Assembly (NCBI GenBank): GCA_963619195.1
Contig: CAVEWD010000001.1
Location: forward strand, 1-29,127
Direction of reading: 5' to 3'
DNA length: 29,127 nt
From: a bacterium
GTDB lineage: Bacteria > Bacillota > Clostridia > Eubacteriales > Anaerofustaceae
Under the pieces are notes generated by a model that worked only from the letters and a program-made list of their open reading frames with translations, was not told where the DNA came from and did no database searches. Each line of letters starts with the position of its first letter. Within the stretch, counting starts at the first letter, position 1. A program made the translations under genes and the position numbers. This document shows, piece by piece, positions 1 through 29,127 of the stretch.

Positions 1-1584
1 CAGCATAACTGCATGCTTTACAATTGAAAGACCAAGCCCCGTTCCTCCTGATGCCTTTGAATGACTCTTGTCTACACAATAAAATCTTTCAAATATCCTG
101 CTTTGGTACTCAGGCGGTATTCCTATTCCGTTATCCTTTACAGAGATAACAGCTCTTTTTTCGTCTTTTGTTACAGAAACCTCTACATTTCCGCCTTCAT
201 TATTGTATTTTATAGCATTATCACAAAGATTGTATATAACCATATTTAAGAGCCTTTCCACACCAACCACTTGAACATCATCTGCCAAAATGATCATTTC
301 AACCTGAGCCTGCTTAGCCTTTGGCTCAAGCTCCTTTAAGACTTCATTTGCAACCTTTGCCAAATCTACACTTTCCCTTTTCATATCCAAGGCGCCATCA
401 TCCAGATGAGAAAGCTTAATTATATCCTCCACCAAATCAATAAGCCGCCTCGCTTCTGCATGTATTTGAGATGAAATTTTTCTCACATCCTCCTGTTTCA
501 CTAAGCCATCTGATAAAAGCTCAGCCCAGCCAGAAATGGTTTGGAGAGGGGTTTTAAGCTCGTGAGAAACATTTGAAGTGAATTCCCTGCGCATTTTTTC
601 CGCCTTTTCCCTCTCGGTTATGTCAAACATTATAAGAGCTGCCCCAGCAACCTTACCATCACTCATAACAGGACCGGCATTAAGCTGATATTCTGCATCA
701 TTAACTTCAAAACGCATTTCAGAATGCTCACCAGAAATTGCCTTTTCAAGCAAATTTGTGAGCTCCACCGAATTAGTGAATAAAAGTATATTTTTCCCCA
801 CCGCATAGCTGCTTACGCCAAGCAGCTGAGAAGCCGCTTTATTGATGCTTAAAACCTCACAGTGGTCATTTAAAAGAACCAATCCCTCTGTTAAATTTTC
901 AGTGGCAGCTTCAAATTCATCCTTTTTTTGCTGAAGTTGGGTTTCCTGCGCTTTAAGTTGCTTTTGCTGACTTTGTATTTTGCTTACAAGGGGATACATT
1001 TCCTCATAAATTTCATCTTTGTTTGGCGAATTTAAATCCAGTTTATTAAGAGGCTGGACTATGTTTTGCGACAGGCTGTAGGCTAAGGCCATGGACATAA
1101 CAAGAACAAACAAAGCAATCACCGCCACGGGCTGCAGCATGCCAACAAGCAATGTCCACCAGGTGTATTGAGAAATTGAGAGCCTTAATATATTTCCATT
1201 GCTTAGTTTTACAGCCCTATAAAAGCTTCGTTCCATAAGGGTTGTGGAATAACGGGCACTCTCGCCCTCTCCCGTTTCAATTGCCTGAGCTATTTCTTCT
1301 CTTTGAAGGTGGTTCTCCATTGTGGAGCTATCCGCAACATTATCAAAAAGCACCTTACCTGTGGAGCTTACCAAGGTAATGCGATAGTCACTTTCCCCTA
1401 TTTTTTCGAGAAAATCCATACCGCCATCCTCCACCGCCAATGCAGTGATGTCAGTTTGTTCTCGCAAAAGCTCCTTACTCATATCAGAAAAATATCCATA
1501 CAAAACCCCTGTTATAAGCACAAAGGCAGCAACAAACACCGCTGCCGCCACAAAAAATACCGATTTGAATATTTTCTTTGTCAT
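1..1584 (-). CDS. phoR: PhoR-like sensor histidine kinase (3' end truncated by window edge; absent from ORF track)
   Basis: Manual translation from ATG at 1584 (ATGA overlap with the regulator stop): MTKKIFKSVFFVAAAVFVAAFVLITG (TM), H-box RREFTSNVSHELKTPL, N-box NLCDNAIKYN, G1 DNGIGI, G2 GGTGLGLSIVKH. The frame runs off position 1. Confidence 0.9.
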   Translation of the reverse strand, partial: MTKKIFKSVFFVAAAVFVAAFVLITGVLYGYFSDMSKELLREQTDITALAVEDGGMDFLEKIGESDYRITLVSSTGKVLFDNVADSSTMENHLQREEIAQAIETGEGESARYSTTLMERSFYRAVKLSNGNILRLSISQYTWWTLLVGMLQPVAVIALFVLVMSMALAYSLSQNIVQPLNKLDLNSPNKDEIYEEMYPLVSKIQSQQKQLKAQETQLQQKKDEFEAATENLTEGLVLLNDHCEVLSINKAASQLLGVSSYAVGKNILLFTNSVELTNLLEKAISGEHSEMRFEVNDAEYQLNAGPVMSDGKVAGAALIMFDITEREKAEKMRREFTSNVSHELKTPLQTISGWAELLSDGLVKQEDVRKISSQIHAEARRLIDLVEDIIKLSHLDDGALDMKRESVDLAKVANEVLKELEPKAKQAQVEMIILADDVQVVGVERLLNMVIYNLCDNAIKYNNEGGNVEVSVTKDEKRAVISVKDNGIGIPPEYQSRIFERFYCVDKSHSKASGGTGLGLSIVKHAVML

Positions 1585-2255
1585 TCTCTTGACCTCATTT
1601 TATATCCAACGCCACGCACTGTTTCAATATATTTCCCGCACTCAGCAAGCTTTGTGCGCAGCGTTCCAACATGCACATCCACAGTTCTTGTTTCGCTTAT
1701 CTGGTCGTCCCCCCAAATGCGGGAAAGAAGACTATCTCTGCTGAAAACAATATTTTGATTTTCCATAAAAAATCTAAGCAACTCGAATTCCTTTAGGGTA
1801 AGCTGCACATTTTCCCCATTGGATACCACTGTGTGCTGTTGGGTGTTTAATTCCAGCTTACCAACCTTCAAAATAGAAGAATTCTTTTTAGGGCTCGTCC
1901 TTCTAAGAACAGCCTTAACACGAGAAACCATTTCCATCATGCCAAAGGGTTTTGCCAAATAATCATCGGCACCCAAATCAAGTCCAACAACCTTGTCATA
2001 TTCAGTTCCCTTTGCAGTGGCCATTATGACAGGAATGCCCTTAGTGGAAGGAATGGATTTTAATTTTCTTAATATATTCATTCCATCCTCCCCCGGAAGC
2101 ATTATATCCAGCATGATAAGCTCCGGAGTGTTTTTGCTCATGGCATTCCAAAAGGCACCAGCCTCCGAAAAGCCCTCTGCCTCGAATCCTGAAATAATTA
2201 AGGTATAAACCACCAGCTCACGAATGCCCTCATCGTCCTCTACGCAATATATCAT
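1581..2255 (-). CDS. phoB: OmpR/PhoB-family response regulator
   Basis: Receiver motifs VEDD, LDIMLP, TAK, GADDYLAKPF; winged helix LTLKEFELL...RTVDVHV...IETVRGVGY; GGAGG RBS; coupled to the kinase. The specific Pho assignment is an inference. Confidence 0.9.
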   Translation of the reverse strand: MIYCVEDDEGIRELVVYTLIISGFEAEGFSEAGAFWNAMSKNTPELIMLDIMLPGEDGMNILRKLKSIPSTKGIPVIMATAKGTEYDKVVGLDLGADDYLAKPFGMMEMVSRVKAVLRRTSPKKNSSILKVGKLELNTQQHTVVSNGENVQLTLKEFELLRFFMENQNIVFSRDSLLSRIWGDDQISETRTVDVHVGTLRTKLAECGKYIETVRGVGYKMRSRE

Positions 2256-2273
2256 GCCAAACCTCCGGTTTTA

Positions 2274-3080
2274 TTACTTTTCCTCCCCTTGAAGCTTAAG
2301 AGGTATATCACCAACACCGTTTAACACAAGTCTCGGCTGATAGGGATATTTTTTTATTTCGCTTCTGTCAGTAACGCCTGAGAGCACCAAAACAGTATCC
2401 AAGCCGCTTTCAATGCCTGCCACAATGTCAGTATCCATTCTATCCCCAATCATTACAGCATCCTCTGAATGTACTCCCAAAATTCTAAGCCCTGTGCGCA
2501 TCATCAGTGGGTTTGGCTTTCCAACAAAATATGCAATTTTGCCGGAAGCCATTTCAATTGGAGCAATCATTGCTCTACAAGCGGGAATTATTCCTTCCTC
2601 TGAAGGCCCGGTTAAGTCGCTGTTTGTGCCAATAAGTTTAGCACCCTTCATGGCAAGGCGCACAGCCTTCACCATACTTTCATAGTTATAGGAGCTTCCT
2701 TCGCCTATAACAACATACTCTGGGTCAACATCATTCATTGTTATCCCCTCATCATGCAGTGCCATTATAAGGCCAGCTCCCCCCACCACATAAGCGCTGC
2801 AGCCAGGAGCCTGCCCGGCAATAAATTTAGCAGTGGCTAAAGCACTGGTGTAGAAGTGAGACTCATCCACATCAAGCCCCATTCTCTTCAGCTTTTGCTG
2901 CAATTCTCTGGGTGAACGCTCGGAAGAGTTGGTGAGAAAGAGAAAATTCTTTTTCTCCTTATAAAGCCACTCCACAAATTCACTCACCCCAGGGAGCAAT
3001 CTGTTCCCATGATAAATGACTCCATCCATATCAATTATGAAGCCTTTTCTACTTCTTAGTTTTTCCATTTCTTTACTCAT
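2274..3080 (-). CDS. HAD-IIA hydrolase (NagD-like phosphatase)
   Basis: Motifs DMDGV, LTNSS, GKPN, GDRMDTDI; 268 aa. Confidence 0.92.
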   Translation of the reverse strand: MSKEMEKLRSRKGFIIDMDGVIYHGNRLLPGVSEFVEWLYKEKKNFLFLTNSSERSPRELQQKLKRMGLDVDESHFYTSALATAKFIAGQAPGCSAYVVGGAGLIMALHDEGITMNDVDPEYVVIGEGSSYNYESMVKAVRLAMKGAKLIGTNSDLTGPSEEGIIPACRAMIAPIEMASGKIAYFVGKPNPLMMRTGLRILGVHSEDAVMIGDRMDTDIVAGIESGLDTVLVLSGVTDRSEIKKYPYQPRLVLNGVGDIPLKLQGEEK

Positions 3081-3152
3081 TCCTTATGTATTTTAATTGT
3101 AAATTATAAAATCTAAATTACAGCAAATGTAAAATTTATGCAAAATTTGATT

Positions 3153-4145
3153 TTACTCTGTCACAAACGCCTGTGCGCCATCGGAATATATTATTTCATA
3201 CTCATCGGTAATAAACACGGCGTAACAGCATTCCAATTTGTTTATGAAAGCCAATCCTTCCTCAAGCCCCAAGGCAAAACATGTGGTGGAAAGAGCATCT
3301 GCATCTGCTGAATTTTCACAAATTATTGTTACAGAAAGAAGAGAGTTGTCGTAGGGATAACCGGTTTTAGGGTTAAGTATGTGGTGGTAGAGCTTTCCGT
3401 TAACTTCAAAGCACCTTTCATAAACCCCAGAGGTTACCACAGATAGATCTTCAACAGATAGAATAACTGAAATATCGTTTTGATCTCCAAAGGGAGTTTG
3501 CACTCCCACCCTGAAGGCGCTTCCATCAGGCTTTCGCCCAACACAAAGAGTGTTTCCGCCTAAATTAATAAGAGCACTTTCAACTCCTCTCTCTAAAAGC
3601 AAATCTCTAAGGCGGTCAGCCACATAGCCCTTTGCTATGCCGCCTAAATCAATTTCCACGCCCTGCTGTAAAAACAAAATTTCACATCCATCAACTTTGA
3701 CTTTTTCATAGCCCACATGCTTAACTGCCACTGAAATACTTTCCTCTGAGGGAATTGTGCCTCCGTTGGTGAAATTCCAAAGTTTACTGACAGGGCAAAT
3801 AGTTATGTCAAAGGCTCCATCTGATAGGGCTGAATAATATAACCCCTTTTGAATAAGCTCCGCAGTCTCCTCTGAAACCTCACTGATTTCTCCCGCATTT
3901 AAACGGGCAATTTCACTGGTTTCGTCGGTGCGGCTAAACATTTGTTCATATTTATGCATCAGCTCAAAGCACTCATCCAAAATTTCTTCATCGCTGCCGT
4001 CATACAAAGTAATTGTAACCACAGTATCCATTAAAAAATCACTTCTAGATACTTTTTCAGGTGTTTCTTTTCCATTGGCACAGCCCGAGTTGAAAATCAA
4101 AATAAAAGCTAAAATTATACAAATTAAATTTTCGCGTCTATGCAT
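3153..4145 (-). CDS. apbE: FAD:protein FMN transferase (ApbE family), lipoprotein
   Basis: Signal peptide with lipobox-like FNSG-C; MDT, GAFDIT, DLGGIAKGY, NLGGN, TSGVYER, YHHILNPKTGYP, ADALST. Confidence 0.93.
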   Translation of the reverse strand: MHRRENLICIILAFILIFNSGCANGKETPEKVSRSDFLMDTVVTITLYDGSDEEILDECFELMHKYEQMFSRTDETSEIARLNAGEISEVSEETAELIQKGLYYSALSDGAFDITICPVSKLWNFTNGGTIPSEESISVAVKHVGYEKVKVDGCEILFLQQGVEIDLGGIAKGYVADRLRDLLLERGVESALINLGGNTLCVGRKPDGSAFRVGVQTPFGDQNDISVILSVEDLSVVTSGVYERCFEVNGKLYHHILNPKTGYPYDNSLLSVTIICENSADADALSTTCFALGLEEGLAFINKLECCYAVFITDEYEIIYSDGAQAFVTE

Positions 4146-4182
4146 ATTTATCTCCAGATTAACAAAGCAAAGCTTTGGCCTA

Positions 4183-4211
4183 ATTATAGTCTATTAAATA
4201 CATTTAGTCAA
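4183..4211 (-). promoter_or_regulatory. sigma70/sigmaA promoter for apbE
   Basis: Minus strand TTGACT-N17-TATAAT, 37 nt upstream of the ATG; GGAGA RBS follows. Confidence 0.75.
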
Positions 4212-4253
4212 AGAATTTGGATATCATACATAACACAAAGCCTTATTAATTTA

Positions 4254-4283
4254 TAAAAAGAATGCAGCCTCAAAAAGGCTGCA
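4254..4283 (-). terminator. Intrinsic terminator after the amidase
   Basis: Minus strand TGCAGCCT-TTTTG-AGGCTGCA followed by TTCTTTTT. Confidence 0.75.
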
Positions 4284-4308
4284 CCAATGCAAAAATTTAA
4301 TTCAGCTG

Positions 4309-5697
4309 CTAATTAATTTGTTTTAGACTCTCACTCTTTAAAGTGTTAATATATTCATTTATGGCTTCTGCTGTGCCCTTCGCGTAACCCTCTTGATTGT
4401 TTATTAGGCTTAAAAGAGACTCCTCATTGTTAACATAATTCATCTCCAAAATGTAGGGCTCAGCCACATCATTTGAATTCACATATGGATTGGAGCCATA
4501 TTCAGTATTTCGTCCATCCACATATGCCCCGGTTACAATCCCGCCAATTTCTCTTATCATGTAATAATAATTTGTTTCATAGGCCTTAATGTTTTCGTAA
4601 GCCTTTGCACCACAATCTAGGGCATCTTTATTAGTAGATTCCACATTTTCCGGGGTAAACAAACGCACAAAAACCCCTTTATCAGCTTGATAATAATGGT
4701 TCTCATTTGGTGTTTGATTTGAATAAGAGCCCCCTGATAATTCCACTATTTTTTCAGCCAAAAGGGATGCAAAACTAAAGTCCGAACCCTTAGCGGCATA
4801 AACCTCTGTGCCCGTGTAGATGCTAAGTTCATGGCTGTTGCAGTGAATTGAAAAACTATATTTTGCTTTAACCTCATTTGGCAAAACAGCCCTTCCTCCT
4901 TTTCCATACGAAGGTGGGTCAATATTGGTTTCGTGGGAAAGAATAACCTTATAGCCCATGTTCTGAAGAAGTACCTTCACCCTTTGAGCAATTGCAATGT
5001 TAAGATCATACTCCGTTACTTCCTCCCCGTTTAACATTCCAACAGCCCCGGGGTCGTCGCCTCCATGGCCCACTTCAAGGTAAATGTCATAATATTCCTC
5101 CGGGAGCTGTGTTTGGCTTATGCTTATTTTTACCACCGGCAAAACCTCACCCCTTCTTTTCCCAAAGGAATACTCATGGGAGTCGAATTCTAAAATCACA
5201 TTATTGCAGCTATTTTCACTGCTTATGGTGTAGTAGGAAAATCCTTCGTAGTCTGTGCAATTCTCAAGGCTGTAGTAGCAGAAATTTTTGCTGCCAGCTT
5301 TATTTACAGTCTCCACTTTCAAAAGGAAAATATATTCCCCCTCAGGGAGGATTTCTAGGTTTATTCCGCCATTTATATACTCTGAAGTTTTAAACGAAAT
5401 TTCATCATCAACCAATTTGTATTCTAGAGGCAACTCATATTCTTTATAAGAGGAGCGAATAATTAAATTTACATTATCAGGGAATATTTCCTCATTAATT
5501 TTAAGACTGCCCTCAAAATTCAAATGCGTGCCATAACGAGCAAAATATTCTAGAGAAGCTGTATTGGTGTCAATTGAGGTATATATGTTCTTTGTATATT
5601 TATCCCAAATAACGGCTCCTAAAACCACAAGCACCACCAAAGCCATGCACAATGTAATCATAAACACTGTTCTTTGCTTGCTTATTTTCTTTACCAA
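4309..5697 (-). CDS. Membrane-anchored N-acetylmuramoyl-L-alanine amidase (Amidase_3)
   Basis: N-terminal TM; Zn/catalytic motifs GHGGDDPGA, TEYDLN, SIHCNS, ILEMNY. Start placed at TTG 5697 after a GGGGGG RBS-like run (track start 5712). Confidence 0.85.
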   Translation of the reverse strand: MVKKISKQRTVFMITLCMALVVLVVLGAVIWDKYTKNIYTSIDTNTASLEYFARYGTHLNFEGSLKINEEIFPDNVNLIIRSSYKEYELPLEYKLVDDEISFKTSEYINGGINLEILPEGEYIFLLKVETVNKAGSKNFCYYSLENCTDYEGFSYYTISSENSCNNVILEFDSHEYSFGKRRGEVLPVVKISISQTQLPEEYYDIYLEVGHGGDDPGAVGMLNGEEVTEYDLNIAIAQRVKVLLQNMGYKVILSHETNIDPPSYGKGGRAVLPNEVKAKYSFSIHCNSHELSIYTGTEVYAAKGSDFSFASLLAEKIVELSGGSYSNQTPNENHYYQADKGVFVRLFTPENVESTNKDALDCGAKAYENIKAYETNYYYMIREIGGIVTGAYVDGRNTEYGSNPYVNSNDVAEPYILEMNYVNNEESLLSLINNQEGYAKGTAEAINEYINTLKSESLKQIN

Positions 5698-5743
5698 AAA
5701 AATACCCCCCAATTTACATGCTTTATGATGCGCAAATATATTT

Positions 5744-6232
5744 TTATAGCGCCTTCCTATAATAGCTCACACTTAGTTTTTTATCAAATTTTTCGGCAAT
5801 GTCCTTTAAGCACCCTTCCAAAACAAAGTTCTGTTTTTCGTGGAATCGGCACGACGCCTCATTCTCGCTGGTAATTATGGAAATTATGTTGGTAATTCCC
5901 ATATCCTTAGCTCTTTTGGAAATATTATCCCAAAGCAGTTTTCCCAACCCGGAATGCCTTAAATTGTGGTCAATATAAATTGATAGATCTGCCGTAAATC
6001 TATATCCACTTCTAGGGTTGAAAGCATCTAAATAAGCAAAGCCTACAACGACACCCTCATCATTTTTACCCACTATAAATGGGTATTTTTTTAGTACCCC
6101 CTCAGCGCGGTCTGTGTATTCACAAAGGGTTAGAGCCCTCTCTTCAAGGGTAAAGTTGCTGTTTTTAATGTAGTAGTTATATATATCAAGGCAACCCTGT
6201 ATATCTTCTTTTTTTAAATCTTCAATTATCAT
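5744..6232 (-). CDS. GNAT N-acetyltransferase (phosphinothricin acetyltransferase/YncA-like)
   Basis: IYNYYI..SNFTLEE, VVGFAY, YRFTADLSIY, RHSGLGKLL, NEASCRFHEKQNF. Confidence 0.88.
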   Translation of the reverse strand: MIIEDLKKEDIQGCLDIYNYYIKNSNFTLEERALTLCEYTDRAEGVLKKYPFIVGKNDEGVVVGFAYLDAFNPRSGYRFTADLSIYIDHNLRHSGLGKLLWDNISKRAKDMGITNIISIITSENEASCRFHEKQNFVLEGCLKDIAEKFDKKLSVSYYRKAL

Positions 6233-6265
6233 TTATTCTCCCAGGTGTTTTCATATTAAGTAAAC

Positions 6266-6913
6266 TCATCCAAAGCAGAAATTTCCGCCAAATAGTGAAT
6301 ACACAAAAGCTGCTACCGTTATGCCAACTGGAACCAACAAGGCAATTAAACGGTTTTTCTTACTTTCCTGAATGGCAAAACTCATAACAAGAATTGATGC
6401 CACACATGTAATCAAGCTTAAAATGTGATACGGAAAATTTCTTACACATTTAATTGTATACATAACCCCCATAAGAAACTGAATTGTGTTGCCAAAGCCA
6501 AGAATAATTGCTCCACAAACCGACTGATTTTTGCAGTAGTAGGCAATAAAGCCTCCAGGCAAAACCGTAAATGTCATTGGAAGCCAAATGCTTCTGTAAT
6601 AAAGAAAAGCCAAATCAAAGCTAACATGTCCAAATATAATTTCCACTGCATATATAAGTGGTTGACTTATTAAGAAAAAAACAAAGCATTTAAGCATTGC
6701 TTCCCAGTTTCTTTTGCAATTAACCACAACTATAACCGCAAAAATAACCCACCATTCGTAATATATTCCTATATCTTGAAAGGACGTGTCTTCCAAAAGC
6801 GAGAAAAGCATCACTGTTCCAGTATAAATGCCAGCAACGATTGCGAACAAAATAACAGCTGGCCAGCTCATTTTCAAGCCTCCATATATTTTTTTTATTT
6901 TGCCAAAATTCAT
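6266..6913 (-). CDS. Hypothetical integral membrane protein (about 7 TM)
   Basis: Multiple hydrophobic segments; AGGGAG RBS favours ATG at 6913 (track start 6922). Confidence 0.75.
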   Translation of the reverse strand: MNFGKIKKIYGGLKMSWPAVILFAIVAGIYTGTVMLFSLLEDTSFQDIGIYYEWWVIFAVIVVVNCKRNWEAMLKCFVFFLISQPLIYAVEIIFGHVSFDLAFLYYRSIWLPMTFTVLPGGFIAYYCKNQSVCGAIILGFGNTIQFLMGVMYTIKCVRNFPYHILSLITCVASILVMSFAIQESKKNRLIALLVPVGITVAAFVYSLFGGNFCFG

Positions 6914-6941
6914 TAATAACACTCCCTACTTATTTTTATGT

Positions 6942-9092
6942 TTAAAATGTCCTCGAATTTTTCGCGTTAATACGCTGAATTTCTTCATTTATAATTTCCC
7001 CAAAGCCCTTTTCGTCAAGTTCAACGCTTTCCTCCGCTGCAACGGATTCATCTGCGAAGGCATTAAAAATTTTCTGTTTGCTTTTAAGAAGAGAAACAAT
7101 TTTTTCGTCCACTGTGTCCTCGCACAAAAGCCTGTAAACAAGCACATTTCTCGTTTGCCCCATGCGGTAAGCCCTGGAAATAGCTTGATTTTCCGTTGAT
7201 GGCTTAAACTGAGGTTCACACAAAATCACCACACTTGCAGATTGGATGTTTAAACCTACACCTCCAGACTGAATTTGAGCCACAAGAACCGTGCCGGAGG
7301 GCGCCTCATCAAACTCATCCACAATTTCCTGCCTTCGCTGAGGGCTAACAGAACCGGTTATTGGACCAACACACCTATCAGCCAATAAATTTGCAACTTT
7401 TTCAACTGTGTTTAAAAAGAAGGAAAAAACAATCACCTTTCTGCCCTCATCCTCAGCATCTTCTACAATTTCAAGAAGCCTGTTTGCCTTTGATGAATTT
7501 GCAAGATCTTTAACATTCCAGGAAACCTGTCTGGCGTCGGCATAACGTCTTTCCAGCACAGCCCATTCATAAATTGTTTGTTCCTCAGGCAAAAGCTCGC
7601 ACCACTCTTCGCTTTCGATTTTTTGCGGAAGCTCTGTTAACACATCCTCTCTTTTTCGTCTGTAATAAACCGGTGCTATCAGCTGCCGAAACACAGGAGC
7701 AAAGGAGAGGGTTTCTATTCCGCTGATTCTTTGGGCTATATCCGGCTGCAAAATTCCAATTAAGGAAACCATTTCATCCACTCTGTTTTCTAGGGCGGTG
7801 CCTGTCATTAAAAGCAGCCTGTCAGCATGCTCTGAAAGTCTTTTTGTGTTAATGGTGCGCTGCGCCTGGGGATTTTTTATGTAATGAGCTTCATCCACCA
7901 CCATCATTGAAAGCCTAAAACCCTTAGGCAGCTCCAAATGCTGGGTTGTTTCATAGGTGGTAACAGCCACTCCGCCGCATTCAAGCCAGGAGGCCATTGC
8001 GGCATCTCTTGTGTCGCCATAGATTTTGGTTACCCTAAGCTTGCTTTTAGTGGAAACCTCTCTGCACCAGTTTGAAATAACGCTGGCAGGGCACACCACA
8101 AGGAAATGTGTGGCGCCTGTGTTTTTCAGCGAAACCATGGCAGCTATGGCTTGAATGGTTTTTCCAAGTCCCATTTCATCCCCAAGCAAAACTCTTCCCT
8201 GATGGAGAATGTATCTAACTCCCCACTCCTGATAGCGCCTTAATTCAACCAAAAGACCGTCAGGGAAGTAGGCCTCATCTTGAATTTCCCTTGCCAGCTC
8301 CTGTGGCAGGCCATAAACCGAATCATCTGTGCCCAGCACATTTGGCGCAATGTTTTCTAGAGTGTTTATAAAGGAAACGGAATGCGCCTCAAACTCCCCC
8401 CAAGCCTTTGCAGGGTCCATATGCACTATGGAATCAAGACTGTTTAAAAGGCTTATACTTTTAGTATAGTAGCTTGTGTTTAATAAACCGCTTAAAAACT
8501 GATATGCCTGTTGAGCTGTTTGTTTTTTATCCGCTGAGGAAAAAAACCATTTCAGTGTGCCGGCAGCCGAGGATAAGTCCTCCAGGGCATAGCCCACCAG
8601 CCTTGAGTTTTCCTCTCTAATTTTAGAGCACTCCTCCGCTATAGGAATCAGCTTTTGATATGCGCAAATTGCGGTGATAAGCCGATTTGAGTTGCGGGTT
8701 TTCTTATCGGCACTTATGCGAATTTTTGTATCCTTGCGGGTTATATCTATAATTTGCTCCACAATGCGGCGTATCACTGTGGCGCCCTCTTCACTTATGC
8801 CGTTTATAGCCGCAATTTCATGAACTGTGGCGGCGGCAATATCCGCCACGGTGTTAAAGCCGCTGTTTCTCAGGGATTTCACCCTGATTCCAATTTTATC
8901 TCTGTTTATTTCCTCAATGGGAATTCCCCTTAGCTTTTCAAGCACCTCCTCGGCCACAAAGGCATCGGCAGCGTTTTCAATTTCCTTCTTGTAGACTGCA
9001 ACACTGTTTTGCCCGCTTTCAAGCCCAGCCTGAATTTTTCGGTGTTCACTTATCAATCTTTTAGCGTCTTTATTTGTAAAGGTCTTGTCCAT
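6942..9092 (-). CDS. SNF2-family (SF2) ATPase/helicase with N-terminal HhH-like region
   Basis: Motifs LRRYQ, DEMGLGKT, VCPAS, DEAH, TGTALEN, VFSFF, SGGVGLNI, QAISRAYRMGQ; AAGGAG RBS. Confidence 0.92.
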   Translation of the reverse strand: MDKTFTNKDAKRLISEHRKIQAGLESGQNSVAVYKKEIENAADAFVAEEVLEKLRGIPIEEINRDKIGIRVKSLRNSGFNTVADIAAATVHEIAAINGISEEGATVIRRIVEQIIDITRKDTKIRISADKKTRNSNRLITAICAYQKLIPIAEECSKIREENSRLVGYALEDLSSAAGTLKWFFSSADKKQTAQQAYQFLSGLLNTSYYTKSISLLNSLDSIVHMDPAKAWGEFEAHSVSFINTLENIAPNVLGTDDSVYGLPQELAREIQDEAYFPDGLLVELRRYQEWGVRYILHQGRVLLGDEMGLGKTIQAIAAMVSLKNTGATHFLVVCPASVISNWCREVSTKSKLRVTKIYGDTRDAAMASWLECGGVAVTTYETTQHLELPKGFRLSMMVVDEAHYIKNPQAQRTINTKRLSEHADRLLLMTGTALENRVDEMVSLIGILQPDIAQRISGIETLSFAPVFRQLIAPVYYRRKREDVLTELPQKIESEEWCELLPEEQTIYEWAVLERRYADARQVSWNVKDLANSSKANRLLEIVEDAEDEGRKVIVFSFFLNTVEKVANLLADRCVGPITGSVSPQRRQEIVDEFDEAPSGTVLVAQIQSGGVGLNIQSASVVILCEPQFKPSTENQAISRAYRMGQTRNVLVYRLLCEDTVDEKIVSLLKSKQKIFNAFADESVAAEESVELDEKGFGEIINEEIQRINAKNSRTF

Positions 9093-9169
9093 GGGTGTGA
9101 TTGCTCCTTGAGGTAATTTTACACATTTCGCATAAAAGCTAAAAATCTATTTAAAAATTTATGAGAACC

Positions 9170-9178
9170 ATTATAGCA
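9170..9178 (-). promoter_or_regulatory. Extended -10 (TGCTATAAT) for the SNF2 gene
   Basis: Exact TGnTATAAT on the minus strand about 78 nt upstream of the ATG. Confidence 0.5.
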
Positions 9179-9311
9179 TTTTCTAATTTAGCATAAAATA
9201 GGCTTTATGGCAAATAATGGTGTTGTGTTGATATAATTTTGATGTATCAATTTTTTGCTATGATTAAAATATAGCTTTATGATTGCGCTTTGAAAATTTT
9301 AATTTTATGAG

Positions 9312-9349
9312 TGCAAGTCCGTACAATAGGACATATATGCGGGTATAAT
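9312..9349 (+). promoter_or_regulatory. Promoter with GTCC-N8-GGAC inverted repeat placed just before TATAAT
   Basis: AGTCC-GTACAATA-GGACA-N10-TATAAT upstream of the SIMPL gene; a similar site lies at 17678-17715. Confidence 0.5.
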
Positions 9350-9392
9350 AAATAATAGGAAAGCAAATATTTTATTTTCAAGGAGGTTTATC

Positions 9393-10055
9393 ATGCGAAG
9401 AACAATAACAGTTAAAGGGATAGGAAAAGTATCTGCAACACCTGATTATGTTGTTATATCCATGGAATTAAAATCTCAAAACATGGATTATGAAAGCGCC
9501 ATGGATAAGGCTGCTCAAAACATTGAAAAGCTTAAGGCAGCTTTGGTAAAAATTGGCTTCGATGAAAAATCCATTAAAACAACACGCTTTAATGTGCGCA
9601 CAGATTATGAATACATACACAGAAGAAACGGCGAGGGCGAAAAAGTGTTTACGGGATATGTGGTGGAGCATAGCCTGAAGCTTGGATTTGACTTTGACCC
9701 AAAGATGTTTGCAGAATCATTATCAGCAATTAGCCTCTGCCTTGCTAATCCTCAACTGGGAATTTCCTTTACAGTTAAAGACCCAACAGCCATCAACGAA
9801 GAAATGCTACGTTCAGCAACAGCAAATGCTAAACATAAAGCCGAAATACTCTGTGAAGCCTCTGGCAAAGAGCTTGGCGAGCTGCTATCCATTAATTACA
9901 ACTGGGGAGAGCTGAACATTTATTCTGACACCCGTTATGATTTAGACGATAAATGCCTTGCACCTCAAATTGCGTCAAAATGTTCTAGCATAGATATCGA
10001 GCCTGATGATATTGACATTACCGACACTGCAACCTTTGTTTGGGAAATTAAATAG
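9393..10055 (+). CDS. SIMPL (DUF541) domain protein
   Basis: RTITVKGIGKVSATPD, IKTTRFNV, A..NAKHKAEILCEASG.ELG.L.SI; AAGGAGG RBS; no signal peptide. Confidence 0.88.
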   Translation: MRRTITVKGIGKVSATPDYVVISMELKSQNMDYESAMDKAAQNIEKLKAALVKIGFDEKSIKTTRFNVRTDYEYIHRRNGEGEKVFTGYVVEHSLKLGFDFDPKMFAESLSAISLCLANPQLGISFTVKDPTAINEEMLRSATANAKHKAEILCEASGKELGELLSINYNWGELNIYSDTRYDLDDKCLAPQIASKCSSIDIEPDDIDITDTATFVWEIK

Positions 10056-10132
10056 CAAAAATTATTGTTAAATTTTAACTGTTGTGCTAACATAATTTTT
10101 TGTTATTCCCAAAACTGGAGGAAGTAATTATA

Positions 10133-11824
10133 ATGGGAAAATTAAATAGAGTTTTATCCATAATACTGTGTCTTTTAATGATAACACCTGCATTTAGCGC
10201 AACGGTTTTAGCAGAAGAAAAAACATATAAACTGGGGGACACCGTCACTTACAACAACAATGAAGCAACCTTACCCACTCTAACAGAGGATTTGGAATGG
10301 TCAAACCCTCAAGTATCCAAGAGCACGCAACCAAGCTGTGGCAAGGAAGAGGGACATATTCACAGCAAGGAGAGTTGTGGATCCACACATGTTACTGATT
10401 ATGGTGAAATTGTCAGACGAGAATATAACTATGAAGAGGATATTTACTATAGATGCACAAAAGGTGGAACCACCCCAAATAACCCTGCTGACCATCCCAG
10501 ACACAATGATGGCTGCCTTGTTTTAACTACTGAGAGTGAATGGTACGGATTAGACGAAAGAGCAAGATATATTAAGAGAAACTACTACAGATATAACTGC
10601 GGGCAGGTGGAAGGGCATACCCACAGCAATGAATGTTATGAAAATCTATACACCTGGACAGCTGTTGCATCTAAAATTCGCGCAGCGCTTCATGTTAATT
10701 TAACCTTCAACGGAATGGAAAGCGGCAAGAGTGTTAGCAATGTTTCCGTTTCTGTGGGATATGCAGATGGAAGCACTAAAAAACTCACCAAAGAAGGAGC
10801 TTCTTTACAATATACAGGGATAAGAGAAAGCGCCTACATCTCTAACACCAACGATTCAGATACCGGTCGCATAAGTAAGATTATAGTCAATTACACCTAT
10901 GATGGAGTTAATCGAAACTATACAGTCGACTCATTCGAAGGACTTTTTGCAGCACATAACCTTTGCCAAGAGAAGGAAGGTTTGGATTTCGAAATAACAA
11001 TTCCAGCTCCACAATATTATTACCAGATAATAAAAGAGCTCTATTCCGGCAACAGCACCATAGCTGATACAACATTTGATGGCGAAATAACCTCTACAGA
11101 AAGCACATTTGTAAAACCAAATGAAGATGCTTCCATAACCTACAAAAATTCCACCTACACTTTGGAAACCACTTCTTCAGATGTTGACATTTCCTCATCA
11201 AAGGATGACGAAAATAAGGCGGTTGTTATCAAATTAGTTTACCGCCGCCAACCCAGCAGTGTGAATTATTCATGGAAGAAAGGCTCAGAAGTTCCCGAAG
11301 GAGCAGAACTTCCTCAAGAGGTAAGCTACTATGAAGGCGACTTGGTAAAAGTTGCTTCAGCACCAAAATCAATCGAAGGAACAAATACTGATGGCAAGAA
11401 AGGTACTTGGACCTTCTTAGGTTGGGACAAAAATGATTTCACCATGGGAAAAGAGAGCATCACCATAACAGGTGAGTGGAAATTTGAAGAAAAAACATAC
11501 ACAATTACCTACACCGATGGCGTAGCAGCAGAAATAGTTTTTGAAGATAAAGTTTATGAGGGGCTAACCTTTGGAGAAAATACGCCTATCTTCGAAGGAA
11601 TACCCACACGAAATGGCTACAAATTTAATGGCTGGAGCCCTGAAATTTCAGAAACAATAATTGATGATATAACCTATTCTGCCACATGGGTTGAAGTTTC
11701 CGAACAAGACAATGGAAGCAATTCCCCTAAAACTGGAGACAGTTTCCCCTTTGCCATGACAATTTTAATGTTTTCAAGCATTGCAATAGCTGTGGTAGTT
11801 TCAAAGATAAAAAAATACATCTAG
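10133..11824 (+). CDS. Cell-wall-anchored surface protein (Cys/His-rich N-terminus, SHIRT-like and InlB B-repeat-like domains, SPKTG sorting signal)
   Basis: Signal peptide MGKLNRVLSIILCLLMITPAFSATVLA; GTWTFLGWD...ITGEWKF; PTRNGYKFNGWS...YSATW; C-terminal SPKTGD + TM + KIKK. GGAGG RBS favours ATG 10133. Confidence 0.85.
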   Translation: MGKLNRVLSIILCLLMITPAFSATVLAEEKTYKLGDTVTYNNNEATLPTLTEDLEWSNPQVSKSTQPSCGKEEGHIHSKESCGSTHVTDYGEIVRREYNYEEDIYYRCTKGGTTPNNPADHPRHNDGCLVLTTESEWYGLDERARYIKRNYYRYNCGQVEGHTHSNECYENLYTWTAVASKIRAALHVNLTFNGMESGKSVSNVSVSVGYADGSTKKLTKEGASLQYTGIRESAYISNTNDSDTGRISKIIVNYTYDGVNRNYTVDSFEGLFAAHNLCQEKEGLDFEITIPAPQYYYQIIKELYSGNSTIADTTFDGEITSTESTFVKPNEDASITYKNSTYTLETTSSDVDISSSKDDENKAVVIKLVYRRQPSSVNYSWKKGSEVPEGAELPQEVSYYEGDLVKVASAPKSIEGTNTDGKKGTWTFLGWDKNDFTMGKESITITGEWKFEEKTYTITYTDGVAAEIVFEDKVYEGLTFGENTPIFEGIPTRNGYKFNGWSPEISETIIDDITYSATWVEVSEQDNGSNSPKTGDSFPFAMTILMFSSIAIAVVVSKIKKYI

Positions 11825-11851
11825 CTATTAACAAGCCTTAAAAACATTAAC

Positions 11852-11886
11852 TCTCCCTGCCTTAAAGTGGGGAGAATATTTTATTT
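11852..11886 (+). terminator. Probable intrinsic terminator
   Basis: TCTCCCTGC-CTTAAA-GTGGGGAGA followed by ATATTTTATTT. Confidence 0.6.
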
Positions 11887-12013
11887 CCCTTAAGAGCGAT
11901 TCAATCTTTTCTTATGTGCTCAATTAGCAATATTTAAAGATTAGATTGTTTCGTTTTATTGCTATTTTCAGGCTGTTATGTTAATATTTTCAACAAAATC
12001 CCAGGAGAAAAAA

Positions 12014-12880
12014 ATGAAAGCGGAAACAAAAGCCACAATTCAAATGCTTATATGCTCATTATTATGGAGCATATCGGCAATATTTATAAAGCAAATCGAT
12101 TGGAATCCTGTGGTTATTTCTGGAATAAGAAGCTTGTTTGCATCTATTACCATTTTTTTGTTTATGAAGGCGAAAAATTATTGTTTCGCAGTAAATTCAC
12201 GCTCAATAAAAATGGGGCTTTCACTTTGCGCTACATTTTTGCTTTTTGTAACAGCAAACAAACTTACCACGGCAGCGAATGCAATTGTGCTGCAATTTAC
12301 TTCCCCTGTCTTTATTCTTATTTTTTCGTCTGTTTTTTTAAAGCAAAAACTCTCCCATAAAGATGTAATTGCAGTTTTCTTCACATTTGTGGGAATAGCC
12401 CTGTTCTTTTTCGATGATATGTCAGGCGGACACCTAGCAGGCAATATCGTTGCAATAGGCTCTGGGGTGTGTCTAGCTTTAGCCTATATGTCCATTGGAG
12501 GAGGCAATGGAAACGAAAGAATGAGCGGCATCTTCCTTGGCAATTTTTTTACAGCCTTGGTGGGCATAGTAGCCCTTTTCATTACAAAGCCCGTTATTAT
12601 GCCTAAAGAAGTTTTATTCATTATAATTTTAGGTGTTTTCCAATTAGGAATTCCATACATTCTTTTGGTGTTCGCTTCAGAATATTGTCCGCCCTTAGCC
12701 TGTTCACTTTTAGGTGCATTAGAGCCACTTCTTAACCCCCTTTGGGTTTTTCTTCTTAATGGTGAGCACCCCGGCGCACTGGCCTTTGTGGGAGCTATTG
12801 TAGTGGTGGCTACAATAACCATTTGGTGTCTTACAAAGGATTCCGCTAAAAATTGCGACACCCCACCGCAAAAGGAGTAA
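12014..12880 (+). CDS. DMT/EamA-family transporter
   Basis: About 10 TM in two repeats; AANAIVLQFTSPVF, LEPLLNPLWVFL..GE.PG; AGGAGA RBS favours ATG 12014. Confidence 0.9.
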   Translation: MKAETKATIQMLICSLLWSISAIFIKQIDWNPVVISGIRSLFASITIFLFMKAKNYCFAVNSRSIKMGLSLCATFLLFVTANKLTTAANAIVLQFTSPVFILIFSSVFLKQKLSHKDVIAVFFTFVGIALFFFDDMSGGHLAGNIVAIGSGVCLALAYMSIGGGNGNERMSGIFLGNFFTALVGIVALFITKPVIMPKEVLFIIILGVFQLGIPYILLVFASEYCPPLACSLLGALEPLLNPLWVFLLNGEHPGALAFVGAIVVVATITIWCLTKDSAKNCDTPPQKE

Positions 12881-13049
12881 GACACCTTATTTCCGCTCAA
12901 TTAAAGCCAAATACTCAAACAATTAATTGAATTTTAATCTGAAATTGATTGGTTTGTATGTTAAAATATTTATAATGTTTTATTTTAATGCCACAACTGC
13001 CCGATTGAATTTTTCATGCTGATGGAAACAATCGAGAAGGAGGTTTTTT

Positions 13050-13634
13050 ATGGATGAACTTAACCTCATAATTGCCAATAATATAACAAATCTTCGAACC
13101 CAAATGGGCATAACGCAGCTGGAGCTGGCTTTAATGCTGGATTATTCCGACAAGCTTATTTCCAAGTGGGAGAGGGGTGAATCTGCACCAAATGCCTACA
13201 CACTAAAAAGGCTCAGTGAAATTTTCAATGTTACCATTGACTATCTTTTTGTCGACCACAGAAATGAACCAGAGGCTGCCCCTAACGAACCAAAAAAAGA
13301 GAAGGCTCAAATTAACACTGGAGTTATAACTGCCATAGCTGTTTTGGGAATATGGATTTTAGCTCTTCTTATTTTTGTAGTGTCTTGGATATTAAATCAG
13401 CCCATTGGAACAATTTTTATTTACGCAATTCCTGTTAGCCTCATAACCCTTTTGGTTTTAAATTCAGTTTGGAATAAAGGAAAGCACAACAGCATTATCA
13501 TTATTGCTCTTATAGCCAGCATTTTTCTTGACGTTTACGTGGGGCTTTTAAAATATAATCTTTGGCAAATTTTTTTGCTTCTGTTGCCAGCTGAATTAAT
13601 CGTGATTTTAAGTGGGAAAATAATACGACGTTAA
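13050..13634 (+). CDS. XRE-family HTH regulator with 4 C-terminal TM helices
   Basis: NITNLR...ITQLELA..LDYSDKLISKWERGESAP...LSEIFNVTIDYL, then hydrophobic helices; AAGGAGG RBS. Confidence 0.88.
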   Translation: MDELNLIIANNITNLRTQMGITQLELALMLDYSDKLISKWERGESAPNAYTLKRLSEIFNVTIDYLFVDHRNEPEAAPNEPKKEKAQINTGVITAIAVLGIWILALLIFVVSWILNQPIGTIFIYAIPVSLITLLVLNSVWNKGKHNSIIIIALIASIFLDVYVGLLKYNLWQIFLLLLPAELIVILSGKIIRR

Positions 13635-13661
13635 TTGCCTTATTTAATCCAAATAAAGCAT

Positions 13662-13706
13662 TCTACTAAAAGTAGAGTTGAAATATATCGACTCTACTTT
13701 TTTTAT
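13662..13706 (+). terminator. Terminator hairpin overlapping a palindromic operator-like site
   Basis: AAAAGTAGAGTTG-AAATATAT-CGACTCTACTTTT followed by a T-run; the left arm overlaps palindrome TCTACT-AAA-AGTAGA (13662-13676). Confidence 0.65.
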
Positions 13707-13829
13707 TTTTATTTTAGAATGTGCATCTAAAGAGTTTATTGCTTAGAAAATTAATTTATGTTATTATCCTTTCATCAAAAATATGAAATGACTTTAATTA
13801 AAAAATTATACAAAAGGAGAAGTAAAGTT

Positions 13830-14717
13830 ATGAATAATTATGTTTTGACCTGCTGCTCCACTGCCGATTTAGCAAGAGAACAGTTTGAGAAAAGAAACAT
13901 TCCCTTTGTGAGCTTCCATTTTATTATGGATGGGAAAGAATATGCCGACGATTTAGGCAAGAGCATGCCCTTTGATATGTTTTATAAAAAAATTTCAGAT
14001 GGGGCTACCCCCACCACATCCCAGGTAAATGTGGAACAGTTTTGTGAATTCTTTGAACCCTTCCTTAAAGAAGGAAAGGATATAATTCATGTAACTCTTT
14101 CTTCAGGCATTTCCGGCGTTTATAATTCAGCCTGCATTGCAGCTAAGGAGCTGGAGGAGAAATACCCCGGAAGAAAAATATATGTGGTTGATAGCCTCGG
14201 TGCCTCAGGCGGATATGGGCTTTTGATGGATATGGCAGCCGACAGGCGGGATGAAGGAATGGATATTGAAGCCCTTAGAGACTGGCTTGAGGAAAACAAG
14301 CTAAACATCCACCACTGGTTCTTTTCCACCGACCTCACCAGCTATTTCAGAGGCGGCAGAATTTCCAGAGTGAGCCATTTGTTTGGCACAGCCTTAAATA
14401 TTTGCCCGCTTTTGAATATGAACGATAAGGGAGAACTTATCCCCAGAGAAAAATACAGAGGTAAAAAGAAGGTTATAAAGGCAATTGCCCAGAAAATGAC
14501 CGAATTTGCTCAGGGCAGAGAAAATTACAGCGGCAAATGTTTCATGACAAATTCTGCCTGCTATGATGATGCCAGAGAGGTGGCTGATTTAGTAGAAAGC
14601 TATTTCCCGAAACTCAACGGCAAGGTGGTTATAAACAGCATTGGCACAGTCATTGGCTCCCACACAGGTCCAGGCACCGTGGCGCTGTTCTTTTATGGTG
14701 ATAAAAGGGTTGACTAA
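13830..14717 (+). CDS. degV: DegV-family fatty-acid-binding protein
   Basis: STADL, PTTSQVN, LSSGISG, VVDSLGAS.G.GL, GGRIS, IGTVIGSHTGPGTVALFF; AAGGAG RBS favours ATG 13830. Confidence 0.93.
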   Translation: MNNYVLTCCSTADLAREQFEKRNIPFVSFHFIMDGKEYADDLGKSMPFDMFYKKISDGATPTTSQVNVEQFCEFFEPFLKEGKDIIHVTLSSGISGVYNSACIAAKELEEKYPGRKIYVVDSLGASGGYGLLMDMAADRRDEGMDIEALRDWLEENKLNIHHWFFSTDLTSYFRGGRISRVSHLFGTALNICPLLNMNDKGELIPREKYRGKKKVIKAIAQKMTEFAQGRENYSGKCFMTNSACYDDAREVADLVESYFPKLNGKVVINSIGTVIGSHTGPGTVALFFYGDKRVD

Positions 14718-14748
14718 AATGCGCCTAGCATAAAATTAATGAAATTTT

Positions 14749-14780
14749 AAAACATCCCTCATGGAGCGGGATGTTTTTAT
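14749..14780 (+). terminator. Intrinsic terminator after degV
   Basis: AAAACATCCC-TCATGGAGC-GGGATGTTTTT. Confidence 0.75.
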
Positions 14781-14807
14781 TATAAAGGTATCAACTCAAC
14801 TTTATGT

Positions 14808-14837
14808 TTGCCAGATGCCATGCTACTATGCTATAAT
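14808..14837 (+). promoter_or_regulatory. sigmaA promoter for the aldo/keto reductase
   Basis: TTGCCA-N18-TATAAT with extended TG. Confidence 0.6.
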
Positions 14838-14906
14838 CAATAAAAATACGATTTCGGTTCAGCGATGTTAAGCGCTGCAGCTAAAATTTAAAAAGGGAGT
14901 GAAACA

Positions 14907-16097
14907 ATGATCAAGAATACCTTTAAAGAAAAACAGCTCTCTATGTTGGGCTTTGGCATGATGAGGCTGCCTGTGGGAAGTGATGGCTCCATTGATGAAG
15001 ATGAAACCGCTAAAATGGTGGATTATGCCATAAAAAACGGAGTAAACTACTTTGACACTGCATACCCCTATCACAATGGAATGTCAGAAATAGTAGCAGG
15101 AAAGCTGCTTTCAAAATATCCGCGGGAAAGCTTTAACTTGGCTTCAAAATATCCCGGGCATCAAATAGCCTCCACTTATGACCCTGCGGCTGTGTTTGAA
15201 GAACAGCTAAAAAAATGCCAAGTGGAATATTTTGATTTCTATTTGCTTCACAATGTATGCGAAAATTCTATGGATACCTATTTAAGCGACAAATGGAGAA
15301 TAATTGACTACTTTATTAAACAAAGAGATGAGGGCAGAATTAAGCATTTAGGCTTTTCATCCCACGCACTGCCGGAAACTCTGGAGGACTTTTTAAAAAA
15401 ATATTCATCTCAGCTTGAATTTTGTCAAATACAGCTTAATTACCTGGATTGGAGCTTGCAGGATGCAAAACAAAAGTGCGAAATTTTAGCTAAATATGGC
15501 ATTCCTGTGTGGGTTATGGAACCTCTCCACGGTGGAAAATTAGCAAATCTGCCGGAAGGTGCTAAAAACAAAATAAATGAAATTTCTCCAAAAGCCACCC
15601 CTGTTTCCCTTGCCTTCAGATGGCTTCAAGAAATTGAGGGAGTAACCATGGTTCTCAGTGGAATGTCGTCCCTTGAACAAATGGAGGACAACATTCTTAC
15701 CTTTGAAAAAAGAGAGCCTCTTAGCACGGATGAGAAGAATTTACTCTACAGCATAGCAGATGAGCTTAAAAAATCCGTGCCCTGCACCGGCTGTCGCTAT
15801 TGCTGCGATGGATGCCCACAGGAATTGGACATTCCAAAAATAATCAATGCCTATAACGATTTTTCCTTTGATAAAAGCTTCACTCCAAGGATGCTTATAG
15901 AAGCCATGGAAGAAGGTAAACGTCCTTCAGACTGCATTGCATGTGGGCAATGCACTGAAATTTGTCCTCAAAAGATTGATGTTCCTTCAGTGATGGAAAA
16001 ATTCGCTGAGGAATTAGCCAGCATGCCCACCTGGAAGGATGTTTCAAAACAAAGAGAAGAAACAGCAAAGGCTCTTGCCGAAACAAATAAACATTAA
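14907..16097 (+). CDS. Aldo/keto reductase with C-terminal 4Fe-4S dicluster
   Basis: LGFGMMRLP, YFDTAYPY, ASK, YLLHN, IKHLGFSSH, MEPL.GG.L; CTGCRYC...CP and CIACGQC...CP. Confidence 0.92.
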   Translation: MIKNTFKEKQLSMLGFGMMRLPVGSDGSIDEDETAKMVDYAIKNGVNYFDTAYPYHNGMSEIVAGKLLSKYPRESFNLASKYPGHQIASTYDPAAVFEEQLKKCQVEYFDFYLLHNVCENSMDTYLSDKWRIIDYFIKQRDEGRIKHLGFSSHALPETLEDFLKKYSSQLEFCQIQLNYLDWSLQDAKQKCEILAKYGIPVWVMEPLHGGKLANLPEGAKNKINEISPKATPVSLAFRWLQEIEGVTMVLSGMSSLEQMEDNILTFEKREPLSTDEKNLLYSIADELKKSVPCTGCRYCCDGCPQELDIPKIINAYNDFSFDKSFTPRMLIEAMEEGKRPSDCIACGQCTEICPQKIDVPSVMEKFAEELASMPTWKDVSKQREETAKALAETNKH

Positions 16098-16107
16098 CGA
16101 AAATCAT

Positions 16108-16141
16108 AAAGCTCGCCATTAACATTATAATGACGAGCTTT
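16108..16141. terminator. Hairpin between convergent genes (likely bidirectional terminator)
   Basis: AAAGCTCGCCATT...AATGACGAGCTTT between the AKR and brnQ stops. Confidence 0.65.
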
Positions 16142-16183
16142 GTTGTTTTATACCAATAAATTGCAGCTAAAAGCTTGAAGGGC

Positions 16184-17542
16184 TTATGCCAATTTTTTCT
16201 TTTTCTTTGCCATAAGCAAAAGTCCAACAACTAAACCAATTATTGATGGAATTATCCAGCCTAAACCTAGACTGAAAAAGGGTATATATGTCTTTGCGAC
16301 AGCCACAATTCCGTCAAGGTGTAAGGCTGTGCGGGCCCCCTGAGGAAGAGCTGCAATAAAATCGCAAATTGCCGCAACCAAGGTGAATACTGTCACAGAC
16401 ACAAAGACATTTCTATCATAATTAAAGAAGCGGCCCAAAAGGCTAAGCAGCATTAAGGTTATAGTTAGAGGGTAAAGCAGCATAAGCACCGGCACAGAAT
16501 AGCTAATGATAGTTGTTAAACCAAAATTTGCCACCAGAAGCGATGCAGCACTAAATACCACTGTCCAAGCCTTATATCCCATGGATTTAGGAAACATTAC
16601 TCGGAAAATTTCTGCGCAGCTGGTAACAAGGCCTATGGCTGTTTTAAGGCATGCTAGGGTTACAATTGCAGCTAAAATAAGCTGGCCTGCTTTACCAAAA
16701 TAGTATCCCGCAATATCCGCTAAGGCAATTCCGCCATTTGCGCTTATTTCAAACACCCCACGACTTTGAGCCCCCACCACAGTGGTGGCAAGATATATTA
16801 AAGCCATGAAAAGGCAAGCAAAAACTCCGGCACGAACTGTGTTGGCAGCAACAGCTGTATCATGCTTAATGCCAAGGTTTCGAATAACATCCACCACAAT
16901 GACACCAAAGGCCAAAGATGCCAAGGCGTCCATGGTGTTATACCCCTCCAGGAAGCCCACAGCTAAGGCACTGCCTTGAGTTGCATATGAAGAATCTGGT
17001 GTAATTTCGCCAACAGAGGCTATGGGGTTAACCAACGCTGTAATCACCAAAATCGCCAGGAAAACTAAAAACAACGGGTTAATTATTTTGCCAACCCATG
17101 TGAGAATTTTGTTGGGACGCAGTGAGAAAAACAAAACAATGGCAAAAAAAACAATGGAGAAAATAAGCAGTTCCGTTGTTCCATCACCTGAAAGCATCGG
17201 CTCCACGCCAATTGTAAAGCTTGTGGCTGCACAGCGAGGAATAGCAAAAAGCGGTCCAATCGTAAGATAAAGCGCACATGTGAAAAATATGCCATAACCA
17301 TGGCTCACTCGGCTGCTCAAGGCAAGACAGTTGTCAGAATGACTAATTCCAAAGGCTGCCACCCCCATTAACGGAAGCCCCACAGCAGTTACAATAAAGC
17401 CAAAGGCCGCCACCCAGGAATTCGAGCCGGCCATTTGTCCCATATGAACAGGGAAAATCAGGTTTCCGGCGCCAAAAAACATGCCAAAGAGCATGCTGGC
17501 CACCAAAATTATTTGCTTAAAACTAAGTTTTTCTTTCATCAT
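16184..17542 (-). CDS. brnQ: Branched-chain amino acid transport system II carrier
   Basis: SMLFGMFFGAGNLIFP, YLTIGPLFAIPR, GFLEGYNTMDALASLAFG, LACLKTAIGL, PVLMLLYP. Confidence 0.96.
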   Translation of the reverse strand: MMKEKLSFKQIILVASMLFGMFFGAGNLIFPVHMGQMAGSNSWVAAFGFIVTAVGLPLMGVAAFGISHSDNCLALSSRVSHGYGIFFTCALYLTIGPLFAIPRCAATSFTIGVEPMLSGDGTTELLIFSIVFFAIVLFFSLRPNKILTWVGKIINPLFLVFLAILVITALVNPIASVGEITPDSSYATQGSALAVGFLEGYNTMDALASLAFGVIVVDVIRNLGIKHDTAVAANTVRAGVFACLFMALIYLATTVVGAQSRGVFEISANGGIALADIAGYYFGKAGQLILAAIVTLACLKTAIGLVTSCAEIFRVMFPKSMGYKAWTVVFSAASLLVANFGLTTIISYSVPVLMLLYPLTITLMLLSLLGRFFNYDRNVFVSVTVFTLVAAICDFIAALPQGARTALHLDGIVAVAKTYIPFFSLGLGWIIPSIIGLVVGLLLMAKKKKKLA

Positions 17543-17677
17543 ACCACCTAAAATATCACAAGTTGTTTTGCAATTAAAAGCATTTTATTAATTTTACATT
17601 ATTTTATTAAGATATTCAAGGGTTAACTGTAATATTTAACTGATATATAAGATATATAAACTTTAACCAAATTTCTT

Positions 17678-17715
17678 TGCGAGTGAGTTTTTTGGGACAC
17701 CCTTTATGATAGAAT
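17678..17715 (+). promoter_or_regulatory. Promoter with GGACA-N10-TAGAAT motif
   Basis: Extended -10 TGATAGAAT 29 nt before ATG 17745; resembles the site at 9312-9349. Confidence 0.5.
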
Positions 17716-17744
17716 ATAGTAAACAAAATAATGAGGTTGCAACA

Positions 17745-18737
17745 ATGAAGTCTATATACAGCGCAATATGCAACAATATCGTTAAAAAGGAGCTTCCTGA
17801 TAACTTTAGAATTGATTCAGATGAAAATTCCGCAGCTTTTCGCTTTGCACCTGGAGCGCTGGATGGAATTTGTCTGCGCCACTCAAATCCTGAACCACTT
17901 AACGCTAAGGAAATATCTCTCATGGCAAAAGCCATTAAGGAAATAACTAAAAATAACTATGAAGAAGCGCATGCTGTCTTTTGTGCCCTTTGCCAAAAGA
18001 AAAGGGCACTTATAGTTGAAGATCCACTTCTAAAATACATAATTAGGCACGAAAGCTCAATTTCTGCTGAAAGTATTTATAACTGCGCAGTTTATTTAAT
18101 ATTTCACTCCTCCGAAATTGAGTGTGTCAAAATAGGTCTCATTCTTTTTGAAATACTATCCGAGCCCAACGAAGAAATAAAGAAGGCAATTTTACGACTT
18201 GCTTTATATGAAGAATTTACTCTCTTTGCCCTTTGGGCAATGCAAAACTGGAAATACTGCAATACAGAAACATTCACTTTAGCCCAAAAGCTTAAGGGAT
18301 GGGGCAAAATTCATGCGGTGCATAGCCTTGAGGTCACCAGCGATTGGATCAAACGCTGGATATTACTCTACGGAACACAAAATTATGTACTGAATTCCTA
18401 TTCTGCCCTCACCTGCTGGAAAAAATCAGAAGCAGACGGTGTTTTATTTGGGGAAATTTCGAAATGTGAATATGACGGAATCAGCACTATAATTGACGGT
18501 CTTTTGAATGAAGAAGCCTCCATTGGTATATCTGCTTTAGATAATAAAAAAGCAGTGCTTATGAAATTTTTAGAGAAATCCAAAACCTTTGATTTAACCC
18601 CTCAAAACTATGAGGTTTTAAGGAACCTAAAGGAATGGGCTGAAGATGCAGGAGAGGATTTCTCCTTTATTGCGGAAGAATGCGGCAAAATTATTAATTG
18701 TGAACCAATACAAGAAAGCAAAGGCGAATTAATATGA
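17745..18737 (+). CDS. Hypothetical, probably all-alpha (HEAT-like) protein
   Basis: Long ORF; GAGGT RBS before ATG 17745 (the track start 17706 overlaps the -10); ECVKIGL, EEFTLFA, GWGKIHAV; ATGA overlap with the next gene. Confidence 0.75.
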   Translation: MKSIYSAICNNIVKKELPDNFRIDSDENSAAFRFAPGALDGICLRHSNPEPLNAKEISLMAKAIKEITKNNYEEAHAVFCALCQKKRALIVEDPLLKYIIRHESSISAESIYNCAVYLIFHSSEIECVKIGLILFEILSEPNEEIKKAILRLALYEEFTLFALWAMQNWKYCNTETFTLAQKLKGWGKIHAVHSLEVTSDWIKRWILLYGTQNYVLNSYSALTCWKKSEADGVLFGEISKCEYDGISTIIDGLLNEEASIGISALDNKKAVLMKFLEKSKTFDLTPQNYEVLRNLKEWAEDAGEDFSFIAEECGKIINCEPIQESKGELI

Positions 18738-20551
18738 ATCGAAACGAAAAATATGTAATAATTCTTGTTCCATCACAAATGAGGCTGCTAGCTCGCTATG
18801 AAATAGATTTTAAAGATGTACTAACAAACTTCTCCTCTGATGAGGTAGAAATAGTATGTCCAAAGATGTATTATTTTACTTTGGAAGATTTGGCCGTTAC
18901 TCTGGAAAATTTGAAGAAGAAAAATCCCACAGTATCTTACTTCTGCGAATATTGGCTTTACTGGATAGAAGAGCTTTGGGATTTTTTTGGAATAGATTAT
19001 GCTTGCGATGTCACCAAAGAAGAGAGCTATACCCTAAACCTCGTAAATGAATATGACAATTTAAAGCTCACTAAAAGCAATTATTTTAAAAGCATTATAT
19101 ATAAGCTGGAGGATATCTGGAGCTTTGATTGTGAGGACGATAATGATAAAAGAATTTCAGAAGTGCTTGATATCGACTCTGCGCTGGAGGAAATTAACCG
19201 CTTTGAAAGAAACTACGGAAAACCAATTTTAGAGTGGGAATTCACCACTGCTGAAATGGAAAATTACATACAAGACTATGATAACGACTTAACTGTAAAG
19301 TTTGCAAGCGAAAATCAGCTTGCTCTTTGCCGTAGGTTTGTTGATGAGTTATGCAAAGAAGATAATAGCCTTGCTTTAAACATTAAGGGTTATTCCTGCT
19401 ACGGCGGCAACAGGCTTTATGAATGCGACTGGGAATGCTCACGCCAATGCATGCAAAAGCTCTTTGAAAAAACCGATAATCCTCAATATGCCAACACCTT
19501 AGGCTACATCTATTATTATGGCAGATGCAATAATGGTGCAGCAGAGTATGAAAAAGCTTTTCATTATTTTGAAATTTCCGCAGCAAACGGACTGTATGAG
19601 GGAATGTATAAGCTGGCGGATATGTATTTAAAGGGAAACGGCTGCATAAAAAGCCCTAAAACAGCCAAAAATCTTTATAAAATGGTGTATAACAACGCCA
19701 TCAAGAACTTCCTTAACGGAGAGGATGCAAATTTTGCCGATGCTGCACTTCGCATGGGAAATGTATATGCAATGGGCATTGACACAGAGGTTGACATAAA
19801 AACTGCGTATTTCTACTATCTTGAAGCCTGCTATGCCGCGAAATTAAGGGCTGATAATTCCGATTCATATGGTAACACAACGGTTGTTATAAATGCTCAA
19901 AATGCACTCGATAATATAAAAAATCAGCTGGGCAATAACTTTTTTAAGGGCTATATAGACTTTGATACGCCATATATTTTCTCCAAATTTGCATGCAATA
20001 ACAATTTGTGTCTTTTAAGCAAAAAACAGCTTAGTGAGAGCACGGCTGAACTGAAGGTAAGACGGCTTGACACCCTATCATGCCCTGAGCCAGAGATGGT
20101 TTTAATTAATATTCCCGAGCTTGAATTGTGTGAGAGAACCCTTCAACTTACAATAAACGCATTAGATTTAACAGATATTTGGTTTCAAAATAACTCCACA
20201 GCGGTTAAGTTCGATTTTTGCTACTGGAATGATTCTGAAAACCGCTTTGAATTCCTTTCTGATTACGTTATGGTGGCATGGGTGAAGGCAGATAAATATA
20301 GACTTTCAAAAGATGATTCACCACTTCAAGCTGACAACACCAAATACCGCTTTGTATCGGTGGAATTTTCACCAGGTGGCCGCCGCTACGACTACATATG
20401 CGATATAGCAGGTGTAAGGGTGGGAGACACTGTAATAGTAAATGGCTATGAAGGCGAAAGCGAAGTGGTGGTTAAATCAATCTTTGAAAAAAGGATATCC
20501 GAGCTGACGCTGCCTTTTAAAAGATATAAAAAAATTTTAAGAAAAAAATAA
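18734..20551 (+). CDS. Sel1-repeat protein with a C-terminal small beta domain
   Basis: Sel1 repeats NTLGYIYYYG...YEKAFHYFEISAANG, YKLADMYLKGNG, AALRMGNVYAMGI...AYFYYLEA. Confidence 0.85.
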   Translation: MNRNEKYVIILVPSQMRLLARYEIDFKDVLTNFSSDEVEIVCPKMYYFTLEDLAVTLENLKKKNPTVSYFCEYWLYWIEELWDFFGIDYACDVTKEESYTLNLVNEYDNLKLTKSNYFKSIIYKLEDIWSFDCEDDNDKRISEVLDIDSALEEINRFERNYGKPILEWEFTTAEMENYIQDYDNDLTVKFASENQLALCRRFVDELCKEDNSLALNIKGYSCYGGNRLYECDWECSRQCMQKLFEKTDNPQYANTLGYIYYYGRCNNGAAEYEKAFHYFEISAANGLYEGMYKLADMYLKGNGCIKSPKTAKNLYKMVYNNAIKNFLNGEDANFADAALRMGNVYAMGIDTEVDIKTAYFYYLEACYAAKLRADNSDSYGNTTVVINAQNALDNIKNQLGNNFFKGYIDFDTPYIFSKFACNNNLCLLSKKQLSESTAELKVRRLDTLSCPEPEMVLINIPELELCERTLQLTINALDLTDIWFQNNSTAVKFDFCYWNDSENRFEFLSDYVMVAWVKADKYRLSKDDSPLQADNTKYRFVSVEFSPGGRRYDYICDIAGVRVGDTVIVNGYEGESEVVVKSIFEKRISELTLPFKRYKKILRKK

Positions 20552-20557
20552 CATAAC

Positions 20558-20608
20558 ACACTCCTAAGGTGATTGTCTATTTATTAACAATGCTACCCTT
20601 AGGAGTGT
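20558..20608. repeat. 12-bp perfect inverted repeat between convergent genes (possible terminator)
   Basis: ACACTCCTAAGG (20558-20569) / CCTTAGGAGTGT (20597-20608), with inner ATTGT/ACAAT. Confidence 0.7.
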
Positions 20609-21282
20609 ATGTTCTCTATTTGCCAATCAATTGGGGATTGGTTTGTTGAAATAAGAAATTCATTTACCTTTGAAAACGGTTTGCTACCAAAAAAACCTCT
20701 GGAAGCTGAAAGAGGCGATGGATGGGGAGATTTTATCACCAGATGCCTTGGGTTTGTTATATAGCAGGCCTTACTCTGGGCAAAGGCTCCCCAAAGCACA
20801 AAGGCAACTGGGGTGGACTTTTCATTTGCAAGCTGTATTACCCTATCGGTGAAATTCTCCCAACCAAGATTTTTATGAGATGCAGGCTCATGAGCTCGCA
20901 CCGTAAGAACCGCATTTAAAAGAAGTACCCCTTGTTTTGCCCACTTCACCAAACAACCGTTGTCTGGAATATATGTTCCTATGTCGCTTTGCATTTCCTT
21001 ATAAATATTCATGAGTGAAGCCGGAATATCCACATTAGGCTTCACGGAAAAGCTTAATCCATGGGCTTGTCCCACATTATGGTAGGGGTCCTGACCTAAA
21101 ATAACCACCTTCATGCCCTCATATGAAGTTAAATGGAAAGCATTAAAAATATCATACATATCGGGGTAAACAGTGTGCGCGCGATAGTCCTCTGCCAGCT
21201 TTTTTCGAAGCTCTTTATAGTAGGGCTTTTGAAATTCGCCAGATAAATATTTACCCCAGTCGTTTTCAAATACAACACTCAT
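20599..21282 (-). CDS. ung: Uracil-DNA glycosylase (family 1)
   Basis: [42 protein letters not shown]. Confidence 0.97.
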
Positions 21283-21704
21283 TGCGGAACAATTCCTGTC
21301 ATGGTGAGCTGGTAACGCTCTTTAAATGCGCCTTTTTTATCCATTATATTTATAGCCAGATAGGCCAAAGCTGTGAACACACAGGCCGTGAGAATTGCAG
21401 CAAGATCACCATTCATGTTAAAAGGGGCAGCCAAAAATTTACTTCCCACAACACACCCTAAAATGAAGAACAAAAGTGGAATTCCATACATTATCAAGCT
21501 GGCGCCCAAAACGCCCTCCAACTGCATTTCCACCGTAACCATATCACCCGCCTTAGCGTTAAGGGTATTTTTAACCCTTGCCTCCATGTGCAGGTTTTGC
21601 TTTCCCACCATACATTGTCCGCAGTCACCGCAGGCTGTGGTACGCTCTAAGACCACAATGGCATCATCACCTTGTATTTCCTTTACCTCTAAAACCTCAA
21701 GCAT
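21279..21704 (-). CDS. rseC: RseC/MucC-family membrane protein
   Basis: [10 protein letters not shown]...[17 protein letters not shown] + 2 TM. Confidence 0.85.
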
Positions 21705-22529
21705 TTATTTTTCTAACCTTTCAAGTATATTGCACATCGAATCATCTGCATAGGGAATTCCCATTTCTCTCTTAAGACACGGCCCATGACAGTCAGAACC
21801 GGCAGAAACTGCCAGGGAATGCTCATTGCAATATTTTTTATAATATTCAAACTGCTCCATAGCTGGGTTATACGGGCTTAGACACTCCACACCCTTTATG
21901 CCATATTCCACAAAATCATCCAACATTTCCTTTGGCATAACACTTCCCCTGAAATGATAGCTAGGGTGCGCTAACACCGGAAATGCCCCCACGCTCTTTA
22001 AAAATGCTACAGCTTCCCTGGAGCCCACAAAACCTAAGGGGGGCATGTCCAACTCTGCCTTTAAAGCGGCAAATTCCAAATATCCATCCACAATGCCCTT
22101 CATTTCCAAATAATTAAGAGCCGGGAAACCGCCTAAAGATGGGTCGGGCGAATAACACTCAAATTCATTCATATCAATTGAAGAAAACTTCCTGGAAAGC
22201 TGCTCCATTATGGTGTGGTCTCTTTGAGCGCGGTAGTCATTGGCGCTCTTACCAAAGGCTGCCATTTCGCTGAATTTTTCATCAGAAAAATCATACCCTA
22301 AAATGTGAATTTCCATTCCCTTATAGGTAGTAGTAAGCTCTATTCCATTCATAGTGCCTACTCCCGAGCCGGATAGAGTATTCCTAAATTCTTCAATTGC
22401 AGCCACGGAATCGTGGTCAGTTACACATGCAAAGCCTAATTTTTTTTCAATTGCCATCTTAGCCATTTGCTCTGCCGTAAGAGAGCCGTCAGAACAGGTG
22501 GTATGAAAGTGCATATCAATTCTTCTCAT
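21705..22529 (-). CDS. PHP-domain phosphoesterase (TrpH/YciV-like)
   Basis: DMHFHT..SDG, TDHD, GIE, IHILGY, LAHP, GSDCHG. Start placed at ATG 22529 (track start 22547). Confidence 0.9.
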   Translation of the reverse strand: MRRIDMHFHTTCSDGSLTAEQMAKMAIEKKLGFACVTDHDSVAAIEEFRNTLSGSGVGTMNGIELTTTYKGMEIHILGYDFSDEKFSEMAAFGKSANDYRAQRDHTIMEQLSRKFSSIDMNEFECYSPDPSLGGFPALNYLEMKGIVDGYLEFAALKAELDMPPLGFVGSREAVAFLKSVGAFPVLAHPSYHFRGSVMPKEMLDDFVEYGIKGVECLSPYNPAMEQFEYYKKYCNEHSLAVSAGSDCHGPCLKREMGIPYADDSMCNILERLEK

Positions 22530-22535
22530 ATTAAA

Positions 22536-22544
22536 ATTGTAGCA
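22536..22544 (-). promoter_or_regulatory. Extended -10 (TGCTACAAT) immediately before the PHP ATG
   Basis: Minus strand TGC-TACAAT-TTTAAT-ATG; no SD sequence. Confidence 0.55.
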
Positions 22545-22713
22545 CAAACCGGCATTTAATTAAAGTTTTAAATGTTTCATTTAAAGGCAATGTTTCAAAT
22601 TTTAGGCTTCTTTCTGGCTTAAAAACATCAATTTTAATAAAACACGGCAGGATATTTTGGGTGATATTGAATAAAATATCTTCTCATTTTTCACACCGAA
22701 ATTAAATTAAACA

Positions 22714-22757
22714 CAAAAACCCTCAATGAACCCGGAAAATCTCGAATTCATTGAGGG
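22714..22757 (-). terminator. Intrinsic terminator
   Basis: Minus strand CCCTCAATGAA-N16-TTCATTGAGGG-TTTTTG. Confidence 0.8.
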
Positions 22758-22885
22758 CTATGCTACATTGAGCCAAAAGCATTTCAGCAATTCACAATGC
22801 CAGTTTTCATTTTGCTATTATCGTGCCACGCTATTTTGGAATTATATTCCCATGTAGCTAGCTCATAACAAGCTCTCCTCAATTC
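22757..22885 (-). ncRNA. Candidate structured RNA element (unassigned)
   Basis: Four nested stems by eye (GCUACAU/AUGUAGC, CCAAAA/UUUUGG, UAGCAA/UUGCUG, AAUG/CAUU), with G-U pairs only in the minus orientation. Confidence 0.35.
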
Positions 22886-22909
22886 ATCACATATAGGGTA
22901 TAGGTTACA

Positions 22910-23137
22910 CTATTTAATTATTCTAAAATAAGAAAGAACAGCTAAAACCAACCCAATAACACAATAAATTTGGATGAGCCATGCCGCAATGCCTACAATC
23001 CAGCCAATAAGGGCAATTCCGCCCAAAAGTGAGCCAATCCAGCCCGACACTACAGACACAACAACGTATATAATAACAGACTTCAAAAGCGAAGATCCGT
23101 TCTTTAGATTAAAGCTTAAAGGAAATAATCTGTGCAA
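22910..23137 (-). CDS. Small hypothetical membrane protein (75 aa, 2 TM)
   Basis: GGAGGTG RBS followed by TTG at 23137; hydrophobic sequence (track start 23161). Confidence 0.8.
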   Translation of the reverse strand: MHRLFPLSFNLKNGSSLLKSVIIYVVVSVVSGWIGSLLGGIALIGWIVGIAAWLIQIYCVIGLVLAVLSYFRIIK

Positions 23138-23165
23138 TATATTCACCTCCATAAAATTCAAGTAT

Positions 23166-23194
23166 ATTTTATAAAGTTTTTTTCATCTGCGCAA
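23166..23194 (-). promoter_or_regulatory. Probable sigmaA promoter for the small membrane protein
   Basis: Minus strand TTGCGC-N17-TAAAAT. Confidence 0.5.
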
Positions 23195-23253
23195 TCTAAT
23201 TAATGGAATTTTAAAGTAATTAATCTTAGCTGAATTTTTTAAATTTGTTTTCA

Positions 23254-23290
23254 TTAAAAGTGGCAAGGGGGGTTACCTCATTGCCACTTT
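23254..23290 (-). terminator. Intrinsic terminator
   Basis: Minus strand AAAGTGGCAA-N14-TTGCCACTTT-TAAT directly after the stop at 23293. Confidence 0.75.
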
Positions 23291-23292
23291 AC

Positions 23293-23571
23293 TCATCTTA
23301 TAATATCGTCTAAAACCTCACCAAGATTCAAGCTTTCTTCATTGCAGGAGGATTTTGTTTTAAAGCTATTTTTTTCTTTGGAAACATTGACTTTATTTAC
23401 CAATGTCTCCAGCATTTCATTAGAGTAACCCTTTAACATTTTCATTCTGCGTTTTGCTCCAAGTAAACTCTCGAATGCTTCCGTATAGGCAAGACAGTCC
23501 CCCGCACTATCTCCATTGGCCATATCTATTATAAAGCCTTCATCCTTTTTTATTACGCACACATAATACAT
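23293..23571 (-). CDS. Hypothetical 92-aa protein, possibly degenerate GIY-YIG (UPF0213-like)
   Basis: GGAGG RBS and downstream terminator; MYYVCVI and LAYTEAFES...AKRR...LK pattern. Confidence 0.65.
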   Translation of the reverse strand: MYYVCVIKKDEGFIIDMANGDSAGDCLAYTEAFESLLGAKRRMKMLKGYSNEMLETLVNKVNVSKEKNSFKTKSSCNEESLNLGEVLDDIIR

Positions 23572-23589
23572 ACCATATGCCCTCCATAT

Positions 23590-25959
23590 TTAAAAGAACA
23601 TAGCCTCTGTCCAATGGGAGTTTTGATAAACATCATTAACCATATACCAATACACTCCCTCGCTGTCCTCAAGGGATGTATAACCCACCTCAATTTCTCC
23701 GCTGTAGATTATATACATATCTTCATAGGTATAGCTGCTTTGATAATTGCCGTCATAATCATAAAAATCATACACAAAGTAGATTTCATCATTTTCTTTA
23801 AACTGCAAAAGGTCTCTGCTTGCCATATTTGTTGAATCATCAATCACACGGTACCCCTCCACATAGCCATAGGGAGAGTCATCATCATATTTCAGCATTA
23901 TCTCAATATATGTTGTGTCATTAAGTATTGCTGGCACATACCCTGTGAACACATTTGTGCCGTCATATCGAGTTTGAATTCCTTCTGAGTAATATGCCAC
24001 CACAACATCATCCAGCGAAACCCAGGTGTTGTCAAAATTTAAAAGGAGGTTATCATTATCATCCAATTCATAATACTGGTCGCTGCCCAAATCGGCGTAT
24101 CCTTCCCCATCATCAAGCCACGCCTGAACCTCAATGTTGACAATGTTTTCCCAATCTAAATCGCTAAGGGGAAGCACATTTTTTCCATCGATATATTCAG
24201 GTGTTGGCATTGTGAAGGTTCCATCGGCGTAGTCATAGCTCTCCACGGAATTGCTATTATACCATTCGTACTCCTCGTAGTCCTCTCCTTCAGATGTTAT
24301 TAGCAAATCCTGAATAGTACGCTGTTCATAGTTAACCTTGCCTCCCGCCATTATGTTCACAAAGTTATCAAAAAATTCATAGCAGCTTCCAGAATAGCCT
24401 ATACCAGAGAAAAAGCTTTTTGCATACTCATAGGAGTAAAGGTCGGAATATGGAAAATACATTGAAAGTCCGCAGGAACCTTGTATTTGGCAGTTGTTTC
24501 TATATTTAACCGCGCTCCTTATGCAATCCACCAAATCATTGGCTTTAACCACATCAAGATTTTTGGTAAAATCCACTATATCAATTAAGTCATACTCTCC
24601 CTCGGCATAGCTTTTGGCGTTGGCGCGTGCGGTGGATATCACAGTGTAGTTTTTCTGGAAAAGCATCTCGTTGGCGCTTTCCATGTATTTGTTAAGAGCC
24701 TCATAAACTCTGGGTATTTCCCTTAGGGAGGTTACTGATAAGGTTTGGTAGTTGTCACTGCTTTGAACATAACTATCCACCACTTTAATTCCCAAATCCA
24801 CTGAATCCATGCTGGGGTTTTCCTCCAGGGCCGAAAGCCAATCGGTGTAATACCACCCGCCTGAAGGCTCAGTTTCCTCGCTGGCAATAAGATAATCAGC
24901 ATAAGGCTCCAGCATAAAGGCTGTTTCAATGTTTGCCATAAGACATGCATCAAAGCCCACCACATCAAATTTCACCTTCGCGTCTTTAAGGGCTTGAGCT
25001 ATATCCGGCAAATAGAGGGAATCATCGGTGTATATCTCATCGTATCCAAAACCATAAACCGAACCTCCGCCATGGTCCCAGAAAATAAGAATATAACGCT
25101 CAGCCGGATAATTCTCAGCAGCAAAGGAAATAAAACTGCAAAGAGCATCTGAAGTGAGCATTCGGCTTTCTCCCAGGGAGGCAAGGGAATATATTTCACC
25201 ATCCTCAATAAGCCACCTTTCGACTTCCTCATCAGTCATAACATTGTTAGCCCATTCCTGAGTTCCGCCAGTTTGCAAAACAATTTTCACATTTTCCCCA
25301 ACATCAGAATCTATCATTTCCTGAATGTCATCAGTGGCGCAGCCATAAAGAGATTCCAGGTCGCTTCCGACCATGTAAACCATTACGGTTACGCTGCAGT
25401 CTTCATTCTGTGAAACATTGGTATAAAAATCCCTTAAGGCAGTTGCATCTAGGTCTGAGGAATAAACTCCGCTGCCGGAAGAAGTGCCGCTATTGTAGTT
25501 GGAATGCGGGATATATTCGCTATAGAGATCATCAGAATCATCACTTAATAATATCCCGCAGGCTATGCCAATAATAATAAGAATCACAGCAATAAGCCAG
25601 CCTTTTTTCTTTTTACGCTTTGGTAGAGTGTAGGGTTGATAATAACCTCCTGGCTGCTGATTGCCATAACCATTATATCCTTGCTGAGTGTAATTCGGCT
25701 GGTTGTAGCCCTGTTGTCTCATTTGGGCATTTTGTTGCCAACGACTTTGCCCATAGCCCGACACCCCTTGATTTAAGGAGTTAGGGTAATTATTGGGCTG
25801 CGAATAGCTACTTTTGTCAGAATTTCCCGGGGAATTCTGACTGCCATAGAACATAGCAGAGTTTTGGGAGGAATTATTTACAACGCTCGTGCTTCTACCG
25901 CAATTGGAACAAAATTTTGAATTATCCGGCAGAGCCTTACCACAATACCTGCAAAACAT
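23590..25959 (-). CDS. Membrane-anchored clostripain-family (C11) cysteine peptidase with N-terminal zinc ribbon
   Basis: CRYCG...FCSNCG; TM after KRKKKK; VMVYMVGSDLES, YPAERYILIFWDHGGG (His), GFDACLMANIE (Cys), ASEETEP..GW.Y; AGGAAGGA RBS favours ATG 25959. Confidence 0.92.
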   Translation of the reverse strand: MFCRYCGKALPDNSKFCSNCGRSTSVVNNSSQNSAMFYGSQNSPGNSDKSSYSQPNNYPNSLNQGVSGYGQSRWQQNAQMRQQGYNQPNYTQQGYNGYGNQQPGGYYQPYTLPKRKKKKGWLIAVILIIIGIACGILLSDDSDDLYSEYIPHSNYNSGTSSGSGVYSSDLDATALRDFYTNVSQNEDCSVTVMVYMVGSDLESLYGCATDDIQEMIDSDVGENVKIVLQTGGTQEWANNVMTDEEVERWLIEDGEIYSLASLGESRMLTSDALCSFISFAAENYPAERYILIFWDHGGGSVYGFGYDEIYTDDSLYLPDIAQALKDAKVKFDVVGFDACLMANIETAFMLEPYADYLIASEETEPSGGWYYTDWLSALEENPSMDSVDLGIKVVDSYVQSSDNYQTLSVTSLREIPRVYEALNKYMESANEMLFQKNYTVISTARANAKSYAEGEYDLIDIVDFTKNLDVVKANDLVDCIRSAVKYRNNCQIQGSCGLSMYFPYSDLYSYEYAKSFFSGIGYSGSCYEFFDNFVNIMAGGKVNYEQRTIQDLLITSEGEDYEEYEWYNSNSVESYDYADGTFTMPTPEYIDGKNVLPLSDLDWENIVNIEVQAWLDDGEGYADLGSDQYYELDDNDNLLLNFDNTWVSLDDVVVAYYSEGIQTRYDGTNVFTGYVPAILNDTTYIEIMLKYDDDSPYGYVEGYRVIDDSTNMASRDLLQFKENDEIYFVYDFYDYDGNYQSSYTYEDMYIIYSGEIEVGYTSLEDSEGVYWYMVNDVYQNSHWTEAMFF

Positions 25960-26076
25960 TTTATATTTCCTTCCTGCTTGAAATCTCAATTAATTGCTTA
26001 TATTTTAGCATAGTTTACGTTTTGTGCCTAACTGAGGGGAAATTTTTAGGAAAATGATGTTGGTAAATAATGTTTA

Positions 26077-26085
26077 TGCTATAAT
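26077..26085 (+). promoter_or_regulatory. Extended -10 (TGCTATAAT) for the ispD operon
   Basis: Exact TGnTATAAT 21 nt before the ATG; a divergent TGCTAAAAT lies on the minus strand at 26002-26010. Confidence 0.6.
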
Positions 26086-26106
26086 TAAACCAAATAGGAT
26101 AAAAGA

Positions 26107-26850
26107 ATGCAAAATAAATATTTCACATCAGCCATAATTGTGGCAGCGGGCAGCTCTGTAAGGATGAATTGCCCAGGAAATAAAAACTATTTACCAATTC
26201 AAGACATACCAGCTTTAAGCCTTACTCTAAAAGCCTTTGATGAGTGCACAGTGATAGACGAAATAGTCTTGGTTTATAAAAAGGAAGAACTTTCCTTTGC
26301 CATAGAAGCTGTAAAATGCGCTGGAGTTAAAAAAAACGTCAGCTATGCCATAGGCGGCACAACCCGACAGGAATCGGTATATAACGGGATTTTGGCGGTA
26401 AGTCCATCCTGCAACTACGTGGCAATTCATGATGGGGCAAGAGTTATGATAACCCCAGAAGTCATAGAAAAAGTCATGAAAGCTGCCTATGAATCAGGTG
26501 CAGCCACATCTGCAAGGAAAGTAACAGACACTCTTTGCACACTAAATGAGAGTCTATCCGAAATTGGAGAATACATAAACAGAGACTCATGCGCTTTAAT
26601 TCAAACTCCGCAATGCTTTGATTACTCGCTTATAAAAAAAGCCCATGATGAGGCACTTAAGGAGCATGTTTCAGCCACCGATGACACTTCTTTGATCAAA
26701 AGGCTGGGAAGAGAAGTTAAATTGGTGTTCACAGATGGGAAAAATCTAAAATTGACCCACCCTGAGGATGTGGTTATTGCCAGAGCAATAATAGAAAGTA
26801 GACAAAATAACAATCTCAACAAAGGAGAAAATGAGAATGCAGTTAAATGA
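26107..26850 (+). CDS. ispD: 2-C-methyl-D-erythritol 4-phosphate cytidylyltransferase (IspD/TarI family)
   Basis: AAG.S.RM....NK.YL, GGTTRQESV.NG, HDGAR, QTPQ.F, TDD, NLKLTHPED. Confidence 0.9.
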   Translation: MQNKYFTSAIIVAAGSSVRMNCPGNKNYLPIQDIPALSLTLKAFDECTVIDEIVLVYKKEELSFAIEAVKCAGVKKNVSYAIGGTTRQESVYNGILAVSPSCNYVAIHDGARVMITPEVIEKVMKAAYESGAATSARKVTDTLCTLNESLSEIGEYINRDSCALIQTPQCFDYSLIKKAHDEALKEHVSATDDTSLIKRLGREVKLVFTDGKNLKLTHPEDVVIARAIIESRQNNNLNKGENENAVK

Positions 26851-27787
26851 AAACACCTCAGTGCAGATATTTTACAAAATGATGAAATCCCGTCTTTTTG
26901 AAGAAATGTGCGTTAGGCTCAAAGAAAAAGGTTTCATTGCAGATGAACTTCACCTTTCCTACGGACAAGAAGGAATTTGTGCCAGTGTGTGCGCGTTAAG
27001 TGTTAATGACTACATATTCTCCTCACACAGAAGCATTGCTGTGGGCATTGCTGCAAATTTAGATGAAACCGCTCTTTTTACAGAGCTTTTGGGAATAAAG
27101 GAAGGAACATGCGGTGGTAGAAGCGGAATAAGTTCCATAGCAAACAGACGCCAAAACTTTTTTGGAGCTTCCCCTCTTTTGGGAGCAGCATTTTCAAAGG
27201 CTGTGGGAGCAGCCCTTGCGTTAAAACTGAAAAATGAAAACAGATCTGTTATATGCTATGCAGGCGACGGAGCAGCCTCCACGGGGCAGTTTTACGAGGC
27301 TCTTAACTTGGCCGCATTAAAGAAACTTTCAATCGTGTTTTTCATTGAAAACAACTGCTATGCAGGAAGGCTCAGAGCAGATGAAGCAAACAATGTGGCA
27401 GATATTGCCACCAGAGCCAAGGGATTTGATTTAACAGGAATAATCACTGATGGAAATAGTCCAGCTGATGTTTACACAGCCACCTTGCAAGCACTGGAAT
27501 ATGCAAAACAAAATTCCTGCCCCGTGATACTGGAGGCTAAAACCTACCGATTAGCCGGGCACTACTACAACGAAATTCAGAACTACCGAAGCGAAGATGA
27601 AGCCAAAGCTTGGCTGAAATACGACCCAATCGAAAATCATGTTCAATATATGATAAATCAAGGCATGGGCAAGTTGGAGGACTTCATTCTACTAAGAAGC
27701 AAAATAAAGGATGAAATTGACCGCGCTGCAGATAAAGCATTAGACCAATTATCATATCAAAGCATTTCATCAAGGGTGGAGGCATAA
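26837..27787 (+). CDS. 2-oxoacid/acetoin dehydrogenase E1 alpha-like subunit (divergent)
   Basis: R.FEE, HLSYGQEG, ThDP motif GDGA...ENN.YA, DGN, TYR..GH, DPI. AAGGAG RBS spacing favours ATG 26837 over 26831; overlaps the ispD end. Confidence 0.88.
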   Translation: MQLNENTSVQIFYKMMKSRLFEEMCVRLKEKGFIADELHLSYGQEGICASVCALSVNDYIFSSHRSIAVGIAANLDETALFTELLGIKEGTCGGRSGISSIANRRQNFFGASPLLGAAFSKAVGAALALKLKNENRSVICYAGDGAASTGQFYEALNLAALKKLSIVFFIENNCYAGRLRADEANNVADIATRAKGFDLTGIITDGNSPADVYTATLQALEYAKQNSCPVILEAKTYRLAGHYYNEIQNYRSEDEAKAWLKYDPIENHVQYMINQGMGKLEDFILLRSKIKDEIDRAADKALDQLSYQSISSRVEA

Positions 27788-27789
27788 AA

Positions 27790-28752
27790 ATGAGTTTTGC
27801 ATACGCGAAGGCAATAAGCAGTGCACTTATATCAAAAATGTATAAAGATGGCGACATCATTGTTATGGGACCTTCCGTTTTCACCTCCGGCAGATACGGC
27901 GAAACCGAAGGCATAGCTCAGAAATTTCCCACCAGAATTATTGAGTGCGGAATTGATGACGATGCAAATGTAAGAGCGGCTTTAGGCATGGCCATGGTGG
28001 GAATGCGTCCGGCGGTATTTGTGAACGGCAAATATTTATTTCGAATAATGGATGCTTTAGTGAATGAAGCTGCCTTAACAGATGAAATTTACAACTCTCA
28101 ATTCCCGTCAAATATGGTAATTTTGGCGGATGTGGGCGCAATGCCTGGAAGAAGCGCGCAGGAGAACTTTCTTTTTGAAGGACTATTTTGTGCAGTTCCA
28201 AATCTTAAAGTGGTGTATCCGTCAAGCGCTGAAGATGCCAATTTAATTTTAAAGGATTCCCTCGACCAAGACGGTCCTGTGCTATTTTTGATGAATGAGA
28301 AACTTCTAAGAGAAGAAGGAGAGTTCACCAAAAGCGAAGATGTCATGTTTTTAGGGCAGGCAAATGTTGTAAAGGAAGGAGACTTTGCCACCATAATCAC
28401 CTATGGGCCAATGGTAAAGGAAGCAGTTTTAGCAGCACAAACCGCCCAGAGAGCATCAATTGAATGCGAAATAATTGACTTAGTCACCTTAAGTCCAATA
28501 GATACGGCAGCAATCGTTCGCTCCGTTAAAAAAACAGGCAGAGTTATAATTGCCCATGAAGGCCACAAAACCTGTGGATTGGGCGCAGAAATAAATGCGT
28601 TAATTACAGAAAGTTCTGCCTTTGACTATTTAGAAAGACCAATAATGAGGGTTTGCGGCAAAGATGCACCTTTGAGCTACAACGAAGAGTCATACAATAG
28701 CTGCATTCCAAGTTGGAATGATATATACGAAGCCATAGCGCAGTTGGCATAA
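27790..28752 (+). CDS. 2-oxoacid/acetoin dehydrogenase E1 beta-like subunit (active-site motifs degenerate)
   Basis: Conserved PNLKVVYPS, G.A.VVKEG...TIITYG.MV, EIIDL.TL.PID, SVKKTGRVII.HE, G.GAEI, FDYLE.PI.RV...D.P; GGAGG RBS. Confidence 0.88.
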   Translation: MSFAYAKAISSALISKMYKDGDIIVMGPSVFTSGRYGETEGIAQKFPTRIIECGIDDDANVRAALGMAMVGMRPAVFVNGKYLFRIMDALVNEAALTDEIYNSQFPSNMVILADVGAMPGRSAQENFLFEGLFCAVPNLKVVYPSSAEDANLILKDSLDQDGPVLFLMNEKLLREEGEFTKSEDVMFLGQANVVKEGDFATIITYGPMVKEAVLAAQTAQRASIECEIIDLVTLSPIDTAAIVRSVKKTGRVIIAHEGHKTCGLGAEINALITESSAFDYLERPIMRVCGKDAPLSYNEESYNSCIPSWNDIYEAIAQLA

Positions 28753-28787
28753 CGACATAATTTTACCATTGAAATTAGGGAGGAAAA

Positions 28788-29127
28788 ATGGAAGAAACAA
28801 ACAGAGTAAAGGCATCTCCTGCCATAAGGAAGATTGCGAAACAGTACAATATCGACTTAAATGAAATAGTTGGCACAGGAGAAGGCGGAAGAATAGAGGC
28901 TGAAAACATTGAAAGCTACCTGCTGAATAGAAGGCATCTATCATTTTCGCAAATGGCCGAAGGCGATAAAAAAAATTTAGATGATGCCATAGACACGAAT
29001 GAAGCTGATGAATATGCTTCATATATGGACAAAAGCCTTATGGATTCTGAAGCAGAGGAAAGCAGTAACGAAAAGCCAAACTACGATGAAGAAGACTATG
29101 GTATTTCATTTTTAGGAGATGATATAG
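28788..29127 (+). CDS. E2-like protein starting with an E1/E3-binding (PSBD) domain; truncated by window edge, absent from ORF track
   Basis: AGGGAGG RBS, ATG 28788: MEETNRVKASPAIRKIAKQYNIDLNEIVGTGEGGRIEAENIESYL, then an acidic tract; open to the window end. Confidence 0.85.
   Translation, partial: MEETNRVKASPAIRKIAKQYNIDLNEIVGTGEGGRIEAENIESYLLNRRHLSFSQMAEGDKKNLDDAIDTNEADEYASYMDKSLMDSEAEESSNEKPNYDEEDYGISFLGDDI

Follow-up and report, generated by a model that had tools for sequence, protein, structure and literature searches.

The 3' end of the stretch analysed here (29,127 nucleotides, below called the window) contains ispD followed by genes of E1α, E1β and E2-like proteins (Table 1). The ispD stop codon overlaps the start of the E1α gene. 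A GGAG(G) site precedes each of the ATG codons at 26837, 27790 and 28788, at a distance of 9, 7 and 4 nt, respectively, and this makes 26837 the likelier start of E1α. Coordinates and sites agree with the earlier note on this DNA, which described full-length, unbroken E1α and E1β frames with good ribosome-binding sites. The residues of the main IspD motifs (G15, R19, K26, R87, S90, D109, T142, R159 and K215) are invariant in 18 of the 18 family copies. A promoter scan found 5 sites where 7.5 were expected. No RNA holder is listed for the locus, which carries no information on its expression. No E3 gene was found at the E1α–E1β–E2-like locus in the Anaerofustis family, and the membrane protein downstream of the locus had no match in the ESM Atlas that reached 0.9.

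Table 1. Features of the candidate pseudoenzyme locus (positions in the window)
Feature	Coordinates	Strand	Remarks
ispD (CDP-ME synthase)	26107..26850	+	First operon gene; TIGR00453, 206 bits, above cut-off
pseudo-E1α	26837..27787	+	PF00676, E=2e-55; alternative ATG 26831; residues numbered from 26831
Mg2+/diphosphate-binding motif GDGA...ENN in E1α	27263..27355	+	Sequence motif
pseudo-E1β	27790..28752	+	Glu59→Asp57 (27958–27960), His128→Glu125 (28162–28164)
pseudo-E2, 5' part	28788..29127 (contig end)	+	PSBD 28806–28913 (PF02817), then start of acidic linker

In E1β, Glu59 serves ThDP activation and His128 reductive acylation. The HMMER alignment to human E1β (3exe/1ni4) sets Asp57 of the window protein against Glu59 (DTPISE/ECGIDD) and Glu125 against His128 (AAQHSQ/SAQENF), and the alignment to the Thermus protein (1um9) gives the same placement. 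Thus proper alignment does not restore the Glu and His that the earlier note had called lost. The GPSV and FLMN substitutions that it listed against Geobacillus motifs are seen against human GEEV and LEN; chains of G. stearothermophilus do match the window E1β (1w85_B, E=1e-37), the motif comparison resting on the human and Thermus alignments. The aromatic stacking position is gone, and the AFDYLE docking region is retained. Among the family copies His128 is present in 0/23 and Glu59 in 11/23, against 26–28 of 26–28 in intact copies. The lost positions are occupied by seven to nine different residues across the family; three positions of E1β are newly conserved, all of them hydrophobic, and the family copies share no new polar residue. 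The C-terminal domain keeps 11 of 26 canonical-invariant positions, a larger share than the N-terminal domain (12 of 56), but to call it highly canonical, as had been done, was an overstatement.

The window E1α retains GDGA..ENN and TYR..GH, whereas YRAHG is replaced by HRSI and GGSMH by SGISS. R67, G145-D146, N174-N175 and Y177 are kept; HGTTHL, the His of HRGH, GGSMH and V117 are gone. The protein scores below both PDH_E1_alph cut-offs. The kept and lost motifs are as first described, except that the catalytic His of TYR..GH, present in the window, is no conserved feature, occurring in 12/23 relatives. The Mg/diphosphate motif, GDG-X(~26)-NN, is present, as is the arginine of HR. The diphosphate site is nearly constant in the family (R67 22/22, D146 21/22, N175 23/23, Y177 23/23), and R67, D146 and N175 are each found in 10/10 of the convergent degenerate copies considered below. 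The GGSMH-His and V117 are each kept in 0/22 family copies, and in 26–28 of 26–28 intact ones; position 117 is often Pro (12/22 family, 8/10 convergent copies). As a sign of ligand binding these diphosphate-site residues are no more than suggestive, since 23 of the 36 canonical-invariant polar E1α positions are retained overall, and the E1α of G001, outside the 23 counted copies, has N175→S.

The third frame starts with a PSBD (PF02817, residues 7–42, E=8e-14). No lipoyl domain was found in it or in the 7 relatives scanned. The clean PSBD and the missing lipoyl domain had both been noticed before; the latter is not itself a sign of erosion, as the intact E2 of the family also lacks this domain, which is borne there by E3. 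The gene continues in frame on contig C77 of the same genome (L103:3820–4746, minus strand): 6 bases at the two contig ends overlap in frame, and the sequence across the join agrees with the G002 homolog. The C77 part encodes further linker and a shrunken E2 core matching the C-terminal domains of relatives (E=5e-50). The layout is therefore PSBD, long acidic linker and shrunken E2-fold core. The linker spans about 110 to 520 residues among the family loci, and one whole homolog has 1364 aa. PF00198 at its cut-off does not detect the core; its predicted structure (pLDDT 92.7) superimposes on E. coli E2 with Z=17.0 and rmsd 2.7 Å over 159 residues. HxxxDG occurs in 0/20 aligned rows, and 20/20 rows have no His in the core. 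Thus the downstream genes, to which the earlier note had pointed, comprise an E2 core without HxxxDG, and no E3 lies at the locus. A homotrimer of the core is predicted with a score of 0.93 (best control 0.00); the mark set for this score is reached by 20/30 solved homo-pairs and 1/23 single chains. Contacts agree between runs to at least 93%, with pLDDT of at least 92. The core is thus predicted to form trimers, though its resemblance to E2 trimers of solved structure may lie behind the prediction. In the ESM Atlas the pseudo-E2 yielded PSBD-only clusters and nothing else. The net charge of IspD does not differ between the Anaerofustis family and the other families, and thus gives no hint that IspD pairs by charge with the acidic linker.

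The E1α–E1β–E2-like set is present in single copy in 25/25 genomes of the Anaerofustis family, whose members are gut bacteria. The divergent β is the top-scoring match in 23 of them, G001 and G003 being added separately. The pseudo-E2 core was found in 24/25 genomes (in G009 the contig ends inside the gene) and in 0/77 genomes of four other families. Neither the 23 β matches nor the 24 E2-core matches contain internal stops. In the three closest pairs dN/dS of α/β is 0.016/0.012, 0.043/0.021 and 0.042/0.076; for the pseudo-E2 it is 0.05–0.21 (four pairs). Saturated pairs (dS > 1.2, dN/dS 0.21–0.39) were set aside except G022/G012, and the window's own lineage has no close pair. These data show purifying selection on all three genes and speak against neutral decay. 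On the other hand, β identity is 37%, compared with 62% for the intact copies of the same 15 genomes, that is, the long-term constraint is relaxed. Loss in the family affects the catalytic positions and spares those of the PSBD, the docking region and the core, and the view that assembly surfaces outlived the chemistry holds beyond the window. The same is true of the preference for repurposing over random decay: the complex is kept family-wide, dN/dS of 0.01–0.08 is far below one, and decay of the frameshift type is not seen. Among the proposed new roles, a novel reaction is the weaker branch, because the lost positions are variably filled and E1β has gained no conserved polar residue. A scan of contigs with the window β as the sole query found no relative. 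The E1α/E1β/E2-derived set is very probably a pseudoenzyme complex.

A catalytically intact E1 paralog is encoded elsewhere in the genome. In G002, G005, G011, G015 and G018 it adjoins DRL (DXR-II); DRL and DXR are mutually exclusive in 5/5 genomes tested. In another family the same locus has independently lost the catalytic residues: one shared origin of the degeneracy can be rejected (p-AU 0.0005), the β phylogeny and this test being based on quick trees. All three degenerate lineages retain the Mg/diphosphate motif. No strong PF00198 E2, and hence no active core that could take up a dead one as in E3BP, was found in genera g1, g3, g7, g9 and g11 (11 genomes, 76–96% complete). The tested genomes without E2 still have GcvH (5/5) and E3 (5/5), so the intact E1 could still perform lipoate-linked chemistry.

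The ispD gene is directly upstream of the complex in 19/25 family genomes; the link is absent in G006, G008 and G016, which retain the complex. This gene order is inherited order-wide (18/20 loci), and adjacency need not imply partnership. Outside the order, ispD and E1 genes were within 1.5 kb at 0/18 loci (G194 unscored). The dxs gene was found in 0/25 genomes of the family and 27/102 of the order, ispG in all 25 and in 100/102, respectively; ispG occurs without dxs in 55 of the order's 75 high-quality genomes. At 8 loci in the sister families f3 and f5, intact E1αβ genes lie between ispD and ispF with neither E2 nor E3, and this E1αβ is likely the missing DXP synthase. Mutant PDH E1 is reported to produce DXP and to make up for the loss of dxs in E. 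coli (PMC3424233). On balance we favour E1αβ as a natural replacement of DXS.

The pattern is not uniform. Genomes of g24 (G071, G072) and g30 (G092, G093), with assemblies 75–96% complete, yielded neither dxs nor intact E1, hence E1 cannot be the sole source of DXP. HMG-CoA synthase is absent in 5/5 genomes of g24 and g30. A split or diverged DXS was not found in five genomes, where the best PF13292 matches have E≈1e-16 or weaker; the matching frames of about 270–300 aa resemble halves of split transketolases, and split transketolase may be the DXP source there. G100 and G101 have dxs and still retain intact E1. Strict complementarity of E1 and dxs is ruled out, as E1α occurs in 75/75 high-quality genomes with or without dxs. 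A literature search covering few subscription papers and no supplements returned no description of the complex or of E1 as a natural DXS replacement.

The leading explanation, which we advance tentatively and as a full mechanism rate below even chances, is that the set assembles into a non-catalytic scaffold-and-sensor complex tied to MEP isoprenoid precursor synthesis. The ancestral E1αβ at the ispD locus would have made DXP in place of DXS. The second E1 in the Anaerofustis family, or dxs in genus g29, would then have taken over the chemistry, leaving the ispD-linked copy with only a second, non-catalytic job. Pseudo-E1 tetramers would be tethered to pseudo-E2 oligomers, the PSBD on its long acidic linker serving as the link. 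The pseudo-E1α may bind a Mg-diphosphate ligand (ThDP, or a diphosphate of the pathway, for example IPP/DMAPP, HMBPP or MEcPP) and thereby modulate a partner, for instance IspD or active E1. Competition of IPP/DMAPP at a ThDP site is disputed even for DXS (PMC10203381). In the fullest version, most of the order swapped DXS for E1αβ inserted between ispD and ispF, the complex was then converted at least twice and probably thrice, and the resulting E1/E2 assembly, dead throughout and built on an acidic oligomeric scaffold like that of PopZ, senses MEP diphosphates and controls MEP flux; taken jointly, these steps are unlikely.

The complex could instead be a structural or cell-cycle hub unrelated to isoprenoids, for instance an acidic-linker scaffold placing the pseudo-E1 at the division site or nucleoid, with the ispD link as mere inherited gene order. 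The order-wide occurrence of that link and its loss in three genomes that retain the complex fit such a role, the linker lengths and the 1364-aa homolog suggest a spacer or condensate, and E1α of B. subtilis PDH is reported to have a role in Z-ring formation (PMC4030479). However, there is no division gene among the constant neighbours, and the position of E1αβ between ispD and ispF is left unexplained; we consider the hub rather unlikely, if less so than the full sequence of events above. Sporulation as the common role is ruled out, spo0A being absent in G017 (one contig) and G010, both with the operon.

Less probable still are readings in which the cofactor remains central. The retention of the Mg/diphosphate motif in three degenerate lineages would suit a ThDP store or chaperone, where pseudo-E1 holds the cofactor by its diphosphate and buffers it or delivers it to active ThDP enzymes. 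But the aminopyrimidine contacts are lost (V117 of α often Pro, Glu59 of β variable), and only weak binding would be expected; thiamine genes are not among the recurring neighbour families, and a store does not require the E2 scaffold. This is the more doubtful of the two. The other is that the complex retains enzymatic activity and catalyses a new reaction, with or without ThDP, for which neither Glu59 nor His128 is needed. Glyoxylate carboligase functions without the conserved Glu, and searches of g24 and g30 turned up degenerate E1 alone and no dxs. Against an improbable new reaction stand the variety of replacements in E1β, its purely hydrophobic newly conserved positions and the His-free E2 core. 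Neutral decay of a redundant duplicate would agree with the intact paralog and the faster long-term evolution of the divergent copy. It is largely refuted by single-copy presence in every family genome, stop-free matches, low dN/dS and losses targeted at active-site positions, and is very improbable.

The set shares domains (PF00676, PF02779, PF02780), α–β–E2 order, GDG..NN, PSBD and the β C-terminal domain with heterotetrameric E1 systems (PdhAB, AcoAB, BkdAB). It differs in lacking Glu59/His128 of β, the α substrate loops, HxxxDG of E2 and a local E3, and its E1 proteins score below the PDH equivalog cut-offs. E3BP, the pseudo-E2 of eukaryotes, is a single dead subunit inside an active complex; E3BP and fungal protein X combine a dead E2-fold core with a PSBD, as does the pseudo-E2 (6h60, Z=16.3). 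In the present set, by contrast, degeneracy extends to E1α, E1β and E2 alike, and the pseudo-E2 combines a core smaller by about 45 residues with a long acidic linker. DXS belongs to the same ThDP-enzyme superfamily, and where dxs is missing, intact orthologs of the window proteins are found in the midst of MEP genes; the window proteins, however, are of E1 type (TIGR00204 scores of 31 and 84 bits, cut-off 466) and lack the residues for catalysis. PopZ-type hubs consist of a binding motif, an acidic disordered linker and a self-assembling C-terminus; the three-part layout of the pseudo-E2 is similar by analogy only, without homology. The B. subtilis PDH E1α likewise has a non-metabolic role, but that enzyme is active (PMC4030479), whereas catalysis by the window set appears abandoned.

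Single dead subunits such as E3BP and moonlighting active PDH subunits are already known. A complete dead E1α/E1β/E2 set among the core genes of a bacterial family, arising convergently, would single out what such complexes do apart from catalysis and would make this role testable in a cultured genus, Anaerofustis. The analysis also exposes a pathway hole, ispG without dxs, and its filling by E1αβ would matter for the way in which gut anaerobes and acetogens obtain their isoprenoids.

The window is contig C1 in full. The genes at its end, four in number and coupled, are ispD, E1α, E1β and an open reading frame bearing a binding domain (PSBD). Alignment to solved E1 structures, numbered along human E1β (3exe), bears out the E1β substitutions of the earlier note, Glu59 to Asp57 and His128 to Glu125, as well as the pattern described for E1α, where GDGA..ENN is retained and YRAHG and GGSMH are gone. 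Set against intact copies (26–28 per position), the divergent ones from the Anaerofustis family, 23 in all, have lost E1β His128 (0/23), the GTGAAAQH loop and the GEDIG acid pair, and, in E1α, HGTTHL, GGSMH and V117. They retain R67, D146, N174, N175 and Y177 of E1α and the AFDYLE segment of E1β. The roles of such residues we take, from the E1 literature, to be cofactor activation, reductive acylation, Mg/diphosphate binding and aminopyrimidine contacts. Polar invariant positions of E1α are kept at 23 of 36, and the retained diphosphate motif stands modestly above this background. The Anaerofustis (genus g10) pseudo-E1α proteins (L041, L042, L045, L048, L051) carry an acidic C-terminal extension of ~290 aa, for a total of 612–621 aa; that of G014 has 465 aa in total.

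The third gene leaves C1 and continues on another contig of this genome, C77; the two ends overlap in frame by 6 bases, and the junction agrees with the homolog in G002. In relatives it encodes the PSBD, a linker of about 110–520 residues with 20–39% Asp+Glu, and a C-terminal domain not recognized by Pfam. The linker of the two g4 genomes (L046, L047) is not acidic: it is basic, Ala/Lys-rich and helical-looking, with 16–17% Asp+Glu. The structural model of the C-terminal domain (pLDDT 92.7) has E2 cores as its best matches (Foldseek E≈1e-7; Z=17.0, rmsd 2.7 Å, 159 aligned of ~210 target residues). The downstream E2 core sought in the earlier note is there as a predicted fold and has lost its catalytic His (0/20 rows). 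Three copies of the core are predicted to assemble as a trimer, with a score of 0.93 (best control 0.00), contact agreement of at least 93% and pLDDT of at least 92; resemblance to E2 trimers of known structure may underlie this score. Its mark is attained by 20 of the 30 homo-pairs of solved structure and by one of 23 single chains. The core family is small, with 36 representatives at 50% identity. Further E2-like proteins without the catalytic His, P0155 and P0156, have a lipoyl domain, and the ESM Atlas contains large clusters of hypothetical proteins that have a PSBD only (757 members, most of them from Deinococcota).

The divergent E1α/E1β/E2 set is very probably a pseudoenzyme complex maintained by selection. 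The operon occurs in all 25 genomes of the family (23 by the β profile, G001 and G003 by direct inspection), named Anaerofustaceae in GTDB (PMC10408702); NCBI taxonomy places Anaerofustis in Eubacteriales. The E2-like core was found in none of the 77 genomes of the other four families. Decay, for which the earlier note expected dN/dS near 1, is contradicted: the three closest pairs give 0.012–0.076 for α and β, a range much like that of intact pairs (0.019–0.078), and the E2-like gene gives 0.05–0.21. No close pair is available for the lineage of the window itself, whose closest protein relatives share 65% and 61% identity. An intact E1β (DVPISE, AAQHSQ) lies on contig C106 of the source genome, and 15 other family genomes have an intact second E1 locus, with additional partial ones. 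At two such loci, L091 (G008) and L097 (G004), the E2 motif is altered and the lipoyl-E3 shows erosion, with Pyr_redox matched at E=9e-6 or not at all. The complex derives from the 2-oxoacid dehydrogenase family but does not qualify in it as an active E1 or E2. No description of such a complex was found in the literature searched; E3BP/protein X and moonlighting PDH are among the closest precedents.

At the ispD-linked locus of the f2 genera g29, g30 and g24, β His128 is likewise absent (0/10) and α R67, GDG and NN are retained (10/10). The E2 C-terminus of g29 and g30 is without the catalytic His too, and both genera keep an E3-like gene; g29 has dxs. This erosion appears independent of that in the Anaerofustis family, as a tree of 77 α+β pairs (a quick tree, motif columns removed, rows with partial α or β omitted) requires three changes and rejects a single origin of degeneracy (p-AU 0.0005). 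In genus g13, E2 often lacks the lipoyl domain or the His and has a longer linker, and E1 is intact. Thus a non-catalytic function probably predates the loss of catalysis.

Positions and loci of the features discussed
Feature	Locus	Positions	Remarks
Clostripain-family peptidase	C1	23590-25989 (-)	divergently oriented to ispD and not conserved as a neighbour; N-terminal zinc ribbon, Gln/Tyr/Gly-rich stretch, one hydrophobic segment
Membrane-anchored protein, 168 aa, no known family	L103 (contig C77)	3285-3788	immediately 3' of the E2-like gene; G000 (source genome), G002, G003, G005, G015, G020
Cys/His-rich stretch	L103	4380-4500	directly ahead of the E2-like core in G000, G002, G011; possible metal binding
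g13 E2	L122	3820-6414	His replaced (DRR, DQR) or greatly extended acidic linkers (865 aa); E1 intact
g13 E2, further examples	L141, L142		as L122
DRL, then lone split-transketolase C-terminal gene	L144 (G072)	1585-3863	
Convergently eroded loci	L124–L129 (G086–G091), L132–L135 (G092, G093, G072, G071)		
ispD–E1αβ–ispF loci	L101, L112–L115, L130, L131, L176		families f3 and f5

The gene ispD lies upstream of the divergent E1α in 19 of the 25 family genomes. G006, G008 and G016 do not have this arrangement, and three loci are cut by contig ends. This adjacency is ancestral, since it holds at 18 of 20 loci across the order and at none of 18 in other orders. On the favoured though tentative reading, the divergent set may be a scaffold-and-sensor complex linked to MEP isoprenoid synthesis. 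The ligand of the proposed sensor is a guess. The diphosphate motif is only modestly enriched, and it is reported as disputed whether IPP/DMAPP compete for the ThDP site in DXS (PMC10203381). The main rival is a structural or cell-cycle hub (PMC4030479). Sporulation is excluded as a shared role of the operon.

Among the 102 genomes of the order, ispG is present in 100, E1α in 99 and dxs in only 27; dxs was found in none of the 25 family genomes. Eight loci have an intact E1αβ, without E2 or E3, between ispD and ispF. The family's intact E1 paralog clusters in the tree with DRL-linked E1s and adjoins DRL in five family genomes, and DRL and DXR are mutually exclusive in all five genomes tested. 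A mutant PDH E1 is reported to provide DXP to E. coli that lacks dxs, and deoxyxylulose to be formed by the purified PDH enzyme (PMC3424233). The intact E1αβ is therefore probably the DXP source in many genomes of the order. However, neither dxs nor an intact E1 was found in the g24 and g30 assemblies, GcvH and E3 are still available, and many DRL genes sit in glucitol-type PTS clusters, which may be catabolic. Such clusters (L147, L151, L154–L156, L159–L161; most with a SorC regulator) possibly serve to take up or break down a polyol resembling methylerythritol. In an order mostly without dxs, the intact E1αβ of the ispD–ispF loci is a candidate natural replacement of DXS.
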